Shown in pieces: positions 1 through 64,000 of a stretch of 64,000 bases of DNA. This DNA is from an uncultured Eubacteriaceae bacterium. Lineage in GTDB: Bacteria > Bacillota > Clostridia > Lachnospirales > CAG-274. The notes beneath the pieces were generated by a model, which worked only from the letters and a program-made list of their open reading frames with translations, was not told where the DNA came from and made no database searches. Each line of letters opens with the position of its first letter. Within the stretch, counting starts at the first letter, position 1. Made by a program: the position numbers and the translations under genes. The DNA lies in NCBI GenBank assembly GCA_947167715.1, contig CAMVJD010000007.1:12881-76880 (forward strand). Reading direction: 5' to 3'.

Positions 1-233
1 TCGGTTATGTTTATTTCGGCAGACCGCAAATGCTTTTTAAATGCCGCCGCCAGCTCCGTACCCGGGACATCCGGCAGGCCGGGGTAATTTGATATTTTTT
101 CCGCCCTTGATATTTTTGCCGAAAGCTGTGCGCTGCCAAAAAGCAAAACGCTTTTGCCGCGCTGTACGGCCGTTATTGCCGCCGAGACCCCCGCAGGCCC
201 CGTGCCGATCACCGCAATATCCGCTTTATTCAT
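1..233 (-). CDS. NAD(P)/FAD-dependent oxidoreductase, thioredoxin-reductase-like (N-terminal 77 aa only; the rest lies left of the window)
   Basis: Hand translation of the minus strand from ATG at 233-231 gives MNKADIAVIGTGPAGVSAAITAVQRGKSVLLFG..., a Rossmann GxGxxG start. The frame is open to the window edge. It is absent from the ORF track because it is truncated. Confidence 0.6.
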   Translation of the reverse strand, partial: MNKADIAVIGTGPAGVSAAITAVQRGKSVLLFGSAQLSAKISRAEKISNYPGLPDVPGTELAAAFKKHLRSAEINIT

Positions 234-403
234 CATTCTCACCCTCTTTCGGTTTAGGATTCTCATTGTTTTATTTAATTATACAGGCTTTTAATAGTAT
301 TGTCAAATATTTATGCGGTATACGGTATTAATAAGATACTCCCGCGATACGTTTTTTTCGGCAAAAACACTTCTATAATATCAAAGACAAAAAAGACTCT
401 GTG

Positions 404-432
404 TTGACGAAAAATTTAAACCGTGATATACT
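404..432 (+). promoter_or_regulatory. sigma-A type promoter for the sensor/folate operon
   Basis: TTGACG (404-409), 17-nt spacer, TATACT (427-432), about 60 nt upstream of the ATG at 493. Confidence 0.5.
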
Positions 433-492
433 ATTAATATCGGACACTTACAGATATAGTTTATGCAGATTATTTTGACCGGAGGCGGTTTA

Positions 493-3432
493 ATGAAAAA
501 TATTTTTTTGGCATTTATATTAACGGCTGCCATGATCTTAACACCTGTTTCTGCCGCCGATTCGGCTGCGGAACAACATAATGATGTTGTTAAGGAGGGG
601 GCGGCCTATACCACCGTTTTATATGACAGAAGCAGCGGTCTGCCCACATCGGAGGCAAATGCCGTTTTACAGACCTCGGACGGATTTGTATGGATAGGCA
701 GCTACAGCGGTCTGGTGCGCTATGACGGCTCGGAATTTTATCGTTTTGACTCCTCCGTGGGCATTTCAAGCGTGATCTGCCTTTACGAGGACAGCAGGCA
801 GCGGCTTTGGATAGGCACAAACGATGCCGGTCTGGCCGTTTACGAGGACAACGAATTTAAGTTTTACAGCCGTGAACAGGGTCTTCGCTCGGCATCCATC
901 CGCTCTATATGCGAGGACTCGGCGGGCAATATTTATGCCGCCACCACCTTTGGCCTTGGTTATGTTGATAAAGACGGCAATTTAAACGAAATTTCGGATG
1001 CACACCTAAACGGCGAATATATAAAGGACCTTGACAGCGACAGCGAGGGCACCGTATACGGCATAACCTCAAAGGGCAATCTTTTTGTTATAAAAGACTG
1101 CTCGGTATCTGCAATATACCCCAACACCAACCTTACCGACAGCGTTATAAACTGTGTTACGGCGGATAAGCAAGCCCCCGGCGCAGTATATCTCGGTACG
1201 GAGGACAGCGAGATCATCTATGGCAGCGTAAATAACGATATGTCAGACCCGAAAAAATATTCGACGGCACCGCTGCGCCATATAAACCGCATTTTTGAAT
1301 ACAGCGATTCGCTTTGGATATGCTCGGACAACGGCATAGGCCGCTTTAAGGATGATATGAGCTATTCAAGCCTATATAACCTGCCCATAGACGATTCTAT
1401 CGACAATATGATGTGTGATTACGAGGGGAACCTGTGGTTTGCATCATCAAGACAGGGCGTGCTTAAAATTGCGCCAAGTCAGTTTATGGATTTAAATATG
1501 GCAGCGGGCATTGAAACGGGAGTAGTAAATACCACCTGTTTAAACGGCAATAAGCTTTACATCGGCACAGACAGCGGTCTTAAGGTGACGGACACCGAAA
1601 ACAACCCCATAGACGACCCTATGTGTGCCATGCTTGACGGCGTAAGAATACGCTGCATAAAAAAGGACAAAAACGGGAATATATGGTTTTGCACCTTTGG
1701 CGAAAAGGGGCTTGTATGCCTACACCCCGACGGAAGCACAAAAACCTTTGGCGAGGCCGACGGCTTTTTGTCGCATCGTTTTCGTACTGCGGAAATGCTT
1801 GACGACGGACGTATAGCGGTATCCTGCACGGGCGGCGCCTATATCATGGACGAAAACGGCATTATAGAGTCCTACGAAAACAAGGACGGCATAGGCAATT
1901 CCGATATACTTTGCATAGCCGACGGCGGCAGCGGCACATTATACCTGGGCAGCGACGGCGACGGCATTTACAAGGTAAATGACGGCAAAATAGAGCATTT
2001 AGGCGTAGAAAACGGCCTGCGCAGCGAGGTTGTTTTAAAAATAAAAAAGGATGAAATAAACGGCCTTTACTGGATAATCACAAGTAATTCAATCGCCTAT
2101 ATGAAGGACGATAAAATAACCTGTGTAACAAATTTCCCCTATTCCAACAATTTTGATATTTACCCCGACAATAACGGGCGTATGTGGGTACTTTCAAGCA
2201 ACGGCATATATGTTGCCACCGTGCAAAGCCTTATAAACAACACCGGCAGCGAATATCAGTTTTACGACACAAAAAGCGGTCTGCCCTGTGTTGCCACGGT
2301 AAACTCATCAAGTGCGGAGGACGAAAACGGCAGGCTTTATATGGCGGGCGGAACGGGCGTTGTGCGCATAGACCTTAACACGGCGGAGGAAAGCTATAAA
2401 AACACCAAGCTTACCGTACCCTTTGTTGCGGCGGACGGCGTTATCTATACCGTAAAAAACAATACGGTCACAATACCCTCAAACACCAGACGGTTGACGG
2501 TTTATGACTATGTACTGACATTTTCGCTTAAAAACCCCAGCGTAAGCTATATGCTTGACGGCTTTGACAAGGAGCCCTACAGCCTTTTAAAGCAGGATAT
2601 GGAGCCTGTCAGCTACACAAACCTTAAGGGCGGCACCTATCACTTTAAATTAAGCGTTGTAGATACATTCACGGGCAACGCGGGCGATACGCTTAATATT
2701 ACCGTCATAAAGGAAAAAGCGCTTTACGAAAAGCTTTGGTTTATTATAACGGTCATCCTTGGCGCGCTCGTGCTGCTTGGGCTTGCGGTGCATTTTTACT
2801 TAAAAAAGAAAACCGCCAAGCTTTTAAAGACCCAAAACGAGCAAAAGCAGTATATCAACGAGATAATCCAGGCATTTGCAAAGTGTATAGATATGAAGGA
2901 TAAGTATACCCGCGGCCATTCGTTCCGTGTGGCATACTATTCAAGGCTGCTGGCCGAAAAAATGGGCTACGGCAGGGACGATGCCGAGGAGGTATACAAT
3001 ATTGCGCTTTTGCATGATATAGGCAAAATAAGCATACCCGACGAGATACTTAACAAACCCGGCCGCGCCACGGACGAGGAATATGCCATACTTAAAAGCC
3101 ATTCCCAGAACGGCTACGAGATATTAAAGGATATAACCATTGCGCCCAAGCTTGCACTCGGCGCGCGCTTCCACCACGAGCGCCCCGACGGCAGGGGCTA
3201 TCCAAAGGGGCTTACCGCGGAGGATATACCGCCTATGGCCAAAATAATCGCCGTTGCGGACACCTTTGATGCAATGTACTCAAACCGCCCCTACAGAAAG
3301 CAGCTTGAATTAAGCGTTGTTGTAGACGAGCTTAAACGTGTTGCGGGCACACAGCTCGATCCCGAGGTCGTGGATTGTATGATAAAGCTTGTGGATGAGG
3401 GCAAAATAGGCAAAAGAAATATGGAAGAATGA
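493..3432 (+). CDS. Membrane sensor: signal peptide, beta-propeller (two-component-regulator propeller repeats), Y_Y_Y domain, TM helix, cytoplasmic HD-GYP phosphodiesterase domain
   Basis: ORF 463..3432. GGAGG lies 8 nt before the ATG at 493 (MKNIFLAFILTAAMILTPVSA = signal peptide). Repeated W/G-rich propeller units are present, and GTYHFKLSV is Y_Y_Y-like. The TM segment is LWFIITVILGALVLLGLAV. The C-terminus has HSFRVA...LLHDIGK...HHERPDGRGYP, the HD-GYP signature. Confidence 0.85.
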   Translation: MKNIFLAFILTAAMILTPVSAADSAAEQHNDVVKEGAAYTTVLYDRSSGLPTSEANAVLQTSDGFVWIGSYSGLVRYDGSEFYRFDSSVGISSVICLYEDSRQRLWIGTNDAGLAVYEDNEFKFYSREQGLRSASIRSICEDSAGNIYAATTFGLGYVDKDGNLNEISDAHLNGEYIKDLDSDSEGTVYGITSKGNLFVIKDCSVSAIYPNTNLTDSVINCVTADKQAPGAVYLGTEDSEIIYGSVNNDMSDPKKYSTAPLRHINRIFEYSDSLWICSDNGIGRFKDDMSYSSLYNLPIDDSIDNMMCDYEGNLWFASSRQGVLKIAPSQFMDLNMAAGIETGVVNTTCLNGNKLYIGTDSGLKVTDTENNPIDDPMCAMLDGVRIRCIKKDKNGNIWFCTFGEKGLVCLHPDGSTKTFGEADGFLSHRFRTAEMLDDGRIAVSCTGGAYIMDENGIIESYENKDGIGNSDILCIADGGSGTLYLGSDGDGIYKVNDGKIEHLGVENGLRSEVVLKIKKDEINGLYWIITSNSIAYMKDDKITCVTNFPYSNNFDIYPDNNGRMWVLSSNGIYVATVQSLINNTGSEYQFYDTKSGLPCVATVNSSSAEDENGRLYMAGGTGVVRIDLNTAEESYKNTKLTVPFVAADGVIYTVKNNTVTIPSNTRRLTVYDYVLTFSLKNPSVSYMLDGFDKEPYSLLKQDMEPVSYTNLKGGTYHFKLSVVDTFTGNAGDTLNITVIKEKALYEKLWFIITVILGALVLLGLAVHFYLKKKTAKLLKTQNEQKQYINEIIQAFAKCIDMKDKYTRGHSFRVAYYSRLLAEKMGYGRDDAEEVYNIALLHDIGKISIPDEILNKPGRATDEEYAILKSHSQNGYEILKDITIAPKLALGARFHHERPDGRGYPKGLTAEDIPPMAKIIAVADTFDAMYSNRPYRKQLELSVVVDELKRVAGTQLDPEVVDCMIKLVDEGKIGKRNMEE

Positions 3433-4667
3433 AAATGACTTACGAACAGACCATGGAATACCTGACGGGGCTGTCCAAATTTGGCATTAAGCTGGGGCTT
3501 GACAATATGCGCGCCCTTTTGGATGCCACAGGACACCCCGAAAACGGGCAAAAAATAATACATATCGCAGGCACCAACGGCAAGGGCTCTACGGGCGCAT
3601 TTATCGCGGCGGGGCTGATGTCGGCGGGATACAGGGTGGGACGATACGTTTCGCCTACGGTTTTTTGCTATGAGGAGCGTTTTCAGGTAAACGGCAGCTT
3701 TATCCCCAAAAACGAGCTGCCCCTTTACATCACGGCCGTAAAGGATGCGGCCGAAGCGGCGGGCATTACCCCCACCGTGTTTGAGGCCGAAACGGCGGCA
3801 GCGCTTTTATTTTTTAAAAATCGGGGCTGTGACTTTACCCTGCTTGAGGTAGGTATGGGCGGCAGGCTGGATGCCACAAATGCCGCAGATAAGACCTATT
3901 GCTCGGTCATTACGCCAATAGCCCTTGACCACACCGCCATACTCGGCGATACAATAGCCAAAATAGCCTTTGAAAAGGCGGGCATAATAAAGCCAAACGG
4001 CATTGTTTTTTCGGCCGTGCAGACCGAGGAAGCGGCAGAGGTGCTAAAGCGGGCGGCAGGGGAGAAAAATGCCCGGCTCATCTTTTGCGCCGAGCCCGTA
4101 ATACACAATGACGGCAGCTTTGACTATGGGGAGTACAAAAATTTAAAAATAAGCCTTAAGGGTCAATATCAATACCAAAATGCCGCGCTTGCGGCCGAGG
4201 TGCTAAAGCATATAACAAACAGCGAAAGCGCCGTAAGGGACGGCTTTGCGGCCACAGAATGGGCGGGCAGGTTTCAGGTCATCGAGGGCGACCCCGTATT
4301 TATATTTGACGGCGCACACAACCCGCAGGGGGCAGAGGCGCTTGTCAAGGGGCTTGAAAATTACAAAAACATCACTTATATATGCGGCATTTTTGCCGAC
4401 AAGGACTATAAAAAAATGGTAAGCATTGCGGCGCCGCTTGCAAGGCGGGTCATCACCGTTACACCGCCGTCACCGCGCGGTCTGGATGCCGCAGAGCTGA
4501 AAAAGGAATTTTTAAAATATTTACCCGATGTAACGGCAATGCCGCTTGAAGCGGCGATAAAAACCGCATTTAACTATAAGGGCGGCTGTGTTGCGGTATT
4601 CGGGAGCCTTTCGTTTTTGGGCGAGGCGATAGGAATAGTAAAGGAGCAAAAAAATGGACAGAGATAA
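3429..4667 (+). CDS. folC: Folylpolyglutamate synthase / dihydrofolate synthase
   Basis: [13 protein letters not shown]-loop and Mur-ligase-like layout. The ATG overlaps the sensor stop (ATGA); a second ATG lies at 3435. Confidence 0.9.
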
Positions 4668-5205
4668 AATTATGCAGGGTGTAAGGCTGATACTGGAGGG
4701 TGTCGGCGAGGATCCGACCCGAGAGGGCTTGCTTGAAACGCCGCTGCGCGTTGCAAGAATGTACGAGGAAATATTTTCGGGTCTCGGCGAGGATGCTGCG
4801 GAGCATCTTTCGCGCACCTTTACATCGGCAAATTCCGATATTATCGTGGAAAAGGACATTACCTTCTATTCCACCTGCGAGCATCATTTAATGCCGTTTT
4901 TCGGCAAGGCGGCTATAGGCTATATCCCAAACGGCAAGGTGGTAGGCATAAGCAAGCTGGCGCGCACCGTTGAGGTATTTGCAAAGCGCCCCCAGATACA
5001 GGAGCAGCTTACCGCACAGATAGCCGATGCCATTGCCCAAAATCTGGACACAAGGGGCGTAATAGTTGCAATAGAGGCAGAGCATACCTGTATGACCATG
5101 CGCGGTGTCAAAAAGCCCGGCACCAAAACATTTACGCTTGTGTCAAGGGGTGTTTTTGAGGATGACGCGGAGTTAAGGCGCCTGTTTTTGGATATGATAA
5201 GATGA
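4654..5205 (+). CDS. folE: GTP cyclohydrolase I
   Basis: Motifs [51 protein letters not shown]. It overlaps the folC end by 14 nt. Confidence 0.95.
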
Positions 5206-5678
5206 AAAGGATAGACCTGCTTTTTGCAAACCCCGAATATCAAAATTTACTTGAATATATAAAATATGCCGAGCGTGACCGCAAATTCTGCCGTCACGAT
5301 ATTCGGCATTTTTTGGATATGTCGCGGCTTTTATACATTTACTGCCTTGAAGAGGGGCTTGATATCGACAAGGAGCTTATTTATGCCATAGGGCTTTTGC
5401 ACGATATAGGCCGCGCCGAGCAGTATAAAAGCGGCAGGGAGCATCACCTCGCAGGCGCGGAGTGCGCAAAAAAATTAATGCCCCTATGCGGCTTTACAAA
5501 CGAAGAAACACAAAGGGCGGCAGAAGCGATACTGTCGCACCGAAGCACCGAAAGCGGCGATATTTTGGCTCGGCTTGTATACAGGGCCGACAAGCGTTCG
5601 CGGCTGTGCTTTGACTGTCCCGCGCGGGACGAGTGTAACTGGCCGCGCGAAAAAATGAATTTGGAGATAGATATATGA
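5202..5678 (+). CDS. HD-domain metal-dependent phosphohydrolase (function unassigned) embedded in the folate operon
   Basis: RHDIRHF...[10 protein letters not shown]...EHHLAGA is an HD-superfamily H..HD..D pattern. There is a C-terminal Cys cluster, [14 protein letters not shown] overlaps link it to both folE and folP. Confidence 0.75.
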
Positions 5679-6475
5679 TAATAAACAATAAAACCTATGA
5701 CGAAAGAGTTTATATAATGGGCATTTTAAATGTCACGCCCGATTCGTTCTCGGACGGCGGCAAATTTAACAATATCGACACCGCCTTGTACCGTGCCGAG
5801 CAGATAGTAAACGAGGGCGGCGATATGATCGACATAGGCGGCGAATCAACGCGCCCGGGCTATACCAAAATAAGCGATCAAGAGGAAATAGAGCGCACCG
5901 CCCCCATAATAGAGGCAATATCGGGCTGCTTTGACCTGCCCGTTTCCATTGACACCTACAAAAGCGCCGTTGCCGAGGCCGCATTAAAGGCGGGTGCGGC
6001 TATGGTAAACGACATTTGGGGCTTTAAATACGATAAGGCTATGGCCAAAATAACGGCAAAATACGGCGCGGCCTGCTGTCTTATGCATAACCGCGACAAT
6101 ACCGATTATAACGACCTTATACAGGATATTAAAAACGATTTGCGGCAGTCGGTGGATATTGCCCTTGATGCGGGCGTTTCAAGGGATAAAATTTGCATCG
6201 ACCCCGGCATTGGCTTTGCAAAGACCTACGAGCAAAATTTAATGACCCTTAAGCAGTTGGAGGAATTTAATTCGCTTGGTTATCCCGTGCTTTTGGGTAC
6301 ATCAAGAAAAAGCGTTATAGGACTTACCCTTGACCTGCCCGCCGACAGCCGTCTGGAGGGTACCATAGCCACAAGCGTGCTTGGCGTAACAAAGGGCTGT
6401 AGGTTTTTAAGGGTGCATGACGTGTTGGAGAATAAACGCGCCGTTGTTATGACCGAAAGGATATTGAATAGTTGA
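5675..6475 (+). CDS. folP: Dihydropteroate synthase
   Basis: Motifs GILNVTPDSFSDGG, DIGGESTRPG, VNDIWG, DPGIGFAKT, LLGTSRKS, RVHDV. Confidence 0.95.
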   Translation: MIINNKTYDERVYIMGILNVTPDSFSDGGKFNNIDTALYRAEQIVNEGGDMIDIGGESTRPGYTKISDQEEIERTAPIIEAISGCFDLPVSIDTYKSAVAEAALKAGAAMVNDIWGFKYDKAMAKITAKYGAACCLMHNRDNTDYNDLIQDIKNDLRQSVDIALDAGVSRDKICIDPGIGFAKTYEQNLMTLKQLEEFNSLGYPVLLGTSRKSVIGLTLDLPADSRLEGTIATSVLGVTKGCRFLRVHDVLENKRAVVMTERILNS

Positions 6476-6483
6476 AAACTTCA

Positions 6484-6566
6484 GGCGGACGGACACATAG
6501 GTCCGTCCCTACAACAAATGATCAATATATCACCATTGTAGGGAACGACCTGTGTGTCGTTCCGCC
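6484..6566. repeat. Nested palindromic REP-like element
   Basis: The left arm GGCGGACGGACACATAGGTCCGTCCCTACAA (6484-6514) matches the reverse complement of 6536-6566 (GGCGGAACGACACACAGGTCGTTCCCTACAA). Each arm also contains its own 6-bp hairpin. Confidence 0.7.
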
Positions 6567-6589
6567 GCCTTGTCCGACGATAAATCAAA

Positions 6590-6626
6590 AAAGTAAAAAG
6601 CCGCGGGATTGCCGCGGCTTTTGTAG
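6590..6626. terminator. Bidirectional intrinsic terminator (folate operon on +, small ORF/secreted-protein operon on -)
   Basis: AGCCGCGG-GATT-GCCGCGGCT stem, with an A-run on the left and a T-run on the right. Confidence 0.75.
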
Positions 6627-6627
6627 T

Positions 6628-6750
6628 TTATTCAAGCTCTTCGTCTATTTCGGTCGGTGTCATAACCAATGCAGATGTCATATTCATTATATCACATTCG
6701 TTATTAAAAACCGTAACTTCTACAGCGGGAATTTCATAAATCTTTTTCAA
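6628..6750 (-). CDS. Small ORF, 40 aa, unknown function (TTG start)
   Basis: Not in the ORF track. GGAGGA lies 8 nt upstream of the TTG at 6750, and an in-frame TAG lies just upstream. Product (M)KKIYEIPAVEVTVFNNECDIMNMTSALVMTPTEIDEELE. It starts 34 nt after the 547-aa gene and is followed by the terminator. Confidence 0.35.
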   Translation of the reverse strand: MKKIYEIPAVEVTVFNNECDIMNMTSALVMTPTEIDEELE

Positions 6751-6784
6751 AATCGTTTCCTCCTATCTTAAGTCTTTGACAGTA

Positions 6785-8428
6785 TTAAGCAAAAAGATTT
6801 GTTGTTATTTTATTTATATTTGTTTCGGCATCACTGCCCGGATGGTTGATCTTTGTAGCAAAAAGAAGATCATCGGCATTACCGCCAAACTCTGTTGCAT
6901 CATACGGTGTACCGCCGATATTTACTTTTTGGTAAACAGTATCGGAACTTACAAGCTTCTTGCCGTATACCTGCTCTAATCTGCTTGATGCCGCAGCCTG
7001 TGCTGCCGTAACCACCGATACAGCATAATGGTTTGCGCCGTCTGTATAATATTTAACAGCTTCGGAAGATGTCGGGGCTGCTGTAGTTGAAAGAGCAATG
7101 CTATATACATAATAATCATCATTCGGTGCAATAAGCTCTACATAACCTTTTGTAACATCAGCAGCAACAGCCTTGTATGATACATCACCCTTTGCAGTAG
7201 TTGTACCACCTATTGTTGCATTTGCATTTTCAGAATTTACAGTAACAGTATCGCCTACAGCATAAACGGGAATATATGCTGTAGCACCATCACGCATTTG
7301 AATATATCCATTTCCGTTATTGGCATATACAAATTTACCACCGCTCTTTGCATTTACAAATAACGAAATATTTGCAACATTTGAGTTTACAATGCCGTTT
7401 TTATTTTGATATGCTGTATTGTCTGCATTGTAACTTGTGCTTGTTTTGAAATCCCAAGTGTAATTGGTTACTACAGGGAATGCTGTGGATTTAACAGTGA
7501 TAGACTTGATATATCCACCTGATGCAGTACTAACCAATTCTACATCTCCTGCTGATGTAGTTGTGTATGGTGTTGTGTATTCTGTACCATTTATGGTTGC
7601 AGTTGTTCCACTTTTAAGAAGCACTGTTATAACAGCTCCGGATGGTACGTTGGGAATAGTGATTTTTGCACCATTTGTAAATTGTGCCCAAGTTTCTTTA
7701 TTGTAGCCAATTTTTCCACTCGTTGCATCAGCAATAAGTTCCGGAGCATTGGAAGCAGCAACCTTTGTCGTTGCCGCAATTGTTCCCGATGTATTTTGAT
7801 ATACTTTATTATCTTCAGCAATTAATTTTGCCGCAATATCATAAGTGGTTGTATATCTTGTCCCGGTAATATTTGAATTAGTAACAGAAAAATTCCTAAT
7901 TAATGGGTTTTTATTTCCTGCTGCAAAAAGATAATAATATCCGGCTTCATCTATCGCATCAAATACCGCAGTAACTTCTGTTAAAGATGTATAATCTGTG
8001 CTGCTTCCAATATGTACGGAATTGTATGTTGCTGTACTACTATATGTTGTTTCCGAATTGCCTCCCACGAGATACAATGTACAATCATTATTCTTTGATG
8101 AAAAAACAGCTTTTACTGTAACAACATCTCCCGCATCCGCAACAAAGCCAATATATCTGCCCGCCGCTTCAACAGCACTACCATTACTGATTTTATTGAG
8201 TTTTACTGCCGAATTACCATTTCCCGAATGTGACACTTTAAATACATCACCAACTTCATTTGTAACAGTATACGTTCCCGTAGTACCATTTGTTGCTCCT
8301 TCTCCATTCCAAGGCAAAGTTGTAAAATCAATGGTTGCTTCTGTTGCCCAAGCCGCAACACTACTCAACGCCATAGTTACGCCGACTACTGCTGTTGCCG
8401 CAATAGTCTTTAATAAAGATCTTCTCAT
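6785..8428 (-). CDS. Secreted protein of unknown function with about three repeated beta-rich modules
   Basis: AGGAGGA RBS. The signal peptide is MRRSLLKTIAATAVVGVTMALSSVAAWA. Module endings recur: YYYLFAAGNKNPLIRNFSVTN, GGYIKSITVKS, DDYYVYSIALS. No catalytic motif was recognised. Confidence 0.7.
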   Translation of the reverse strand: MRRSLLKTIAATAVVGVTMALSSVAAWATEATIDFTTLPWNGEGATNGTTGTYTVTNEVGDVFKVSHSGNGNSAVKLNKISNGSAVEAAGRYIGFVADAGDVVTVKAVFSSKNNDCTLYLVGGNSETTYSSTATYNSVHIGSSTDYTSLTEVTAVFDAIDEAGYYYLFAAGNKNPLIRNFSVTNSNITGTRYTTTYDIAAKLIAEDNKVYQNTSGTIAATTKVAASNAPELIADATSGKIGYNKETWAQFTNGAKITIPNVPSGAVITVLLKSGTTATINGTEYTTPYTTTSAGDVELVSTASGGYIKSITVKSTAFPVVTNYTWDFKTSTSYNADNTAYQNKNGIVNSNVANISLFVNAKSGGKFVYANNGNGYIQMRDGATAYIPVYAVGDTVTVNSENANATIGGTTTAKGDVSYKAVAADVTKGYVELIAPNDDYYVYSIALSTTAAPTSSEAVKYYTDGANHYAVSVVTAAQAAASSRLEQVYGKKLVSSDTVYQKVNIGGTPYDATEFGGNADDLLFATKINHPGSDAETNINKITTNLFA

Positions 8429-8454
8429 CTTTTAAATCCTCCTATTTAATTTTT

Positions 8455-8463
8455 ATTATATCA
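8455..8463 (-). promoter_or_regulatory. Extended -10 promoter element (TGATATAAT) for the 547-aa secreted-protein gene
   Basis: The minus strand reads TGATATAAT about 27 nt upstream of the ATG at 8428. No good -35 box was found. Confidence 0.35.
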
Positions 8464-8614
8464 ACGGGCAGTTTTCTGCGCCGTTTTAAGTCGGCAAAGA
8501 TATTTATTTTTCTTTTACCGATAACTTTTCTTCCCTCGCTTTCGTATATACTCCGCGGTTATTCGCTGCCGCGTGTGATATATCAACCGTCCGTTTTACC
8601 GGCGGTCGGCTGCC

Positions 8615-9055
8615 TTATAATTTCCCCTCGGCCTTAAGCTGCTTATACATCCTGTTAAAGGTATTGGGGCTGGCGCCCGATTCGGCGCGGGCGGCGTTTT
8701 TGGTTATTTCGCCGTTTTCCAGCCTTTTAAACAGGTCTATAAAGTTATCGGCAACAAAGGTTTTTTTTCGGCCAAAATGCACGCCGTTTGCCTTGGCATT
8801 TTTAATGCCCTCGGCCTGTCTTTCCCTGCGATATTTTCCGGTATTTATCTGTATAAAGGACAGCATTTGTATAAGCACGCCGTAAAGCTGCTCCTCCAGC
8901 AATATCCTGCCCTCGGGCGTATCGGAGTACGGCAGACAAAGCTGTAATACCTCGCAAATGCGGTCGCGCGTTTCCTCGCGGCAAATATTCATCATTTCCT
9001 CGTAGGAAAGCCTTTCATTCAGCAATTCGTCAAGATCTCTGCTCATTCCCGTCAC
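8615..9055 (-). CDS. Resolvase-derived HTH protein: serine-recombinase E-helix plus C-terminal HTH, with the catalytic N-terminal domain missing
   Basis: RRERQAEGIKNAKANGVHFGRKK...GEITKNAARAESGASPNTFNRMYKQL resembles the resolvase/invertase C-terminal half. There is no YxRVSTxxQ Ser motif. The start is uncertain (GTG 9055 or ATG 9045). Confidence 0.6.
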   Translation of the reverse strand: MTGMSRDLDELLNERLSYEEMMNICREETRDRICEVLQLCLPYSDTPEGRILLEEQLYGVLIQMLSFIQINTGKYRRERQAEGIKNAKANGVHFGRKKTFVADNFIDLFKRLENGEITKNAARAESGASPNTFNRMYKQLKAEGKL

Positions 9056-9130
9056 CGTTTACGCCTTATCATTAACATATACTTTAATGATAAATATTTT
9101 TTAGTTAAATATCAACAAGTCGATGCTTAT

Positions 9131-9159
9131 ATTATAAAGCGTCTTTGTTGAAATGTCAA
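9131..9159 (-). promoter_or_regulatory. Consensus sigma-A promoter driving the resolvase-derived HTH gene
   Basis: The minus strand reads TTGACA (9159-9154), 17-nt spacer, TATAAT (9136-9131). Confidence 0.55.
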
Positions 9160-9275
9160 TACAAAAACCACATTTTTGACCCAAAAATCAAATTATCTTT
9201 AAAGTATACTTTGCAAACGCGTTTTTCCCACAAAAAAAAGCCCGAACAAGTCGGACCTTTTTTATTTTCTTATAT

Positions 9276-10250
9276 TTATTCTTTATCAAGCAATTCGCTG
9301 TAGAATTTTGAGTAATCCTTTCTTTTATTTTTGGTAAACTCTATAGCGGATGAGGGATGCAGATTAAAGCGTCCCGTCAGCAGATACTGGATATCATAGC
9401 CCCAAACGGCGCCCTGCTCAATAAGGCGGGGGATATGCTTTTCAATAAATTTAAGTATATGGATAATATTATATTTGGGGTTTTGCAAAAAGCTTATAAG
9501 CAGCTCCATAGGGCAGTTGCCCGCGCCGCGGCCCATACTGGATATGGTGGCATCAAGGTAGCTGACACCGCGCGAAAGTGCCTCTATAGTGTTTGCAAAG
9601 GCAAGCTGCTGATTATTATGCGCGTGTATGCCCACAAGCTTGCCCGCCTTTTCCATATATTCAAGGTAAAGGTCGGCAAGGTCGCGCATTTTTTCGGGGT
9701 AAATGCTGCCGTAGCTGTCAACCAGATAAACGGCATCAACGCTGCTTTCCGCTATCAGCTCCAGCGCCTGACGCATATCGCTTTCGTTTGCGTTTGATAT
9801 TGCCATAATATTAATAGTGGTCTCGTAGCCTAAATTATGGCAATACTCCACCATTTCAAGTGCGGCGGGTATTGTATTTATATAGGTAGCAACACGCACC
9901 ATATCTATTACGCTCTCGCTTTTGGGCAGCATATCGCGCTTTAAATTTGTACGTCCCACATCCGCCATAACGCTTATTTTAAGGTCGGACGGATTATCGC
10001 CAACTATACCCCTGATATCCTGCTCGTCACAGAACTTCCACTTGCCGTACTTTTCCACATCAAACAGATCGCGGTCGGCCTTGTAGCCAAACTCCATATA
10101 ATCAACGCCCGCTGCAATATTAGCTATATAAAGATTTTTAACAAAATCGTCCTCAAAATAAAAATTATTTACAAGACCCCCGTCCCGTATAGTACAATCA
10201 ACCACCCTTACGTCCTTTCTTACGGACATAAGACTACCTTTTTTTCCCAT
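9276..10250 (-). CDS. DRE-TIM metallolyase / HMGL-like aldolase (pyruvate carboxyltransferase domain) protein
   Basis: VVDCTIRDGG...MEFGY...HAHNNQQLAFANT...GRGAGNCPMELL is an HMGL-like pattern. The start was moved to ATG 10250 (RBS AAAGGA 8 nt upstream); the ORF track starts at 10259. Confidence 0.75.
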   Translation of the reverse strand: MGKKGSLMSVRKDVRVVDCTIRDGGLVNNFYFEDDFVKNLYIANIAAGVDYMEFGYKADRDLFDVEKYGKWKFCDEQDIRGIVGDNPSDLKISVMADVGRTNLKRDMLPKSESVIDMVRVATYINTIPAALEMVEYCHNLGYETTINIMAISNANESDMRQALELIAESSVDAVYLVDSYGSIYPEKMRDLADLYLEYMEKAGKLVGIHAHNNQQLAFANTIEALSRGVSYLDATISSMGRGAGNCPMELLISFLQNPKYNIIHILKFIEKHIPRLIEQGAVWGYDIQYLLTGRFNLHPSSAIEFTKNKRKDYSKFYSELLDKE

Positions 10251-10384
10251 AATTTTCATCCTTTCGTAAAAAATTTATATACTTTAGCGCTTTACCACTT
10301 TAAAGCGTTAAATTGTTTTCATATATTTATATTAATACAAACAGCCCCGCTTGTCAAGAAAAATTTATAAAATACTTTGCGAAA

Positions 10385-10806
10385 AATACTCTTGCGATAC
10401 GTTATCTTTTTTTGGCAAGCCCCGCAAATAATTTCAGCTTACAGCGGATATACATTCAACCGCAAAGATAGATGCGGACAATTGCGAAGCAATTGGCTTT
10501 TGGCTATGCCAAAAGTTGTGAGCCGACGCCGAAAAACATTTGCGTGTTTGCCTAACAGCGTTTATGCATTCGTTTCGTTTTTTATATACCATTTACGGTT
10601 TACGGTGTAACATTTCTTTTATTTGCACTATAAGAAACGTATCACAGGAATTATCTTTCGCGGCAAAAACGCAAATGTTTCTTCCTGTGAGCGTATGCTT
10701 GTCATCCGCTCTAAAGGAAGATTATTTGCGGGGCTTGCCGTCATTATTACAAGTCTTGCCGAAATTATTTGCGTGGCTTGCCGTCATCATTACAAATCTT
10801 GCCGAA
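10385..10806. repeat. Dispersed MITE/REP-like intergenic element, copy A, with 19-bp terminal inverted repeat and 2 x 43-bp tandem tail
   Basis: GGCAAGCCCCGCAAATAAT (10414-10432) is the reverse complement of ATTATTTGCGGGGCTTGCC (10721-10739). Tandem 43-mers lie at 10721-10763 and 10764-10806. Long blocks are shared with 31186-31397. Confidence 0.75.
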
Positions 10807-10833
10807 ATCAACAACAAAAGTGTATATAAAGTA

Positions 10834-10867
10834 CAAAAAAGGCACCTTCCGTTTGAAAAGTGCCTTG
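10834..10867 (-). terminator. Intrinsic terminator downstream of tRNA-Pro
   Basis: The minus strand reads AAGGCAC-TTTTCAAACGGA-AGGTGCCTT followed by TTTTTTG. Confidence 0.7.
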
Positions 10868-10872
10868 TTAAA

Positions 10873-10946
10873 TCGGGGCGACAAGATTTGAACTTGCGAC
10901 CCCCTGAACCCCATTCAGGTGCGCTACCAAGCTACGCCACACCCCG
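10873..10946 (-). tRNA. tRNA-Pro (anticodon GGG)
   Basis: Hand-folded cloverleaf: acceptor CGGGGTG/CGCCCCG, D arm GCGT..GCGC, anticodon stem CCTGA/TCAGG with loop ATGGGGT, T arm GCAAG-TTCAAAT-CTTGT, discriminator A. No CCA is encoded. Confidence 0.85.
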
Positions 10947-11009
10947 ATAACAGAGTTAAGTATACCACAATAAAAAACAAATGTCAAGAACTTTTTTTAT
11001 TTTTTTTGT

Positions 11010-12326
11010 TTATCGCACAATATGACCCGAAACATTCTCCGCGCCGCCGACCACCTCGGCAAGCTCGCTGATGGTAACAAGCTGGTAGCCCTGCTCGTGC
11101 AGCCACGGTATTATCCTTACGGCCGCATCAACGGTGCTGCCGTGGATATCGTGCATAAGTATTACATCGCGGTCGCCGACATATTCCTTAATGACCGAGC
11201 AAACAGAGTCCGCATTGCGGCTTTTCCAGTCAAGGGTATCAACGCTCCAGTTAAACCATTCCATACCCGAGGCATTTATTATATCCTCGTCTATAGAGCC
11301 ATAGGGCGGCCGTCCGATAACAGGCGTTACGCCCGTTGCATCGGCAATAAGGCGGTTGCAATGGTTTATCTGCTCCATTGCGCCGCTTGTGCCCAGCGTG
11401 GTAAGCTGCGGATGGTTATAGGTATGGTTGCCTATCTCGCTGCCCTGCTCGGCAACAGCCTTTACGGTATCGGGGTAGTTTTCCACATTTGTACCTACCA
11501 TAAAGAAGGTCGCGCGGCCGTCCACCGCATCAAGGGCCTCCAATATTTTTTCGGTATTGCCCTCACGCGGGCCGTCGTCAAAGGTAATAGCCACCATTTT
11601 TTTATCGGGGTCTACATCCCTCACATCCGATTCCTGCAAAAACGCATTTACGGTATTTCCCGCAAGCGGCGCCAGGGGTGACCTTTCCGATATTTTTAAT
11701 TTATCGTAATTTTCGGGGGCAAGCAGCCTTGCTATCTCCGCCCCGCGCGATGCTATCTGCACATTTTCGCTTGCAAGCACGCTGCTGTAAAGCAGATCGG
11801 ACACCATATCCACATATTTGCCCGCCGAAAGCATAACGCCGCCGCGCGCAGGCATGGCCGAGGGCTGTCTTGAAAGCATGACCGCGCCCGTTGATTTACT
11901 GCGCGCATAGCTGAAGCCCACCACCGAGCCAAGCTCCTTTAATTTTAAAAACTTAACTCCCTCTATATCCACGCCGTTAAACACGCCCGATGCATCATAG
12001 CCGTCAACCGAAAAGGTACATTGCACCGCCGCAACATCGTCATAAGCCGATTTGCACCTTAATTTTTGCAGATCGCCCGAAAAATCGGTCTTTAAGGTTA
12101 TTTTGTACGCATCGTCAACACAGCTTATATCAAAGGCAAAGTTTGTGCCCTTTACCGCGTTGGCCGTTTCCTCGGGGCGCACATACAATTCGTCCTGCAC
12201 TACATAAGCGGTTATCTTGCCGCCGCCCGTAATAAGCGAATATTTCTGCGCAGGCGCCGCCAGCAGCAGCACGGGTGTGCAAAGCAAATATAAAAGTATT
12301 GCAAAAAGATATAATATTTTTTTCAT
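11010..12326 (-). CDS. Secreted polysaccharide deacetylase (NodB homology domain; peptidoglycan/chitooligosaccharide deacetylase-like)
   Basis: Signal peptide present. Motifs ITFDDGP, FFMVG, NHTYNHP, PPYG, LMHD. Confidence 0.85.
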   Translation of the reverse strand: MKKILYLFAILLYLLCTPVLLLAAPAQKYSLITGGGKITAYVVQDELYVRPEETANAVKGTNFAFDISCVDDAYKITLKTDFSGDLQKLRCKSAYDDVAAVQCTFSVDGYDASGVFNGVDIEGVKFLKLKELGSVVGFSYARSKSTGAVMLSRQPSAMPARGGVMLSAGKYVDMVSDLLYSSVLASENVQIASRGAEIARLLAPENYDKLKISERSPLAPLAGNTVNAFLQESDVRDVDPDKKMVAITFDDGPREGNTEKILEALDAVDGRATFFMVGTNVENYPDTVKAVAEQGSEIGNHTYNHPQLTTLGTSGAMEQINHCNRLIADATGVTPVIGRPPYGSIDEDIINASGMEWFNWSVDTLDWKSRNADSVCSVIKEYVGDRDVILMHDIHGSTVDAAVRIIPWLHEQGYQLVTISELAEVVGGAENVSGHIVR

Positions 12327-12669
12327 GGCCGTCTCCTAAAAAAAATTTACGATATACATACATATTTTTTCATTCTTAAGTATATCACAAAAAAATCTAT
12401 ATTTCTACATATATTTAGTAAAATAATATTTCTTTTTTGTTACAATACGAGTAAAAACAGGCGTAATTGAAAATAATACTTTATAAATTGTAATATTTTT
12501 GTTATATAGTAAATTTGCGAATACTATTGCTTTTTTATCCATATTTTGATATTATGTTTTGTATTGGCAAAATATTTCATAAGTATATTTAAAACTGCCG
12601 CAGGTCGGCTATTTTTTGACCTGCGCAAACCATGCAATTTTGTGACGTTAAACCAAAAGGAGACACCAA

Positions 12670-14604
12670 ATGGAAAATATACCGATAAAGCTTGACGAGG
12701 ACAGCGAAAACAGCACGCCCGCCGCAGAAACAACGGATAACGCGGCCGAGCAGGCGGCGCCCGCTGCCGAAGCCTCCGTAATACAGCCCGCGCAAAAGGC
12801 CAAGGCCGACCCAAAGGCCGCATTGATAACTGTATTTATGGCCGTATTTGCACTTGTTTTGGGCTATGTACTGACCGGATTTTTATTTTTTTCAAACCAC
12901 TTTAACCCGGGCACCGTTATAAGCGGCGTAAACTGCGCAGGCCGCACAGTGGCGGATGTAAAGCAAAAAATGAGCGAAGCGGCGGTGGATTATACGCTGA
13001 CCGTAACGGACGAGGGCAAGACGGCGGCAACGCTTACCGCCGCGGACATTGGGCTTAAATACAATGTCACGGACAAGATAGACGGCGTTATGGCAGCCCA
13101 GAAGCCGCTTTTATGGGGCGCCGGCTTTTTTAAGAAAAACGATATAGAAATTGAAAACGCCTTTATCAGCGACCCCGCTATGGTAGAAGCGGCGGTAAAC
13201 GGGCTGGATATAGTTAAAAATATGCAGGACACTCCGCCCGTAAACGCCTCTGTTTATTATACGGGCAGCGAATACGCAATACAGGATGGCGCGCACGGCG
13301 GCAGGATAATCACCGAAAACCTTTGTAAGGCCGTTACCGAAGCAGCCGAAAACGGCAGGGACAGCATAGACCTTTTAGAGGCCGACTGCTACGAAATGCC
13401 CGAGTTTACCGCAGATTCCGAAAAGGTAAAGGCGGCCTGCGAGCAGGCAAACAAATATATCAGCCCCAAAATCACAATGAACATGGGCCCCGGCGCACAG
13501 CACACCATTGTGGATAAGGAGCTTATACACGACTGGCTGTTTGTGACCGACAACTATGATGTTTATTTTGACAGAAAAAAAGTTAAGGCCTGGGTGGCCG
13601 AGTTTGCAAAAACCTTTAACACCTTTGGCCAGACAAGACAGTTTTTAACGGCCTTTGGTACACGCACCACCGTTTCGGGCGGTGATTTTGGCTGGCTTAT
13701 GGATCAGGAGGCCGAGGTGCAGTCACTTGTAAACGTGATCAAGGCGGGACAGGACGTTGTACGCTACCCCGCTTACACCGTAATGGGCGTAGGCCATGGC
13801 CAGGACGATATAGGCCGCAGCTATGTCGAGGTCGATCTGACCAACCAGCATATTTATGTTTGGGTAGACGGCAAACGAGTGCTTGATGCGCCCTGTGTAA
13901 CGGGACTTCCGCCCAACAGGATAACACCGCCCGGCACATACCGCATAAAAAAGAAAATGAGCCCCGCAATACTTGTGGGCGACAATTACAGAACGCCCGT
14001 AAGCTACTGGATGCCGTTTAACCGCGGCATAGGCCTGCACGACGCAACGTGGCAAAGCTCGTTCGGCGGCAGAAGATACCTTACGCACGGCTCACACGGC
14101 TGCGTAAACCTTTCGTTAAGCACGGCAAAGCAGGTATACAGTTACGTTTATCCGGGTATGCCCGTTGTATGCTATCATATAAATCAATACGGCATAGGCA
14201 AAATGATGGTACTTCCCGATCCGTCAACAACAACTACGACCACAACCACCACTACTACGGAGGCCACGACGGAAGTTACCACCGCCGCAATTACAACAAA
14301 GGCGCAGCCGACAACAAAGTCGCAGCCCGCAACAAAAACACAGCCGGCAACAAAGGCACCACAGCCCGCAACAAAGGCACCACAGCCCGCAACAAAGGCA
14401 CCACAGCCGGCAACAAAGGCACCGCAGCCCGCAACACAGGCACCGCCGCCCGTAACACAGGCACCGCAGCCCGTAACGCAGGCACCGCCGAAAGTTGAGC
14501 CGCCGGCAGAGCCTACCACAAAACATATAGAAACGACCCCCGTTATTACCGAGCCGGTAGTAACAGAGGATGACGGAATAATACACGAAATAGTGGTAGA
14601 TTAA
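12670..14604 (+). CDS. L,D-transpeptidase (YkuD domain) with N-terminal TM anchor and C-terminal Thr/Pro/Lys-rich repeat tail
   Basis: The TM segment is LITVFMAVFALVLGYVLTGFLFF. The YkuD catalytic region is GLHDATWQS...GSHGCVNLS. The tail has T10 followed by ATKAPQP repeats. Confidence 0.85.
   Translation: MENIPIKLDEDSENSTPAAETTDNAAEQAAPAAEASVIQPAQKAKADPKAALITVFMAVFALVLGYVLTGFLFFSNHFNPGTVISGVNCAGRTVADVKQKMSEAAVDYTLTVTDEGKTAATLTAADIGLKYNVTDKIDGVMAAQKPLLWGAGFFKKNDIEIENAFISDPAMVEAAVNGLDIVKNMQDTPPVNASVYYTGSEYAIQDGAHGGRIITENLCKAVTEAAENGRDSIDLLEADCYEMPEFTADSEKVKAACEQANKYISPKITMNMGPGAQHTIVDKELIHDWLFVTDNYDVYFDRKKVKAWVAEFAKTFNTFGQTRQFLTAFGTRTTVSGGDFGWLMDQEAEVQSLVNVIKAGQDVVRYPAYTVMGVGHGQDDIGRSYVEVDLTNQHIYVWVDGKRVLDAPCVTGLPPNRITPPGTYRIKKKMSPAILVGDNYRTPVSYWMPFNRGIGLHDATWQSSFGGRRYLTHGSHGCVNLSLSTAKQVYSYVYPGMPVVCYHINQYGIGKMMVLPDPSTTTTTTTTTTTEATTEVTTAAITTKAQPTTKSQPATKTQPATKAPQPATKAPQPATKAPQPATKAPQPATQAPPPVTQAPQPVTQAPPKVEPPAEPTTKHIETTPVITEPVVTEDDGIIHEIVVD
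14293..14490 (+). repeat. In-frame 18/21-bp tandem repeats encoding (T/A)TK(A/S/T)(P)QP units
   Basis: GCAACAAAGGCACCACAGCCC is repeated four times nearly perfectly, flanked by degenerate 18- and 21-bp units. Confidence 0.85.
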
Positions 14605-14626
14605 ACGTCAATGATATTCGTATTCC

Positions 14627-14763
14627 GCAGAAATAAATTTCTGCTACATACTCATAACCAACGGAATTGCAAGCAATTCCAAATTCAGTGGGAGCTTGGA
14701 CTCCCACTGAATTTTAAGTAAGCACCCCCGCTTTAGAAGCGGGGGACATCCTTAGCTGGTTAT
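14627..14763 (+). other. Multi-hairpin structured region in the 3-prime UTR of the L,D-transpeptidase gene
   Basis: Perfect hairpins at 14627-14644, 14663-14680, 14683-14712 and 14725-14745. An enclosing 8/9 pairing joins 14654-14662 to 14755-14763. Confidence 0.5.
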
Positions 14764-14770
14764 ATACATA

Positions 14771-14796
14771 AAAAACCGCCAAAAGGCGGTTTTTTT
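14771..14796. terminator. Bidirectional intrinsic terminator between convergent genes
   Basis: AAAAACCGCC-AAAA-GGCGGTTTTTTT. Confidence 0.85.
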
Positions 14797-17053
14797 AATG
14801 TATATCCACGGTCTCGTCAAATACACGCGCATATTTTTTGCCGCAGTTTATCAGCATTACCCCAAGCCGATAAGAGCCCTTTGGCAAATCGTTAAAATGT
14901 ATATGACACTCAAGACCCGTCAGATTTAAATTGCCGTTTTTCCCGTAAGCTACGCTTATATCAAAACGCAGCATTTTTTCCGCGGATATTTCCACGGCCT
15001 TGTTTTTGCCATCTACAAGCAGCAAACGACAGGTATTTAAATTATTGAGTACAGCGCCCTCGACATATGCATAGCCCGTGACATTAAGTATGGAGGAATC
15101 CTTTGCACGCCTTAATTCGGCCTTTACGCGGGGGCTGATATACTTTGTTATATCGGTATTTGTACGGACTATCTTATCGGGCTCGCCGTAAAGCGCAGAG
15201 TCCAGCATAAAATCGGGCCGTGTTTTTGAAAATGCGGGATTGTAAAACGGATCTCTTCGGTCAAAATTGGGGTGCTTTTTGTAAAGCCTGCCAAGCTCTC
15301 GGGCAAGGCGTTTTATTTTTTCCTTATCCACAGCATCATTGCCGCGGCTGACAGACTCATAATGGTACAGTATCACATCATTTCTGACAACATTGTAAAG
15401 CCCCGCCTCGCAAAGCCTGAAACACAGCTCTACATCATTATATGCCACGGGGAAGGTCTCGTCAAAACCCCCCACGCCGTCAAATTTTGCACGTTTTATG
15501 CAAAGACAGGCCGCGGTAACGGCTATCCAGTTATACTCCATCTTATTGCGGCGAAAATACAGCGGCGCCCTGTCGTCACTATGGTTAAAGGCATGGCTGG
15601 GGCCCGCATCAATATTTACAACACCGCAATGCTGTATTTCAAAGCCGCCCGGATAAAGCAATTTTGCACCTACGGCACCCGTATGCTCCAAGGCTGCCTG
15701 CCCCGCCATGATTTCAAGCCAGCTGCCGTCCGTCACCTCGGTATCGTCATTTAAAAACAGCAGATATTCACCCTTTGCCGCCCTTGCGCCGTCATTGCAC
15801 ATTTTTGAAAAATTAAAATCCTCTTTTTTGTATATATAAACCGCGCCGTATTTTTCGCATAAGGCCGCATATTTTTTATGCTGCTCCAAACAGCTGCCGT
15901 TGTCCACTACAATTATCTCATAATTTTTATACAGCGTTTTTTCGGCTATGGACACAATACAGCGTTCAAGTATATCAAAATTATCCTTTGAGGGTATTAT
16001 TATGCTGATTTTATTTTCACCGTCCGGCATAGCGTAAACAACGCGGTATTGGCGCACATCGGGGATATAGACCACATTGCCCTTTATGCCGCGGCGTTCA
16101 AGCGCCTCTTGCTTTAATTTTAAAACGGCTTGTTTTACATAGGGCTTTTCATCCGCGCTGCCCGCAGTAGACCCCGTGCGTATACGCCAATGATACAAAA
16201 CCTTGGGTATATGGCACACACGGTTTGTTTTTTCGGTAAACCGCAGCGTAAGATCATAATCCTGCGCCCCCTCAAAGCCCGGGCGCAGACCGCCTATCTC
16301 GTTTATAATACTGCGCCTGTAGGCGGAAAGGTGGCTTATGTACATATGGCTCATAAGGGTGTCGGGCGACCAATCCGGCTTAAAATGCGGATAATGCCGT
16401 CTGCCGTTTTCATCCAGCTTGTCCTCGTCGGTATAGATAAGGTCTGTCGTCCTGTCCGCATTTACGGCGCGCGTAAGCTCGTAAAGCGTGTTTGGCGCTA
16501 TTGTATCGTCACAGTCCATAAAAACTATATATTCGCCCTTTGCCGCCGCTATACCCGTATTGGTGCAGCGCGAGATATGTCCGTTCTCCTCACGGTAAAT
16601 TACGGTTATTTTTTCGTTATCCCTATAGCTTTCAAGTGTCCGCGGCACATCCTCTATTGTAGAGCAGTCGTCCACCAATATAAGTTCAAAATTATCGAAC
16701 GTCTGCGCCAATACCGAATCTATGCACTCGCGCAAAAGCCTTTCTTCCACGTTATATACGGGTATTACAAACGAAAAAAGGGGCTTATATTCAAGCCTTT
16801 CCGTAATAAATACATTTCTTTCGGTATTTTCTATATATCCTTCATATATGTTTTTATTGCCGTTTCCGCCGCCCAGAATACGGTCGGCAAGCCCCAACAG
16901 ACCGCCGCGCGCAGGCAAGGTCCCCTGCTTTTGTCTGTTTTTTATCATAAACACGGTGGTTAGAAAACCGTAATTTTTAATATACCCGAAAACCCGTACA
17001 AAAACATTCTGCGGCATTGATGTATCGCGGTTTTCCGCTTTAGCGTCACTCAT
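14795..17053 (-). CDS. Glycosyltransferase with two tandem GT2 (GT-A) domains plus a C-terminal domain of unknown function
   Basis: Two GT2 signatures: FSFVIPVYN...LILVDDCS and ISIIIPSKD...IIVVDNGS...LFLNDD. The start was moved to ATG 17053 (GGGAGG 8 nt upstream); the ORF track uses TTG 17077. Confidence 0.85.
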   Translation of the reverse strand: MSDAKAENRDTSMPQNVFVRVFGYIKNYGFLTTVFMIKNRQKQGTLPARGGLLGLADRILGGGNGNKNIYEGYIENTERNVFITERLEYKPLFSFVIPVYNVEERLLRECIDSVLAQTFDNFELILVDDCSTIEDVPRTLESYRDNEKITVIYREENGHISRCTNTGIAAAKGEYIVFMDCDDTIAPNTLYELTRAVNADRTTDLIYTDEDKLDENGRRHYPHFKPDWSPDTLMSHMYISHLSAYRRSIINEIGGLRPGFEGAQDYDLTLRFTEKTNRVCHIPKVLYHWRIRTGSTAGSADEKPYVKQAVLKLKQEALERRGIKGNVVYIPDVRQYRVVYAMPDGENKISIIIPSKDNFDILERCIVSIAEKTLYKNYEIIVVDNGSCLEQHKKYAALCEKYGAVYIYKKEDFNFSKMCNDGARAAKGEYLLFLNDDTEVTDGSWLEIMAGQAALEHTGAVGAKLLYPGGFEIQHCGVVNIDAGPSHAFNHSDDRAPLYFRRNKMEYNWIAVTAACLCIKRAKFDGVGGFDETFPVAYNDVELCFRLCEAGLYNVVRNDVILYHYESVSRGNDAVDKEKIKRLARELGRLYKKHPNFDRRDPFYNPAFSKTRPDFMLDSALYGEPDKIVRTNTDITKYISPRVKAELRRAKDSSILNVTGYAYVEGAVLNNLNTCRLLLVDGKNKAVEISAEKMLRFDISVAYGKNGNLNLTGLECHIHFNDLPKGSYRLGVMLINCGKKYARVFDETVDIH

Positions 17054-17073
17054 ACCGATGACCTCCCCGAATA

Positions 17074-17400
17074 TCAAACAAAGACCAGCTGCACAAGTGC
17101 CATATAGATCACCGTGCCAAGCCCTATGCTTAAAAGATTGTTCCTTTTCCAGACGTGAAGTACAACAACTATGACCCCCGCAATAAGCTTTGGCAAAACC
17201 GTATTTACCGCAAAGCCGCTGCCCAAAAGACAGTATACCACAAGTATGGCAATGACCGCGCTGGGAAGATATTTACCCACATACAAAACCGTTTTTGACG
17301 GCTCCTTTCGTCCGAAAAGCAAAAACGGAAAGGCGCGCGTAAAAAACGTGGCTATCGCGGATATTAAAATTATCATTACGGAATATTTAAAATCAACCAT
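17074..17400 (-). CDS. azlD: Branched-chain amino acid exporter small subunit
   Basis: A 108-aa, four-TM hydrophobic protein whose start overlaps the end of azlC by 8 nt. This is the typical AzlD size and context. Confidence 0.8.
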   Translation of the reverse strand: MVDFKYSVMIILISAIATFFTRAFPFLLFGRKEPSKTVLYVGKYLPSAVIAILVVYCLLGSGFAVNTVLPKLIAGVIVVVLHVWKRNNLLSIGLGTVIYMALVQLVFV

Positions 17401-18091
17401 TTTCCGCCTTTTCCTTTCTTTCGTCCCTCTTTTGGTTTATCAAAAGGCCGCCGACACTTACCGCAAGCGCAGGCAGCAAAAATTTATCGCCGCCAAGCAG
17501 CACGATAAACAAAACACCTGCCGCCGCGCCGATAAGCGCAGGGGTGTGATTTTTATTGCCAAGCCACTGCTCGGTAAAAATAACTATAAAAAGCGCTGTC
17601 ATGGCATAGTCAACGCCCGTTACATCAAAGGTTATAAGGCTGCCCAAAAGCGCACCAAGCGTACAGCCCGCTATCCAATAGCTGTGATCGAGGACCGAAA
17701 TTAAAAGGCGTGTGCGCTTAAAATCAAGGTCTTCGGGTATTTTTGTGCCCCACAAAAGCGAGTAGGTCTCGTCCGTAAGGGCGTGTATCATATAGGGGTA
17801 GGCCTTGCCCATTTTTTTAAATTCCTCTATAAAGGTAAGGCCGTAAAAAATATGGCGGCATTGCACCGACAGCATAAGCACCAACGCAGCCACCGCGCCA
17901 GTATGCTTTTGCAGCATATCCACCAGCAAAAACTGCCCCGAGCCCGCATAAACAAGCACCGCCGTAAAAAACGACCATATAAAATTGTAGCCCGCATTCT
18001 GAAACAGCAGACCAAAGGCCATACCCATAAATATGTAGCCAAGCATAACGGGTATGGTTTGTACAAAGGCAAATTTAAGTTCTTTTCTCAT
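17393..18091 (-). CDS. azlC: Branched-chain amino acid exporter large subunit
   Basis: FVQTIPVMLGYIFMGMAFGLL...YAGSGQF is an AzlC-family N-terminus. The protein is polytopic. Confidence 0.8.
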   Translation of the reverse strand: MRKELKFAFVQTIPVMLGYIFMGMAFGLLFQNAGYNFIWSFFTAVLVYAGSGQFLLVDMLQKHTGAVAALVLMLSVQCRHIFYGLTFIEEFKKMGKAYPYMIHALTDETYSLLWGTKIPEDLDFKRTRLLISVLDHSYWIAGCTLGALLGSLITFDVTGVDYAMTALFIVIFTEQWLGNKNHTPALIGAAAGVLFIVLLGGDKFLLPALAVSVGGLLINQKRDERKEKAENG

Positions 18092-18111
18092 AATGTTTTC
18101 CCAAAAATTTA

Positions 18112-18140
18112 TTGACTTGTTGCAAAATAAATGATATAAT
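18112..18140 (+). promoter_or_regulatory. Near-consensus sigma-A promoter with no downstream ORF
   Basis: TTGACT (18112-18117), 17-nt spacer, TATAAT (18135-18140). Confidence 0.55.
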
Positions 18141-18146
18141 CAAATT

Positions 18147-18243
18147 ACAAAAAAGGAACATCGTATCCCGATAGGACGGTGTACCCCTTAGATGTAAGTT
18201 ATAAAATAACCGCGATCATTGGGGAATGGGCGGTTATTTTTTT
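18147..18243 (+). ncRNA. Candidate ~95-nt sRNA (possible type I antitoxin), ending at a shared terminator
   Basis: It is bounded by the promoter above and by hairpin AAATAACCGC...GCGGTTATTT (18204-18239) plus a T-run. It has no RBS or ORF. Its 3-prime end overlaps the stop codon of the convergent 33-aa ORF. Confidence 0.4.
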
Positions 18244-18335
18244 GTGTCTTTTTCGTGTCTTCCAAATCTGTAGCCAAGTTCAAAAAACGCAAGACAAAGG
18301 CTTGCAAGACCCATCAGCTGTTCGATAGTAAGCAT
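18234..18335 (-). CDS. 33-aa hydrophobic peptide: candidate type I toxin (or an azlCD leader peptide)
   Basis: Not in the ORF track. GGGGG lies 8 nt upstream of the ATG at 18335. Product MLTIEQLMGLASLCLAFFELGYRFGRHEKDTKK. The TAA stop at 18236-18234 lies inside the terminator stem. Confidence 0.45.
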   Translation of the reverse strand: MLTIEQLMGLASLCLAFFELGYRFGRHEKDTKK

Positions 18336-18526
18336 AAAACACACCCCCTTTACACCGGAATTATATGTAATCGGTTCCAAGTAAAGGGGTCACCGTCCCG
18401 GCAGTCCCTGCATATTATACGCTTGGGCTGTTTAACCGTTTTTTCGTTCAACAATGTTCCCGCGCTTATATTAGCACAAAATCCCTCAAAAGTCCATAAA
18501 AATATTATTTCCGTTTTATTACAGTT

Positions 18527-19384
18527 TTATCGTGCCTCGACAACAACCAATTCGGGGCGGTTAAATACACGCGGCATGGTATTTCTGCAAAGGCCGCGGC
18601 TCACTATCATTTTATGGCTCGGGAAATCATATTCTCCGCCCGCATAATCGGGGAACAAGCCTTGGTTTGGCGCATAAAGCCCGTTTAAAATATAGGGTAT
18701 CCGCACCTGTCCGCCGTGGGCGTGGCCGCAAAGCGAAATATCAAAGCTTGAATTTTTGTAGTAGTCCGCACCGTCCGGGCGGTGGGTCAAAAGTATGTTA
18801 AGCGCGGTTTTGTCCACATCCGCATTAAGCGTCTCAAGCGCCTCCGCCCAATGCTCATTTATGCCGTAGGTGCCGAAATATTCGGGGTCCTCAAGGCCGT
18901 AAAGCGTAATTTTCTTGCCGTTTATCTCAATATTTCTTTTCTCGTTTACAAGCACATCAACGCCATACAGTCGTATTTTTTCCTTTATATCGCCTGCCTC
19001 ACCCGACCAGTATTCGTGATTGCCCGTCACATAATAGCAGGGATAGCGGCTGCCTATATTTTCAAGCAGCGCCCACGTCCGCTCGTGCGGGACCTTGTCG
19101 TCACAGATATCTCCGCCAAGCAGAACGATCTCGGGCGAAATTTTATCTATTTGGGATATAAGCTCGCTCCCGCCCGCACCGTAGTACGAGCTGTGAAAGT
19201 CCGTTATAAGCAAAATTTTCGTAAACTCCGCATTTTTGCCCGTGTCAACGGTGTATGTACGCACAGCGATATCCCAACGGCAAGCTATTATTGCAAGAAT
19301 AATTATTAAAATAAGAGTGATGTTTGCACGGCGTTTAAGTCGCTTGTAACCGCCGCTTTCTTTGTCCTTTTTCATTTTTCGCAT
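18527..19384 (-). CDS. Membrane-anchored metallophosphoesterase (calcineurin-like)
   Basis: N-terminal TM helix. Motifs TDFHS, GGDICDD, GNHEYW, LTHRP, CGHAHGGQ. Confidence 0.85.
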   Translation of the reverse strand: MRKMKKDKESGGYKRLKRRANITLILIIILAIIACRWDIAVRTYTVDTGKNAEFTKILLITDFHSSYYGAGGSELISQIDKISPEIVLLGGDICDDKVPHERTWALLENIGSRYPCYYVTGNHEYWSGEAGDIKEKIRLYGVDVLVNEKRNIEINGKKITLYGLEDPEYFGTYGINEHWAEALETLNADVDKTALNILLTHRPDGADYYKNSSFDISLCGHAHGGQVRIPYILNGLYAPNQGLFPDYAGGEYDFPSHKMIVSRGLCRNTMPRVFNRPELVVVEAR

Positions 19385-19755
19385 ATTCCTTTAAGCCATC
19401 CGCACAATAAACCGCCGATAAATGCAGGAAAAAACGTTATTATATAAATAATTACGCTCATATATAACGCGGCAAAAAAAAGCGTACCCGATAAGCCGTC
19501 CGAAAAAACGGTACCGAGTTGCCAAACAAGCATACACGCAATCGGCAAAAACGGCATAAGCCATAACTTTTCCCACTCGTCCATAATGCTGAACCCCACA
19601 CCGCAAATAATCGAAGATGCCGCCAAGATCACGGGCATAATGATAATAATGTAACCAAGCTCGTCAAATATAAGCGGTAATATGTCTATTGTAAGAAACG
19701 ACAGTATAAGATACACAAATAACAGTATAAATACGCGAGTTTTGTTTTTTCGCAT
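19372..19755 (-). CDS. Small polytopic membrane protein, unknown function
   Basis: 127 aa with four predicted hydrophobic helices. It overlaps the downstream gene by 13 nt. Confidence 0.55.
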   Translation of the reverse strand: MRKNKTRVFILLFVYLILSFLTIDILPLIFDELGYIIIIMPVILAASSIICGVGFSIMDEWEKLWLMPFLPIACMLVWQLGTVFSDGLSGTLFFAALYMSVIIYIITFFPAFIGGLLCGWLKGICEK

Positions 19756-19830
19756 ATATAAGCCTCCTGTGCGGGTGAATTTTTTATTTGGCAGGGTGTT
19801 AACACAGGCGTTATCCCCGCCAAATTGAAA

Positions 19831-20409
19831 TTATCCTTCATCCCCAAGTGACGGCGGGCGCCACATTGTCCGTTTTTCCTTATAATCAAACCAAAGCTCC
19901 GGGCCACCAAGCGAATCCACCTGAGAGCGGGTCACTATCCTGAATATCCTTTCCACATACATTGCAAGGAACAGAATTGTCGCGGTGTCATTTTCAATTT
20001 TTCCGTCATAAAAAATTTCGTAAGGCTTATCGGCAAAATATTGTCCTACCGCAAACCGCACATCATTTCTCATAATAGAAAACATCTTCTTTTTATGATA
20101 GGATATTTCATATACAACATCGTTGATTTGTATAAAAAACTCCCTTGATTTAAGATCTGCCGACCCAACCTTTTCCCCGTTTTTGTAAATCGTTTGGGGC
20201 AGGCCGAAAAAATTTTGGCAAAATGTGGCGCTTGTGCTGTAGACAAGTATTTTCTCCCCGCCATCGGTCTTATATACCAGCCTTGCGCGGTCAGGAAAGC
20301 CCGTAAAGCTGTCATTTCCTATGGGTTCGTACCCGACATATCCGTCATTACCCACTATTAAATATTGATGATATTTTTTGTGAATAGTATGAGAAACCGT
20401 AAATTTCAT
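19831..20409 (-). CDS. Hypothetical protein (about 192 aa), unknown function
   Basis: GGGAGGAG lies 7 nt upstream of the ATG at 20409 (MKFTVSH...); the ORF track starts at 20466. No motif was recognised. Confidence 0.5.
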   Translation of the reverse strand: MKFTVSHTIHKKYHQYLIVGNDGYVGYEPIGNDSFTGFPDRARLVYKTDGGEKILVYSTSATFCQNFFGLPQTIYKNGEKVGSADLKSREFFIQINDVVYEISYHKKKMFSIMRNDVRFAVGQYFADKPYEIFYDGKIENDTATILFLAMYVERIFRIVTRSQVDSLGGPELWFDYKEKRTMWRPPSLGDEG

Positions 20410-20483
20410 ATTAATGCTCCTCCCGCGCTTGACGTCGCCTTTTTGTGCGCGGGAATCGCTGTACACGCTGCGCTTGACGTCGC

Positions 20484-22292
20484 CTACTCCTCATCCAGCT
20501 TCAGAACGCTCATAAATGCGGACTGCGGCACCTCTATGCTGCCGATCTGGCGCATACGTTTTTTACCCTCTTTCTGCTTTTCAAGCAGTTTTTTCTTACG
20601 GGTTATATCGCCGCCGTAGCACTTTGCAAGCACGTCCTTACGCACGGCCGAAATTGTTTCTCTTGCGATAATTTTATTCCCGATAGCGGCCTGAATGGGT
20701 ATCTCAAACTGGTGTCTGGGTATTTCCTTTTTAAGCTTTTCGGCCATTTTTCTGCCCTTATCGGCGGCCGAGCTTTCGTGTACAATAAACGAAAGGGCAT
20801 CCACCACCTCGCGGTTTACCATCATATCCAGCTTGACAAGCTTTGATGCCTCGTAGCCCTTTAACTCATAATCAAAGGATGCATAGCCGCGTGTTCTGGA
20901 TTTTAAAACATCAAAAAAGTCGTAAATTATCTCGTTAAGGGGCAGATCATAGGTCAGCACCGCCCTTGTTTCCTCCAAATATTCCATACCGACATATTCG
21001 CCGCGGCGCTGCTGGCACAGCTCCATAACGGTGCCGATATACTCGCTTGGCAGGATAATTTCCGCCTTTACGATAGGCTCCTCCATTTTGACGATAGTAG
21101 TCACATCGGGCAGGTCGGAGGGGTTTGAAAGGTCGATACACTCGCCGTTTGTAAGATATACCTTGTAAATAACGCTGGGCGCGGTGGTAACAAGGTCCAG
21201 GTCAAACTCTCTTTCAAGGCGCTCCTGAACTATTTCAAGGTGCAAAAGACCCAAGAATCCGCAGCGGAAACCAAAGCCCAGCGCCACCGAGGTCTCCGCC
21301 TCAAAATTAAGGGCGGCATCGTTAAGCTGCAATTTTTCAAGTGCATCGCGCAGATCCTGATATTTACTGCCGTCTGCGGGGAAAATACCGCAGTACACCA
21401 TACTGTTTACCTTTTTATAGCCCGGAAGCGGCTTGTCAACGGGGTTTGCCGCATCGGTCACGGTATCGCCTATCTGCGTATCACGCACATTTTTAATGCT
21501 TGCGGTAAGATAACCTACATCGCCCGCCATAAGGCTTTCCGTAGGGATATAGCGGCCGGGGCCGAATACGCCCACCTCGACTACCTCAAATTCCTTGCCC
21601 GTAGCCATAAAGCGCACCCTTGTGCCTTTTTTCAGCGTACCGTCAAAAACGCGCATAAAAACTATAACGCCCTTGTAGCTGTCGTAAAAGCTGTCGAAAA
21701 TAAGCGCCTTAAGCGGTGCGTTTTCATCGCCCGTGGGCGCGGGAATATTTTTTATAACGCCCTCGAAAACATCGTCTATATTTATATCCGCCTTTGCGGA
21801 GATAAGCGGCGCATTTTCGCAGTCAAGGCCTATAATATCCTCAATTTCCTTTTTAACGCGGTCGGGCTCTGCGCTGGGCAGATCTATTTTATTAATAACG
21901 GGCATTACCTCCAGATCGTTGTCAAGTGCAAGATACACGTTTGCAAGTGTCTGCGCCTCAACGCCCTGCGCCGCATCAACAACAAGCACCGCACCGTCAC
22001 AGGCTGCAAGGGAGCGGGATACCTCGTAATTAAAATCGACATGGCCGGGGGTATCTATCAAATTAAAAATATACTCCTCGCCGTCCGCACCCTTATGGAT
22101 AAGGCGCACCGCCTGGGATTTTATGGTAATACCCCTTTCGCGCTCCAGATCCATATTGTCAAGCACCTGCTCCTGCATCTCGCGCTCGGTCAGAAGACCC
22201 GTTTTTTGTATAAGCCTGTCCGCCAGCGTGGATTTGCCGTGGTCGATATGTGCTATTATACTGAAATTTCTTATGTGTGACTGTCTGTTCAA
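20484..22292 (-). CDS. lepA: Translation elongation factor 4
   Basis: [33 protein letters not shown], and a conserved LepA C-terminus ...[18 protein letters not shown]. Apparent TTG start with an AAGGAG RBS. Confidence 0.95.
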
Positions 22293-22307
22293 AGTTAAAT
22301 TCTCCTT

Positions 22308-24251
22308 TTATGATGTACGGCCCTCTTTTGCGCCGAATGACAGATAATGGAAATAATAAAGCTGCCAATCGCTGCCGAAAGCCCTTTGCAGGTCGCCGTA
22401 TTTTGCCTTGTAGGTCTTTACATCAAAGCTGTCGTTAGCCTTGCGGCCCTCTTTCATGCCGTAGTTTATAAAATGCTGCAAAACGGCATCCTTATCATCG
22501 CCGTAGGCATTGTAAACATCCTTATATCTTGAAATATAATAATCATAGTCGAAAACAAGGCTGTAGTCAAGCTTGTTTTCGTCGGCATCGCGCCCCTCTT
22601 TAACGCCGTTTACAAGGTAGTGCATATAATATTTTTGCATATCGTCACCGTAAACATTGCGTACATCGGTGTATTTTGCGCGGTAAAGTGCGGGGTCAAA
22701 GCTTGCGCTGCCCTGTCTGCCCTCTTTCATGCCGTAGTCTAAAAAGTGCATAAAAAGCGTGGTTTCTTCCCAGCCCTTTGCTTTTACCACATCGCCGTTT
22801 TTCTGTGCATAATAGCTGCTGTCAAATATAAGTGAGTAGTCCTTGCCGCCCTGCTTGTATATTACTGTGCTTGCATAGCGCCGCTCTTTTTTTCCATATT
22901 TTATATAATGTATATAATACTTTTGCCAATCGTTGCCGTAGGCTTTCTGCAAATCGGAATAGTTAAAGCGGTATACCTGCGGTATAAAATACTGATTTCC
23001 GCGGCGGCCACCCTTTGTGCCGTATTTTACAAAATGTTCAAATACCGCAAGCTCGTCATCCCCGAATGCACGCCTGACATCGGCGTAGGCGCTGCTGTAA
23101 TAATTGTAATCGTATACATCGGAATAGTCTATCCCGTTTCTGATATAAAATCTTCGAGATCCCTGTCTGCCCTCTCTATGGCCGTATTCAAGATAGTGCG
23201 TATAATACGGTCTCGGCTCGTCGCCGTAGGCATTATTAAGGTCGGGATAGTTAAAGCGGTAGACTTCCCAATTAAAGTTTGGTGATGCCTCGCGGCCCTC
23301 GTCCATACCCGTGTTTAAAAAATGTCCGAACGCGCCGCCTCTGTCTTTTTGATATACCTCACGCACATCGCTGTTGTGCAAAAGATAATAGCTTGCATCA
23401 AAAATATCCGAGTAGTCATAGCCGCCCACTTTTCCTGCGGTATCTTCCTTGTACTCCACATATTTTGTCTGTCGTTTCTGTCCGCAGGTTATTTGGCTTT
23501 CGTGGGTATCATAGGAAAACATCTGCACCCAATAATATTGGCCGTCAACGTAAGCGCAGCCGATACCAACGGCCTTTATCTCGCGCGAAAGTATATTGCC
23601 GCGGTGTCCCGTTGACTGCATCCAGCCGTCATAAAATACATCTTCGGCGCTCCTGTAGCCCATAGCGATATTTTCGCTCACATACCTTGTCCGGTAATCA
23701 TCGGGCAAAATTGAAAAGCAGCTTTCGCCGTTTGGCCTTGTGTGCGAATACATTACCGCAAGCTCCGCCGCCCTTGTCATAGCGCACTGTGTAAGCCGCT
23801 CGTCAAGCACAAGCGGGTCTGCGCCCACCAATTCACGTTCCTCGTTTATATAGTCAAAAATAACATAGGTATCGTCATAGTCAAAAACGCCGTTTACGGG
23901 TGCATACTTATATATGCCCTCATCATAGGCCGACAGCTCCGCGCCGCATTCGGCAGATATGGGAACGGATATATCGCCGCCGTTTTCGGACGGTTCGGCC
24001 TGCTCCGCAATATCCTCAACGTCCTCTTCCGTGGTCTCTTCCGTGGTTTCCTCCGTAGTTTCTTCCGTCGTTTCTTCCGCGGTTTCTTCGGTCATATCCT
24101 CGGTCATATCTTCCGTTGATGTTTCAATTTCTTCTGTTGTGTCCTCGGTCAAAAGCTCCGTTACGGCGGTATTTTCCTCGGTTTGCGGTATATCGGCAAA
24201 AACCGTCTGTGTCATAGCGATACAAAGCGAAAATGCCAAAAATCTTTTCAT
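22308..24251 (-). CDS. Secreted CAP/SCP (PR-1-like) domain protein with an acidic TEE-repeat N-terminal region and eight C-terminal Y/G-rich half-repeats
   Basis: Signal peptide present, then (ETTE)n. The CAP core is RAAELAV..HTRPNG...ENIAMGY...W..S.GHRGNIL. This is followed by 8 copies of Y..YxDL..AYG.D...YY.HY..YG..EGR. Confidence 0.75.
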   Translation of the reverse strand: MKRFLAFSLCIAMTQTVFADIPQTEENTAVTELLTEDTTEEIETSTEDMTEDMTEETAEETTEETTEETTEETTEEDVEDIAEQAEPSENGGDISVPISAECGAELSAYDEGIYKYAPVNGVFDYDDTYVIFDYINEERELVGADPLVLDERLTQCAMTRAAELAVMYSHTRPNGESCFSILPDDYRTRYVSENIAMGYRSAEDVFYDGWMQSTGHRGNILSREIKAVGIGCAYVDGQYYWVQMFSYDTHESQITCGQKRQTKYVEYKEDTAGKVGGYDYSDIFDASYYLLHNSDVREVYQKDRGGAFGHFLNTGMDEGREASPNFNWEVYRFNYPDLNNAYGDEPRPYYTHYLEYGHREGRQGSRRFYIRNGIDYSDVYDYNYYSSAYADVRRAFGDDELAVFEHFVKYGTKGGRRGNQYFIPQVYRFNYSDLQKAYGNDWQKYYIHYIKYGKKERRYASTVIYKQGGKDYSLIFDSSYYAQKNGDVVKAKGWEETTLFMHFLDYGMKEGRQGSASFDPALYRAKYTDVRNVYGDDMQKYYMHYLVNGVKEGRDADENKLDYSLVFDYDYYISRYKDVYNAYGDDKDAVLQHFINYGMKEGRKANDSFDVKTYKAKYGDLQRAFGSDWQLYYFHYLSFGAKEGRTS

Positions 24252-24277
24252 GCAAAACAGCTCCTTTCAAAGTATTT

Positions 24278-25162
24278 TCAATCAATATTTATCAGCTCGT
24301 AATCCTTTGTGCCAAAGCCAAGCTCCGCCGCATAATCAATGGTAAGCATACCCTTGCGGCTGTTTACACGCTCCATAAAATGCTCCTTGCCGGGGTCGTC
24401 GGAATTTTTTACCATATCTATGCACGCCTGATCGAGTGCCACGGGGTCAAGCGAGGACAAAATGCCTATATCCTTCATACAGGGATCCTCGGCAACGGCA
24501 CAGCAGTCGCAGTCCACCGACAGATTGCAAGCCATGCTTACAAAAGCAATTTTATTTTTAAAATGCTCGCATACGCTCTCCGCCGCATCCGCCATAGATG
24601 CACAGAAGATCTCCTGCGGCGGGACATTGTCCCAAATTATATTCTGGTCGTCCACCTTGCCGCCCGAATGGATAAGGCATTTGCCCGCCGTGGATGCACA
24701 GCCTATTGAAAGCTGCTTTAACGCACCGCCGAAGCCGCCCATAGGGTGACCCTTAAAATGCGACAAAACCAGCATAGAATCATAATTTAAGATATTTTTG
24801 CCCAGTACGTTTTTCTTCAAGACCCTGCCGTTTGGGATAGGCCACTCGATATCGGGACCCTCGGCATCCATAATATCCACGTCAAAATACTTTGTCCAGC
24901 CGTGATCCGCCATAAGCTTTATATGCTTGTCGGTATGGTTGCGGGCGCCCTCGTAGGCCGTGTTGCACTCGACAATGGTGCCGTTCACATACTCCACCAT
25001 GGGGCGCATAAATTCGGGGTGCAGATAGTTTTGATTACCCGCCTCGCCGGAATGTACCTTGACTGCCACCCTGCCCGTAAGCTCGGTGCCAAGCGCCTTG
25101 TACATTTTTATGACCGCCTCGGGAGTAAGCTCCTTTGTGAAGTAGACCTTTGATTTTAACAT
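24278..25162 (-). CDS. DUF362 domain protein
   Basis: MLKSKVYFTKE..., HFKGHPMGGFGGALKQLSIGC, and a Cys-rich CNLSVDCDCC segment, as I recall for DUF362-family proteins. Confidence 0.7.
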   Translation of the reverse strand: MLKSKVYFTKELTPEAVIKMYKALGTELTGRVAVKVHSGEAGNQNYLHPEFMRPMVEYVNGTIVECNTAYEGARNHTDKHIKLMADHGWTKYFDVDIMDAEGPDIEWPIPNGRVLKKNVLGKNILNYDSMLVLSHFKGHPMGGFGGALKQLSIGCASTAGKCLIHSGGKVDDQNIIWDNVPPQEIFCASMADAAESVCEHFKNKIAFVSMACNLSVDCDCCAVAEDPCMKDIGILSSLDPVALDQACIDMVKNSDDPGKEHFMERVNSRKGMLTIDYAAELGFGTKDYELINID

Positions 25163-25182
25163 AATGATTCTCCTTTCCGGGT

Positions 25183-26271
25183 TTATTGATATTCGGCTAT
25201 ATCTATGGACTTTATTACCACGTCCTCAAGCGGTTTATCCGCCTCATTGGTTTTAACCGCCGCAATTTTATCCACGGTGTCCATACCTGCATAAACCTGA
25301 CCGAAAACGGTATAATCCATATCAAGGTAGGGGCAGCCGCCGTTATTTTCATATTCGCTTATAAGCTCGTCGGGGTAGGCATCGCCGTAGGTAACTGCCG
25401 TGCCGTCCTCGTCACGGTAGTAGGTCTCGTCCTTCATGCCTTTCAGCATTTCAAGCGCCTGTCTTGCATCACCGCCTATATCCTTACACTGAACAATATA
25501 AAATTGACTGCCGTTTGTATCGGGGCCTGCATTTGCCATACACAGAGCGCCGCGGAAATTACGAAGCTCAAAATTCACCTCGTTTTCAAAATCCTTGCCC
25601 CAGATGCTTTCGCCGCCCATACCCGTGCCTGTCGGGTCGCCGCCTTGTATCATAAAATCATTTATAACGCGGTGGAAGATAACACCGTTGTAATAGCCGT
25701 TTTTAGCGTGGGTAACAAAGTTTTCCACCGCCTTTGGCGCATACTGCGGGTAAAGCACGACACTTATATCGCCCATATTGGTGTGTATAGTCGCAGCAGT
25801 ATCGCCCTTTTTCGGCGCGGAAAGCTGCGGAAGCTCCAGCTTGCTGTCCTTTTTCACTATCTCCGCCGTTTTTGTTTCGCTGTTCCAGCTTACATTTGCG
25901 CCTATGGCCTCGGACACGGCGCGCAGGGGTATATAAAAATGCCCGTCTATTATCTGCTGCGGCACATCGGGCTGAACCAGATTGTTTTCGCCCGTGCGGG
26001 TGTTAAGGCAGTAAAAGCCCTTTTCGCCGCTTTTTATATCTATGGAAAAGCCCGCGCCCTTAAAGCTTGCGGTCTTTGTTTCGTTTGTCCATTCCACGGT
26101 AAAGCCCAGCTTTTCAAAAACGCCGCGCACGGGCACAAGTGTTCTGCCGTCAACTATCACCGCATCCGAGTCTATCGGACTGCCGTTTACCGTTATATTT
26201 GCCGTTGTTGCCGCATTTGCCGCACACGACATTGCCATTGTAAATAAAACCGTTAAAATCGCCTTTTTCAT
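25183..26271 (-). CDS. Secreted cyclophilin-type peptidyl-prolyl isomerase fused to a copper-amine-oxidase-N-terminal-like 'stalk' domain
   Basis: Signal peptide present. Stalk motifs are [17 protein letters not shown] and [17 protein letters not shown]. The cyclophilin core is [27 protein letters not shown]. Confidence 0.9.
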
Positions 26272-26273
26272 TT

Positions 26274-27116
26274 TTATTCTCCCTTTATTATGCTGTAGAC
26301 CTCGCGCTTGCCTATCCCTCTGTCCTTTGCGACAGCCTTCATAGCGCTTTTTTCGTCCATACCCTTATCAATATACATTTTAAAATGCTGCTCTATAGTC
26401 ATTTGGGCGGCCTCGGCCTGTTTTTCCTCTTCTATATCGCGATACTCGCGCCCCTCTATAACTATAACAAATTCGCCCTTTGGCTCGTTTTGCTCGTAAT
26501 AGGCCGCAAGCTCATCAAGGGGCAGCTTATTGACATTTTCGTAGCGCTTTGTCAGCTCCTTTACACAGGCCGCAGGACGGCTGCCCAGGGTGTCGACAAG
26601 CTCTTTCAGGGTGTTTTTAAGGTGGTGGGGCGCCTCGTACAAAATAATGGTGGCGGTTTGATTTTTAAGCCCCTCCAGAACCTGTTTTCTTGCGTTTTTC
26701 CCGCTTGGAAGAAAGCCCTCAAAAACATAGCTGCGGCTTGAAAGCCCGCTTAAGACCAGCGCCGTTACCGCCGCCGTTGCCCCCGGCACCACCGTAACGG
26801 GGACGCCGTTTTCGTGGCAAAGCCTTATCATATCCTCGCCGGGGTCGGAAATTCCGGGCATACCCGCATCCGTCACAAGCGCAATATTTTTCCCCTCCAA
26901 AAGCCGAGCCAAAAGCTTAGGGCCCTTTTCGGCCTTGTTATGCTCGTGATAGCTTGTCAGGGGCGTTTTTATGTCGTAGTGATTTAAAAGCTTAACGCTT
27001 TGCCGCGTGTCCTCGGCAGCGATAAGGTCACATTCCTTTAAGGTGCGCAGACAGCGCAGAGTTATGTCCTCGATATTGCCGATAGGCGTACCGCAGATAA
27101 ATAAAGTTCCCGTCAT
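26274..27116 (-). CDS. rsmI: 16S rRNA (cytidine1402-2'-O)-methyltransferase
   Basis: [17 protein letters not shown]...IAAEDTR...[14 protein letters not shown]. The context matches Bacillus yabB-yabC. Confidence 0.9.
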
Positions 27117-27126
27117 TGTTCTTTCC

Positions 27127-27867
27127 TTAATTATAGAATATATCGTTTACCTCTTTTGTATACACATTGCCCGCAGCGTAGATTATCATTGGCTGCAGCA
27201 CTTCAAGATGCGGCTTGCCGTCCTTTGCAAACTCGATAAGCACCATTGACGGGGGCTTATCTATATAGGCGTGTACAAAGCGCATTACCTTGGGTTCAAG
27301 GTGATGCCTGCGGCTGTATTCAAAAATATCGCAAAGGCGGTTAGCGCGGTGCACCATATAAAGCCTGCCGCCGTATTTAAGCATTTTTGCCGCCGCCGCA
27401 AAAACATCGTTAAGGTCGCACTTTATCTCATGCCGCGCTACGGCCTTGCCGTCGGTATCGTTTACCGCGCCGCTGCCTGCCTTTATATACGGCGGATTAC
27501 AGGTAACAACATCAAAAAGATGCTTGTTGTAAATTTTATCAATATTCTTCAGGTCGCAGCATTCCATAAAAATTTTGTCCTGCTGGTTATTGTATTGTAT
27601 GCTGCGCTTTGCCATATCCACATTGTCGGGCTGTATCTCAACGCCGACAAACTGCTCGCACTCGGTCTTGCCCTCCATTAAAATGGGAACAACTCCGTTG
27701 CCCGAGCAAATGTCCATCACCAACTCCTTTGGCCCTGCCTTTGCAAAGCCCGATAAAAGCACCGCATCAAGCCCAAAGCAAAATTTTTTGGGGTCTTGTA
27801 TCAGCATATACCCGTTACGGTGCAGATCGTCAAGTCTTTCTCCTTTTTTTACCAGTTCCTCTTTCAT
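27127..27867 (-). CDS. SAM-dependent N6-adenine methyltransferase, YabB/TrmN6-like
   Basis: DICSGNG (SAM motif I) and TCNPPY (motif IV). The start was moved to ATG 27867 with a GGGTGGA RBS; the ORF track uses TTG 27891. Confidence 0.75.
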   Translation of the reverse strand: MKEELVKKGERLDDLHRNGYMLIQDPKKFCFGLDAVLLSGFAKAGPKELVMDICSGNGVVPILMEGKTECEQFVGVEIQPDNVDMAKRSIQYNNQQDKIFMECCDLKNIDKIYNKHLFDVVTCNPPYIKAGSGAVNDTDGKAVARHEIKCDLNDVFAAAAKMLKYGGRLYMVHRANRLCDIFEYSRRHHLEPKVMRFVHAYIDKPPSMVLIEFAKDGKPHLEVLQPMIIYAAGNVYTKEVNDIFYN

Positions 27868-27887
27868 AATATCCACCCAAATTTTTA

Positions 27888-28757
27888 TCAATCATCCATT
27901 AAATTTTTCAGCTCGTCCTTGGAAAGCCTTTCCTCGCGGATATGGCGGCGTTTTGTCACCTTTACCTCGGACGGGTCAAGGAACATTACCTCTTTTTCGT
28001 TATTGCCCGTATCGACAGCGGCCTTTATTATCTGTCTTAAAACGCTTACGCTTAAAACCTCGCCGTCGCCGTAATCGGTATGGATAAGGTCGCCCTCGTG
28101 CGGAAGATTTTTATTCAAATATTCGTAGGTATCCTGCTCGTACTTAAGACAGCACATCAATCTGCCGCAGATACCGCTTATTTTTGTGGGATTGAGCGAA
28201 AGCCCCTGATCCTTTGCCATTTTTATGCTCACGGGCTGGAAATCGCCCAAAAACGTAGCACAGCAAAGCGAGCGGCCGCAAATACCAATGCCGTTTAACA
28301 TCTTGGCCTCGTCCCTTACGCCTATCTGCCTTAATTCTATCCTTGTTTTAAAAATAGCCGCAAGGTCCTTTACCAGGTCGCGGAAATCTATTCTTCCGTC
28401 CGCGGTAAAGAAGAAAATAATTTTATTCATATCAAAGGTCATTTCAACATCGGTGACCTTCATACCCAGATCGTGTCCGTCCGCGCATTTTTGGCAGGTC
28501 TCCTTTGCCTTTTTGGCCTTTTCCTTGTTTTCCTCGGCTATCTGCTTGTCCCTCTCGGTAGCGGGGCGGATTATTTTTTTTATGGGCGAGCCGAAGGACG
28601 AGGTGTCTACCTCACGGTTTTCAAGCTCTACCGTGCCATATTCGACCCCTCTTACGGTCTCGACAATAACACCGTCGCCGCTCTTAAGAGTGCTGCCCGC
28701 GGGGTCAAAATAATATATCTTGCCCGCCTTTTTAAATCTGACACCAATAACTATCAT
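27888..28757 (-). CDS. ricT: PSP1-domain protein (RicT/YaaT family)
   Basis: Cys-rich CGRSLCC...CGRLMCCLKYE PSP1 signature. It lies immediately downstream of holB, as in Bacillus. Confidence 0.85.
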   Translation of the reverse strand: MIVIGVRFKKAGKIYYFDPAGSTLKSGDGVIVETVRGVEYGTVELENREVDTSSFGSPIKKIIRPATERDKQIAEENKEKAKKAKETCQKCADGHDLGMKVTDVEMTFDMNKIIFFFTADGRIDFRDLVKDLAAIFKTRIELRQIGVRDEAKMLNGIGICGRSLCCATFLGDFQPVSIKMAKDQGLSLNPTKISGICGRLMCCLKYEQDTYEYLNKNLPHEGDLIHTDYGDGEVLSVSVLRQIIKAAVDTGNNEKEVMFLDPSEVKVTKRRHIREERLSKDELKNLMDD

Positions 28758-28773
28758 AGATCATAAACTCCTT

Positions 28774-29757
28774 TTATCTTTCTTTTATTGTATAATACAG
28801 CTGCTCCGCCGTATATTGCATATCCATTTTGGCCGCAAGGCGTTCGGATGCGTGTTCTACCGCATCACACGAGCGCATAAGCTGCCTTGCCGTAAATTTT
28901 TCACATATGCTTTGCATATCGGACAGGCGATAAGAATGTATAAGGTATCTTTCACTTCCCGTCAGCTTATAAATAAGTGCATCACGAAAAATATAGCCCA
29001 GCACACGCAGCACGGCGGGCACATCCTCTTTTTTATCCTTAAGCTCGCTTGTGCGCCTGTAAAGCTCCACAACATCCCAATTTTTAATATTAAGGCACAC
29101 ATCAAAGGCAAAGGCCGTTATCTCCGCAAACTTTTCGGAGCTTATAAGCTCCAATGCACGGCCTACGGCGCCGCATGCATAGTGCGAAAACATATCCGCC
29201 TCTCCCTCGGTGCAGCCCCGATCTATCAACAGGCTCTTTATTTGGCCCTGCGGCACGGGATGCATTTTAAACATAACACAGCGCGAAAGAATTGTGGGCA
29301 AAAGCGCGTTAAAATTTTGGGTAAGCAGCATAAATATCACATATCCCGGCGGCTCCTCCAAGGTTTTTAAAAAAGCGTTCTGCGCCGCAATATTCATTTT
29401 TTCCGCCTGTGAGATAATAAAAATTTTGTATTTATAGCTGTACGGCCTTGTAAGCACCTGCGGATTAATGCTGTCCCTTATTACATCCACCTTGATCACG
29501 CCCTTTTCGGGGGCTATATAAAAAATATCCGGGTTATTGTTGCCGTCAAAGCTGCGGCAGGAAAGACATTCGCCGCAGGCAGTTTCGCCGCCGCGCTCAC
29601 AATTAAGCGTTTTTGCAAAGGCCTTTGCTGCCATAGTCTTTCCCATGCCGCGCTCGCCGTCAAAAATATAGGCGTGGCTTAAGCGGTCATGCCTTACGGC
29701 AGTTTTAAGGCTTTTTATCAATATATCGTTATCTAAAATACCGTTGTAATCGTTCAC
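28774..29757 (-). CDS. holB: DNA polymerase III delta-prime subunit
   Basis: HAYIFDGERGMGK Walker-A-like motif, Zn module CGECLSC, and SRC motif ILSRC. The GTG start abuts the tmk stop. Confidence 0.9.
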   Translation of the reverse strand: MNDYNGILDNDILIKSLKTAVRHDRLSHAYIFDGERGMGKTMAAKAFAKTLNCERGGETACGECLSCRSFDGNNNPDIFYIAPEKGVIKVDVIRDSINPQVLTRPYSYKYKIFIISQAEKMNIAAQNAFLKTLEEPPGYVIFMLLTQNFNALLPTILSRCVMFKMHPVPQGQIKSLLIDRGCTEGEADMFSHYACGAVGRALELISSEKFAEITAFAFDVCLNIKNWDVVELYRRTSELKDKKEDVPAVLRVLGYIFRDALIYKLTGSERYLIHSYRLSDMQSICEKFTARQLMRSCDAVEHASERLAAKMDMQYTAEQLYYTIKER

Positions 29758-30396
29758 TTATATCCCTTTTTCCTTAAAAAGACGTTCTATTGCGCCTACT
29801 ATCTCCGCGTGGATATCCTCTACGCTTTTAAGCGCATCAATAACGTGAATACGCTTTTTATTGCGGCGCGCAAGCTGCATATAGCCGCTGTACACCATGG
29901 TATGAAACTTGTCATCCTCGCTTTCCATTCTGTCCAGCTCGTGCTTGTCCTGGTTTTTCTTGCGGTTTATGCCGTCCTGCGGTTTAAGCCTTAAAAAGAA
30001 GGTCATATCGGGCTCCAGACCGTCAACGGCATAGCGGTTTATGTCCTTTACCGTCTTTATGCCAAGGCCCCTTGCATAGCCCTGATAAACAAGGCTGGAG
30101 TCCAAAAATCTGTCGCTTATAACTATGCCGCCGTCGTTAAGTATCGGCATAATGTCGTTTGAAACGTGCTGCGCCCTTGCCGCGGCATACAAAAGCGCCT
30201 CGGTAACGGCGGTCATTCCCGTATTTTCCTTGTCAATTATTATTTCGCGTATTTTTTCGCTTATGGGGTTGCCGCCAGGCTCGCGCGTGCAGACAACATA
30301 AAATCCCTTATCCTTTAAATATTTTTCCAATAGCTTTATCTGGGTGGTCTTTCCCGACCCGTCCGTACCCTCTATTGAAATAAAAAGTCCCGACAT
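29758..30396 (-). CDS. tmk: Thymidylate kinase
   Basis: FISIEGTDGSGKTTQ, plus DRF..S..YQG. Confidence 0.95.
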   Translation of the reverse strand: MSGLFISIEGTDGSGKTTQIKLLEKYLKDKGFYVVCTREPGGNPISEKIREIIIDKENTGMTAVTEALLYAAARAQHVSNDIMPILNDGGIVISDRFLDSSLVYQGYARGLGIKTVKDINRYAVDGLEPDMTFFLRLKPQDGINRKKNQDKHELDRMESEDDKFHTMVYSGYMQLARRNKKRIHVIDALKSVEDIHAEIVGAIERLFKEKGI

Positions 30397-30399
30397 AGA

Positions 30400-31023
30400 C
30401 TAATCTCCTTCCTCGTCCGTTTTTCTTGCGTCAAGCACCGTTTTGGCGGTATTGTGATCAAATCCGCGCCTTAAAAGAAAATCAAGGTGTTTTTTATATT
30501 CCTTCATATCGGAAATTTTGCCCTTGACGCGCTTTTCTATCAGTTTTTTTGCCTTTTCAAGCATAATATCATCCGTATTTTCAAGGTATTTCTCCGCCCT
30601 GCCGCGGTCTATGCCCCTTACGGCAAGCTCGGTCAAAATGCGCTGTTTTCCCCAGCCCTTTAAATTAAGACAATCCTTTACAAAAAGCTCGGCGTATTTT
30701 TCGTCATCCACAATTTTGTATTTTTTAAGCATGACCATAACACGGTCGATTATATCGGGCGAATACTCACCCTCCAGCTTTTTTCTTACCTCTTTTTCGG
30801 TGCGCTGCTTATAATCTATATATTTAAGCGCCGTTTCCCTTGCCTTTATAAATACAAGCTGTTCAAGTATCTCGTCATAGCGTGCACGGGACAGCTCCTC
30901 GCCCTCCTTTAGCTTGTAATACAAAAGGTCTACCCCGTCAATGCCAAAGGCAAACTCGTTATCTATAAAAACATTGTAACGGTTTGCGCGCTTTTTTTGC
31001 TGTGTTATTGCAGTTATTTTCAT
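30400..31023 (-). CDS. recX: RecA regulator RecX
   Basis: Three-helix repeat pattern (Y...RTEKEVRKKL, ...) typical of RecX. The start was moved to ATG 31023 (GGGAAG RBS); the ORF track starts at 31062. Confidence 0.75.
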   Translation of the reverse strand: MKITAITQQKKRANRYNVFIDNEFAFGIDGVDLLYYKLKEGEELSRARYDEILEQLVFIKARETALKYIDYKQRTEKEVRKKLEGEYSPDIIDRVMVMLKKYKIVDDEKYAELFVKDCLNLKGWGKQRILTELAVRGIDRGRAEKYLENTDDIMLEKAKKLIEKRVKGKISDMKEYKKHLDFLLRRGFDHNTAKTVLDARKTDEEGD

Positions 31024-31139
31024 AAACGGCACTTCCCTGTCCTGTTTTTTTGCAAAGTCCATACCTATTCATTATGATTATACCAAAAAACCAAAGAAAT
31101 CTCAATAATTATTTTTTCTTTGAATAAAATAGAAATCAA

Positions 31140-31397
31140 ATATGCTTGCGGTATGTTATTTTTTTCGGCAAGCAGAATCAATAAAATACGCTTGCGGTAT
31201 GTTATTTTTTTCGGCAAGCCCCGCAAATAATTTCGGCTTACGGCGGATGTCAAGCATACGCCGACACCGAAAAACATTTGCGTTTTTGCCGAACAGGGTA
31301 ACCTTATGCGTTTCGTTTGTTATAATGCTATATACAGCACCGTGTCTTTTTTATTTGCACTATAAAAAAACATATCGCAGGCAATAACTTTCGCGGC
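31140..31397. repeat. Dispersed MITE/REP-like element, copy B (left half only, with a 46-bp-period duplication of its end)
   Basis: GCTTGCGGTATGTTATTTTTTTCGGCAAGC occurs twice (31144-31173, 31190-31219). Collinear blocks shared with copy A follow: GGCAAGCCCCGCAAATAATTTC, CCGAAAAACATTTGCGT, TTATTTGCACTATAA, CTTTCGCGGCAAAAAC. Confidence 0.75.
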
Positions 31398-31434
31398 AAA
31401 AACAGATGAAGTCAAATTATTTTTTTCAAACTGC

Positions 31435-31463
31435 TTGATAAATCATTTAAGTTATGATATACT
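31435..31463 (+). promoter_or_regulatory. sigma-A promoter of the HprK-like/PqqD/peptidase operon
   Basis: TTGATA (31435-31440), 17-nt spacer, TATACT (31458-31463). An AAGAGG RBS precedes the ATG at 31495. Confidence 0.55.
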
Positions 31464-31494
31464 AACTAATATAGTATTTTTTAAGAGGTAACAG

Positions 31495-32202
31495 ATGAAA
31501 AAATTAAAAGTAGCAGATATAAACGTACTTATCAGATACACTCACCCCACGCTTGTAAAGCAGGCCGAGGCGTATTTGAGCGATTTTGATAAGGAAGACA
31601 TAGTAATAGACATACCTGAAAGCACATTGGAGCGCTTGCAGCAGGAAAACCCGCACCTGTCTGTTGACGATGTGGAATATATTTTTACGGGCGCGGCATT
31701 TTACGAAAATATACTCAATTATAACGGCTTTTTGCTCCATTCCTCGGGCGTTTGCGTAAACGGCTGGGCTTATCTTTTCTCGGCGGATTCGGGCACGGGA
31801 AAATCCACGCACACGGGGCTTTGGCAAAAGTATCTGGGCGAGGATACCGCAAAAATAATAAACGACGACAAGCCCGCAATACGCATTGTTGACGGCAAAA
31901 ACTATGTTTACGGCACCCCTTGGAGCGGCAAGACCGATATGAACCTGAATATGCGTATGCCGCTTGGCGGAATAGTTTTTCTTGAGCGTTCAACGGAAAA
32001 CTTTATTCACCCCATAACCACGCAGGAGGCCATACCAAAGCTTTTCCAACAGACCCTGCGGCCGCACGAGGCATCGCAGATGAACAAGCTGCTGGATGTG
32101 CTTGACAAGGTTTTAAGCGAAACACCCATTTACCGCCTGGGCTGTGATATGAGCAGGGAAGCGGTAGAATTAAGCTTTAATACAATAAGAAGGGATAAAT
32201 AA
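31495..32202 (+). CDS. HPr-kinase-C-terminal-domain-like P-loop protein (RiPP/lasso-precursor-kinase-like)
   Basis: LHSSGV..NGWAYLFSADSGTGKSTHTGLW...INDDKP is a P-loop followed by a DD motif, as in the HprK catalytic domain and HprK-related kinases. 235 aa, with no N-terminal HprK domain. Confidence 0.65.
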   Translation: MKKLKVADINVLIRYTHPTLVKQAEAYLSDFDKEDIVIDIPESTLERLQQENPHLSVDDVEYIFTGAAFYENILNYNGFLLHSSGVCVNGWAYLFSADSGTGKSTHTGLWQKYLGEDTAKIINDDKPAIRIVDGKNYVYGTPWSGKTDMNLNMRMPLGGIVFLERSTENFIHPITTQEAIPKLFQQTLRPHEASQMNKLLDVLDKVLSETPIYRLGCDMSREAVELSFNTIRRDK

Positions 32203-32204
32203 TT

Positions 32205-32471
32205 ATGAAAATTAAAGAAGGTTTTTTATTAAGAACAGTTGCAGGCAGCAATATTGTAGTGCCTATCGGCGAAGGAAGCATTGATTTCAGCGGCGTAATA
32301 ACCCTTAACGAGGTTGGCGCCTTTTTATGGAAAATACTTGAACAGCCCGCAGATAAGGCGGCGCTGCTTGAAAAACTTACCGCAGAATACGATGTTGATG
32401 CCAACACAGCTTCGCAGGATATAGATGCATTTTTAGCAAAATTAAGGGAGGCAAACCTTTTAGATGATTAA
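32205..32471 (+). CDS. PqqD-family protein (RiPP recognition element-like)
   Basis: 88 aa. LRTVAGSNIVVPIG....F.GVITLNEVGAFLWKILEQ...LL.KL..EYDVD...A..DIDAFL.KL is the typical PqqD/RRE pattern. It starts 2 nt after the upstream gene. Confidence 0.8.
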   Translation: MKIKEGFLLRTVAGSNIVVPIGEGSIDFSGVITLNEVGAFLWKILEQPADKAALLEKLTAEYDVDANTASQDIDAFLAKLREANLLDD

Positions 32472-32934
32472 GGAGGTACGTCTTGCCGAGCTGTATCCGG
32501 TAATGAAAGAGATGCTTGACAGCGGCGGCACGGCAAATTTTAACCCGCACGGCACAAGCATGCTGCCAATGCTGCACGACGACGGCGACCGCGTTATATT
32601 AAAAAAGCCCCGGGGCGAGCTTAAAAAATACGACCTGCCGCTTTACCGCAGGACGGACGGCGCCTTTGTGCTGCACCGCGTTGTAAGGCGCCCCGAAAAC
32701 GGCGTGTATACAATGTGCGGCGACAATCAATGGGCGCTTGAAAAAGGCATAAAGCACAGCCAAATAATAGGCGTGGTCATTGAGTTTGAAAGAAAAGGCA
32801 AAAAAATAAGCACCGAAAACAAGCTGTATAAGCTGTACGCAAGGGTATGGGTGGCAATTATGCCATTAAGACACCTTGTAATAGGCGGCAGCAGAAAAGT
32901 GAAAAGCCTGATAAAAAAAATACTGCATATATAA
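32464..32934 (+). CDS. S24/S26-type serine peptidase, SipW/ER-type-like (Ser-His), without an N-terminal TM anchor
   Basis: The GTSMLPML nucleophile motif, GDRVILKK and FVLHRVV resemble the SGSMxP...THRIV boxes of SipW-type signal peptidases. An 8-nt overlap (ATGATTAA) links it to the PqqD gene. Confidence 0.65.
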   Translation: MIKEVRLAELYPVMKEMLDSGGTANFNPHGTSMLPMLHDDGDRVILKKPRGELKKYDLPLYRRTDGAFVLHRVVRRPENGVYTMCGDNQWALEKGIKHSQIIGVVIEFERKGKKISTENKLYKLYARVWVAIMPLRHLVIGGSRKVKSLIKKILHI

Positions 32935-32940
32935 AAAATC

Positions 32941-32967
32941 GAGGCCGGAGCATTAAGCTCCGGCCTC
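32941..32967. terminator. Bidirectional terminator (operon on +, tRNA-Arg on -)
   Basis: GAGGCCGGAG-CATTA-AGCTCCGGCCTC. An A6 run on the plus side gives the minus-strand transcript a T-run. Confidence 0.75.
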
Positions 32968-32972
32968 TTCTA

Positions 32973-33044
32973 TACGCCCTGGGGGAATCGAACCCCTATC
33001 TTCCGATCCGGAGTCGAATGCTCTATCCATTAAGCTAAGGGCGC
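32973..33044 (-). tRNA. tRNA-Arg (anticodon CCG)
   Basis: Hand fold: acceptor GCGCCCT/AGGGCGT (with G1-U72), D arm GCTT..GAGC, anticodon stem TTCGA/TCGGA with loop CTCCGGA, T arm AGGGG-TTCGATT-CCCCC (A49/C65 mismatch), discriminator A. Confidence 0.75.
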
Positions 33045-33056
33045 ACAACAAGCCGA

Positions 33057-33989
33057 TTATCGGCTTTCTTTTGTATAATTAACAATATAAATACCCGCGC
33101 ATACGCACGCCAGCGCCGCGACAAGCCTTATATTAAGGAAATCCTCGCCGAGGAATATACCCGACAGGATGACCCCGAAAATAGGGTTTAAAAAACCGAA
33201 AAGAGAGATCTTGCCTACGGGGTTATACTTTATAAGCTTTGCCCAAAGTGTGAAAGCAAGTGCGGAAAGCACAGCAAGATAGGCCATACTGAAAATACAG
33301 TCCATGCCGTAGACCGCTATTTTGCCGCCAAAGGCAAGACCCGTTACCAAAAGCAGCAGGCCGCCAAGCGCAAGCTGAAAGCCCGTTAAGACCGCAGGCT
33401 CCGTGCCCTGTGCAAACACCTTTGTTATAACACCGCCCGTAGCAAAGCAAAAGGCCGCAAGCAGCATAAAGCCCTCGCCCATAAGCGAAAAGCCCATATC
33501 TATACCGCTGCCGAGATTGCAGATAACAATACCCGCAAAGCCCAGCACACAGCCCACTACCTTTGTAAGCGTCATTTTGTCATTTTTAAGAAAGATCGCC
33601 GCAAGAATGACCGCAAAAAAATTGCCCATAGAGTTGATGATAGACCCTTTTACGCCGGACAGATTTGTAAGGCTGATATAAAAGAAAATATATTCAAGCC
33701 AGGTCTGGACAAGGCCGAGCAAAACTATACCGCGTATATCCTTTTTTTGCGGCAAAATAAGGCGCCTGTTTGAAAAACAGTTGTACGCCGTTACCAGCAG
33801 CCCCGCCAGAATAAAGCGCACACCCGCAAACACCAGCTTATCCGCCGCAGTCCCGTCGGTTATGCGAAAAACACGGTATCCTATTTTTATTGCGGGAAAC
33901 GCGCTGCCCCAAAGAGCATTTGCTATGACCGCTATTAAAAGTATGGTCGAGCGCCTTGTATAAAAGGACGCTTCTTGCTTTTTATCCAT
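33057..33989 (-). CDS. DMT-superfamily (EamA-like) transporter
   Basis: 310 aa, about 10 TM helices, with a duplicated EamA-type pattern (ALWGSAFPAIK...). Confidence 0.8.
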   Translation of the reverse strand: MDKKQEASFYTRRSTILLIAVIANALWGSAFPAIKIGYRVFRITDGTAADKLVFAGVRFILAGLLVTAYNCFSNRRLILPQKKDIRGIVLLGLVQTWLEYIFFYISLTNLSGVKGSIINSMGNFFAVILAAIFLKNDKMTLTKVVGCVLGFAGIVICNLGSGIDMGFSLMGEGFMLLAAFCFATGGVITKVFAQGTEPAVLTGFQLALGGLLLLVTGLAFGGKIAVYGMDCIFSMAYLAVLSALAFTLWAKLIKYNPVGKISLFGFLNPIFGVILSGIFLGEDFLNIRLVAALACVCAGIYIVNYTKESR

Positions 33990-34053
33990 AATAAAACCTC
34001 ACAATGACTTAAACATTATAACATTTATTAACTTGATTTGCAAGGTTTTTTGC

Positions 34054-34088
34054 AAAAAAAGAGTGTATCCGAAGATACACCCTTTTAT
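34054..34088 (-). terminator. Intrinsic terminator of the SLH surface-protein gene
   Basis: The minus strand reads GGGTGTATC-TTCG-GATACACTC followed by TTTTTTT. Confidence 0.75.
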
Positions 34089-34159
34089 ATTATCGTGGCT
34101 CATAAATAATCAGCCTTAAGCGAGCTTAAGTCCGATTATTTAATTCGCTTACTATAAAA

Positions 34160-36316
34160 TTATTTAGCTTCTTCAGCCTTAGCCTCAGCCGCTGCCTTTT
34201 CAGCCTCGTCTTCAGCTATTTCTTCAGCCGACTTTGTGTTGAGTGCCTCTGTGTAAGCAGCATCTTCGTAAGCTGTGTCCTCATAAGCGGGAACCTCTTC
34301 GCCAACCTCGATGCCCTCAACAGCCTCTTCAACTGCTTCAGCCTTAACTGCGGATGTTGCGTTAACTACGTTAAACATAATAACTGCAACCTCTGCTCTT
34401 GTAATGTTTACGTTAGGATTGATCTTGCCGTTTGAACCGTTTACAATACCGTTCTCAACAAGGAATGCAACGTAAGGTCTTGCCCATACGGGGATGTCAG
34501 CCTCATCGGAGAACTGTGCAAGCACAGACTCGTCAGCTGTGATATCCATACCAAGTACCTTAAGTGCGTTTGCAACCATAACCATAAGCTCTGCGCGTGT
34601 GCAGAACTTCTCGGGACCGAAGTTGCCATCGCCGTAACCGTTTACAAGGCCTGCTTCCTTTGCAAGACCAACATAGTTGTAGTAGTACTTGTCGGGGAAT
34701 ACATCATCAAAGTTAGATGTTGCCGTGCCCTCAAGGCCTACAAGCTTTGCAAGCATAATAGCAAAGTCTGCTCTCTTGCAGCTTGCCTGCGGAGCAAATT
34801 CGCCGTCGCTTACGCCGTTAAGGATACCCATCTCGGCAAGAGCCTCGATAGCTTCTTCAGCCCAAGGTGTGCTTGAAAGGTCATTGAAAAGACCGGAAAC
34901 CTCAACAACTGTTTCTGTAGTTGCCTCTGTCTCTTCTGTTGCAGCCTCTGTTGAATCCTCAACATCAGCTGTTGTAGCTTCGGTATCTGCCTCTGTTGTG
35001 GTGGTCTTTGTACTTCTTCTTACAGTACCGCCGCCGCCACCGCCGCCGCCGCTTGATGCAGCTGACGATGAAGAACCGCCGCCTCTTGCAGCCTCTGTGG
35101 TAGTCTCGGTAGGAGCAGCTTTAGTTACATTTGAAGCACTATTTGTTGTAGCTTCTGTTGTAGCTTCCGTAACGCTGCTTGTTGTAGCCTCTGTAACCTT
35201 TTCGGTAACCTTCTGTGTAGCATCTTCCGGAGCTGCTTCCTTTGTAGTTGCTTCCTTTGTAGTTGCTTCCTTTGTGATCACAACTGTTGTAACTTCCTTT
35301 GTTGTAGCCTCGGTAGGCTTTTCTGTTGTAGGAGCAGTTGTTGTGGGAGCTGTTGTAGTAGGAGCCTTTGTTGTGGGCGCCGTTGTTGTAGGAGCTGTTG
35401 TAGTAGCCTCTGTTGTAGCTTCCTTTGTTGTAGGAGCTGTTGTAGCCTCTGTTGTAGCTTCCTTTGTAGTAGCCTCTGTTGTAGCTTCTGTTGTTACTTC
35501 TGCTGCACCTACAGCTATCTTATTGGGATAGTTTTCTGTAGGAATATCCGTTTTACCTGAAATAGGCGGATAACCAAACTTAACTACTTCAATAGATAAG
35601 CCTGCATCACCCTCACCGATAACATCAAATGTTAACGAGAAAAGCTTGCCGTCGCCTTCTACAGCCTTAATGTAGTTGTTTGAATCAACGTAAGTAGAAT
35701 CGGGCATACCTGCGATCATTATCTTACCAAGCTGACCTGCTGTTGCTGTGCCGTCAGGCTTAACATCAGCATACTTGTCGGAATCAGCTGCAGGAACATA
35801 AGCGATCTGACCGTTGATCATCTTGTTTGTAAAGAATGCCTTTTTGACCATTTCGCCCTCGTCATTCTCTACTTCATAATAGATATAGCCTTTGCTTGCC
35901 AGTTCGGATGCCTTTGCAACATTGCCGGCCTTTGCCTGGATAACCGCAGGATTATAGCGTACATAGAATGTAGCTGATGAAAATCCCGGATTCTGTAAAA
36001 GGCTAAAATCAATGTTTACTGTGCTGCCGATAAGTGCGGGGTCGATAGTTTCAACGCCCGTGTCGGTTTCACCCTCAAGTGAAGCCTTGATGTACATTTT
36101 TCCTTCTTCCATATTGAAAGGTTCTGTATCATCATAAACCGCAATATCTTCCGAATAGCTAACTGCCGCAGGTGTTTCCGTAACATCGGTCACAGCTGCT
36201 TCAGCAACAACATCGGCCTCTTCGGCACTTACAAGCACATTGCTTGTAAGGATGCTTGAAAACAGCATACTTGTTGCAATAATACTGCTTACAAGCCTTT
36301 TAGTTGTTTTTTTCAC
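34160..36316 (-). CDS. Cell-surface protein: signal peptide, cohesin-like beta-sandwich (tentative), Thr-rich linkers, three SLH domains, acidic/Ala-rich tail
   Basis: A GTG start at 36316 follows AAGGAGGA (the ORF track uses TTG 36346). The SLH triplet is FNDLSSTPWAEEAIEALAEMGILNG, FDDVFPDKYYYNYVGLAKEAGLVNG, FSDEADIPVWARPYVAFLVENGIVNG. The linker is (EATTK)n plus a G8 run. Confidence 0.8.
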   Translation of the reverse strand: MKKTTKRLVSSIIATSMLFSSILTSNVLVSAEEADVVAEAAVTDVTETPAAVSYSEDIAVYDDTEPFNMEEGKMYIKASLEGETDTGVETIDPALIGSTVNIDFSLLQNPGFSSATFYVRYNPAVIQAKAGNVAKASELASKGYIYYEVENDEGEMVKKAFFTNKMINGQIAYVPAADSDKYADVKPDGTATAGQLGKIMIAGMPDSTYVDSNNYIKAVEGDGKLFSLTFDVIGEGDAGLSIEVVKFGYPPISGKTDIPTENYPNKIAVGAAEVTTEATTEATTKEATTEATTAPTTKEATTEATTTAPTTTAPTTKAPTTTAPTTTAPTTEKPTEATTKEVTTVVITKEATTKEATTKEAAPEDATQKVTEKVTEATTSSVTEATTEATTNSASNVTKAAPTETTTEAARGGGSSSSAASSGGGGGGGGTVRRSTKTTTTEADTEATTADVEDSTEAATEETEATTETVVEVSGLFNDLSSTPWAEEAIEALAEMGILNGVSDGEFAPQASCKRADFAIMLAKLVGLEGTATSNFDDVFPDKYYYNYVGLAKEAGLVNGYGDGNFGPEKFCTRAELMVMVANALKVLGMDITADESVLAQFSDEADIPVWARPYVAFLVENGIVNGSNGKINPNVNITRAEVAVIMFNVVNATSAVKAEAVEEAVEGIEVGEEVPAYEDTAYEDAAYTEALNTKSAEEIAEDEAEKAAAEAKAEEAK

Positions 36317-36508
36317 TTTACTTCCTCCTTTTTTGTTTTTTAGCAATGTCCGTTGTAAAACGTGCGTTTTGTCCCGTTGACACTACTTCAATATGATTAT
36401 ATAATTTTTCTTTAAAAAAGTCAATTTATTTTGTAAAATTTCTTAAATTTGTTGATTTTACCAAAACTCCGCAAGAAAAATTCACAAAAACAGCATGACT
36501 TTTAAAGA

Positions 36509-37000
36509 TCACAGCTCCTGAACGCCGCCTATCTTAAGGCCGCCCTTATGCTCGGTAGTTTCCTCGGTGCCTTCCTCAACTGCCGTTTCACCGTTTGTAT
36601 TGATAATAACAGTCTTTGTTTCGGCATCCCAGTCAACATTTGCGCCTATAGCCTCACCGACTGCACGCAGGGGAAGCATAAAACGGCCCTCTATTATCTG
36701 CTGGGGCACCTCGGGAGTGACCTCCTCGCCGTCAACCGTAAAAACAGTACTGCCGCTTTGGATAACAACTGTCTTGTCGCCGGTAAGTGTGGCTGTTTTT
36801 GTTTCGGCATCCCAGTCTACGGTGTAGCCAAGCTCCTCAAAAACGCCGCGAACGGGTACAAGAGTTCTGGAATCCACAATTACAGCCTGTGCATCGATAA
36901 CATTATCATTTACGGATACGCTTACGCCGTCGGCAAAAGCGCTGACAGCCGATACACCTATCAAGGCTGCGGCAACAAGTGCAAATAAACTTTTTTTCAT
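36509..37000 (-). CDS. Secreted copper-amine-oxidase-N-terminal-like (stalk) domain protein
   Basis: Signal peptide present. Motifs [22 protein letters not shown] and MLPLRAVGEAIGANVDWD. Confidence 0.8.
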   Translation of the reverse strand: MKKSLFALVAAALIGVSAVSAFADGVSVSVNDNVIDAQAVIVDSRTLVPVRGVFEELGYTVDWDAETKTATLTGDKTVVIQSGSTVFTVDGEEVTPEVPQQIIEGRFMLPLRAVGEAIGANVDWDAETKTVIINTNGETAVEEGTEETTEHKGGLKIGGVQEL

Positions 37001-37027
37001 TTGTCTTTTTCCTTTCTTTTTGTGATT

Positions 37028-38095
37028 TTATTTTAATGCGTTATTTATTTCACGCATTACAGCGCTCACGCCGTCGGCACCTGCCGAGGCGCGCATGGCG
37101 CTTATATACTTTTCTTTGTTATTATATAACATATCAACTGTGTTGACAAGTAGTTTTCCATTAAGATTTTCCTCATAAATGACCTCGGCAAAGCCCTGCG
37201 CCTTAAACGAATCGGCATTAAGTATCTGGTCGCCGCGGCTGGCCTTTTTGGATAGGGGTATCAAAAGCATGGGCTTATTAAGTGCCAAAAATTCGCTTAT
37301 TGCATTGGCGCCCGCACGCGAAAGCACTATATCCGCCGCCGCAAACAGGTCGCGCAGCTCTTTATTTACATATTCAAACTGCTTGTAGCCCTTTACGCCG
37401 TCAAGCGCGCTGTCAAGGTTTCCCTTGCCGCGTATATGCGCTATGTCAAATTTGGCCGTAAGCTCGGCGATCACCTCTTTTACGGCATTATTTATCACAA
37501 CAGAGCCAAGCGAGCCGCCCATTATCAAAAGCACGGGCTTATCGCCCGAAAAGCCGCAAAACTCACGTCCCTTTTCGGCATCGCCCTTAAAAAGCTCCTC
37601 ACGGATAGGTGTACCCGTATGCACACCCTTACCGCCCTTTACATATTTTACGGCCTCGGGGAAGGTGGTGCAGACCTTTTTTGCAAACGGCATAGCCAGC
37701 TTGTTTGCAAGCCCCGGGGTCATATCCGATTCATGCGCAACAAAGGGTACGCGGTTTAAAAAAGCGCCTATTGCGACCGGAACGGCAACAAACCCGCCCT
37801 TTGAAAAAATAACGTCGGGCTTTTCCTTTGCGATTATCGCCGCAGCCTGAAAAATGCCGGCAATAACGCGAAATATATCGGTCACATTTTTCAAATCAAA
37901 ATATCGCCTTAATTTTCCGCTGCTGACAGCACGATAGTCTATCCCCGCGCCGCCTATCAATTCTTTTTCTATGCCCGTCCTGCTGCCGATATACACTATA
38001 TCAAAGCCCTCGGCGCGCAGCCTTGGCAAAAGCGCAAGGTTTGGAGTAACGTGTCCCGCGGTGCCTCCGCCCGTTAAAATAATTTTTTTAGACAT
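37028..38095 (-). CDS. murG: Undecaprenyldiphospho-muramoylpentapeptide beta-N-acetylglucosaminyltransferase
   Basis: ILTGGGTAGHVTPNLAL, GGSLGS, RAGANAISE. Confidence 0.95.
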   Translation of the reverse strand: MSKKIILTGGGTAGHVTPNLALLPRLRAEGFDIVYIGSRTGIEKELIGGAGIDYRAVSSGKLRRYFDLKNVTDIFRVIAGIFQAAAIIAKEKPDVIFSKGGFVAVPVAIGAFLNRVPFVAHESDMTPGLANKLAMPFAKKVCTTFPEAVKYVKGGKGVHTGTPIREELFKGDAEKGREFCGFSGDKPVLLIMGGSLGSVVINNAVKEVIAELTAKFDIAHIRGKGNLDSALDGVKGYKQFEYVNKELRDLFAAADIVLSRAGANAISEFLALNKPMLLIPLSKKASRGDQILNADSFKAQGFAEVIYEENLNGKLLVNTVDMLYNNKEKYISAMRASAGADGVSAVMREINNALK

Positions 38096-38150
38096 ACTAC
38101 CAAAAACATCCTTTCGTTTTTCGCTTACAGTTTATTTTACATTAATATAT

Positions 38151-38188
38151 CAAAAAAAATGATACGGATAAGAAAATTTATCCGTATC
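38151..38188 (-). terminator. Intrinsic terminator after the DUF1292 gene
   Basis: The minus strand reads GATACGGATAA-ATTTTC-TTATCCGTATC followed by ATTTTTTTT. Confidence 0.8.
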
Positions 38189-38194
38189 AAGCAA

Positions 38195-38533
38195 TTATTC
38201 TTCAAGTTCTTTTTCAAGTTCGTCGTCAAGCTCCTCGTCATCGTAGAAAAGGTCGAAGAAAACATCGCTTACTCTGTCGTACTCCTCGTCGCTTTCTATA
38301 TTTTGAAGCTCAAAGCCCTCCTGCGTATCATCGTTTTCAATATAACGATATACCAAAACATCCTCGTCGTCCTCGGGCAAAAGCGCAATATATTCAACGC
38401 CGTCGGCCTCAAAAACGCCAAGCACATCGCATACAAGCTCGCTGTCGTCGTCAAGCACAAGTGTCATTTTTTCGGGCTCTGCCGTTTCGCAGCCGCAGTC
38501 ACAGCCCGGCTCGTGTAACTTATTTTCATCCAT
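38195..38533 (-). CDS. DUF1292 family protein
   Basis: Small acidic protein with the F(E/A)..G.EY(I/V)ALLP core typical of DUF1292. Confidence 0.75.
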   Translation of the reverse strand: MDENKLHEPGCDCGCETAEPEKMTLVLDDDSELVCDVLGVFEADGVEYIALLPEDDEDVLVYRYIENDDTQEGFELQNIESDEEYDRVSDVFFDLFYDDEELDDELEKELEE

Positions 38534-38547
38534 AATAGTATACCCCC

Positions 38548-39657
38548 TTATTGTTGTACTGTTTCCCCGGAAGCATCCGCATTGGCATCCGAATTTTCCG
38601 CATCTGCGGCACCGCCGTTAAAGTTTATAACAACGCCCTCCCATACGGACGTATTTCTTTTTATCTCGGCGGCATTTACCCAGCTGTCATTTTGCACCCG
38701 GTATATTTCGTCCTTTTTGTCGGCAACATACTGTTCCTCAAAATCCTGCGACACCTCATCCATTTGCTTTTGAAAGGCCTCTTTTGCATAGAAGATATAG
38801 TATGCACCGTCATATTCTATTATATCTGTATATTCGCCTTTGTTAAGGGCATATATTGCGGAGCGCACCGCTTCGTCATACATATCATCGTTAAGTACAA
38901 ACTCGCGTCTGTCCGGATCCTCCGAATAGTCATACTGCACCTGTCCGAACTGCTCGCCCTGCTTTAAAAGCTTAAAGGCCTCGTCTATTCTTTCCTTGCC
39001 CTTTAGATCTATTTCCTTTTTAATTGTGTTTGCATATTCGTCTATTGCGGGCTCCTTGCCCTCGATAGGCGCGGCATCGGGATCCTTTGATACAACTATT
39101 GCCTTTACGGTAACATTTTTATAAAGGCTGATATTTTTATTGTATTCTTCCTTTAAATATTCTTCAAATTCCTGTCTGTTAATTTCGTAGCTGCCCGTAA
39201 CAGCGCCGTAAACATCCTTTTGTACAAGGCCGTCACGGATTATGTTTTTGCACATTTCAAGCGTAACGCCGTCAAGGTCTATACGCTTTAGTGTATCGTT
39301 TGATATCTCGTCATAAAGCGTCTGCGCCTCGCTGTCCACAACAGATTCGTCAACGGCCACCGAAACGCCCAGATTTGGCGCCTCCTGCACCGCAAGCTTG
39401 GCACGCAAAAGAGAATTTGCCGCATTTTGCTTTGCAACATCCTGCGCGGAAACGCCGTCAAAATCAACACCCCAAATGTCGCTGCCGCCCGTTTCCTCAA
39501 AAACCTTTACTTGCTCGTAAAGATAGACCATATACTCGCTTTTATCTATTTTATTACCGTTTACACTTAATATCCAGTTGTTGTTTATCGCGCTGCAGCC
39601 GCATAACAAAGCCAGCGCAGCGACAGCAACCGCAAAAAACGCCGCAAATCTTTTCAT
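38548..39657 (-). CDS. PrsA/SurA-like foldase lipoprotein (parvulin-type domain probable)
   Basis: Lipobox MKRFAAFFAVAVAALALLCGC|S. There is a SurA-N-like helical region and a C-terminal parvulin-like segment (YSEDP...G.YTDIIEYDGAYYIFY). The start was moved to ATG 39657. Confidence 0.6.
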   Translation of the reverse strand: MKRFAAFFAVAVAALALLCGCSAINNNWILSVNGNKIDKSEYMVYLYEQVKVFEETGGSDIWGVDFDGVSAQDVAKQNAANSLLRAKLAVQEAPNLGVSVAVDESVVDSEAQTLYDEISNDTLKRIDLDGVTLEMCKNIIRDGLVQKDVYGAVTGSYEINRQEFEEYLKEEYNKNISLYKNVTVKAIVVSKDPDAAPIEGKEPAIDEYANTIKKEIDLKGKERIDEAFKLLKQGEQFGQVQYDYSEDPDRREFVLNDDMYDEAVRSAIYALNKGEYTDIIEYDGAYYIFYAKEAFQKQMDEVSQDFEEQYVADKKDEIYRVQNDSWVNAAEIKRNTSVWEGVVINFNGGAADAENSDANADASGETVQQ

Positions 39658-39769
39658 ATAATAACACCTTTCAAATTTACCGCTGCCGGTATTTCCTTTG
39701 TATACATTATACACCAACAACAATATAAATAGCAATTAAAAAAGCGTTTTGTAATAAAAGTGTAATTAT

Positions 39770-40279
39770 TCAGTCAAACAATCCAAGCTGTCTGCATTTA
39801 TAAAACCGTCTTGCAACGGGCGGAGTGACCATGCCGTTGTCTATCATCATTTCAAACTCGTCAACGCTTACCCATTTGGCATCGGAGGTCTCGCCCTTTT
39901 GAAGATGAATATCTTTTATATCGATATCACGCACTATTTTATACATATCCACAATGGCGCCCGTCCCGCGGTATTCGCCTATATATTCAAGCTCCTGCGG
40001 CAGGGCCGATATGCCTGTTTCCTCATAAAGCTCGCGCACAGCCGCACTAAGGCTGTCCTCGCCCGCAACAACAGAGCCCGCGGTCATTTCCCACAGGTTT
40101 GGATAGGGCTGTTTATCGGGGCTTCTTAAGGTAACAAGTATCTGCTTTTTGCTGTTTTGCGTCAATACCGATACCGCCAGATGAAATTCCCCCTTGGGGA
40201 TAGGCTTGCCCCTTTTATGAAGTTTATTTAACGGATTTCTGTCCTTGTCGTACAAATCCCATAATTCCACACATATCAC
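39770..40279 (-). CDS. NUDIX hydrolase
   Basis: The Nudix box is GSVVAGEDSLSAAVRELYEETGI. The start is uncertain (GTG 40279 or GTG 40270). Confidence 0.85.
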   Translation of the reverse strand: MICVELWDLYDKDRNPLNKLHKRGKPIPKGEFHLAVSVLTQNSKKQILVTLRSPDKQPYPNLWEMTAGSVVAGEDSLSAAVRELYEETGISALPQELEYIGEYRGTGAIVDMYKIVRDIDIKDIHLQKGETSDAKWVSVDEFEMMIDNGMVTPPVARRFYKCRQLGLFD

Positions 40280-40296
40280 CCTCTGAAAAACAGGCT

Positions 40297-40770
40297 TTAT
40301 TTTTCAAGCATACATACCGCCTTTGACGATATACCCTCTTTTCTGCCCGTAAAGCCAAGCTCCTCTTCCGTCGTCGCCTTAACATTTATGCACTCAACAT
40401 CAACATCCAGCGTTTTTGCGATAATTTTCTCCATTTCGGGGATATACGGCCGCATTTTCGGGCGCTGGGCAACTATTATACTGTCAATATTTATTACCCT
40501 CCAGCCCTTTTTATCCAGCTCGTCCTTGACATATTTTAAAAGCAAAACGCTTGAAATGCCCTTGTATTTCGGGTCGGTATCGGGAAAAAGCTTTCCTATA
40601 TCGCCAAGCTTTGCCGCACCGCAAAGCGCATCCATAATTGCGTGTATAAGAACATCCGCATCCGAATGTCCCAAAAGCCCCATTTCATACGGTATTTTCA
40701 CACCGCCTATTATAAGGTCGCGCCCCTCAACAAGCTTATGTACGTCATACCCCAATCCTACTCTGTACAT
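40297..40770 (-). CDS. ispF: 2-C-methyl-D-erythritol 2,4-cyclodiphosphate synthase
   Basis: [16 protein letters not shown]......[16 protein letters not shown]. Confidence 0.95.
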
Positions 40771-40793
40771 TTTTACCTTCTCCTTAAATAATT

Positions 40794-41219
40794 TTACTGA
40801 ACCTCATGAAGCTGTATCTTTCTGGAAAGCCAGGTCTTTTTCGGGTCGCCCGAGGTACCTAAATTTTCCATTTCTTCCACATTTGGTATTACGCCCTTAT
40901 CGGCCATATCGCCCACAATAGCTACAGCCTCTGCCGCCGAAAGACCTGTTTTTGCATATACCCTATTCATGCTGTGGTCGCCCTTTATGCTCACCTCTAC
41001 CCTGAAGCCGTCCTCCTTGCATATCATCAGCGCATCACAGCCGTCTACGGGCTCGGGCGGCGTAAGTATAACAAACTCGTATATCATATCATCTATTCTT
41101 GAAACATAGCTTTCAATATCCTTTAATTCTATGCCCGAAAACTTGTCAAGATCGGTTTCGGCACGCCAGTTGTCAAAACCCTTGCCTTTTTTTGCTTTTA
41201 AAAAATCAAATAATCCCAT
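40794..41219 (-). CDS. Hypothetical cytoplasmic protein (141 aa)
   Basis: AAGGAG lies 8 nt upstream of the ATG at 41219 ([11 protein letters not shown]...). No motif was recognised. Confidence 0.5.
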
Positions 41220-41321
41220 TTTCCGCACTCCTTATTATATTTAAACTTTTTTGATTTTAAGAAAATCAATTTGTTTATTCGCAAAAAGGGGCCATTGAAA
41301 TGCAATAACCCCCGTTGGCTT

Positions 41322-42587
41322 TCAATACTTTTTAATACCAATATCCTTGCGATAATGCGCATCCTTAAAGTCCACCAGCTTAACACCATTATAAGCCGTT
41401 TCGATAGCTTTGTCAAGAGTGTCTCCCCAACCCGTAACACCAAGCACACGGCCGCCGTTGGTGACAAATTTTCCGTCCTTTAACGCTGTGCCCGCGTGGA
41501 AAACATAAATATTTTCCGCCTTTGCAGCCTCGTCAAGGCCGTTTATCTCATAGCCCTTTGTGTAGCTTTCGGGATAGCCGCCGCTTGCAAGGATAACACA
41601 AGCCGCCGCATTATCATACCACTCAATATTTAATTTATCGAGTGTACCGTCAACGCAGGCTTCAAAAATATCCAAAAGGTCGGTTTTAAGGCGCGGAAGC
41701 ACCACCTGTGTCTCGGGGTCGCCGAAACGCGCATTGTATTCGATAACTTTCGGGCCCTTTTGTGTAAGCATAAGGCCGAAGAAAATTATGCCCTTGAATG
41801 TACGACCCTCTTTGTTAAGGCCGTCAACGGTGGGCTTGAATATAGTTTCCATACAAACCTTTGCAATTTCATCCGTATAAACACGGCTAGGCGAGAATGT
41901 ACCCATACCGCCCGTGTTAAGGCCTTGATCGTTGTCATAAGCACGCTTGTGATCCTGCGCGGAGACCATGGGAACGACTGTTTTGCCGTCACAGAACGAA
42001 AGTATCGAAACCTCGGGACCCGTCAAAAATTCTTCAATAACGACCTTATTGCCGCTGTCGCCGAACTTTTTGTCTACCATTATAGTTTTAAGACCCGCTT
42101 CTGCTTCGGCTAAATCGTTGCAGATAAGCACGCCCTTGCCCAGTGCAAGACCGTCCGCCTTTAAAACAACGGGGAAGTCGCCCTTTTTAACATATTCAAG
42201 CGCCGCATCGTAATTATCAAAGGTCTCGTAGCCTGCGGTGGGGATATTGTATTTTTTCATCAATTCCTTGCTGTAGGCCTTGCTGCCCTCAATGATAGCC
42301 GCATTTTTACGCGGACCGAAAACACGCAGACCTGCTGCTTCAAATGCATCCACAACACCCGCAACAAGGGGGTCGTCCATACCTATAACGGTAAGGTCAA
42401 TGCTGTTGGACTTTGCAAAATCCACCAGCTTGTCTATCTCCATTGCGCCGATAGGTACAAGCTCCGCCAACTGTCCAATGCCCGCATTACCGGGTGCGCA
42501 GTAAATTTTTTCTATTTTTTTGTTTTGTAAAAGCTTCCAAATAATGGCATGCTCGCGTCCGCCGCTGCCTACAACTAAAACTTTCAT
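41322..42587 (-). CDS. purD: Phosphoribosylamine--glycine ligase
   Basis: MKVLVVGSGGREHAI, an ATP-grasp core, and GGRVLGVT. Confidence 0.95.
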   Translation of the reverse strand: MKVLVVGSGGREHAIIWKLLQNKKIEKIYCAPGNAGIGQLAELVPIGAMEIDKLVDFAKSNSIDLTVIGMDDPLVAGVVDAFEAAGLRVFGPRKNAAIIEGSKAYSKELMKKYNIPTAGYETFDNYDAALEYVKKGDFPVVLKADGLALGKGVLICNDLAEAEAGLKTIMVDKKFGDSGNKVVIEEFLTGPEVSILSFCDGKTVVPMVSAQDHKRAYDNDQGLNTGGMGTFSPSRVYTDEIAKVCMETIFKPTVDGLNKEGRTFKGIIFFGLMLTQKGPKVIEYNARFGDPETQVVLPRLKTDLLDIFEACVDGTLDKLNIEWYDNAAACVILASGGYPESYTKGYEINGLDEAAKAENIYVFHAGTALKDGKFVTNGGRVLGVTGWGDTLDKAIETAYNGVKLVDFKDAHYRKDIGIKKY

Positions 42588-42661
42588 TGTCTGTTTCCTT
42601 TCCGATACAAGATATTCTATAAATACCGCTCTTGTACCCTTTTTAATTTTTTTGACCTGCC

Positions 42662-43036
42662 CTACATATATTTTTTATGAATAATATATATCGCATATAC
42701 CGTAAACGCCGCAGCCGTAAACACTATCCACAGTATGCCCCTTGTTGTGCCCGCTTTAAGCAGCGTATAAACCAAACAAGCACCACCGGCATCAACAAAC
42801 ACAGTACTTAAGATCGTAATGGTTCTCCATTTTTCTGCTTCCTCTTTACGCTCTGTTTCCCTGCGTATTTCTCTCTCGGCAAGATAATTTTCGTAGATAG
42901 ACATATCATTCAGCGCCTTGGCCTTTTCAAGCATAAGGCGTTCTTCCTCTATCTCTGTCTGCTTTTTAAGCTCGCGCTTAATACCCTCGGTATCGTACCA
43001 TATCCAGTTATTGTTATTGCCGAAATTATCAGACAT
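42662..43036 (-). CDS. Hypothetical protein: charged coiled N-terminal half plus two C-terminal TM helices
   Basis: AAGGAG lies 8 nt upstream of the ATG at 43036. The E/K/R-rich segment is followed by ITILSTVFVDAGGACLVYTLL and ILWIVFTAAAFTVYAIYII. Confidence 0.5.
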   Translation of the reverse strand: MSDNFGNNNNWIWYDTEGIKRELKKQTEIEEERLMLEKAKALNDMSIYENYLAEREIRRETERKEEAEKWRTITILSTVFVDAGGACLVYTLLKAGTTRGILWIVFTAAAFTVYAIYIIHKKYM

Positions 43037-43057
43037 AACACTCACTCCTTGTATATG

Positions 43058-43681
43058 TCAGGCCTTTATATGTACGATATTTCCTTTCACCTCAAGCTTG
43101 CCTTCGGCAAAAAGCCTTATGGCCTCGGGGAAAATTTTCCACTCGGCCTGTTCCATAACACGTTTTTGCAGCACCTCGGGGGTATCGCCCTCTTTTACCT
43201 CAACGGCCTTTTGCAAAATTATAGGGCCGCCGTCTGTTATGGGGCTTACAAAATGCACGGTTGCACCCGTCAGCTTAACCCCTTTTTCCAATACAGCTTC
43301 GTGAACGTGTAGTCCGTAAAAACCGTCGCCGCAAAAGCTGGGGATAAGGGCAGGATGAATATTCATTATTTTATTTTCAAATTCGTTTACAAATGTTTCG
43401 CCAAGTATAGTCATAAAGCCCGCAAGCACCACAAGACCCACACCGCGGGACTTAAAATGCTCCGCAAGGGCGATATCATAAGCCTTTGCATCGGCATAGT
43501 CGCGCTTGCGCATAGTCACAGCCTCGATACCCTTGTTTTTTGCGCGCTCCAACGCATAAGCATTTGGATTGCTGCTTACAACGCTGACTATTTCGGCAGG
43601 TATGCCCTGCGCATCTATCGCATCCATTATTGCCTGTAAATTCGTACCGCCGCCGCTTACAAGCACACCAATTTTAAGCAT
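43058..43681 (-). CDS. purN: Phosphoribosylglycinamide formyltransferase
   Basis: IGVLVSGGGTNLQAI, LAGFM, NIHPALIP. Confidence 0.95.
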   Translation of the reverse strand: MLKIGVLVSGGGTNLQAIMDAIDAQGIPAEIVSVVSSNPNAYALERAKNKGIEAVTMRKRDYADAKAYDIALAEHFKSRGVGLVVLAGFMTILGETFVNEFENKIMNIHPALIPSFCGDGFYGLHVHEAVLEKGVKLTGATVHFVSPITDGGPIILQKAVEVKEGDTPEVLQKRVMEQAEWKIFPEAIRLFAEGKLEVKGNIVHIKA

Positions 43682-43692
43682 AGTACTACCCC

Positions 43693-44718
43693 TTACTTCA
43701 AGTTTATACGGATGCCCTCGCCCGCGGTAACATAGCCAATTTTATAAGCCTTTTCGCCCGCAGCCGCAAGGGTCTCCATAGCCTTGTCCGCATTTTCCTT
43801 TGAAACCGCAATGACCATACCGATACCCATATTAAAGGTATTATACATACTCATTCTTTCTACCTTGCCAAGCTTTTCAAGCAGCCCGAAGATAGGCAGG
43901 ATATCCCAGGTGCCCTCGTCGATATTTACCTTTGTGCCCTTTGGCATCATTCGGGGGATATTTTCGATAAAGCCGCCGCCCGTAACATGGCTTATGCCCT
44001 TTACCTCTACCTTGGAGATAAGGTCAAGCACAGGCTTAACATAAATTTTGGTAGGCGTAAGAAGCGCCTCGCCAAGGGTGCAGCCAAGCTCGTCATAATA
44101 TACGGAAAGATTTTCCTTTGAGGGCTCAAAAATTTTGCGCACAAGTGAGTAGCCGTTTGAATGGATACCGCTTGATGCGATACCGATAAGCACATCACCG
44201 TCACAAATTTTACTGCCGTCAATAGCCTTTGCCTTATCCATAATGCCAACGGTAAAGCCTGCAAGGTCATATTCGTCAACGGGGTAGAAGCCCGGCATTT
44301 CCGCAGTTTCGCCGCCGATAAGCGAGCAGCCCGACTGACGGCAGCCCTCTGCAACGCCGCTTACTATCTCGGCTATCTTTTCGGGCTCGTTTTTGCCGCA
44401 GGCAATATAATCAAGGAAAAACAGAGGCTCTGCGCCGCTGCACACAACATCGTTTACACACATTGCAACCGCATCTATGCCTATTGTGTCGTGCTTATCC
44501 ATTAAAAACGCAATTTTAAGCTTTGTACCGACACCGTCTGTACCGCTTACAAGCACGGGCTCTTGCATATCCTTTGCCTTTGCAATGCTGAAAAGACCGC
44601 CAAAGCCGCCTATACCGCCGATAACCTCGGGTCTGAACGTGCTTTTAACGTGGCCCTTCATAAGCTCGACCGCCTTGTAACCCGCCTCTACATCTACACC
44701 TGCTGATTTATAATCCAT
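43693..44718 (-). CDS. purM: Phosphoribosylformylglycinamidine cyclo-ligase
   Basis: [35 protein letters not shown]. Confidence 0.95.
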
Positions 44719-44867
44719 AGTGAACCTCCTTGACTTTCTTCTATTATAATAGGTAATTTTTCAAGTTTTAATTTCATTATTACATATTGCCTTTATTATA
44801 ACATAAAATAATTTTTTTGTATACATAAAATAGAAATTTTTTCAAGGTTTTTGAATTTTACACAGAA

Positions 44868-44900
44868 AAAGACCCCCGATTTGATCGAGGGCCTTTCCCG
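44868..44900 (-). terminator. Probable intrinsic terminator after the 846-aa surface-protein gene
   Basis: The minus strand reads AGGCCCTCGA-TCAAA-TCGGGGGTCT (two G-U pairs) followed by TTTTT. Confidence 0.55.
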
Positions 44901-44931
44901 TTTTATGATAATTTATAATTGCTTATATTAA

Positions 44932-47472
44932 TTATCTCTTGTTGTAGATAGCTGTTCTTGTTTCAGCATCCCAGTCTACAGATACACCAAGTGCCTGGCC
45001 AAGAGCTCTGAAAGGTACGAACATTCTGCTGTCTGTGATCTCAGCGACTACGCCGTTCTCCATAGGAATGCTTGTGCCGTCAACTACCATGTAGTTGCTG
45101 CCAGCCTGGAACTGAATGATCTTCTGGCCGTTACCAGCTGCGTAAAGGATAGTAGCAGTCTTGCTGTTAGCATCCCAAGCGATCTTGCTTGTGTTGTCAG
45201 CATCTGTTACAGCTGCCTGGTCAACACCAAGTGCAAGAGCAACGAATCTTAACGGAACCATAGTAGAGTTGCTGCTTGTCTGGATGTAAGCTGCTACGTC
45301 CATATCAACAGGCTCGCCGTCCATTGTGATTGTCTTTTCGCCGATAGTAACTTCTACAACACCGTCAAGTGTACCAGCCTCGGTAACGATGTTTACATAG
45401 TTGTCAAAGCTGTAACCGTCAGTTGTATCGAAGTAGCATCTGTCATCGTTTACGTAGTTGCCGTTTGAATCCTTGTCTTCTACGTTACCGATCTTGATGT
45501 CATAGATCTTGTTATCAATGTTCTTTCTGTAGTTGTTGATAACAGCGTCACCGCTTACCTTAAGGTCATATGAGCCGTAAGGTACGGAACGTGTTGTACC
45601 AACTGTAAGGTTAGAAACTGTGATTGAAGAAGGCTCTGTGTAAGAAGTCTTGTCAACCTTGAAGGAGATGTAACCTTCCTTAACTTCGAAGTTCTTGATC
45701 TCAAGCTCGCCGTCGATTGAGTACTCAACGTTTGTATCGTTGAAACCTAACTCGTAGTTACCGAACTTCTTGTCATCGAATGAAAGCTCAACTTCCTTGC
45801 CGTCAAGTAATACGCCGTCCTGTGCCTCTGTGATTGTTACATCAGCAGCGTCGAATACCTGATAACCCATGTTTACGCTTGTTTCAGCAGACTCGATTGT
45901 GATAGGAGCAACTGCCTCAGCAATTACAACATCCTCAAGAGTATCAGCTGCAAGACCAGCACCAGCTACTGCAAGTGTTACGTCGCCAACGAAATCAGCG
46001 TCGATTGAAAGGTAAAGCTCAAACTTGAACTCGATACCTTCGTCCTTTGTATCGCTGTAGTTACCTGTAAGACCGCTGTTGATCTTAAGAACCTTACCGT
46101 CGCCGGAGATATAAGATCTATCTTCGATAGCGCTCTTATCCTTCTTTGTGCCGTTCTTCTCTTGGATTCTGTTTACCTTATCGTAATCAACCTTAACGAT
46201 CTTAACGCCCTCGGGAAGTGTGAACTGAAGCTTTCTGCTGTCGATCCATGTATCCTTAGCTGTTTCCTTGAATACAACCTTAGCTGTCTTGAAGTCGTCT
46301 TCGTCAAGATCCTTTGTGTTTGCATAGTAAGTTCTACCGGAAAGGATTGTAGGAACTTCGCCCTCTACTGTCATTTCCATACCGTAGTCTACTCTTTCAC
46401 CAACCTTGATGGTTTCCTTTGTGATACCAGCATCGCTACCGCTTACAGTAACGTTGATATCGCCCCAGTTCTTATCTTCATCCTCAGGCTCAACAACGAT
46501 CTGACCGTCGCCATCCTTGGAGCTACCGATTACGATAGAAGAAGCAAGGCTTGTGCCGCTGCCTACCCAAGATGAAGGAATTGTGAATGTAAGGTAGCTG
46601 TCATCCTCGGGCTCTACATAGAAAGCATCGCCGGAGATGTTGATACCAGGAGCAACCTTAACTTTGCTGCTTGTGATCTTGAAGCCGCCGTTAACTCTTA
46701 CCTTAACCTTGCCGCCTGCCTTGAAGCTGCCCTTTACAGATTCCTTGATTGTGATGGGGCTAAGAGCGATAGACTCTGTACCTGTCTTGATCTTATCAAC
46801 TGTAGTAACTGTAGAACCATCTTCTGAAGATGTTGTAGCTACTGTGTGAGTTGTGCTGGAAACAGAAGTACCGTTAGCATCGATAGAAACCTTGATATCT
46901 TCTTCGCCGCTTGTAGCAACAGCTACGATCGGGATCGAGTAGTAAGGCTTACCGGGAGTGATAACGCCTGCTTCGTCAGCTGCACCTGTAGGAACGGGAG
47001 CAAGGAATACCTGGATCTGAGTATCGTTGATCTTCTTGATCATCCAGGGAAGCTCGGAGCTCTTTGACTTTAATAACTTATCGTATGCGTCGATAACGCC
47101 GAGGTTCTTATCTGTCTCTGACATGTTCTCTTTAACGTTTGCCTTAAGTTCATCAAAGATGCTGTCGTATGTCACGCTGTTGGGGCCTGAATAAACAGGA
47201 ATATACATATCGTTAACGTTGTCTGAATTCTTGTGGTCTAAGTCGAACTCACCGTTTTCGATATCGATGATGATGGAGTTACCTGAAGGGTTGCTCTCAT
47301 CATACTTGATTGCAGCCTTAGGCTCAATCTTTAAGTTTACGTTCTTGATAACTTCGTCATCCTTAACGTTGTCGATTCTGTCAACGCTGTTGCTTGATGC
47401 TGCCATTGCGCTTATAGGAAGCATTGCAGTTGTCATTACAGCCGCTAACATGATAGCAATTTTTCTTTTCAT
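44932..47472 (-). CDS. Large secreted surface protein (S-layer-like candidate) with tandem C-terminal copper-amine-oxidase-N-like stalk domains
   Basis: The signal peptide is MKRKIAIMLAAVMTTAMLPISAMA. The body is long and beta-rich. The C-terminus has MVPLRFVALALGV...WDANSKTATI and MFVPFRALGQALGVSVDWDAETRTA. Codon choice resembles that of the r-protein genes. Confidence 0.75.
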   Translation of the reverse strand: MKRKIAIMLAAVMTTAMLPISAMAASSNSVDRIDNVKDDEVIKNVNLKIEPKAAIKYDESNPSGNSIIIDIENGEFDLDHKNSDNVNDMYIPVYSGPNSVTYDSIFDELKANVKENMSETDKNLGVIDAYDKLLKSKSSELPWMIKKINDTQIQVFLAPVPTGAADEAGVITPGKPYYSIPIVAVATSGEEDIKVSIDANGTSVSSTTHTVATTSSEDGSTVTTVDKIKTGTESIALSPITIKESVKGSFKAGGKVKVRVNGGFKITSSKVKVAPGINISGDAFYVEPEDDSYLTFTIPSSWVGSGTSLASSIVIGSSKDGDGQIVVEPEDEDKNWGDINVTVSGSDAGITKETIKVGERVDYGMEMTVEGEVPTILSGRTYYANTKDLDEDDFKTAKVVFKETAKDTWIDSRKLQFTLPEGVKIVKVDYDKVNRIQEKNGTKKDKSAIEDRSYISGDGKVLKINSGLTGNYSDTKDEGIEFKFELYLSIDADFVGDVTLAVAGAGLAADTLEDVVIAEAVAPITIESAETSVNMGYQVFDAADVTITEAQDGVLLDGKEVELSFDDKKFGNYELGFNDTNVEYSIDGELEIKNFEVKEGYISFKVDKTSYTEPSSITVSNLTVGTTRSVPYGSYDLKVSGDAVINNYRKNIDNKIYDIKIGNVEDKDSNGNYVNDDRCYFDTTDGYSFDNYVNIVTEAGTLDGVVEVTIGEKTITMDGEPVDMDVAAYIQTSSNSTMVPLRFVALALGVDQAAVTDADNTSKIAWDANSKTATILYAAGNGQKIIQFQAGSNYMVVDGTSIPMENGVVAEITDSRMFVPFRALGQALGVSVDWDAETRTAIYNKR

Positions 47473-47590
47473 TTCATATCCTCCTTAAAAATTTGAAAAA
47501 AAAGTTGTGTAGAGGTTTTTTATTGATTTACCTCTCATACGTTTACCATTATAGCACCACAAAATCCTGACGTCAACAAACTTTTTGAAA

Positions 47591-47839
47591 TGTAACAATA
47601 TTGTAACATTTGTAACATTAAATCAATCTTTCGACCGTTTAGTGTTTTGTTTGTTGTTTTGTGCTGTTTTGTTTTGCTTGAAAACAATATAGCACGTTTA
47701 AAAACAAAATGCAAGTGTTTTTGGGTGTTTGTTAGATATCTGTAATATTTCTGATATTTTCGTAATAATTGTTGATAGTTCCCGAAACATAGCCGTATTT
47801 TAAGGGCCGTTTGTGTAACATTGTAACATCTGCGTAACA
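47591..47839 (-). promoter_or_regulatory. Two triplets of TGTAACA direct repeats in the long upstream region of the surface-protein gene
   Basis: TGTAACA at 47591, 47602 and 47611. TGTAACA at 47814 and 47822, plus CGTAACA at 47833. A candidate promoter TTGCAT-17-TATATT (minus strand, 47714-47686) lies between the two clusters. Confidence 0.45.
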
Positions 47840-47845
47840 ATATAG

Positions 47846-47880
47846 GAAGAAAAAGGGAGGGCACTTGTGATACCCTCCCC
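47846..47880 (-). terminator. Intrinsic terminator after the fumarate-hydratase beta gene
   Basis: The minus strand reads GGGAGGG-TATCACAAGTG-CCCTCCC followed by TTTTTC. Confidence 0.75.
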
Positions 47881-47930
47881 GTTGATTTGACGTAATTTTT
47901 TATAATTAGCGCAGTATAAATATTTATTTT

Positions 47931-48482
47931 TTATTGTTTTTTGTATTTAGGCGGCTCGCTTTCGTAAAGATTGTTTCCCTCACAGTCTATAATAACTATG
48001 CCCGGGAAGTTCTCCACCTTTAATTCGTGTATGGCCTCGGAGCCCAGGTCGTCATAAGCAACAACGCGGCATTCCTTTATGCATTCACTTATAAGCGCGC
48101 CCGCGCCGCCCACCGCGCCTATATATACGGCGGTGTTTTTCTTCATTGAGTCAACTACCTCTTTGCTTCTTGCGCCCTTGCCTATCATACAGGTAAGGCC
48201 CAGATCCATTGTGCGCGGAGAATATGCATCCATGCGGTAGCTGGTGGTCGGACCCACCGAGCCGATGGGCTCTCCCGGCTTTGCGGGTGCGGGGCCCGCA
48301 AAATATATTGCCGCATCCTTAAGGTCTATCGGCAGCTCAATGCCCTTGTCAAGGTTTTCGAGCATTCTTTTGTGTGCCGCATCGCGCGCGGTATATATTG
48401 TACCCGTTATTGTAACGCTGTCACCCGCTTTAAGGCCCCTGACAACATCCTTTGTTATTGGAGTATGTATATCTTTCTTCAT
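47931..48482 (-). CDS. Fe-S type hydro-lyase beta subunit (class I fumarate/tartrate dehydratase C-terminal domain)
   Basis: GD.V.ITG.IYTARDAAHKR, YFAGPAP, IGKG.R. 183 aa. No alpha-subunit gene is adjacent. Confidence 0.8.
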   Translation of the reverse strand: MKKDIHTPITKDVVRGLKAGDSVTITGTIYTARDAAHKRMLENLDKGIELPIDLKDAAIYFAGPAPAKPGEPIGSVGPTTSYRMDAYSPRTMDLGLTCMIGKGARSKEVVDSMKKNTAVYIGAVGGAGALISECIKECRVVAYDDLGSEAIHELKVENFPGIVIIDCEGNNLYESEPPKYKKQ

Positions 48483-48501
48483 ATATAGATCCTCTTTTAT
48501 A

Positions 48502-48957
48502 TCAATATTTTATATTATCCTCTTTTGCGGCGTATTCGGCAAAGACCTCAAGGCAATCCTCTCTGTCCGTTTCGGTCAGCTCTATGCCGCCCTCGCCCTT
48601 AAGCACCTTGTAAAAATCGCTGTCCTTAAAGCCGATTTTTTCGGTATCGTCAATATTGCAGCCGTAATATACCTTTTCTATGCCCGCCCAGAGTATTGCG
48701 CCCAGACACATAGGGCAGGGCTCTGCGGTTGTATACAGCTCGCTGCCCTTTAAGGAAAAGCTTTGCAAAGCGGCACAGGCAGCGCGTATAGCCATGATCT
48801 CGCCGTGGCAGGTGGGGTCGTTGTTTTCCACGACCATATTGTGACCTTTTCCTATTATAGTGCCGTTTTTTACAATAACACAGCCAAAGGGGCCGCCGTG
48901 GCCGCTTCTTATGCCCGACTGCGCTTCTTTTACGGCTTCCTTCATATATTTATTCAT
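48502..48957 (-). CDS. CMP/dCMP-type zinc deaminase (nucleoside/guanine/tRNA-adenosine deaminase-like)
   Basis: GGPFG..IV, CHGEIMAIRAA (the H[AG]E zinc motif), and EPCPMCLGAI (PCxxC). Confidence 0.8.
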   Translation of the reverse strand: MNKYMKEAVKEAQSGIRSGHGGPFGCVIVKNGTIIGKGHNMVVENNDPTCHGEIMAIRAACAALQSFSLKGSELYTTAEPCPMCLGAILWAGIEKVYYGCNIDDTEKIGFKDSDFYKVLKGEGGIELTETDREDCLEVFAEYAAKEDNIKY

Positions 48958-48974
48958 ATTGACCCCCGCAATTT

Positions 48975-50339
48975 TTATTTTACTATGCTTTCACCCAGCT
49001 TATAAACATCGCCCGCGCCCATTGTAATAAGTATATCCCCGCTTTGGCAGTTTTGGCGAAGATATTTCTCTGCCGAGTCAAAATCGGGCTGATATACCGC
49101 ATTTGCGCCGCCCAGCGCATTTATTTTTTCGACAAGGTCCTTGGAATGTACAAGTCCCGTGTCCTTTTCGCGTGCTGCATAGATATCAAGTATGACTACC
49201 TTATCGGCCTTGGTGAGCGCCTGTGCAAATTCGTCAAGCAGATCGTGCGTTCTTGTATAGGTATGGGGCTGAAAAACTATCCACAGCGTTTTGCCGCTGC
49301 CCGAGCGTGCGCTGTTTATCGTAGCGGCAATTTCCGTCGGGTGGTGGGCGTAATCATCCACAACGGTCACACCGTTAAATTCTCCCTTGTGCTGGAAGCG
49401 GCGATCGACTCCCTTATAATTGTCAATGCCCCTTACTATGGCAGCGGTATCAAGCCCGTATACCTTTGCAATGGCAAATGCCGCAAGCGAATTGTAAACA
49501 TTGTGAAGACCGGGTATCGAAAGCTCTATCTCAGCCTGCTTTTCGCCCTTATAGCAAGCCGTATATCTGCCGAAGCCCGCCGCATTAAAGCTTATATTTT
49601 CGGCAGTCCAATCGCCTGTTTTGCCGTATGTCACTATATTTGCCTCAACACCGTCGGTTATTTCGGCATAATTTGGTATTTCGGTATTTATGACCAAGGT
49701 ACCGCCCTTTGGAAGACGTTTTGCAAAAGCGTTAAACGAGTGTCTTATATGCTCTATTCCCGAAAAATAATCCGTATGATCCTTGTCTACATTTAAGATA
49801 ACGGCGCTGTGCGGAGCAAATTTAAGAAAGCTGTCCCGGTATTCGCAGGTCTCCACCAGAAAATAATCATTTTTACCTATACGGAAATTTCCGCCTATGG
49901 TATTAAGCACACCGCCAAGCGAAACGGTCGGGTCAGTATCCGCCGCAAGGAAGATCTCGGTCAATATGGAGGAAGTGGTGGTCTTGCCGTGAGTACCCGC
50001 AACCGAAATGGGATATTTATAATTTTTCATTATTATACCCACCAGCTCGGCGCGGTCTATTACCTTTGCACCGCTTGCTTTTGCCGCCGTAAGCTCCGGA
50101 TTATCCGCAGAGATAGCCGCGGTATATACTATAAGCTGCATATCGCTTGAAATATTTTCCGCCTTTTGGCCGATATAAACCTTTATACCAGTCCTTTCAA
50201 GGTGTTCCGTAAGCGCCGATGCCTTCATATCGCTGCCCGATACCGTTTTGCCCTCATGCGCAAGTATTTCCGCAAGGCTTGACATACTTATGCCGCCAAT
50301 GCCGATAAAGTGTATTCTGTTAATATCTTTTATATCCAT
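48975..50339 (-). CDS. murC: UDP-N-acetylmuramate--L-alanine ligase
   Basis: IHFIGIGGISMSSLAEIL, AGTHGKTTTSS, DYAHHPTEI. Confidence 0.95.
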   Translation of the reverse strand: MDIKDINRIHFIGIGGISMSSLAEILAHEGKTVSGSDMKASALTEHLERTGIKVYIGQKAENISSDMQLIVYTAAISADNPELTAAKASGAKVIDRAELVGIIMKNYKYPISVAGTHGKTTTSSILTEIFLAADTDPTVSLGGVLNTIGGNFRIGKNDYFLVETCEYRDSFLKFAPHSAVILNVDKDHTDYFSGIEHIRHSFNAFAKRLPKGGTLVINTEIPNYAEITDGVEANIVTYGKTGDWTAENISFNAAGFGRYTACYKGEKQAEIELSIPGLHNVYNSLAAFAIAKVYGLDTAAIVRGIDNYKGVDRRFQHKGEFNGVTVVDDYAHHPTEIAATINSARSGSGKTLWIVFQPHTYTRTHDLLDEFAQALTKADKVVILDIYAAREKDTGLVHSKDLVEKINALGGANAVYQPDFDSAEKYLRQNCQSGDILITMGAGDVYKLGESIVK

Positions 50340-50442
50340 AATAATTCACCTCTGTAATTCGTTTCTTTAATTATATACCATATATCAAAAAAAGCAAAGT
50401 ATTTTTTTAGGATATTTTTTGTCAAATTGCTCTAAAAGCAAA

Positions 50443-50729
50443 ACCCGGGTACAAGACCCGGGTCAGACTGTCAAAAAAGTTATTTTATACTATACGTTAT
50501 GAATTATTTAAAGCTATTTCATTTTATTAAGTAACTTTGGCGTCGCAGACTTCTAATCCGCAGGCGGAAACCGCGTTTTCGCCGAGGAGCAAAACTTGTT
50601 TTTGCTACAGATATTCGGGCAAGTGTATCTTTGATGCGCGCAGCCCGAATGTGATTTGACGGAAAATGTCAATTTTCCGTCAAGGCTGTCGACTTTATCG
50701 ACAGCCAGACCCGGGTACAAGACCCGGGT
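50443..50729. repeat. Hairpin array bounded by a 21-bp direct repeat (ACCCGGGTACAAGACCCGGGT)
   Basis: The repeat lies at 50443-50463 and 50709-50729. Between the copies are perfect hairpins with 7- to 12-bp stems, each with a different sequence. Confidence 0.7.
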
Positions 50730-50736
50730 GTGGTTA

Positions 50737-51564
50737 TTAACCGATTATTGTTACAACAAAGTTGTAGTTTGTGCCGCCGATCGTGCTTTCGGCTCTGAGA
50801 AGGCTTACGCCCTTGCCCTCGCCGGCAACGATGAACTTGTCATCCTGTACGCCTACGGCATTGTCCTTAAGGCCTTCAACGCTGTATACATAGTTTGTAA
50901 GGTCGTCGCCAAGGTACTTTGAAAGGTTTGTAAGAGAATTTCTCTTTACCTTGATCTCTTTGGTAACATAGTTGTCCGCAACGGTTACATAAAAATCGTA
51001 AACGGTAGTAAATCTTGTTGCTGTGATGTGTACGATACCGGGCTTGAGAGCGGTTATCTTACCCTGCTTGATAGCAACGATATTCTTGTCGGAGAATCTC
51101 CAGTTGTATTTGTCGTATTTAAGACCCGGTTCAAGCATATTTGTAAGAGGGAATTTATCCTTAACGCCCATTGTAAGGTATCTTTCGGTATGTGCGATAG
51201 TTTCGCCGCGTGAATTTCTGCCGTCGTTTACCTTTGACGACTGGGAAACGATATCCTGATAGCCCGAGAAGTTCTTTAATACCTTAATTTTAAAGGAATA
51301 TTCAACGCCATTTGACGAGCCGGAGATAAGAGCCGTTCCCGTTTTTGATGCGGTTACGTTGTTACCGCTTATTTTTACCACGCCGGGCGCACTATTTGAC
51401 CAACTTATACCCGAAGCCCCCGCCTTAAGGTAAGTGTCAAGGCTTTTGGTTTCTCCCGCGCCCATTGTTATGTTCATTGATACGTTGGTATCGGCCATAA
51501 CAAACGCTGCACTGCTTAAAACCATAACCAGTGTCATAAATGCTGCAATAATTTTTTTGTACAT
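50737..51564 (-). CDS. Secreted protein with bacterial Ig-like (Big_2-type) domains
   Basis: Signal peptide present. VVKISGNNVTASKTGTALISG and IVAIKQGKITALKPGIVHITA are Big_2-like strands. Confidence 0.65.
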   Translation of the reverse strand: MYKKIIAAFMTLVMVLSSAAFVMADTNVSMNITMGAGETKSLDTYLKAGASGISWSNSAPGVVKISGNNVTASKTGTALISGSSNGVEYSFKIKVLKNFSGYQDIVSQSSKVNDGRNSRGETIAHTERYLTMGVKDKFPLTNMLEPGLKYDKYNWRFSDKNIVAIKQGKITALKPGIVHITATRFTTVYDFYVTVADNYVTKEIKVKRNSLTNLSKYLGDDLTNYVYSVEGLKDNAVGVQDDKFIVAGEGKGVSLLRAESTIGGTNYNFVVTIIG

Positions 51565-51596
51565 TTTTAGTCCTCCTTATTTTTTAGACATTGTCC

Positions 51597-51613
51597 GGTC
51601 AACTTTGTTGACC
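51597..51613. promoter_or_regulatory. Perfect 7-3-7 palindrome GGTCAAC-TTT-GTTGACC upstream of the Big_2 protein gene
   Basis: Seen directly in the sequence. It lies 33-49 nt upstream of the ATG at 51564. Confidence 0.35.
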
Positions 51614-51862
51614 AATATATCGCCATATATAAGGTATTGTATCATATTTTTCCGCATTTGTCCAGCATTTGGGGTAGATTAAAATTTTTTCGTTATTTGT
51701 GACAAATTAAACTATTAAAATTGTATTAAATTAACAATCACACTTTTACCAATATGTCAAGCAAAAAATTTTATTTTGCCACTTAAAATTAAACAAAATT
51801 ACAAAACACGCTTTTTAAGGGCGGTTTTGCAGCATTATTTTTCTATATAAAATATGCGAATT

Positions 51863-51994
51863 TGTGGATAACTTACCCTTTAAAATGTGGATAAAGTGGA
51901 TAACTGTGTGAATAACCGTTTTAAGCCCCTTTCAACGTGTGGAAATGTTGATGGTTTTTGTGGATAAACCCTTATTTGCACCAAGTTATCCACA
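51863..51994. promoter_or_regulatory. DnaA-box cluster
   Basis: Perfect TGTGGATAA at 51863, 51886 and 51959, and a perfect TTATCCACA at 51986. One-mismatch boxes lie at 51895 (AGTGGATAA) and 51907 (TGTGAATAA). A weaker box, TGTGGAAAT, lies at 51938. Confidence 0.75.
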
Positions 51995-52075
51995 AACGAT
52001 ATTTATTTCGGTTTTTATCGAAAATAAATTTTGTTGTTTTTTGACAAAATTAAAAAATCCGTCAAATATTGCTTG

Positions 52076-52108
52076 ACAAAAAAGCGACATTTCATAACGA
52101 AATGCCGC
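52076..52108 (-). terminator. Intrinsic terminator after rpmJ
   Basis: The minus strand reads GCGGCATTTC-GTTAT-GAAATGTCGC followed by TTTTTTG. Confidence 0.75.
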
Positions 52109-52157
52109 AAGTAAATTTCTAATATTAAAAATTTAAGTATATTGTGCTATATGAAAA

Positions 52158-52271
52158 TCAGCCCTGCTTTTGCTTATGCTTGGGATTTTCACAGATTATT
52201 CTTACAGAGCCTTTTCTTCTGATAACTCTGCACTTTTCGCACATTGGTTTTACAGATGGTCTAACCTTCAT
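52158..52271 (-). CDS. rpmJ: 50S ribosomal protein L36
   Basis: Not in the ORF track (37 aa). Hand translation gives [37 protein letters not shown]. Confidence 0.95.
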
Positions 52272-52284
52272 TTTTATTCTCCTT

Positions 52285-52503
52285 TCACTTATCTCTCCAG
52301 GTAATCCTGCCCTTTGACAGATCGTAGGGAGACATCTCTACGCGCACCTTGTCGCCGGGAATTATTTTAATAAAGTTCATACGCAGCTTACCCGAAATAT
52401 GAGCAAGAATTTTATGTCCGTTTTCCAGTTCAACTTGAAACATGGCGTTGGGAAGCTTTTCAAGGACAGTTCCCTCAACCTCTATAACATCATTTTTTGC
52501 CAA
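52285..52503 (-). CDS. infA: Translation initiation factor IF-1
   Basis: [26 protein letters not shown]...AHISGK.R...I.I.PGD.V. Apparent TTG start after AAGGAGGA. Confidence 0.95.
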
Positions 52504-52515
52504 GGTATATCCTCC

Positions 52516-52803
52516 TTAATTTTTGTCGCCAAAATAAGTTTTTAACGCCTTTCTTATATCCGAATCCATCAGATATTCACTGTCATTAAGCTTACGGTTT
52601 ATTTCTGTATCTACATACTTTGTGATCTGAACGTGTATTTTCTTTTTTTTCTTTGGTTTTTCAAGCCTGCGAAGCTTGCCGTCAACGAGGTATACATGAT
52701 CCGCATCGACATCGACAACAATAAAAGCCATGCCCTTATCTCTGCCGCTTTTTGAAAACACTACCTGACCCTTTGTGTACAATACATTCACCCCTTCACT
52801 CAA
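52516..52803 (-). CDS. KOW-domain RNA-binding protein (conserved between map and infA in Clostridia)
   Basis: GQVVFSKSGRDKGMAFIVV is a KOW-like motif. The start codon is uncertain (the ORF track uses TTG). Confidence 0.7.
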   Translation of the reverse strand: MSEGVNVLYTKGQVVFSKSGRDKGMAFIVVDVDADHVYLVDGKLRRLEKPKKKKKIHVQITKYVDTEINRKLNDSEYLMDSDIRKALKTYFGDKN

Positions 52804-52823
52804 TATCTATCAGTGATATTGGC

Positions 52824-53579
52824 CTATACCAATGTTAATATATCGGGTTCGCCCCCGTCGGGAGTGATAAGCACGGTGTTTTCGTAGTGGGCGGAAAAGC
52901 CTCCGTCTTTTGTAACCGCCGTCCAGCCGTCGCCAAGTACTTTTACCTTGTGAGTGCCTGTATTTACCATAGGTTCAATGGCTAAAGTCATGCCCGCACG
53001 CAGCTTTATGCCGCGCTTGTTATTGCGGTAATTTGGTATTTGCGGATCCTCATGCATGCTGCGGCCTATGCCGTGTCCCACATAATCCCGCACAACCCCA
53101 AAACCCGCACTTTCTGCGCAGTCCTGTATGGCCGCCGATATATCACTTAAATAATTGCCGTCTTTTGCAAATTTTATACCACAAAAGAAGCTTTGTCGGG
53201 TAACATCAATAAGTCTTTGATTTTCATTGGATATAGCGCCCACACCGAAGGTACGCGCCGCATCACCGTGAAAACCGCCTATAAAAGCGCCCACATCAAC
53301 GCTTATTATATCGCCCTCTTTAAGCACTTGCCCCGAAGGGATACCGTGTACAACACGGTCGTTTACAGATGCGCAAATGCTTGCAGGATAGCCGAAATAA
53401 CCTTTAAACGACGGTTTAGCGCCGCAGCTTAAAATATATTCCTCGGCCAGCTTATCAAGTTCTTTTGTTGTAATACCGGGACGGACAGCCGCTTCGATAA
53501 CTTTTAAGGTCTCGCCGGTTATGCGGCCCGCAATACGCATGGCCTCAATTTCCTTCCCGCTTTTTATGGTGACAGACAT
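52824..53579 (-). CDS. map: Type I methionine aminopeptidase
   Basis: Motifs VVHGIP, DVGA..GG.HGD, VGHGIG, LAIEPM. Confidence 0.95.
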   Translation of the reverse strand: MSVTIKSGKEIEAMRIAGRITGETLKVIEAAVRPGITTKELDKLAEEYILSCGAKPSFKGYFGYPASICASVNDRVVHGIPSGQVLKEGDIISVDVGAFIGGFHGDAARTFGVGAISNENQRLIDVTRQSFFCGIKFAKDGNYLSDISAAIQDCAESAGFGVVRDYVGHGIGRSMHEDPQIPNYRNNKRGIKLRAGMTLAIEPMVNTGTHKVKVLGDGWTAVTKDGGFSAHYENTVLITPDGGEPDILTLV

Positions 53580-53582
53580 TTT

Positions 53583-54221
53583 TTATTTTACATCCTCAAG
53601 CGCTGCAACTGCCTTTGCAAATATCTCATCAATATCGCCAACGCCGTCGATCTCTGCAAGAATGCCCTTATTGCTGTAGTAATCAATAACAGGCGCGGTG
53701 GTTTCATGATATACCTTTAAACGATTTCTTACGGTTTCGGCATTGTCATCCTTACGCTGTACAAGCGCCTCGCCGCAGGCATCGCAAATACCGTCCTTTT
53801 TGGGAGGATTGTATTTTATATGGAACATCTGGCCGCATTTGGGGCAGCCCCTTCTGCCTGTCATTCTGTCAACGATAACTTCGTCGTCAACATTAAAGCA
53901 TAAAACCTTGTCAAGTTTGCCCGTAATAGCTTCAAGGCCTTCTGCCTGGCTTACGTTTCTCGGATAACCGTCAAGGATGTAGCCCTTTTTGCAGTCATCG
54001 GCCTTTATCCTTTCGGCAAGCATAGCGGAAACTATATCGTCGGAAACAAGTCCGCCCGCGTTCATTATCTCGCTTACCTTTTTACCAAGCTCCGTACCGA
54101 GCTTCATCTGCTCCCTGAGCAGGTCGCCCGTTGAAATATGTGCAATATCAAAATGCTTTGAAAGCTTTTTGGCCTGTGTACCCTTGCCGGCACCCGGACC
54201 GCCTATAAGCACAAGTTTCAT
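53583..54221 (-). CDS. adk: Adenylate kinase (zinc-lid type)
   Basis: LIGGPGAGKGTQ, GYILDGYPR, and a CPKCG...CDACG lid. Confidence 0.95.
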   Translation of the reverse strand: MKLVLIGGPGAGKGTQAKKLSKHFDIAHISTGDLLREQMKLGTELGKKVSEIMNAGGLVSDDIVSAMLAERIKADDCKKGYILDGYPRNVSQAEGLEAITGKLDKVLCFNVDDEVIVDRMTGRRGCPKCGQMFHIKYNPPKKDGICDACGEALVQRKDDNAETVRNRLKVYHETTAPVIDYYSNKGILAEIDGVGDIDEIFAKAVAALEDVK

Positions 54222-54302
54222 AACCTTTACTTCCTTTCAATTTATGCGGCTGCTCCCGCGGCATAAGCGAAAAGCAACCGCAGCCGTCCAAACGGCATTA
54301 TC

Positions 54303-55544
54303 TTAACTTAAGAATCCTTTGTAGTGACGCATAAGCATCTGTGATTCAAGCTGTTTTACAATTTCAAGCGCAACACCGGTCACGATCAGAAGAGTAGTAC
54401 CACCAAAGGAGATGTTTATCTTGAATATTACCTCAAGAAGGATGGGTACAAGCGCAATAAGTGCGTATGCACAAGCACCTACAAGAGATATTCTGTCAAC
54501 AACGCCCTGAATGTAATCGCTGGTGGGCTTACCGGGTCTGATACCGGGGATAAAGCCGCCGCTTTTTTTGATATTTTCCGCAACCTCTACGGGGTTGAAT
54601 GCAAAGCCCGTATAGAAGAAGGTAAAGCAGAAAATAAGTATTACATAAAGTATAGCTCCCACAGGATGCGAAGTTCTTAAAACATTTGATACCTTGTCAA
54701 GCACCTCGTTGTGGAAAAGCTGATTGATGGTGTACGGGAACTGAAGAAGGCTTATTGCAAAGATTATTGACATAACGCCCGCAATATTTACCTTGATAGG
54801 GATATAAGAGCTTTGACCGCCCAATACCTTACGACCCACCATCTTTCTTGAATACTGAACGGGGATCCTTCTTTCACCGTCCTGAATAAAGATAACAAAT
54901 ACCATAACCACAAGTAAAATAGCAAGTATGGCAGCAACCTTTACCCAGCCGGCAGCACCGCCCGTTGAGCCTGTTGTATAAAGCTGCATGATACCCGAAG
55001 CAAGTCCGGAAAGGATATTTGCAAAGATAAGGAAGGAAGCGCCGTTGCCGATACCGACCTCGGTAAGTCTTTCACCCATCCACATTACAAATATTGTACC
55101 CGTTACCATAGTGATAAGTGCAACTATATATACAAAAAAGTTAGTATGCATAAATGCACTTCTTACCGTATAAACCTGACCGCAGCCCTGTAAAAGTGAA
55201 AGGATAACTGCAGCAATACGAGTATACTGGTTTATTTTCTTTCTGCCTTCCTCGCCCTCTTTGTTTATCTGCTCGAGTTTGGGGATAGCAACCGTAAGAA
55301 GCTGCATTATGATAGATGCGTTGATGTAGGGGCCGATACCCATAGCAAACACCGTGCCGTAGTTACCGCCCGCTATCATCTGATAAAGTGTACCGCTTGA
55401 ACCCATATCCTTGACCGCATTAAGGTCAAGACCGGGTACAGGCAAATGCGTGCCGACTCTGAAAATGAACAGAACCAACAGCATATATAAAATTCGTGTT
55501 CTTGTTTCCTTTATCTTAAAAGCATTTACCAAAGTGGAAAACAA
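54303..55544 (-). CDS. secY: Preprotein translocase subunit SecY
   Basis: Polytopic protein with motifs GI.PYI.ASII.QLL, GTIF.MW.GE and the ribosomal-cluster context. Apparent TTG start right after the rplO stop. Confidence 0.95.
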   Translation of the reverse strand: MFSTLVNAFKIKETRTRILYMLLVLFIFRVGTHLPVPGLDLNAVKDMGSSGTLYQMIAGGNYGTVFAMGIGPYINASIIMQLLTVAIPKLEQINKEGEEGRKKINQYTRIAAVILSLLQGCGQVYTVRSAFMHTNFFVYIVALITMVTGTIFVMWMGERLTEVGIGNGASFLIFANILSGLASGIMQLYTTGSTGGAAGWVKVAAILAILLVVMVFVIFIQDGERRIPVQYSRKMVGRKVLGGQSSYIPIKVNIAGVMSIIFAISLLQFPYTINQLFHNEVLDKVSNVLRTSHPVGAILYVILIFCFTFFYTGFAFNPVEVAENIKKSGGFIPGIRPGKPTSDYIQGVVDRISLVGACAYALIALVPILLEVIFKINISFGGTTLLIVTGVALEIVKQLESQMLMRHYKGFLS

Positions 55545-55985
55545 TTAAATCACCTCAGCTTTTCCGCCTGCCGCTTCAATCTTTTCCTTAGCGGATCCGC
55601 TGAATGCGTTTACCTTAACGGTAAGCTTCTTAGCGATTTCGCCGTTGCCGAGGATCTTAACGCCGTCTCTGGGGTTTGAAACAAGACCCTTTGACTGAAG
55701 CGCTGCAATATCAACAACTGCGCCGTCTTCAAATACGTTTAACATACTTACATTAATAGCAACGATATCCTTGCTGTTAATGCACTTGAAACCTCTTTTG
55801 GGTATTCTTCTGTAAAGAGGCATCTGACCGCCCTCGAAGCCGGGTCTTACGCCACCGCCCGAACGAGCGTTCTGACCCTTGTGGCCCTTACCTGCTGTCT
55901 TGCCGTTGCCCGAGCCGTGGCCTCTGCCTCTGCGGAATCCGTTTGATGTTGAGCCCTCGGCGGGCTTTAAATCGTATAACTTCAT
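55545..55985 (-). CDS. rplO: 50S ribosomal protein L15
   Basis: [12 protein letters not shown]...GRG.GSG.GKT.G.G.KGQ. The start was moved to ATG 55985 after GGAGGTG. Confidence 0.95.
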
Positions 55986-56006
55986 TTTAGGATGCACCTC
56001 CTCTAA

Positions 56007-56180
56007 TTAAATTTCTTCTACCTTAACAAGGTGTTTTACCTGCTTGATCATACCTCTGACTGCAGGATTGTCCTGATGCTCTGCGCTGCTGTTAAGCTTG
56101 TTTAAGCCTAAAGCCTGCACAGTTTTTTTATGCTTAGGGATCGCTCCTATTGTAGATTTTACTAATGTAACCTTTAACAT
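56007..56180 (-). CDS. rpmD: 50S ribosomal protein L30
   Basis: Not in the ORF track (57 aa). Hand translation gives [57 protein letters not shown]. Confidence 0.9.
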
Positions 56181-56194
56181 CTCAATAATCCCCC

Positions 56195-56701
56195 TTAACC
56201 CATTATTTCTTCAACGGTCTTGCCGCGAAGTCTTGCAACAGTCTCGGGTGAAGTAACCTTTGAAAGGCCCTCTACTGTAGCGCAAACAACGTTCTTCTTG
56301 TTTCTTGAGCCAAGAGACTTTGTTCTGATATTCTTGATACCTGCAAGCTCGATAACGGCACGAGCGGGACCGCCCGCGATAATACCGGTACCTTCGGGAG
56401 CCGGCTTAAGAAGTACGCTTGAGCTGCCGAACTTGCCATATATCTCATGGTAGATACTGTTATTTTCGTTTCTTTCAACGTAGATAAGGTTCTTCATTGC
56501 ATCTTCCTTGCCCTTGCGGATAGCATCGGGGATCTCTGTAGCCTTACCTAAGCCTACACCTACATGACCGTTCTCATCGCCAACTACTACTAATGCAGTA
56601 AAACGGAAAGTACGACCACCCTTAACAACCTTTGTTACACGCTTGAGTGTAACTACTTTATCCTGCAAATCAAGGGTTTTTGCATCGATTTTATTTCTCA
56701 C
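56195..56701 (-). CDS. rpsE: 30S ribosomal protein S5
   Basis: RV.KVVKGGR.F.F.ALVVVGD..G.VG.G.GKA.EIP.AI.K. GTG start. Confidence 0.95.
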
Positions 56702-56719
56702 GATTATTTTACCTCCCTA

Positions 56720-57088
56720 TTAGAATTGGAGACCGGCTTCTCTGGCAGCATCGGCTAAAGCCTGGATCTTGCCCTGATAAATATATCCGCCACGGTCAAA
56801 TACTACGGTAGTAATACCTTTTGCAACTGCTTTTTTAGCTACAGCCTCGCCAACAGCCTTGGCTGCCTCAACATCGTTTGTATGTTCAAGCTTAGCCTTA
56901 ACGTCAGCCTCCATAGTGGATGCTGCGCAAAGTGTGTTGCCAACTGTATCATCAATTATTTGTGCATAGATGTGCTTGTTGCTTCTAAACACAGCCAATC
57001 TTGGCATTTCTGCGGTGCCGGAGATCTTGTTGCGCAGTCTGTAGTGACGCTTTACTCTGGCATCTGCTCTTGATGGCTTTCTTATCAT
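56720..57088 (-). CDS. rplR: 50S ribosomal protein L18
   Basis: R..RH.R.R.K..GT...PRL.VFRS.KHIYAQ.IDD. It ends ..AR.AGL.F. Confidence 0.95.
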
Positions 57089-57108
57089 CGAGAACTCACT
57101 CCTTTTAA

Positions 57109-57648
57109 TTATTTCTTACCTGTCTTACCGACCTTACGTCTGATAGTTTCTGTGGTATACTTGATACCCTTGCCCTTATAAGGTTCGGGAGGTCTCTTTG
57201 TTCTGATCTCTGCTGCGAACTGACCAACCTTTTCCTTATCGATACCGCTTACTGTGATCTTGTTGCCGTCAACAGTAGTGGTGATACCCTCGGGGTCTAC
57301 CATTTCAACGGGGTGAGAATAGCCAAGTGTTAAGGTAAGCTTATTGCCTGCCTTAGCAGCTCTGTAACCAACACCGTTTATTTCAAGCACCTTGCTGTAA
57401 CCGTTTGTAACACCCTCTACCATGTTGGCAATAAGTGTTCTGGTCAAGCCGTGTAATGATTTGTATCTCTTTAAGTCGCTGGGGCGTGTAACAATAACTT
57501 CTGCGCCCTCGACCTTTACTTCAAGGTCATCAACTAATTTGCGTGTTAAAGTACCCTTGGGGCCCTTAACAGTAATTACGTTGCCTTCCTCCAGCTTAAC
57601 GTCAACGCCGGCAGGAATTGCAACAGGTAATTTACCTATTCTTGACAT
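57109..57648 (-). CDS. rplF: 50S ribosomal protein L6
   Basis: MSRIGK.P...P.GV.V......V.VKGPKG.L. Confidence 0.95.
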
Positions 57649-57666
57649 AATATATTCCTCCTCGTA

Positions 57667-58068
57667 TTACCAAACGTAGGCGATAACTTCGCCGCCAACG
57701 CCAAGCTTTCTTGCTTCCTTGTCGGTAATAACGCCCTTGTTTGTGGAAACGATGGCTGTACCCATACCGCCAAGTACTCTCGGTAACTCATCTGTATTGG
57801 CATAAACTCTAAGGCCGGGCTTTGAGATCCTCTTAATGCCCGAGATAACCTTTTCGTTTTTGTCCTTACCGTATTTTAAAGTAATGCGCATTGTTTTCTT
57901 TACGCCGTCTTCAATTATTTCATAGCCTTTAACGTAGCCTTCCTTTGTTAAGATGTCAGCAATAGCAACTTTCATCTTGCTTGAAGGTACGTCTACTGTA
58001 TCGTGCTTCGCAGTATTTGCATTTCTTATTCTTGTAAGCATATCTGCGATAGGATCGCTCATTGACAT
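57667..58068 (-). CDS. rpsH: 30S ribosomal protein S8
   Basis: [17 protein letters not shown]... after AAGGAGG. The ORF track's upstream extension to 58137 was rejected. Confidence 0.95.
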
Positions 58069-58096
58069 TTTATATCCTCCTTGTTGTTGTCTATCG

Positions 58097-58252
58097 GTGC
58101 TATTAAAGCTAAGGTTGGATAAATTTTTGCCGCTCAAAATTTTTTAACGCTACGCCTGTATGCCGCTGCGCGTCATTTCGGCTTTTGCGCGCTAAAATTT
58201 TGTCCCTAACGGGCGCGCCGCCAAAAATTTATCTGTTTTAAGTTAATAGCAC
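58097..58252. repeat. 156-nt inverted-repeat-bracketed insert in the rpsN-rpsH spacer
   Basis: GTGCTATTAA (58097-58106) pairs with TTAATAGCAC (58243-58252). ATAAATTTTTG (58119-58129) pairs with CAAAAATTTAT (58222-58232). The interior is GC-rich with GCGCGC hairpins. Confidence 0.65.
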
Positions 58253-58256
58253 AAAA

Positions 58257-58442
58257 TTACCAGCTTGCCTTCTTAACTCCGGGGATCTGACCTTTGTAAG
58301 CTAATTCACGGAAGCATACTCTGCAAATACCGAACTTTCTTAAAACGGAGTGCGGTCTGCCGCAAAGACGGCAGCGTGTGTATGCTTGAGTGGAAAACTT
58401 GGGCTTTCTTGCCTGCTTGATCTTCATAGATGTCTTAGCCAT
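58257..58442 (-). CDS. rpsN: 30S ribosomal protein S14, type Z (zinc-binding)
   Basis: 61 aa. CRLCGRP...CRVCFR. It ends ..PGVKKASW. Confidence 0.95.
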
Positions 58443-58459
58443 AACCTGTTCTTCCTCCC

Positions 58460-58999
58460 TTATTTCTTAAATGGCATACCGAATAATCTGAGAAGCTCTC
58501 TTGCTTCCTCATCGGTCTTTGCAGTTGTTACAAATACTATATCCATACCTCTGATCTTGTCGATCTTGTCGTAACGGATCTCGGGGAACATAAGCTGCTC
58601 CTTAACGCCTAAGGTGTAGTTGCCTCTGCCGTCAAAGCTGTCTGCGCTTACGCCGCGGAAGTCACGAACTCGGGGAAGTGCAAGGTTGATAAGACGGTTT
58701 ACAAAGCTGTACATCTTCTCGCCTCTTAATGTTACCTTGCAGCCTATGGGCATACCTGCACGAAGCTTGAATGCAGCAATAGACTTTTTAGCCTTTGTTA
58801 CGATAGGCTTCTGGCCTGCGATGATAGTCATATCACCTACTGCACTTTCGATAGCCTTTGCGTTTTCCTTTGCCTCACCAAGGCCCATATTTATAACTAC
58901 CTTTTCAATTTTGGGAACTTCCATTTTATTTTTGTATGAAAACTTCTTTATCATTGCATCAACGATCTCGTTTTCATAGTATTCTCTTAAAGCGTTCAC
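58460..58999 (-). CDS. rplE: 50S ribosomal protein L5
   Basis: Conserved L5 core: ...P.I.KVV.NMG.GEA......A..D...I.GQKP. GTG start. Confidence 0.95.
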
Positions 59000-59019
59000 T
59001 TGTTTGCCTCCCTTCGGTA

Positions 59020-59331
59020 TCAGTCAATCAAATCGCCCGACGGCTTTGCAATACGCTTTTTAACGTTCTTGCCGTCAACGACCTCAACAGTATAACCTAT
59101 TCTTACAGGCTTGCCCTTGTAAAGATACATTACATTGGAAGCGTCAAGCGGTGCTTCCTTGGAAACAATGCCGCCTGCCTGCTGAGCAGTAGCCTTAACG
59201 TGCTTTTTGATCATGTTTACGCCCTCAACAATAACCTTGTTGTTTTCGCGGTCAACCTTAAGCACCTTGCCTTCTTCGCCCTTGCACTTGCCTGCTATAA
59301 CCAGAACTTTATCGCCCTTTTTAATTTTCAT
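59020..59331 (-). CDS. rplX: 50S ribosomal protein L24
   Basis: MKIKKGD.V.VI.GK.KG..GKVL.V (KOW motif). Confidence 0.95.
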
Positions 59332-59345
59332 TGAACCTTACCTCC

Positions 59346-59714
59346 TTATAATACTTCGGGAGCAAGTGACAATATCTTCATATACTGCTTTTCACGAAGC
59401 TCTCTTGCCACGGGTCCGAAAATACGAGTACCTCTTGGGTTCTTGTCTTCTTTTATAATTACGGCAGCGTTCTCATCAAACTTGATGTATGAACCGTCGG
59501 GTCTTGCTGCGCCCTTCTTTGTACGAACAACAACAGCTCTTACGACCTCACCCTTTTTAACAACGCCGCCTGGTGTTGCATCTTTAACAGTAGCAACTAT
59601 AACATCACCGATGTTTGCATATCTTCTGGTCGAACCGCCCATAACTCTGATACATAATAATTCCTTAGCACCCGAGTTGTCAGCTACGACCAATCTGCTT
59701 TCCTGTTGAATCAT
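59346..59714 (-). CDS. rplN: 50S ribosomal protein L14
   Basis: [23 protein letters not shown]. Confidence 0.95.
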
Positions 59715-59741
59715 ATTAATATTCTCCTCTCTGCCAAGAAA

Positions 59742-59996
59742 TTACTTAACTTTCTCAACAATAGACACAAGTCTCCATCTCTTGTCCTTAGATAAAGGTC
59801 TTGTTTCCATTACCTTAACACGGTCGCCGATCTGGCACTCATTATTCTCGTCATGAGCCTTAAGCTTGTAAGTAGTCTTAACGATCTTGTTGTATAACGA
59901 ATGTCTTACATTATTTTCAACAGCAACAACAATGGTCTTATCCATCTTATTGCTGATCACTTTGCCAATTCTTGTTTTACGAAGATTTCTTTCCAT
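59742..59996 (-). CDS. rpsQ: 30S ribosomal protein S17
   Basis: R....G.V.S.KM.KT.VV.V......H..Y.K......K..AHDE.N. Confidence 0.95.
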
Positions 59997-60020
59997 TATA
60001 TAAGTCCTCCTTCCGTGTTA

Positions 60021-60224
60021 TTAAGCATTGCTCTTTTGAGTGATAACAGTCTGGATCCTTGCAATGTTCTTGCGAACCTCGCCTATCCTTGCAGTATTGC
60101 TCAACTGGTTGGTAGCATTCTGAAATCTTAAATTAAATAACTCCTTTTTAGCTTCAACTAAATCCTGATTTAACTCATCGATAGTCTTTGCTCTGAGTTC
60201 TGCTGTAAAATCCTTAGTCTTCAT
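60021..60224 (-). CDS. rpmC: 50S ribosomal protein L29
   Basis: LR.K...EL...L...[13 protein letters not shown]. Confidence 0.9.
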
Positions 60225-60655
60225 TAATTGTCAACCTCCGTTTCAAGGTCAGCGCGGGATACGATCTTGCACTTGATGGGCAGTTTGTGAACTGCAAGGC
60301 GAAGCGCCTCTCTTGCGATCTCCTCGCTTACTCCTGCGATCTCGAACATAACGCGGCCGGGCTTAACAACAGCTACCCAATACTCGGGAGAACCTTTACC
60401 GGAACCCATTCGTGTCTCGGCAGGCTTTTCTGTGATAGGCTTGTCGGGGAAAATCTTTATCCAAACTTTACCGCCACGCTTAATATATCTTGTCATAGCA
60501 ATACGGGCAGCCTCTATCTGGTTGGAAGTGATCCAGCTGGGCTCCATAGCTACTATACCGTACTCACCGTAAGTGATCTTGTTGCCGCGCATAGCCTTAC
60601 CTGTCATACGGCCTCTGAACTGCTTACGTCTTTTTACTCTTTTAGGCATTAACAT
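60224..60655 (-). CDS. rplP: 50S ribosomal protein L16
   Basis: [15 protein letters not shown]. Confidence 0.95.
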
Positions 60656-61320
60656 TATTCAGCACTCCCTTCCTTTTTTGCTGCCTTCTTTTCGGGAAGA
60701 ACTTCGCCCTTGTAGATCCAAACCTTAACACCGATCTTACCGTATGTTGTGTTTGCCTCTGCAAAGCCGTAATCTATATCTGCTCTTAAAGTCTGAAGAG
60801 GAATAGTACCATCGTGGTAGCTTTCGCTTCTTGCCATTTCTGCACCGCCTAAACGACCCGAGCAAGCTGTCTTGATACCCTTTGCGCCGAACTTCATAGT
60901 TCTTGACATAGCGCTTTTCATAGCGCGGCGGAAAGTGATACGGTTTTCAAGCTGCTTAGCTATATCCTCTGCTACAAGCTGGGAGTCAAGCTCCGGCTTT
61001 TTGATCTCTTCAATATTTACAAGCACCTTCTGTGCCGACATCTTCTGAAGCTCTGTGCTTAATTCCTGAATGGATGCACCGTTGCGGCCGATGATGATAC
61101 CGGGCTTTGAAGTATAAACAGTTACCTTAACTCTTTCGTTGTTTCTTTCGATAGCAACCCTTGAAACACCCGAATTAACTAACTTTTTCTGGATATAATT
61201 TCTGAGCTTCTGATCCTCAATCAAGAAGTTTGCGTAATCCTTCTTATCTGCGTACCAGGTAGAATCCCAGTCCTTGATAATACCAACTCTTAAGCCATGT
61301 GGATTTACTTTCTGACCCAT
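60655..61320 (-). CDS. rpsC: 30S ribosomal protein S3
   Basis: [12 protein letters not shown]....W.S.W.A. Confidence 0.95.
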
Positions 61321-61335
61321 ATTGGTTTAACCTCC

Positions 61336-61725
61336 TTATTTCACATCTAAGTATATTGAAATGTGAGCAGTCTTCTTGTTTATTCTGTAAGCTCTGCCCT
61401 GAGCCCTGGGGCGAATTCTCTTAAGAGTCGGTCCCTGGTTAGCTGCAACATCAGCAACATACAAACTGTTTACATCTAATTCTAAATTATTTTCTGCGTT
61501 AGCAACAGCACTCTTTAATACCTTTTCGATTATCTCTGCTGCATATCTGGGCGAATAAGCAAGTATTGCCATTGCTTCGCCTACGCTTTTGCCCTTTATC
61601 TGGTTTAAAACTATTCTGGCCTTTGTGTCGGAAACACGAACAAACTTTGCATGTGCCTGAGCGCGTCTGTCTTTGTTCTGCTCGTTTCTTTCCTTCTTTA
61701 TCTGGCTTCTGTGTCCCTTTGCCAT
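61336..61725 (-). CDS. rplV: 50S ribosomal protein L22
   Basis: A.A..VR.S..K.R.V...I.GK.V..A..IL.... ...GP.LKR..PRA.GRA..I.K.T.HI. Confidence 0.95.
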
Positions 61726-61820
61726 TTTAAGGCTCCTCCTTTCGGTATGAGTGGATATTGTACAGCCGCCGCCGTTTTAGCCGCGGCTGTTGATTTAACT
61801 TTACTATTTAAAGGTTTTGA

Positions 61821-62105
61821 TTACCTTACCTTGGACTTTTTCTCTGCGTCCTTGCCGTGACCGCGGTAAGTTCTTGTTAAAGCGAATTCGCCTAACTTGT
61901 GGCCTACCATATCCTCTGTGATATATACGGGAACGTGCTTTCTTCCGTCGTGAACAGCAATTGTGTGGCCGATCATTTCGGGGAAGATAGTAGAACGACG
62001 AGACCAAGTTTTAATTACGTTTTTTGTGTTGGCTTCGTTCTGTGCAACGACCTTTTTCATAAGGTGATCGTCACAGAAAGGGCCTTTTTTAAGTGATCTG
62101 CTCAT
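61821..62105 (-). CDS. rpsS: 30S ribosomal protein S19
   Basis: [15 protein letters not shown].... ...[27 protein letters not shown]. Confidence 0.95.
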
Positions 62106-62121
62106 TTATACCTGACCTCCA

Positions 62122-62952
62122 TTATTTGTTTCTGCCGCGAATAATCATCTTATTGCTTGCCTTATGCTTCTTTCTTGTCTTGTAACCAAGAGCAGGCTTG
62201 CCCCAAGGTGTGCAGGGTGCGGGACGACCGATAGGTGCGCGGCCCTCACCACCACCGTGAGGATGGTCGTTGGGGTTCATAACAGAACCACGAACAGTAG
62301 GTCTGATACCCATGTGGCGCTTCTTACCTGCCTTACCGATATTGATAAGCTCGTGATCGCCGTTGCCTACAGCACCGATAGTTGCGCGGCACTCGATGGG
62401 AAGAAGTCTCATCTCGCCGGAGGGAAGTCTTACAGTAGCATACTTGCCTTCCTTAGCCATAAGCTGTGCAACATTACCTGCGGAACGAACAAGCTGTCCG
62501 CCTGCACCGGGCTTCATTTCGATATTGTGTATCTCGGCACCGATAGGTATGTTCTTCATGGGAAGTGCATTACCAACTCTTACCTCGGCCTCTTCACCGT
62601 TCATGATGGTGTCGCCGACCTTTAAGCCGTTGGGAGCGAGGATGTATCTCTTCTCGCCGTCTGCGTAGCATACAAGTGCGATGTTTGCTGTTCTGTTAGG
62701 ATCGTACTCGATTGCTGTTACCTTTGCGGGAACACCGTCTTTATTTCTCTTAAAGTCGATGATCCTGTATTTTTTCTTTGCACCGCCGCCGATGTGACGA
62801 ACGGTTATCTTACCCTGACTGTTGCGGCCTGCGGTAGACTTGATGTGTACCGTAAGGCTTTTTTCGGGAGTAGATTTTGTTATTTCAGCGAAGTCAGATA
62901 CTGTCATCTGTCTTCTTGAAGGTGTATAAGGCTTAAATCTCTTAATACCCAT
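62122..62952 (-). CDS. rplB: 50S ribosomal protein L2
   Basis: MGIK..KP.TP..R......F..IT.. ...GGG.K...R.IDF.R. ...HPHGGGEG. Confidence 0.95.
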
Positions 62953-63163
62953 TTTTTACACTCCTTTTCTTAGTTTAATTCTCTGCACGCTTTTCGGTGC
63001 AATATTCGTTCTGTTGACGCGTTTTCGCCGTGCCATACCTCAACTGCGCTTCGCTTCGTTTCGGTGTCGGGCGGGCGCCCTCCGCATACTGCGCAAAGCA
63101 AAAACCCTTACAAGCAAGCTTGACGATTTTTTCTTTACTTGTATGCACACGGCTTACTTATTA

Positions 63164-63463
63164 TCACATACCGCTGAAAATTTCAATTTCCTTGCTGTCT
63201 TCTGTAAGCTGAACAATAGCTTTCTTCTTATTAACGGTCTTGCCGAATGTGTAACCGCGTCTTTTTGACTTACCCTGAAGGTTAAGTGTGTTTACGCTTG
63301 CAACCTTTGTACCCTCAAACATCTTTTCTACAGCCTGCTTGATCTGGATCTTTGTTGCATCTGTGTGTACATAAAAAGTGTACTTCTTTTCAGCCATTTC
63401 GTTCATACTTTTTTCTGTAACGACGGGCTTTAAAATAACGTCATAATACTTAATATCTGCCAT
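63164..63463 (-). CDS. rplW: 50S ribosomal protein L23
   Basis: YDVI..P..TEKS......KYTF.V...A.K..IK.AVE..F. Confidence 0.95.
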   Translation of the reverse strand: MADIKYYDVILKPVVTEKSMNEMAEKKYTFYVHTDATKIQIKQAVEKMFEGTKVASVNTLNLQGKSKRRGYTFGKTVNKKKAIVQLTEDSKEIEIFSGM

Positions 63464-64000
63464 TATGCGTACACCTCCTCGATAAGCTCTACCGCAGCCT
63501 GTGTCATAACAAGTGTGTCGTACTTGATGATATCGTAAACATTGATAGTGTTAGCGTAGGTTACCTTACCCTCGTTTTCTACCTTTCTTACGATAGCTGT
63601 CTTAACACCTGCAAGGTTTCTTGCGGATAATGTAGCATTCTTGTTGATATCGTCAAGAACTACAAGTGAGTTTTCTGCGCTTAAATTCTTTAATGCAGCT
63701 GCCATTTCCTTTGTCTTGGGCTCGTCAAAACGAAGAGCGTCAACAACAACGAACTTGCCCTCATTTAACTTTGTAGTTAAAGCGGACTTCATTGCAAGCT
63801 GCTTTACCTTCTTATTTAATTTGAAGGAATAATCTCTGGGCTTGGGAGCAAATACAACGCCGCCGCCTGTCCACTGAGGTGAACGGATGGAGCCCTGTCT
63901 TGCACGGCCTGTACCCTTCTGTCTCCAGGGCTTTCTGCCGCCGCCGCGAACCTCTGCGCGTGTTAAGGCGCTCTGTGTGCCCTGTCTTTTATTTGCAAGG
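63463..64000 (-). CDS. rplD: 50S ribosomal protein L4 (5-prime end lies beyond the right window edge)
   Basis: The frame stays open to position 64000. Hand translation upstream of the ORF-track Met reads ...[39 protein letters not shown]... It ends ..IEEVYA, overlapping the rplW start. Confidence 0.9.

Follow-up and report, generated by a model that had tools for sequence, protein, structure and literature searches.

Does the unannotated 33-aa reading frame that lies directly upstream of azlC in an uncultured Eubacteriaceae bacterium belong to a type I toxin-antitoxin pair, or is it the leader peptide of azlCD? Both readings had been offered in an earlier note made from the sequence of the 64,000-nt stretch of contig CAMVJD010000007.1 analysed here (the window). 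After comparison with related loci, we think it likely that positions 18524-18103 form a self-contained, horizontally mobile cassette, type I toxin-antitoxin-like and belonging to a family not previously described.

A cassette recurring beside unrelated genes

The ORF, its Shine-Dalgarno (SD) sequence, the plus-strand promoter, the hairpin and the stop codon were all found where the earlier note had placed them (Table 1). The minus-strand ORF starts with the ATG at 18335-18333, which follows GGGGG (18348-18344) after an 8-nt spacer, and it ends with the TAA at 18236-18234. The limits drawn around the unit were too narrow: sequence up to 18524 adds the peptide mRNA's own promoter and a structured 126-nt 5' untranslated region (UTR), bringing the cassette to about 420 nt. 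For brevity, the transcript encoding the peptide is called the toxin mRNA below.

Table 1. Features of the cassette and its junction with azlC, in window coordinates.
Feature	Position	Strand	Remark
A/T-rich block CTGTAATAAAACGGAAATAATATTTTTA upstream of the toxin promoter	18497..18524	-	conserved in 7 loci of alignment A2
Toxin mRNA promoter: -35 TGGACT (18496-18491), 17-nt spacer, extended -10 TGcTAATAT (18476-18468)	18468..18496	-	
Element a_m GGGAACAUUGU, toxin mRNA 5' end	18451..18461	-	5' half of the predicted long-range helix
Element a'_m GGGACGGUG (18399-18391), then anti-Shine-Dalgarno ACCCCUUUAC (18390-18381)	18381..18399	-	
GAUUACAUA loop motif between anti-SD and SD	18364..18372	-	conserved family-wide
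Shine-Dalgarno region GUAAAGGGGG, with GGGGG	18344..18353	-	predicted to be sequestered by the anti-SD
33-aa peptide gene MLTIEQLMGLASLCLAFFELGYRFGRHEKDTKK, putative toxin	18234..18335	-	ORF, homologues, purifying selection
Shared hairpin AAAAUAACCGC...GCGGUUAUUUU, containing the stop codon	18203..18240	both	conserved stem
Putative 3' extension of the toxin-sense RNA, complementary to the 5' domain of the sRNA	18147..18202	-	read-through fold
Predicted antisense sRNA of ~99 nt, putative antitoxin	18147..18247	+	ends placed from promoter and terminator
sRNA promoter TTGACT-17-TGaTATAAT	18112..18140	+	near-consensus
20-nt junction, cassette to azlC start codon (azlC 18091-17393)	18092..18111	-	outside the cassette

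The two promoters, leader, ORF and hairpin keep the same order in 16 lineages, so that the arrangement exceeds what chance would produce. The complete cassette recurs beside unrelated genes in at least 14 other lineages, or about 13 by the count of lineages lacking azlC downstream; Anaerostipes hadrus, [Eubacterium] eligens ATCC 27750, Eubacterium spp., rumen Clostridia and a faecal phage contig are among those that carry it. In A. hadrus the locus lies at about 1,648,491-1,648,592 of FP929061.1, and in E. eligens ATCC 27750 at 160,258-160,365 of NC_012780.1. Alignment of eight loci at the DNA level (alignment A2) revealed conserved blocks at both promoters, the mRNA 5' end, CCGGGACGGTG, the SD, the ORF, the hairpin, ACACCGTCCTATC and the sRNA 5' end. 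The A/T-rich block, which may be an UP element, marks the left edge of the conserved cassette, the sequence farther upstream varying by locus. Neighbours at the various loci comprise an HTH gene, an acetyltransferase, GGDEF/EAL genes, MNT/HEPN-type nucleotidyltransferase pairs, type I restriction-modification hsdS shufflons, Mob_Pre, MATE transporters and phage genes. The cassette is frequent in defence or mobile islands, and was also found on a phage contig and beside Mob_Pre; many loci are stable chromosomal sites present in thousands of assemblies, one family member occurring in more than 8,000 assembly blocks.

Homologues of the peptide were collected with a 48-aa upstream-extended ORF and with an alignment headed by a 40-aa member, the 33-aa peptide itself being too short as a query. 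The resulting family comprises 28 representatives at 50% identity and at least 737 clusters at 90% identity, all without annotation. Its members, mostly 32-40 aa long, share the consensus MLTI[TE][DE]LIAVISLC..FYSLGY..GK, in which M1 L2 T3, C14, G21 Y22 and G25 are nearly invariant. A single helix is predicted at residues 4-32 (pLDDT ~90 over the first 20 residues), mean hydropathy across the family is 1.3-1.6 and the tail averages 3.9 K+R versus 1.5 D+E; the product is predicted to be a single-helix membrane protein with a basic tail, toxin-like in shape. The substitution pattern, with pN/pS of about 0.15-0.4 (range 0.14-0.63; pS 0.8-0.9 versus pN 0.12-0.34) and 17, 15 and 25 variable columns at codon positions 1, 2 and 3 (25 of 26 third positions varying), denotes purifying selection and indicates that the small ORF is translated.

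Comparison of the window peptide and 27 family members with Pfam and NCBIfam (E ≤ 1) returned weak transmembrane noise and no toxin family, and searches of PHROGs and, with the family profile, of the PDB gave the same kind of noise with no real match. No description of the peptide family was found in the literature by searching for peptide strings and topic. Peptide-pattern scans of genome and metagenome collections yielded close relatives only, and one candidate member (L008) was discarded as a false positive whose match lay inside a GC-rich ORF. The gene is unannotated in the PLSDB gene table of the E. eligens megaplasmid and is labelled "hypothetical" everywhere else.

Two predicted convergent RNAs and a shared hairpin

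The geometry of the toxin promoter (17-nt spacer, TGn extended -10) recurs in 14 of 16 lineages, the exceptions being L003, which is truncated, and L032, where it is unclear; in the lineages scanned it lies 140-160 nt upstream of the ATG. It would be of weak-to-moderate strength. The transcript start, placed near G18461 from the position of the -10 element, opens the 126-nt UTR with a_m, which nearly repeats the sequence at the start of the sRNA. The a'_m/anti-SD element, in which CCGGGACGGTG is invariant across alignment A2, pairs with 18174-18189 in the read-through fold described below, and its C-rich anti-SD is bound to the SD in the structure of minimum free energy. The loop motif between anti-SD and SD, found once in the window, appears as GAUUACAUA, GUUUACAUA or GAGUACAUA in most lineages and is more diverged in L028 and L002. 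Over positions -14 to +3 of the window transcript the mean unpaired probability is 0.11, with values of 0.09-0.53 for the initiation region across lineages; the SD is mostly paired in the predicted ensembles.

On the opposite strand, the promoter singled out in the earlier note holds up, with 11 of 12 consensus matches, a TG extended -10 and no second such site in 2.5 kb. Its TTGAC(T/A)-17-TAxxAT pattern is found in all 16 lineages, 88-122 nt beyond the stop codon in those scanned, and the TGn extension is missing from L002 alone. A plus-strand unit of ~95 nt had been proposed downstream; we correct this to a predicted sRNA of ~99 nt (18147 to ~18245), likewise devoid of RBS or ORF. Predicted lengths elsewhere are 89-105 nt, and 136 nt in L002. 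The sRNA would begin with a stem-loop (a_s at 18155-18164, a'_s at 18174-18189) and continue through an A/U-rich linker to the terminator hairpin and a U-tract, and its overlap with the mRNA 3' end amounts to at least 46-54 nt.

The hairpin, confirmed with perfect 11-nt arms (18203-18213 and 18230-18240) and extended by an inner CAUU/AAUG helix, overlaps the stop and last Lys codons of the peptide gene, the stop codon falling within what is the 5' arm when the minus strand is read. Its stem is conserved with covariation between UA and CG pairs. In all 16 lineages it is more stable in the sRNA sense (-18.0 versus -14.2 kcal/mol for the toxin sense), and the G.U pairs, 42 versus 4, form a signature specific to the sRNA sense. 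This strand-to-strand difference in stability was used in place of U-tract counts (on average 2.5 U in the 8-nt tail on the toxin strand versus 4.7, with a poor U-tract in several lineages), since those counts are confounded by the A and U runs flanking the hairpin, which pair together. The main role of the hairpin seems to be intrinsic termination of the sRNA; for the toxin strand it would act as a weaker terminator or a pause. Conservation of the promoter, the consistent stability advantage of the hairpin in the sRNA sense and the covariation of its stem lead us to take the sRNA gene to be real. Rfam covariance models gave nothing near gathering score in the window region and nine related loci, and RNAalifold applied to all sRNAs recovered the terminator alone as a consensus because MAFFT misaligned two types of 5' stem-loop.

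The earlier note let both RNAs end at this hairpin. That stands for the sRNA; for the toxin-sense RNA, covariation points to a transcript reaching ~95 nt beyond it, and this strand is probably transcribed through the hairpin. The 3' extension so produced pairs with a_m and a'_m in a predicted fold-back helix of 17-33 bp, and a co-varying 22-bp helix connects the 5' end of the mRNA to sequence beyond the hairpin. The extension thus pairs with the start of the mRNA and is at the same time complementary to the sRNA, whose 5' stem-loop therefore repeats the sequence with which the mRNA begins. In the fold-back alignment both sides have changed in 12 of 22 pairs and 97.8% of cells are paired, a fraction inflated by construction because the blocks were picked for mRNA-sRNA similarity; none of 500 shuffles reached these values. 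Independent of that choice are only the G.U asymmetry and the cognate-tracking test. In the former, the differences between the two copies comprise 28 that are G.U-compatible in the toxin sense, 1 opposite transition and 5 transversions, many of them sharing ancestry, so that we estimate about 12 independent events. In the latter, none of 20000 permutations of the arms matched the cognate pairing. Stability of the helix favours the toxin sense in 12 of 13 lineages, and 12 of the 14 read-through transcripts form it in their minimum-free-energy fold; no conserved 3' end or terminator was found for these transcripts. A fold-back between the 5' end and the 3' extension of the toxin mRNA is thus supported by comparative sequence data. 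The hairpin favours the sRNA sense and the long-range helix the toxin sense, and these opposed strand preferences indicate a function for each of the two RNAs.

Proposed mechanism and competing readings

The proposal of a type I toxin-antitoxin pair arranged like TxpA/RatA or BsrG/SR4 gains support from the conservation of the whole cassette, from purifying selection on the ORF and from the strand-specific G.U signatures of both RNAs. In the mechanism that we propose, the weak-to-moderate promoter would produce the minus-strand mRNA encoding the 33-aa membrane peptide (putative toxin), with its GGGGG occluded by the C-rich anti-SD of the leader, while the near-consensus convergent promoter would drive the ~99-nt sRNA (putative antitoxin). 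An mRNA ending at the hairpin would match the sRNA with perfect complementarity over at least 46 nt, and one that reads through would do so over the whole sRNA; the duplex would lead to RNase III-type decay, or keep the mRNA untranslated, or both, as in BsrG/SR4 and TxpA/RatA. Upon read-through, the 3' extension of the toxin-sense RNA would pair with its own 5' end in the manner of hok fbi or aapA1, creating a stable and inert mRNA pool, and the sRNA 5' stem-loop, being a copy of the mRNA 5' end, would compete for the same extension. Transcription, toxicity, the nuclease and the order of events in this scheme are things that we only infer.

A more elaborate version, which we put forward tentatively and would not ourselves favour at present, is a three-partner RNA switch where the sRNA mimics the 5' end of the toxin mRNA and both compete for the read-through extension. 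With the mRNA 5' end on the extension, the message would be a locked, stable and silent reservoir; with the sRNA on it, a long duplex would be cleaved and cleared; and once the short-lived sRNA was lost, 3' trimming back to the hairpin would release a translatable mRNA. We know of no type I system for which such mimic-based control has been described. Predicted SD accessibility did not change consistently among the terminated, read-through and sRNA-masked forms, so that the fold-back cannot yet be credited with a regulatory role.

The two RNAs could also do without the fold-back if both ended at the hairpin and their shared 5' sequences bound a common nuclease or chaperone, or formed hairpin-hairpin contacts. 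A/U runs do flank the hairpin on both sides, each copy is able to fold its own 5' stem-loop and several of the U/C differences are wobble-compatible in local hairpins as well. A shared protein site would not, however, be expected to co-vary across lineages and yet match within each locus (the 0/20000 permutation result), and the toxin strand has both the poorer U-tract in several lineages (2.5 vs 4.7) and the weaker hairpin in 16 of 16. We regard this arrangement as rather unlikely.

The peptide could be a conserved small membrane protein with a specific, non-toxic job, such as regulating or forming part of a membrane complex, its expression being adjusted by an antisense RNA in cis. The strong conservation of MLT, SLC and LGY..G in 130 of 136 retrieved sequences is unusual for a type I toxin and could reflect a specific non-toxic membrane function, in line with the purifying selection and the many stable chromosomal loci in thousands of assemblies. 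Against this, the cassette has no conserved partner gene, its neighbours changing with every lineage, and many of its sites are in defence or mobile islands, with others on a phage contig or beside Mob_Pre; moreover, an antisense promoter much stronger than the sense one, an occluded SD and a fold-back are typical of products that are kept off. On balance such a role seems to us unlikely.

That the inverted repeat works at the level of DNA, either as the terminal repeats of a miniature mobile element or as the sites at which an invertible switch recombines, is highly improbable. The repeat has arms of ~10 and ~13 nt, 200-290 bp apart, which vary by lineage and match within a locus, and some loci adjoin an integrase or hsdS shufflons. 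What leads us to reject both the MITE and the switch is the one-strand G.U bias: arm differences are G.U-compatible on one strand by 28 to 1, which is not expected of a DNA site. The greater duplex stability of the toxin sense (12 of 13 lineages), the interruption of one arm by a 6-50-nt insertion and the extension of the cassette, with both promoters, ~60 nt past each arm likewise speak against it, and no recombinase is consistently linked to the cassette, nor did any inverted-orientation variant occur among the fetched loci.

The azlCD attenuator suggested in the earlier note, in which translation of the small ORF, whose stop codon falls in the hairpin's 5' arm, would control whether transcription proceeds into azlC and azlD, has very little left in its favour: the cassette does end 20 nt before the azlC ATG on the same strand, with no promoter-like site between, so that azlCD here must be transcribed from upstream, most simply by the toxin-sense read-through that the covariation data suggest, but the reading is ruled out by the recurrence of the full cassette beside unrelated, often convergent genes in the other lineages, azlC lying downstream only in a near-identical group of three (the window, L004 and L007) among 16. 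Even within that group, the close relative L004 carries ~210 extra nt with a terminator-like hairpin between cassette and azlC, from which we deduce that the tight junction of the window stems from a recent deletion of that size. The peptide, in addition, lacks a run of regulatory Leu, Ile or Val codons, and its sequence is conserved beyond what mere translation would demand. The position of the cassette beside azlCD is incidental.

Relation to known type I systems and significance

Type I toxin mRNAs are characterized by SD/anti-SD pairing, 5' and 3' stem-loops and a long-distance interaction between their ends (PMC8594479). At the sequence level the cassette displays the generic traits of such systems, namely a hydrophobic peptide within the usual 20-60 aa, an antisense RNA gene within 60-200 nt, and SD sequestration with a 5'-3' interaction.

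BsrG/SR4 exemplifies a 3'-overlapping antitoxin that combines duplex-triggered decay with a translational block (PMC8309996). Convergent genes, one of them coding for a small hydrophobic peptide whose C-terminus is polar or cationic, an sRNA lying over the 3' end of the toxin mRNA and a structurally occluded SD are common to this pair, TxpA/RatA and the cassette. They differ in that the overlap is here centred on a single shared hairpin containing the stop codon, and in that the sRNA 5' domain copies the mRNA 5' end, with a read-through fold-back indicated. Kinship with TxpA/BsrG, suggested in the earlier note from the start of the peptide, is unsupported because comparison by family HMM and profile found no library match: no toxin family matched in Pfam or NCBIfam, and the family profile matched no solved type I toxin in the PDB.

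The par system of Enterococcus faecalis pAD1 encodes Fst, like our peptide 33 aa in length. In par, convergent transcription runs to a shared bidirectional terminator, the toxin mRNA has a structured 5' region, and repeats are common to the 5' parts of both RNAs, three features which the cassette resembles. The par repeats, however, are direct in the DNA and render the two RNAs complementary, whereas those of the cassette are inverted; the two RNAs are therefore alike at their 5' ends and the complementary partner is the mRNA's own 3' extension. The Fst motif APxxxG does not occur in the peptide family, whose hydrophobic core (LIAVISLC..FYSLGY) is free of proline, and for the Fst/Ldr superfamily we obtained no Pfam or NCBIfam match and no match to the solved Fst or LdrD chains.

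With hok/sok (fbi) and aapA1/IsoA1 the cassette would share a full-length mRNA paired between its 5' and 3' ends, expected to be stable and inert, and SD sequestration (PMC8594479). The antisense RNAs of those systems target the 5' leader, while here complementarity is to the 3' part including the fold-back partner; the host phylum differs as well, peptide and RNAs are unrelated to theirs, and no mok-like overlapping frame is present. The hok-like fold-back is thus offered as a functional analogy only. As in SprA1/SprA1AS of Staphylococcus aureus, the genes overlap at their 3' ends, an arrangement in which key contacts may fall outside the overlap (PMC8594479), but complementarity between the sRNA 5' domain and the initiation region is not consistent across lineages. 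Pairing of the sRNA with the initiation region, as in SprA1AS or par, was considered but not relied on, the candidate patches being 5-12 nt long and lying in different parts of the sRNA in each lineage (linker GUAAGUUAUAAAA against UUUUAUGCUUAC in the window, GAACACC against GGUGUUC in group B).

The type I systems of Clostridioides difficile (CD2517.1-RCd8, CD0977.1-RCd11 and others) are likewise found in a clostridial host, with convergent overlapping genes, a hydrophobic N-terminus, a Lys-rich C-terminal tail and a frequent location in mobile or defence regions, and C. difficile phages are reported to carry homologues of their toxins (PMC6563280). Those toxins are 50-53 aa long, against mostly 32-40 aa here. 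A tblastn search of 50,697 phage records with our peptide found nothing in C. difficile phages, and its one weak match was an unclassified faecal phage contig bearing a true family member; by this indirect test, the two toxin families are not detectably related. To our knowledge, the combination of leader and fold-back has not been reported for the C. difficile systems.

If the type I reading is true, the family would constitute a major class of small gut-commensal genes that annotation has missed, as its 737 or more clusters and its broad range of carriers, gut commensals among them, would imply. In any case the peptide gene flags a blind spot of annotation. Human-gut Lachnospiraceae carry the family in abundance, and its hosts include type strains that can be cultured. 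The antisense RNA copying the mRNA 5' end and the fold-back through a "terminator" offer a hypothesis for mutagenesis and may provide a compact part for RNA engineering, and the frequent location of the cassette in defence or mobile islands suggests a testable role in island stabilisation or phage defence.

Extent of the cassette and its peptide family

Exact or close homologues of the window peptide exist, and an alignment of eight loci, drawn from the homologues' contigs, two genome loci and one metagenome locus, displayed conservation from about 190 nt 5' of the ATG to just past the -35 of the plus-strand promoter (window 18524-18103), a span larger than the unit described in the earlier note and beyond which the loci are unrelated. 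Conserved within this span are an A/T-rich stretch, a further promoter, GGGAACAU at the inferred start of the mRNA, the Shine-Dalgarno sequence (SD), the ORF, the hairpin, the sequence complementary to the start of the sRNA, and the promoter of the sRNA; CCGGGACGGUG (5' of the SD) and ACACCGUCCUAUC (past the hairpin) are invariant. The SD, the 33-aa ORF, the plus-strand promoter and the hairpin carrying the stop codon were all found where the earlier note had placed them, the plus-strand promoter being the sole strong promoter-like site in 2.5 kb. We conclude that this two-promoter cassette is conserved.

Features of the cassette at the window locus
Feature	Coordinates	Strand	Detail
33-aa peptide ORF MLTIEQLMGLASLCLAFFELGYRFGRHEKDTKK	ATG 18335, TAA 18236-18234	minus	ORF listing
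Shine-Dalgarno GGGGG	18348-18344	minus	8 nt 5' of the ATG at 18335
sRNA promoter TTGACT-17-TATAAT	18112-18140	plus	11/12 matches, TG extended -10
Hairpin, perfect 11-nt arms	18203-18213 + 18230-18240		stop codon within arm
Toxin promoter TGGACT-17-TGcTAATAT	18496-18468	minus	conserved block in alignment
Blocks a_s and a'_s	18155-18164; 18174-18189		sRNA 5' stem-loop
Blocks a_m and a'_m	18461-18451; 18399-18391		blocks at the mRNA 5' end

Profile searches recovered 28 peptide clusters at 50% identity among 1.8 billion representatives and 737 clusters at 90% identity (E<=0.01) in a 5.8-billion-protein set, all of them named "hypothetical" or "uncharacterised", with named hosts including Anaerostipes hadrus and Eubacterium sp.; one of the members recurs in over 8,000 assembly blocks. 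The family consensus, MLTI[TE][DE]LIAVISLC[VA][TA]FYSLGYxxGK, continues into a basic tail. For codons 1-26, pS reached 0.8-0.9 (synonymous sites near saturation) versus a pN of 0.12-0.34, and variation affected 25 of 26 third, 17 first and 15 second codon positions. AlphaFold models one helix over residues 4-32, with high confidence for the first 20 residues. The peptide is a genuine protein, conserved within a family that carries no annotation, and, as judged from its sequence, a translated membrane peptide. Since Pfam, NCBIfam, PHROGs and PDB contain no toxin or other family matching it, the likeness to TxpA/BsrG proposed earlier is unsupported as homology.

Unannotated copies were detected by tblastn in [Eubacterium] eligens ATCC 27750, where the gene is carried by the megaplasmid, and in a faecal phage contig; C. 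difficile phages gave no peptide match in such searches. The megaplasmid gene (L034, NC_012780.1 160258-160365) sits between two MATE transporter genes and is absent from the PLSDB gene table; the Anaerostipes hadrus copy (L010, FP929061.1 ~1,648,491-1,648,592) is labelled only "Uncharacterised protein".

RNA architecture and strand signatures

Across 16 lineages the toxin promoter combines a 17-nt spacer with an extended -10, the leader measures 90-129 nt in lineages with an assigned promoter, and the loop motif GAUUACAUA, or its variants GUUUACAUA/GAGUACAUA, lies 5' of the SD in most of them. The ORF ends at a hairpin AACCGCC...GCGGUU. A convergent TTGAC(A/T)-17-TAxxAT promoter is present in 16/16 lineages, L002 alone lacking the TGn extended -10. 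Among nine scanned loci, its distance beyond the stop codon is 88-122 nt; the predicted sRNA is 89-105 nt long (136 nt in L002). The region at 18234-18250 does double coding duty: the ORF-terminal Lys codons (AAA AAA) are complementary to the U-tract of the sRNA terminator, and in-frame translation of the hairpin 5' arm (AAC AAC CGC CC) yields the KNNRP motif recurrent in longer members. A shifted stop codon lets ORFs extend into unrelated tails of 40-79 aa. Rfam holds no model for either the mRNA or the sRNA.

The element GAUUACAUA(GA) (window 18364-18372), situated between anti-SD and SD, is kept in most lineages and diverged in loci L028 and L002, while the leader flanking it diverges completely. 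Neither the sRNA nor the hairpin loop offers it a consistent complementary partner; it could serve as a nuclease or standby site, or make a tertiary contact.

The hairpin, lengthened in fold predictions by an inner CAUU/AAUG helix, folds more stably as sRNA than as toxin-sense RNA in 16/16 lineages (mean free energy -18.0 versus -14.2 kcal/mol). This is accompanied by an asymmetry in G.U pairs (42 versus 4), and the stem covaries from UA to CG. Such a signature is that expected of a functional sRNA terminator.

The sRNA 5' stem-loop (a_s, a'_s) nearly copies a_m and a'_m, forming at the DNA level an inverted repeat around the ORF. The copies vary among lineages (GGAACAUCGU...GGACGGUGUACC versus GGUGCUACC...GACGGUUAGCC, plus other forms) and are matched within each locus, the observed identity being reached in 0/20000 cognate-pair permutations. 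The 34 differences between copies, which share ancestry and represent an estimated dozen or so independent events, comprise 28 with U/G in the mRNA versus C/A in the sRNA, 1 opposite transition and 5 transversions. Pairing of the mRNA 5' end with the toxin-sense RNA past the hairpin, which is complementary to the sRNA, would be expected to produce exactly this bias. When the blocks are scored as a helix, 97.8% of cells hold standard pairs, a fraction inflated by construction as the blocks were picked for similarity, and 12/22 pairs changed on both sides; 0/500 shuffles reached the paired fraction and the two-sided changes. For the 5'-3' duplex the strand bias is opposite to that of the hairpin, the toxin sense being the more stable one in 12/13 lineages (-37.8 versus -30.3 kcal/mol). 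The duplex appears in the minimum-free-energy fold of 12/14 read-through transcripts, that is, putative toxin-sense transcripts continuing past the hairpin, the long transcript having no defined 3' end.

In L002 (1215-1250, sRNA sense) an insertion of ~34 nt with its own hairpin lies inside the sRNA 5' stem-loop and accounts for the longer sRNA, the flanking a and a' blocks being unchanged. The loop of the sRNA 5' stem thus seems able to accept insertions, which also occur in the mRNA copy (6-50 nt).

Genomic neighbourhoods and azlCD

AzlC and AzlD are encoded next on the minus strand after the peptide ORF, and the small ORF had alternatively been read as a leader-peptide attenuator of azlCD. 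We reject this reading: azlC lies downstream only in the window's near-identical group (window, L004, L007), and cassettes of other lineages adjoin varied genes. Locus L001 has a convergent HTH gene at azlC's place, and neighbours in the wider family include acetyltransferase, GGDEF/EAL, nucleotidyltransferase toxin pairs, Mob_Pre, MATE transporters, phage genes and type I R-M specificity-subunit shufflons. Moreover, ~210 nt (L004 513-724) with a terminator-like hairpin (GGCTTACAGTGGAAAGCC + TTTTTATTT) separate cassette and azlC in L004. Because this stretch was lost in the window and L007 (window junction 18092-18111), 20 nt separate the azlC ATG from the sRNA -35 in the window. As azlC has no promoter-like site of its own, azlCD is here probably transcribed by read-through from the cassette, which is a local accident and not the cassette's function.

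Transcription of azlCD, and possibly of a glycosyltransferase gene (17077-14795), would require toxin-promoter read-through against a strong convergent promoter. The azlC/azlD frames overlap by 8 nt (17393-17400) and the azlD/glycosyltransferase frames by 4 nt (17074-17077), which suggests that azlC, azlD and this 760-aa two-domain glycosyltransferase gene form one operon, an unusual partnership. On the plus strand (window 12670-14604), a 644-aa ORF has in its C-terminal part a low-complexity Thr/Pro/Ala/Lys/Gln tract, with an 11-Thr run followed by ATKAPQP-like repeat units; judging by sequence motif only, this looks like a cell-wall-spanning linker on a protein whose middle region is L,D-transpeptidase-like.

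Placement of family members in variable or defence regions is frequent (L013-L018, L019-L021, L025, L027, L032, L028/L029, L033). Some neighbour nucleotidyltransferase/NTase-substrate-binding (MNT/HEPN-like) pairs and Fic; others fall within type I R-M hsdS/integrase shufflons, adjoin Mob_Pre together with a DNA methylase, have a phage Gp15-like gene nearby or are carried by faecal phage contig MT835527.1.

Proposed mechanism and relation to known type I systems

In predicted ensembles the SD is mostly paired, and the 5'-3' fold-back together with the anti-SD would keep the toxin mRNA stable and untranslated. The putative sRNA, issued from a much stronger promoter, would pair with the toxin RNA in its 3' portion over at least 46 nt, or ~95 nt on the read-through form, and this pairing may lead to cleavage and/or silencing of the toxin RNA, as antitoxin pairing does in BsrG/SR4 (PMC8309996). 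We propose this order of events as a hypothesis, because the predicted ensembles displayed no demonstrable change in SD accessibility upon fold-back and no conserved pairing of the sRNA with the initiation region was found.

The cassette shares its 3'-overlapping arrangement with the TxpA/RatA, BsrG/SR4 and C. difficile CD-RCd pairs, and adds a hok-like fold-back to this Firmicute layout; by sequence tests, its peptide belongs to none of these families. The proposed silencing by fold-back and anti-SD has counterparts in hok fbi and aapA1; their features count among the type I hallmarks given in PMC8594479. In contrast to par, where the repeats are direct, those of the cassette are inverted. 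According to a review of clostridial type I systems, searches outside C. difficile turned up almost none (PMC6563280), and our literature searches found no published description of this cassette family. We rate it, on sequence grounds, as a new putative toxin family whose RNA layout is new among type I toxin-antitoxin systems. Both [Eubacterium] eligens ATCC 27750 and Anaerostipes hadrus are culturable, which makes experiments feasible.

Follow-up and report, generated by a model that had tools for sequence, protein, structure and literature searches.

Organization of the locus

The window analyzed here, a 64,000-nt stretch of DNA from an uncultured Clostridial genome, contains three close-set genes on the plus strand, g1, g2 and g3 (Table 1), and raises the question of which substrate could be shared by a kinase, a peptide-binding domain and a peptidase that lie between recX and a tRNA gene. 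A sequence-only reading had proposed a stand-alone operon that would recognize, phosphorylate and cleave a peptide, and had seen no substrate for it in sight. Its description of the three genes themselves was reproduced: the coordinates, the gap of 2 nt between g1 and g2, the overlap of 8 nt between g2 and g3, ATGATTAA, the motifs SADSGTGKST, NDDKP, GTSMLPML and VLHRVV, and the two flanking genes were all found. An Rfam scan of positions 30900-33200 yielded nothing beyond the tRNA. The neighbors within about 6 kb of the trio are recX, tmk, holB, PSP1, EamA, SLH, Cu_amine_oxidN1 and a MurG-like gene, the SLH protein gene being located 1.2 kb downstream.

The transcription signals attributed to the trio fared less well. 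The proposed promoter site exists, but promoter-like sites are no more common around the trio than in shuffled sequences (five found, 5.2 expected), and thus it is a candidate only. Likewise, the hairpin downstream of g3 is present, but the rule for a terminator, with its T-run, is satisfied on the minus strand only, that is, on the side of tRNA-Arg, and the plus-strand tail reads TTCTATAC; the hairpin is probably a shared or bidirectional terminator.

Table 1. Features of the window discussed in the text
Feature	Positions	Strand	Description
Intrinsic terminator	6596-6622	-	Directly after the candidate precursor gene; 11-bp stem, then TACTTTTTTG
Candidate lppA-like precursor	6628-6750	-	40 aa; TTG start; GGAGG Shine-Dalgarno; MKKIYEIPAVEVTVFNNECDIMNMTSALVMTPTEIDEELE
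Leader peptides			Putative g2 ligands; MKKIYEIPAVEV
recX	30400-31062	-	Pfam RecX_HTH1-3
Promoter candidate	31435-31463	+	Sigma-70-like; TTGATA-17-TATACT; TG before the -10 element; 10/12 matches
g1, lppK-like	31495-32202	+	235 aa; HprK-fold P-loop kinase, ScmC family (PF27840 / TIGR04249)
g2, lppB-like	32205-32471	+	88 aa; discrete PqqD-type RiPP recognition element (RRE)
g3, lppS-like	32464-32934	+	156 aa; putative soluble SipW/archaeal-type (S26B-like) leader peptidase
Hairpin	32941-32967	.	Between g3 and tRNA-Arg; GC-rich; 11-bp stem, 9 GC pairs
tRNA-Arg(ccg)	32972-33045	-	

The kinase

The assignment of g1 to the HprK fold is supported by structure prediction: the AlphaFold (AF2) model has a pLDDT of 94, and its top Foldseek matches in the PDB are the HprK/P structures 1kkm and 1jb1 (E 1e-5, probability 1.0), with the N-terminal ~75 residues forming a separate domain. 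The motifs GxGKST, NDDKP and PWSGK are invariant across 39 g1 homologues. Fold and P-loop are thus common to g1 and HprK/P, but the profile check that had been suggested for this assignment turned out negative, as neither Hpr_kinase nor Hpr_kinase_C of Pfam matched g1 at E up to 1. A PDB sequence search with g1 gave no match. The homologues of g1 carry the tag PF27840:ScmC, and the best-scoring curated model in NCBIfam is that of SynChlorMet ScmC (TIGR04249, 1.7e-8), although the 34 bits obtained are far under its curated cutoff of 125.

ScmC, like g1, has a PqqD-family partner, and it is conceivable that g1 is no peptide kinase at all, but an ScmC-like nucleotide-binding partner in a pathway whose final modification is something other than phosphorylation. 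Apart from the ranking of the family models and the lack of an Hpr_kinase_C match, the occurrence of the kinase gene alone in about 25 of the 86 loci surveyed (see below) would be compatible with this explanation. However, the hallmark of the SynChlorMet cassette is a pair of radical SAM/SPASM enzymes (ScmE/ScmF), and radical SAM genes are found neither among the window neighbors nor among the recurrent neighbors of the surveyed loci; in the NCBIfam search of the trio, the ScmD model scored 20 against a cutoff of 100. Together with the HprK/P fold, the invariant Walker A and DD motifs, and the detection of LppK-type kinases of proven activity by the same TIGR04249 model (in addition to TIGR04352 and TIGR04355; PMC13381572), this makes a non-kinase role of g1 quite improbable.

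The recognition element and the peptidase

The classification of g2 as a PqqD-type domain is straightforward, with matches to Pfam PqqD at 1.3e-18 and to the lasso PqqD chaperone models at about 2e-9. In contrast to g2, g3 is hardly visible to profile searches: NCBIfam models gave no match at E up to 1, including TIGR02228, which matched every SpI of the LPP paper (PMC13381572), the Pfam match was sub-threshold only, and a PDB sequence search returned chance matches only. The AF2 model of g3 (pLDDT 85), which has an N-terminal helix at residues 7-19 and a long C-terminal helix at residues 120-153, nevertheless has structural matches to SpsB, LexA, UmuD and SipA, that is, the clan SF fold. Residues S32, H71, GDNQ 86-89 and E93 are invariant across 44 g3 homologues. 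In a full-length alignment with LppS, S29/H68/D93 of LppS correspond to S32/H71/E93 of g3, with an identical Ser-His spacing of 39 residues and a Glu in place of Asp93, and Ser32-His71-Glu93 is the predicted catalytic triad of g3. The earlier view of g3 as a SipW-type Ser/His peptidase is thereby upheld.

The GTSMxP Ser box, the HR His box, the GDN box and the clan SF fold are shared by g3 and the SipW, Sec11 and archaeal type I signal peptidases (S26B). Unlike SipW/Sec11, g3 appears to have no N-terminal membrane anchor, as had been noted before: its N-terminus, MIKEVRLAELYPVMKEMLDSGG, is not hydrophobic and forms a charged amphipathic helix in the model, and therefore g3 should act in the cytoplasm. 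It is also predicted to depend on an RRE, and its presumed substrate is a RiPP leader, not a Sec signal peptide.

Relationship to linear polyphosphorylated peptides

The same three protein types in the same order have been described in clusters for linear polyphosphorylated peptides (LPPs) of Paenibacillus alginolyticus DSM5050 and other Bacilli (Popov et al., Nat Commun, May 2026; PMC13381572). These clusters have the gene order A-K-B-S-D-N and encode LppA, the HprK-like kinase LppK, the discrete RRE LppB, the SpI-like peptidase LppS, the MsbA-like LppD and the NTP_transf_5 protein LppN. The claim that the gene set is novel had to be given up, because LPP RiPP clusters had already been described with K-B-S as their core, and membership in a described RiPP cluster had been named beforehand as evidence against novelty. 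For the Bacilli proteins, it has been reported that LppK polyphosphorylates one Ser of the precursor, core Ser3, and that LppS, with an S/H/D triad, removes the leader with the help of the RRE, its N-terminal helix contacting the RRE-leader sheet (PMC13381572). In addition to a kinase detected by TIGR04249, both systems have a discrete RRE and a soluble ~150-aa SipW-type peptidase with an N-terminal and a C-terminal helix, and MsbA-like exporters and NTP_transf_5 proteins, often inside capsule loci, occur in LPP clusters as well as in genomes related to that of the window.

It should be noted that LPPs were defined in 2026 from about 126 sequences, mostly of Bacilli (PMC13381572), whereas the window is Clostridial. 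The identity between g3 and LppS is 25% (pairwise E 1.7e-10), and g3 falls outside SSN cluster 1, for which an E better than about 1e-23 to LppS-like sequences is the criterion. It is closer to SSN clusters 4 and 9, with 30-38% identity across the two and 37-38% to cluster 9 (pairwise E about 1e-30 to cluster 9 and 1e-20 to 1e-25 to cluster 4). Similarly, g2 is 36% identical to LppB over 44 aa, and 41-49% identical to RREs listed in PMC13381572 beside the SpI-like peptidases of clusters 4 and 9. The closest listed sequences belong to these clusters (uncultured Ruminococcus SCH01704.1, Firmicutes CAG:56 CDA64014.1, Desulfosporosinus, Dehalobacter and Anaerocolumna) and, like the trio, have Glu as the third triad residue and an RRE that starts with MKIKEGFLLR... 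In the LPP paper, clusters 4 and 9 are catalogued merely as SpI beside an RRE labeled "other", not as LPP RREs, and without kinase, precursor or chemistry (PMC13381572). Judged by these comparisons, the trio belongs to a gut/rumen Clostridial sister clade of the LPP system, which was listed but not studied in that work.

The best explanation of the operon, to which a probability of roughly 0.7 can be given, is that it encodes the kinase-RRE-peptidase core (equivalent to LppK-LppB-LppS) of a pathway in Clostridia that is related to the LPP pathway, with the 40-aa ORF at 6628-6750 as its likely substrate. The PqqD protein g2 would bind the YxxP-containing leader of this small precursor peptide, the HprK-fold kinase g1 would use ATP to phosphorylate, once or several times, a Ser close behind the leader, and g3, docked on the RRE-leader complex via its N-terminal helix, would cut off the leader in the cytoplasm with its Ser/His/Glu residues. 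This sequence of events presupposes that the Clostridial proteins act as their homologues from Bacilli do, and the choice of the modified Ser likewise follows that analogy. By the same analogy, the original idea of recognition, phosphorylation and cleavage agrees with the experiments on LppK, LppB and LppS (PMC13381572).

A candidate precursor and its peptide family

Contrary to the view that the window holds no substrate, a search of 35,948 six-frame segments with a precursor HMM identified the 40-aa ORF as its only non-seed match (E 0.001, 19.6 bits; next match E 5.3). In public assemblies, a gene has been called for exactly this 40-aa peptide. The peptide belongs to a family of 291 members with the consensus MKKxYxxPEIEIxxFEVEDIITxS, followed by a core rich in G/D/T/N. 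Members of this family are encoded beside the kinase in many genomes (L017, L042, L050, L062, L065, L072, L087-L090 and others), in 12 loci immediately upstream of K, and complete A-K-B-S-D-N clusters were recovered in searches begun from the peptide. The Clostridial precursor-like family is new. Its members resemble the LPP precursors in that a conserved Ser comes after a YxxP leader (YxxP...F...S), but the leader itself is different, since that of Bacilli follows the motif YxxPxVLxHQxIxFETxxS, for which neither strict nor relaxed regular expressions found a real match in the window or in 85 related loci. A looser pattern, [YWF]xxPx9[FYLM]x[TAS], gave 168 non-specific matches and was dropped, and a literature search with the leader motif strings found nothing relevant.

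The candidate of the window deviates from the family in an inserted Cys and in a Thr where the other members have an almost invariant Ser; a Ser follows one position later. It is encoded 24.7 kb away from the trio, and its closest relatives are "orphans" without a kinase on the short contigs at hand. Like these relatives, it follows a gene for a secreted protein at a conserved spacing of 34 nt; no homology was detected between the 547-aa secreted protein of the window and those encoded ahead of precursor genes at other sites. The ORF has a strong Shine-Dalgarno sequence and a terminator of its own. It would be the most likely substrate of the trio.

Conservation of the trio and alternative explanations

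In the survey of kinase homologues that had been recommended, K, B and S were all present in 42 of the 86 loci, with many different flanks. An ABC exporter and/or an NTP_transf_5 gene adjoins the trio in half of these 42 loci (21), and thus the trio cannot be regarded as intrinsically stand-alone; NTP_transf_5 is present in 15 related loci. In contrast to LPP clusters, the window has neither gene, and its candidate precursor is unlinked: representatives of the ABC exporter, NTP_transf_5 and LytR_cpsA_psr from related loci had no tblastn match in the 64 kb. For this trio, the exporter (LppD) and the NTP transferase (LppN) either have their genes in another part of the genome or are dispensable. 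Literature searches for PqqD together with HPr kinase and signal peptidase found nothing, those for ScmC/SynChlorMet returned only noise, and one for PF14907 was uninformative.

The missing LppD and LppN equivalents, together with the fuller clusters of other genomes, could also indicate that the trio is the decaying and inactive remainder of an LPP-type cluster whose precursor, exporter and NTP transferase have been lost. This is very improbable, because at least 15 places, with differing flanks, retain the trio-only layout at 57-88% identity, and because the reading frames are intact, the catalytic residues invariant and the translational coupling preserved.

Another explanation would have the trio serve, in trans, a lasso-peptide pathway encoded elsewhere, with the kinase as tailoring enzyme and the PqqD protein as B1. 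Paeninodin- and pseudomycoidin-type lasso clusters of Bacillota indeed combine an HprK-like kinase whose target is a Ser of the precursor with a PqqD B1 RRE and a protein of the NTP_transf_5 type, as in the trio or related loci, and about one third of the SpI genes of Bacilli adjoin lasso genes (PMC13381572). However, the Asn-synthetase-like macrolactam synthetase (C) and the transglutaminase-like B2 cysteine protease of such clusters are absent within about 6 kb of the trio, from the recurrent neighbors, and from the Pfam-annotated genes of L001-L005 and L087-L090, and LPP RREs discriminate against lasso precursors (PMC13381572). A lasso pathway in trans is thus hardly credible; the leader would instead be cut off by a serine peptidase, presumably to give a linear product. 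Two neighbors suspected to be a lasso cyclase or B2 protease were a fused Wzz-BY-kinase (c27) and an unannotated membrane protein (c42), and the "genes" grouped as c16 were antisense shadows of the PqqD gene that resulted from crude ORF picking.

More weight, although still unlikely, has the explanation that the trio acts on a protein or envelope substrate, which could be a surface protein, an SLH protein or part of the machinery that regulates capsule or cell-wall polysaccharide, and that the small peptide family is incidental. A kinase homologue directly follows CpsB-Wzz-CpsD in six loci, precedes LytR_cpsA_psr genes in five and lies behind SLH proteins in eight, LPP clusters are embedded in capsule loci (PMC13381572), and in the window the nearby SLH gene and the position of the candidate peptide behind a secreted-protein gene point in the same direction. 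Nevertheless, the trio is also found in housekeeping flanks without envelope genes, for example after argS or a metH-like gene. In addition, a PqqD RRE is a binder of peptide leaders, a small precursor is the demonstrated substrate in the homologous LPP system (PMC13381572), and the peptide family has the YxxP signature of RRE binding and adjoins K in many genomes, all of which favors a peptide substrate in a Clostridial relative of the LPP pathway.

Implications

The window shows that the combination of kinase, RRE and serine peptidase known from LPPs reaches into a large clade of uncultured Clostridia from gut and rumen. This clade has a separate leader family, and its genes are arranged in a reduced form without linkage. 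Tentatively, and with more doubt than confidence, one may go further and propose that these Clostridia contain a distinct and very widespread subfamily of phosphopeptide RiPPs, in which a minimal trio acts in trans on unlinked MKKxYxxPEIEIxxFEVEDIITxS precursors that are apparently co-transcribed with variable secreted or surface proteins, and whose products need no dedicated exporter or NTP transferase. If this were true, the dispensability of the exporter and the NTP transferase would hint at a role inside the cell or on its surface, in connection with envelope biogenesis, and not at a classical exported bacteriocin.

Concrete pairs of precursors and enzymes are now open to testing. The results also allow broader genome-mining rules for LPP-type RiPPs; current models miss the Clostridial clade, because its peptidase has no NCBIfam match and only a sub-threshold Pfam match and its peptides have no match at all. 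Relatives of g1 are encoded in at least 593 species-representative genomes, and the g3 family comprises 268 clusters at 50% identity (E up to 1e-30).

Proposed mode of action and constituent proteins

The most likely reading of the operon as a whole (probability about 0.7) is that the PqqD (RRE) protein g2 binds the YxxP leader of a precursor peptide, that the kinase g1 phosphorylates a Ser just past the leader, and that the peptidase g3, docked via its N-terminal helix, cleaves the leader in the cytoplasm with Ser32, His71 and Glu93. The exporter and the NTP transferase would be encoded elsewhere in the genome or be dispensable.

The three packed plus-strand ORFs (the trio, K-B-S) were confirmed in the raw sequence between recX and tRNA-Arg, including the 2-nt gap between g1 and g2, the 8-nt overlap of g2 and g3 (ATGATTAA) and every motif quoted in the sequence-only reading (SADSGTGKST, NDDKP, GTSMLPML, VLHRVV). 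Its domain calls, an HprK-like kinase, a PqqD protein and a SipW-like peptidase without anchor, were all right according to fold, profile and residue evidence. By profile comparison, g2 is clearly a PqqD/RRE protein (Pfam PqqD, 1.3e-18). g3 matched Pfam Peptidase_S24 weakly (0.0085), and its model (pLDDT 85) resembled the signal peptidases SpsB and SipA as well as LexA, UmuD and lambda cI; Gly30-x-Ser32-Met-Leu-Pro, His71-Arg72, Gly86-Asp-Asn-Gln and Glu93 are invariant in 44 aligned homologues, the N-terminus is a charged helix rather than a membrane anchor, and a long helix is predicted at the C-terminus.

g1 matched nothing in the local Pfam copy; among NCBIfam models TIGR04249 (ScmC, 1.7e-8) scored best, followed by HprK_rel_B, and its homologues carry the tag PF27840, named ScmC in one output. 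The AlphaFold model built from 39 homologues (pLDDT 94) retrieved with Foldseek the HprK/P structures 1kkm, 1jb1 and 1ko7 first and then PEP carboxykinases, which have the HprK/P fold too, and GTGKST (Walker A), NDDKP and PWSGK are invariant among these homologues. A ScmC-like g1 with a non-kinase role is less likely than the phosphorylation proposed here.

Coordinates of features in the window and in fetched loci (L numbers) of other genomes
Feature	Sequence	Position	Strand	Remark
Kinase gene (g1)	window	31495-32202	+	235 aa ORF (ORF listing, raw sequence)
PqqD gene (g2)	window	32205-32471	+	88 aa ORF
Peptidase gene (g3)	window	32464-32934	+	156 aa ORF
recX	window	30400-31062	-	flank of trio; Pfam RecX_HTH1-3
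tRNA-Arg(ccg)	window	32972-33045	-	other flank of trio
Hairpin	window	32941-32967		GC-rich, 3' of g3
Tandem repeats	window	31134-31225		between recX and g1
SLH protein gene	window	34160-36346	-	728 aa
Candidate precursor ORF	window	6628-6750	-	MKKIYEIPAVEVTVFNNECDIMNMTSALVMTPTEIDEELE
Upstream secreted-protein gene	window	6785-8428	-	547 aa
34-nt spacer	window	6751-6784
34-nt spacer	L086	5016-5049
34-nt spacer	L091	630-663
34-nt spacer	L092	1196-1229
Helical ORF, 61-66 aa	L026	9976-10176	-
Helical ORF, 61-66 aa	L045	11203-11388	-
Helical ORF, 61-66 aa	L047	11236-11436	-

Relation to linear polyphosphorylated peptides

Clusters for linear polyphosphorylated peptides (LPPs) were described only months earlier (Popov et al., Nat Commun, 20 May 2026; PMC13381572). 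They have the order A-K-B-S-D-N, often within capsule loci, and encode the precursor LppA, the HprK-like kinase LppK, the discrete RRE LppB, the SpI-like peptidase LppS, the MsbA-like exporter LppD and the NTP transferase LppN. Experiments in B. subtilis showed that core Ser3 receives up to four phosphates from LppK, that LppS (essential residues S29, H68 and D93) cuts off the leader after Thr-1, that LppB is required for cleavage, that a precursor without phosphate is cleaved poorly, and that deletion of lppN causes no detectable change (PMC13381572). The mechanism of recognition, phosphorylation and cleavage suggested in the sequence-only reading has thus been demonstrated in its logic for LppK/LppB/LppS, while its claim of novelty falls, the gene set being already known in kind.

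Local pairwise alignment with Supplementary Data 1 of PMC13381572 gave 25% identity of g3 with LppS (E 1.7e-10), 30-31% with the peptidases of SSN cluster 4 (Desulfitobacteriaceae, Anaerocolumna; E 1e-20 to 1e-25) and 37-38% with those of SSN cluster 9 (uncultured Ruminococcus, Firmicutes CAG:56; E about 1e-30). g2 shares 36% identity over 44 residues with LppB (E 9e-8) and 41-49% with the RREs beside cluster 4 and 9 peptidases (E 1e-24 to 1e-28). Both clusters appear in that study as SpI beside an "other RRE", with no precursor assigned, its focus being cluster 1. LppS S29/H68/D93 align with g3 S32/H71/E93 at identical Ser-His spacing, but the third position is Asp in LppS and Glu in g3 and clusters 4 and 9. 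Every SpI of PMC13381572 matches TIGR02228, whereas g3 matched no NCBIfam model; the kinases of that study were detected with TIGR04249, TIGR04352 and TIGR04355, models common to LPP kinases and g1. In view of these identities, the exchange of Asp for Glu, the absence of TIGR02228 and the common kinase models, the operon is classed, as far as sequence comparison goes, as a sister variant of LPP from Clostridia, outside cluster 1, the family that was characterised. A clade of peptidases with Ser/His/Glu is apparently new. The g3 family is large: an exhaustive profile search found 268 50%-identity clusters at E <=1e-30 and 3303 at E <=1e-10; the published work was based on 199 sequences (PMC13381572).

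Candidate precursor peptides

The leader motif of Bacilli, YxxPxVLxHQxIxFETxxS, was not found in the window or in 85 related loci, and therefore all Shine-Dalgarno-preceded small ORFs around kinase genes were clustered instead. One family stood out, with 34-53 aa and the pattern MKKxYxxPE[IL]E[IV]xxFxxEDIIxxS; a member immediately precedes K in six loci (L017, L042, L050, L062, L065, L072) and lies near K in four (L033, L039, L068, L080), with variants in L074 and L075. A profile search of a large protein collection extended it to 291 peptides of 31-67 aa, all unannotated, with nearly invariant Tyr, Pro, Phe, Glu, Asp and Ser positions and C-terminal regions rich in G/D/T/N. Searches begun from two family peptides led to full clusters, with the order A-x-K-PqqD-S-ABC-NTP5 (L089, L090) or with A-K divergent from PqqD-S-ABC-NTP5 (L087, L088). 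The genomic evidence for regarding these peptides as the LppA equivalents of Clostridia is thus good; the leader family is apparently new, being described neither in PMC13381572 nor elsewhere in the searchable literature.

An HMM of the family, built without the window sequence and searched against 35,948 six-frame segments, gave a sole additional significant match, an ORF in the window (E 0.001, 19.6 bits; next at E 5.3). Its start codon is TTG, GGAGG precedes this by eight bases, a terminator with an 11-bp stem lies directly 3', and public assemblies contain precisely this peptide as a called gene. It diverges from the family by an inserted Cys and by Thr-Ser in place of x-Ser, and lies 24.7 kb from the trio; by our estimate, which is not a computed test, one such gene in a genome of about 2.5 Mb would fall within 25 kb of the trio with a chance of about 2%. 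The balance tips slightly towards this ORF being the substrate of the trio, and the earlier statement that the window holds no substrate has to give way to a candidate.

The nearest relatives of the ORF (P0345, P0357, P0300/P0315) are also "orphans", and each of these genes, like that in the window, is separated by exactly 34 nt from a preceding gene whose product bears a signal peptide. The spacers are alike (..AAGAxAGGxGGAAA..); the secreted proteins have no detectable homology to one another, and that of the window has no Pfam match. As there is no terminator between the latter's gene and the candidate precursor gene, co-transcription of the two is likely.

Conservation and genomic neighbourhoods

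Among genomes scanned at one per GTDB species, at least 593 encode a g1 relative, nearly all of them from uncultured gut or rumen Clostridia. A neighbourhood survey of 86 places (85 fetched loci and the window) showed that the trio is conserved as a unit: K, B and S occur together in 42, of which 15 have the bare trio, as in the window, and 21 an adjacent ABC exporter (ABC_membrane and ABC_tran domains) and/or NTP_transf_5 nucleotidyltransferase, usually as K-B-S-ABC-NTP5 or NTP5-K-B-S-ABC. Exporter, NTP_transf_5 and LCP genes are absent from the entire 64-kb window. That the trio is a decayed remnant is less probable than the leader-directed mechanism; bare trios recur in very unlike flanks, for example after argS or a metH-like gene. 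A layout in which the conserved bare trio and a putative precursor gene lie apart is apparently new.

The kinase gene stands alone in about 25 of the 86 places; in L050 it is accompanied by a precursor-like ORF, which suggests that the partners can be scattered round the genome. g2 also matched lasso PqqD chaperone models (about 2e-9), and no lasso cyclase, B2 protease or radical SAM enzyme was recurrent among the neighbours in the surveyed loci; service to a lasso pathway in trans is less likely than the main reading.

CpsB-Wzz-CpsD, LytR_cpsA_psr or SLH-protein genes adjoin many surveyed loci. Such capsule and SLH contexts, together with the secreted-protein context, hint at an envelope component or a protein as the substrate, an alternative ranked below a YxxP precursor; the association of kinase homologues with capsule and cell-wall polysaccharide regulators is also reminiscent of the embedding of Bacilli LPP clusters in capsule loci (PMC13381572).

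Several further arrangements were observed. CpsB-Wzz-CpsD lies directly upstream of K in six loci (L026, L035, L045, L047, L055, L082), and LytR_cpsA_psr directly downstream in five (L032, L041, L073, L076, L078). Four Acutalibacteraceae loci (L032, L041, L073, L078) have the order PqqD-K-LCP, unlike K-B-S, preceded by three tandem type IV pilin-like genes (N_methyl motif), and no S26-like peptidase was found within 8 kb. A lone kinase gene is divergent beside a dinB-like DNA polymerase IV gene in nine loci (L052-L054, L058, L060, L061, L063, L069, L070) and precedes a DUF4430 lipoprotein-like gene in five (L036, L040, L051, L071, L077). A conserved helical ORF (..EELAMIFHDALW..) lies in antisense orientation immediately behind the ABC exporter gene of three related CpsBCD-(NTP5)-K-B-S-ABC clusters (L026, L045, L047; L045 without NTP_transf_5), in which no MKKxY-family precursor was found.

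Flanking sequences

The promoter proposed earlier, TTGATA-17-TATACT, is present with 10/12 matches, but the frequency of such sites there is not above that in shuffled sequence. The hairpin 3' of g3, formerly taken as the trio's own terminator, is better explained as shared: a terminator is called on the minus strand only, behind the tRNA, and the T-run is on that strand (GATTTTTTAT), so that it looks primarily like the tRNA-Arg terminator and may be used bidirectionally.

On the opposite strand, 1.2 kb downstream of the trio, a gene encodes a protein with a Thr/Ala/Glu-rich repetitive middle and three SLH domains; in eight other loci an SLH protein gene immediately precedes that of the kinase. 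Between the divergent genes recX and g1 there are two direct repeats of 46 nt in tandem. They are 83% identical over their length, with no further copy within the window and no Rfam match. Their 30-nt core (GCTTGCGGTATGTTATTTTTTTCGGCAAGC) is identical in both copies and contains a GCTTGC...GCAAGC inverted repeat, and the two may serve as paired operators or form small hairpins.

Follow-up and report, generated by a model that had tools for sequence, protein, structure and literature searches.

A dense cluster of predicted DnaA boxes adjoins an AT-rich tract in the 64-kb stretch of clostridial DNA that we analyzed (referred to below as the window), at a point where the ribosomal protein gene cluster is interrupted. 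In this combination of boxes and AT-rich DNA the first-pass annotation recognized the layout of an oriC module, and it also considered a DnaA-titrating or regulatory box cluster and a DnaA-controlled promoter region. The question that the locus raises is whether replication starts here, or whether the boxes belong to the control of DnaA itself or of a neighboring gene.

Gene neighborhood and the box array

The boxes occupy an intergenic region with minus-strand genes on either side. On the right flank these are secY, adk, map, a gene for a conserved 95-aa protein, infA and rpmJ, which together form the end of an S10-spc type operon, rpmJ being the last gene of the spc-type operon on this side. 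The left flank comprises a gene for a 275-aa protein, murC, and the genes for a cytidine/dCMP-type deaminase and a fumarase beta subunit, as well as those for an 846-aa protein with a Cu_amine_oxidN1 domain, purM, purN and purD. The genes that lie closest to the boxes are the following:

infA: 52285-52503, minus strand; open reading frame next to rpmJ.
rpmJ (L36): 52158-52271, minus strand; open reading frame, and in relatives with the same arrangement the corresponding product has PF00444 (Ribosomal_L36).
Gene for the 275-aa secreted protein: 50737-51564, minus strand; predicted signal peptide and three predicted Ig-like beta-sandwich domains.

The site had been described as lying between rpmJ-infA and a Big_2 surface-protein gene, away from rpmH-dnaA-dnaN and at an interruption of the S10-spc-alpha cluster. 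Most of this description stands: the neighbors are rpmJ and the 275-aa secreted-protein gene instead of rpmH-dnaA-dnaN, and the cluster is indeed broken here, as neither rpsM nor rpsK nor rpoA is present in the 64-kb window and the array occurs only in lineages with this break. The Big_2 label, however, finds no confirmation in Pfam, as the 275-aa protein matched no Pfam family at E<=5, including Big_2 (PF02368), though its predicted fold consists of three Ig-like domains. The AlphaFold model of the protein (pLDDT 78) contains a signal peptide and three beta-sandwich domains, and its Foldseek neighbors are multi-Ig proteins, including the LigA Big domains and the EA1 S-layer protein. The protein is accordingly modelled as a predicted secreted protein with three Ig-like domains. 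Its family forms 10 clusters among 5.8 billion proteins and is confined to this clade; an exact look-up of the protein sequence returned no record, and a metagenome scan with the protein alignment returned two short loci only.

Two further observations concern this neighborhood. The 95-aa protein between map and infA (52516-52803) is lysine-rich, has no Pfam family, and is kept at this position across many Clostridia and Lachnospiraceae. In addition, a 21-nt GC-rich hairpin, ACCCGGGTACAAGACCCGGGT, occurs twice (50442-50464 and 50709-50729), once at either end of the spacer that separates the 275-aa gene from murC, with one copy scored as a terminator on each strand. The two copies might terminate transcription in both directions as a pair, or they might represent a small repeated element.

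The array itself consists of the boxes listed below, for which distances are given start to start and read in the direction of the genes (designations such as L041 refer to the related lineages described in the next section):

Box 0: 51986-51994, plus strand; perfect TTATCCACA, inverted, in the window and L041 lineages alone.
Box 1: 51959-51967, minus strand; TTATCCACA, perfect in 5/6 lineages and TTATCCACG in L029.
Box 2: 51938-51946, minus strand; ATTTCCACA, a weaker box with 2 mismatches, 21 bp past box 1.
Box 3: 51907-51915, minus strand; TTATTCACA, one mismatch to TTATCCACA, 52 bp past box 1 in 6/6 lineages.
Box 4: 51895-51903, minus strand; TTATCCACT, one mismatch, 12 bp past box 3 in 6/6 lineages.
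Box 5: 51886-51894, minus strand; TTATCCACA, directly adjoining box 4, with starts 9 bp apart, in 6/6 lineages.
Box 6a: 51863-51871, minus strand; TTATCCACA, 23 bp past box 5, present in the window, L041 and L040.

String matching in the window located the perfect 9-mer TTATCCACA four times inside 132 bp, precisely at the positions that the annotation had given (51863, 51886, 51959 and, on the opposite strand, 51986). The one-mismatch boxes reported at 51895 and 51907 were recovered as TTATCCACT and TTATTCACA, and the weaker box reported at 51938 as ATTTCCACA, the counterpart of which is ATATCCACA in the relatives L001, L003 and L029. Since TTATTCACA fully fits TTATNCACA, the B. subtilis DnaA-box consensus (PMC4447404), the array contains five consensus sites plus two weaker boxes, all within 132 bp. 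To judge whether four perfect copies in so short a segment might be unremarkable, we used 100 dinucleotide-preserving shuffles of the 64-kb window as the chance model. The shuffles contained on average 0.47 perfect boxes per 64 kb, with a maximum of 3, as compared to six in the actual window, four of which are in the cluster. This excludes a chance origin of the perfect-box cluster, and the boxes are thus real and non-random. The AT-rich tract to the left of the boxes is equally real, with a GC content of 19-26% in the segment 51650-51850 versus about 45% for the window, and none of its open reading frames is conserved among the lineages compared. When one mismatch to TTATCCACA is allowed, the whole window contains 39 sites, against 14.3 expected (shuffle maximum 25); 33 of these 39 are outside the cluster and mostly intragenic, and this excess may reflect oligonucleotide or codon bias and not function.

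Conservation and geometry of the module

Relatives were found via homologues of the 95-aa protein, exact infA products and homologues of the 275-aa protein. The array is located at the same place in six independent lineages, namely the window, L041, the L001 group (MAG RGIG4310 from roe deer gut), L003 (MAG RGIG7065 from sheep rumen), L029/L043/L044, and L040, whose 275-aa homologue has an identity of only 52%. Besides the window, these are rumen and gut MAGs and metagenome contigs. The conservation of the cluster in related genomes, which the annotation had proposed to check, is therefore evident at this position, and the gene order rpmJ, boxes, 275-aa gene, murC was found in every locus for which upstream DNA is present. 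At the 45 core positions of boxes 1 to 5 the identity between lineages is 91-98%, as opposed to 50-70% at the four-fold degenerate sites of the 275-aa gene and 33-70% (mostly about 45%) in the spacers between boxes. These differences show that strong purifying selection acts on the box sequences. The position of box 6 has turned over: the window and L041 have it 23 bp from box 5, L001, L003 and L029 have it 53 bp from box 5, and L040 has it in both places. This suggests an ancestor with both copies, of which at least one has been retained since.

Most relatives have the normal order rpmJ-rpsM-rpsK-rpsD-rpoA-rplQ. In relatives with a normal rpmJ-rpsM junction there are zero boxes after rpmJ, even where the infA product is identical, and the array was found only in lineages with a broken ribosomal protein cluster and only beside the 275-aa gene. 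The array therefore travels with the 275-aa gene module and not with rpmJ. As a side observation, organisms with identical infA products (L031, L033, L035, L038 and L039, compared with 52084-52157 of the window) show at least four different arrangements after rpmJ: the module of boxes and 275-aa gene, the normal rpsM operon past a box-free spacer of 550-630 bp, an ORF6N-domain gene, and a minus-strand gene for a 322-aa protein. At the rpmJ/rpsM junction, breakage or insertion seems to have recurred.

Alignment of the lineages delimits a module of about 470 bp (52080 to 51636) with, in the direction of the genes, arm L, block A, the boxes, arm R, a palindromic operator and the promoter P1. Together with the terminator that precedes it, its elements other than boxes are:

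rpmJ intrinsic terminator: 52084-52108, minus strand; 11-bp stem followed by TTTTTTG, from a terminator scan.
Arm L, distal part: 52069-52080, minus strand; TTTGTCAAGCAA, repeating arm R (TTGCTTGACA) in inverted orientation and delimiting the conserved module on the left.
Block A: 52017-52051, minus strand; AATTTTGTCAAAAAACAACAAAATTTATTTTCGAT, 35 nt, a putative factor-binding block.
GCTTAA motif: 51919-51927, minus strand; in the 22-bp gap from box 2 to box 3, invariant in six lineages.
Weak hairpin: 51803-51828, minus strand; enclosing an invariant AAGCG flanked by runs of A and of T, and folding in 4/6 lineages.
Arm R: 51755-51777, minus strand; AAAATAAAATTTTTTGCTTGACA, with a conserved TTGACA and an A/T-rich upstream part, 131-135 bp past box 5.
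Operator-like palindrome: 51702-51724, minus strand; ACAATTT-N9-AA(A/T)TTGT, conserved in all lineages, between arm R and P1.
Promoter P1 of the 275-aa gene: 51636-51664, minus strand; TGGACA, 17 nt and an extended -10 TGnTACAAT, conserved in all lineages.

The sequence of the rpmJ terminator varies among relatives, with the hairpin kept at the same place. The boxes are bracketed by two outward-facing copies of TTGCTTGACA, which form inverted repeats (the distal part of arm L, and arm R); in L001 this pair (I2) measures 18 nt, is 94% complementary and is 301 nt apart. Block A is near-invariant in the four lineages that cover it (the window, L001, L003 and L029), L041 being outside this full 35-nt comparison and the contig of L040 beginning inside the block. 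The GCTTAA motif is possibly an accessory-factor site. Block A and the arms are better conserved than some of the boxes, and DnaA may be one player among several at this locus. The AT-rich tract holds arm R, the palindromic operator and the extended -10 promoter, which marks it as a probable conserved promoter/operator region instead of a generic meltable spacer. The palindrome is a perfect 11-bp palindrome in L003, and it resembles the operator of a putative dimeric repressor.

Several other identities for these elements were considered and rejected. Arm R and block A do contain TTGACA, but as sigma-A promoters they lack a conserved -10: none follows the TTGACA of arm R across the lineages, and the AATATT at 18-nt spacing is found in the window and L041 only. 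An intrinsic terminator after the boxes does not qualify as a defining part of the module, since the hairpin folds in just 4/6 lineages. The conserved TTTGTCAA(A/G) motifs would at best be degenerate Spo0A boxes. All three read TGTCAAA or TGTCAAG and thus have A at position 5, whereas the 0A-box core is TGTCGAA with contacted G2, C4 and G5; the G5A change reduces Spo0A affinity approximately 10-fold (PMC3485338). A search for the extended 0A-box string yielded nothing relevant in the literature. Finally, a known RNA family is not indicated for the region, as an Rfam search of the locus gave sub-threshold chance matches only. It should also be mentioned that three contigs from different assemblies (L043 1-35, L044 1-35 and L040 1-16) begin in block A (52017-52051 of the window), possibly due to strain heterogeneity upstream of the conserved segment or to a repeat elsewhere in those genomes. 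In the 5' UTR of the 275-aa gene (51597-51613) the window has an extra hairpin, GGTCAACAAAGTTGACC, in a spot where L028 and L041 have different inserts and L001, L003 and L029 have none.

The spacing of the boxes to each other and to the blocks on the promoter side is fixed, as is apparent from the following distances (start to start):

Block A to box 1: 64 bp, 6/6 lineages (measured from the AAATTTATTTTCGA part of block A).
Box 1 to box 3: 52 bp, 6/6 lineages.
Box 3 to box 4: 12 bp, 6/6 lineages.
Box 4 to box 5: 9 bp, 6/6 lineages.
Box 5 to arm R (TTGACA): 131-135 bp, all lineages.
Block A to P1: 405-406 bp, 5/6 lineages.
rpmJ stop to block A: 126-228 bp, variable.

The variable length between rpmJ and block A means that indels are tolerated just outside the module. 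With box positions at 0, 21, 52, 73, 96 and 126 bp, the boxes are spaced by near multiples of 10.5 bp, and from this phasing most of them are expected to lie on one face of the helix. The nearest box is located about 200 bp upstream of the -35 of P1 and about 95 bp upstream of the TTGACA in arm R. Since no box overlaps P1, action at a distance, as at sda of B. subtilis, is likelier than occlusion. Judged by this layout, simple occlusion of the promoter can be considered excluded, and any regulation would work from afar.

Origin signatures at the locus

An origin at this site could be oriC in a displaced position, a second origin, or what remains of the rpmH-dnaA box cluster and is still able to fire or unwind. 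In favor of such a reading, the dense boxes adjoin a tract of very low GC content, boxes 3 and 4 stand in tandem, 3 bp apart, which is also the arrangement found in the basal unwinding system (PMC8287927), and the site coincides with a chromosomal rearrangement breakpoint. The signature of an origin is nonetheless absent. The GC skew of the plus strand is negative in each 2-kb bin from 8 to 64 kb, and the cumulative skew falls monotonically through 51.9 kb, so that the skew test suggested in the annotation reveals, within the window, no switch at the locus. Nearly all genes on either side of the array are on the minus strand. As both skew and gene strand are unchanged across the site, the replication fork crosses it from right to left, co-directionally with the ribosomal protein operon, and an origin at the array would put S10-spc head-on to the fork. 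Going by leading-strand polarity, the origin is located to the right of the window, and the array would be close to oriC, judging from the usual position of the S10-spc operon.

Furthermore, no DnaA signature motif was found in any frame of the 64-kb window, from which dnaA and dnaN are absent. To search for DnaA-trios we required a box, a spacer of <=16 bp and then at least 3 NAN triplets (PMC8287927). In any orientation, no trio runs of >=3 were found within 16 bp of any lineage-conserved box, and no trio runs of >=4 were common to the lineages; the sole run consists of 3 triplets beside the lineage-specific inverted box at 51986. The AT-rich tract, which had been interpreted as the easily melted part of an oriC, contains conserved promoter and operator blocks instead (arm R, the palindromic operator and the extended -10 promoter). 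A silent relic is unlikely, as a box identity of 91-98% is not expected of relics. The oriC-module layout and the displaced or second origin half were consequently rejected; an active origin at the array is largely refuted, and we regard any reading of the site as an origin or half of one as highly improbable.

One part of the window departs from the general gene orientation. At its start (1-6800), plus-strand genes at 463-6475 (an HD-domain regulator, a Mur-ligase-like/folC-type gene, folE and folP) converge on the minus-strand genes at about 6.6 kb, and the GC skew there is +0.02 to +0.10. On 6 kb of sequence, a head-on operon is more likely than a terminus.

DnaA control, promoter coupling and known systems

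Taking these data together, we consider the locus to be, most probably, a chromosomal non-origin DnaA-box cluster of the B. subtilis kind that is geometrically coupled to a downstream promoter region. The 5-7 predicted DnaA boxes, nearly all in one orientation and mostly on one face of the helix, would load a cooperative DnaA oligomer. DnaA bound upstream in this manner would most likely modulate transcription from the P1 region, by analogy with the arrangement at B. subtilis sda, and P1 would drive the gene for the secreted protein with three Ig-like domains. If the locus is early replicated, the array would hold several DnaA molecules and may help to buffer free DnaA, as the clusters of B. 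subtilis do. DnaA binding, the sign of the transcriptional effect, the effect on initiation timing and the proximity to oriC are what we infer from the sequence. With the origin reading discarded, the two other proposals of the annotation, a titrating or regulatory cluster and a DnaA-controlled promoter, remain as predictions in line with the intergenic array, the selection on the boxes and the fixed promoter geometry.

The fixed spacing could also serve a complex that modulates DnaA and is unrelated to the neighboring gene. The array and its accessory sites (block A, GCTTAA, arms L and R) would then be a pure DnaA-control element following the logic of datA or DARS, a nucleoprotein complex that titrates, inactivates or reactivates DnaA, with the neighboring gene being incidental. 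The exact spacing, kept although the spacers have diverged to near-random identity, would suit such an element, as would the non-box motifs at fixed positions and the inverted-repeat pair around the boxes. Control of initiation is limited to some of the B. subtilis clusters and has been proposed to depend on a specific DnaA-cluster architecture (PMC3245932). On the other hand, the fixed geometry does not end at the boxes but reaches P1 via arm R (405-406 bp), which speaks for a coupling of DnaA binding to the promoter region and against a free-standing titration site. Moreover, the array occurs only together with the 275-aa gene. Firmicutes, to our knowledge, have neither IHF nor Hda, which means that the mechanisms of E. 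coli are not directly transferable. We therefore judge a role in DnaA control alone to be unlikely, although a promoter-linked role and a role resembling datA or DARS are compatible and not mutually exclusive. A more specific proposal, which we put forward as speculative and rather doubtful, is that the module is a fixed DnaA-control element of Clostridia and a counterpart of datA and DARS, in which a factor on block A and the TTGCTTGACA arms and a phased DnaA oligomer would form a looped complex that sets the level of active DnaA and reports replication status to a cell-surface gene.

The 9-mers might, alternatively, have nothing to do with DnaA: they could be repeats that some other factor recognizes in DNA or RNA, or they could be what is left of a small mobile element with the inverted arms as its ends. 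The arms on either side of the array, the three contigs from different assemblies that begin inside block A, as can occur at repeats, and the weak terminator-like hairpin after the boxes in some lineages would be in keeping with this. However, the repeated unit is the exact DnaA-box consensus, and each of the tolerated variants, TTATTCACA, ATATCCACA and TTATCCACT, is a classic variation on the DnaA box (PMC4447404). In two lineages one of the boxes is inverted, in keeping with recognition as DNA, and the hairpin is missing in 2/6 lineages. Neither block A nor the arms recur in the window or in any locus read, there was no plasmid or phage match and no Rfam family, and a mobile element or repeat was rejected on these grounds. 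We thus attach very little probability to repeats of another nature.

The promoter-coupled cluster documented here in uncultured rumen and gut Clostridia has an unusually clean comparative signal, with boxes and spacing frozen and the intervening DNA randomized. This conservation amounts to a map of the boxes and non-box motifs (block A, GCTTAA and the inverted arms) that are worth mutating, and it suggests that the geometry of DnaA oligomers matters outside origins too. It also calls for caution in the prediction of origins in MAGs, since dense boxes next to AT-rich DNA can be a promoter-linked array far from dnaA.

Experiments on non-origin DnaA-box clusters have been performed mainly in B. 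subtilis, E. coli and Streptomyces. In B. subtilis there are six stable DnaA-box clusters outside oriC, and the deletion of all six leads to over-initiation. Boxes upstream of sda activate this gene, and other clusters repress ywlC, yydA and vpr; Firmicutes are said to commonly have non-origin clusters in the vicinity of oriC (PMC3245932, PMC4447404). The present array resembles these clusters: it belongs to a Firmicute, is intergenic and outside oriC, comprises several boxes that fit the consensus or deviate from it at one position, and possibly has a DnaA-regulated neighbor. Like the ywcI-vpr cluster it precedes a gene for a secreted protein, and like the boxes of sda its boxes lie upstream of a promoter (PMC3245932, PMC4447404). 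It differs in its genes and in its lineage of uncultured rumen and gut Clostridia. Moreover, the B. subtilis clusters follow no reported structural rule, whereas the array has inverted arms, non-box motifs and a spacing fixed to the base pair over deep divergence.

Compared to the basal unwinding system of Firmicute oriC (boxes #6/#7, DnaA-trios and an AT-rich DUE), the array shares a tandem pair of boxes in the same orientation with a 3-bp gap and nearby AT-rich DNA, but it has no conserved trios within 16 bp, no switch in skew or orientation and no dnaA or dnaN, and its AT-rich DNA is a probable promoter/operator region. Another parallel is oriCII of Pseudomonas aeruginosa, an origin-like DnaA-box cluster upstream of gidA that reportedly serves as a region of DnaA-dependent transcriptional control and not as the active origin (PMC13438810); oriCII is located among other genes, in a classical origin neighborhood (gidA), and not at a broken ribosomal protein junction. 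E. coli datA, DARS1 and DARS2 control the pool of active DnaA and are likewise non-origin box clusters, which require a defined number, orientation and spacing of boxes as well as sites for accessory proteins (PMC3245932, PMC4585315). They have no sequence relationship with the present array, which is physically coupled to a promoter region, and their mechanisms involve IHF, Fis, and steps of ATP hydrolysis or exchange that are not known from Firmicutes. Set beside these systems, the array is not a new kind of system, yet its unusually rigid architecture provides a good experimental handle.
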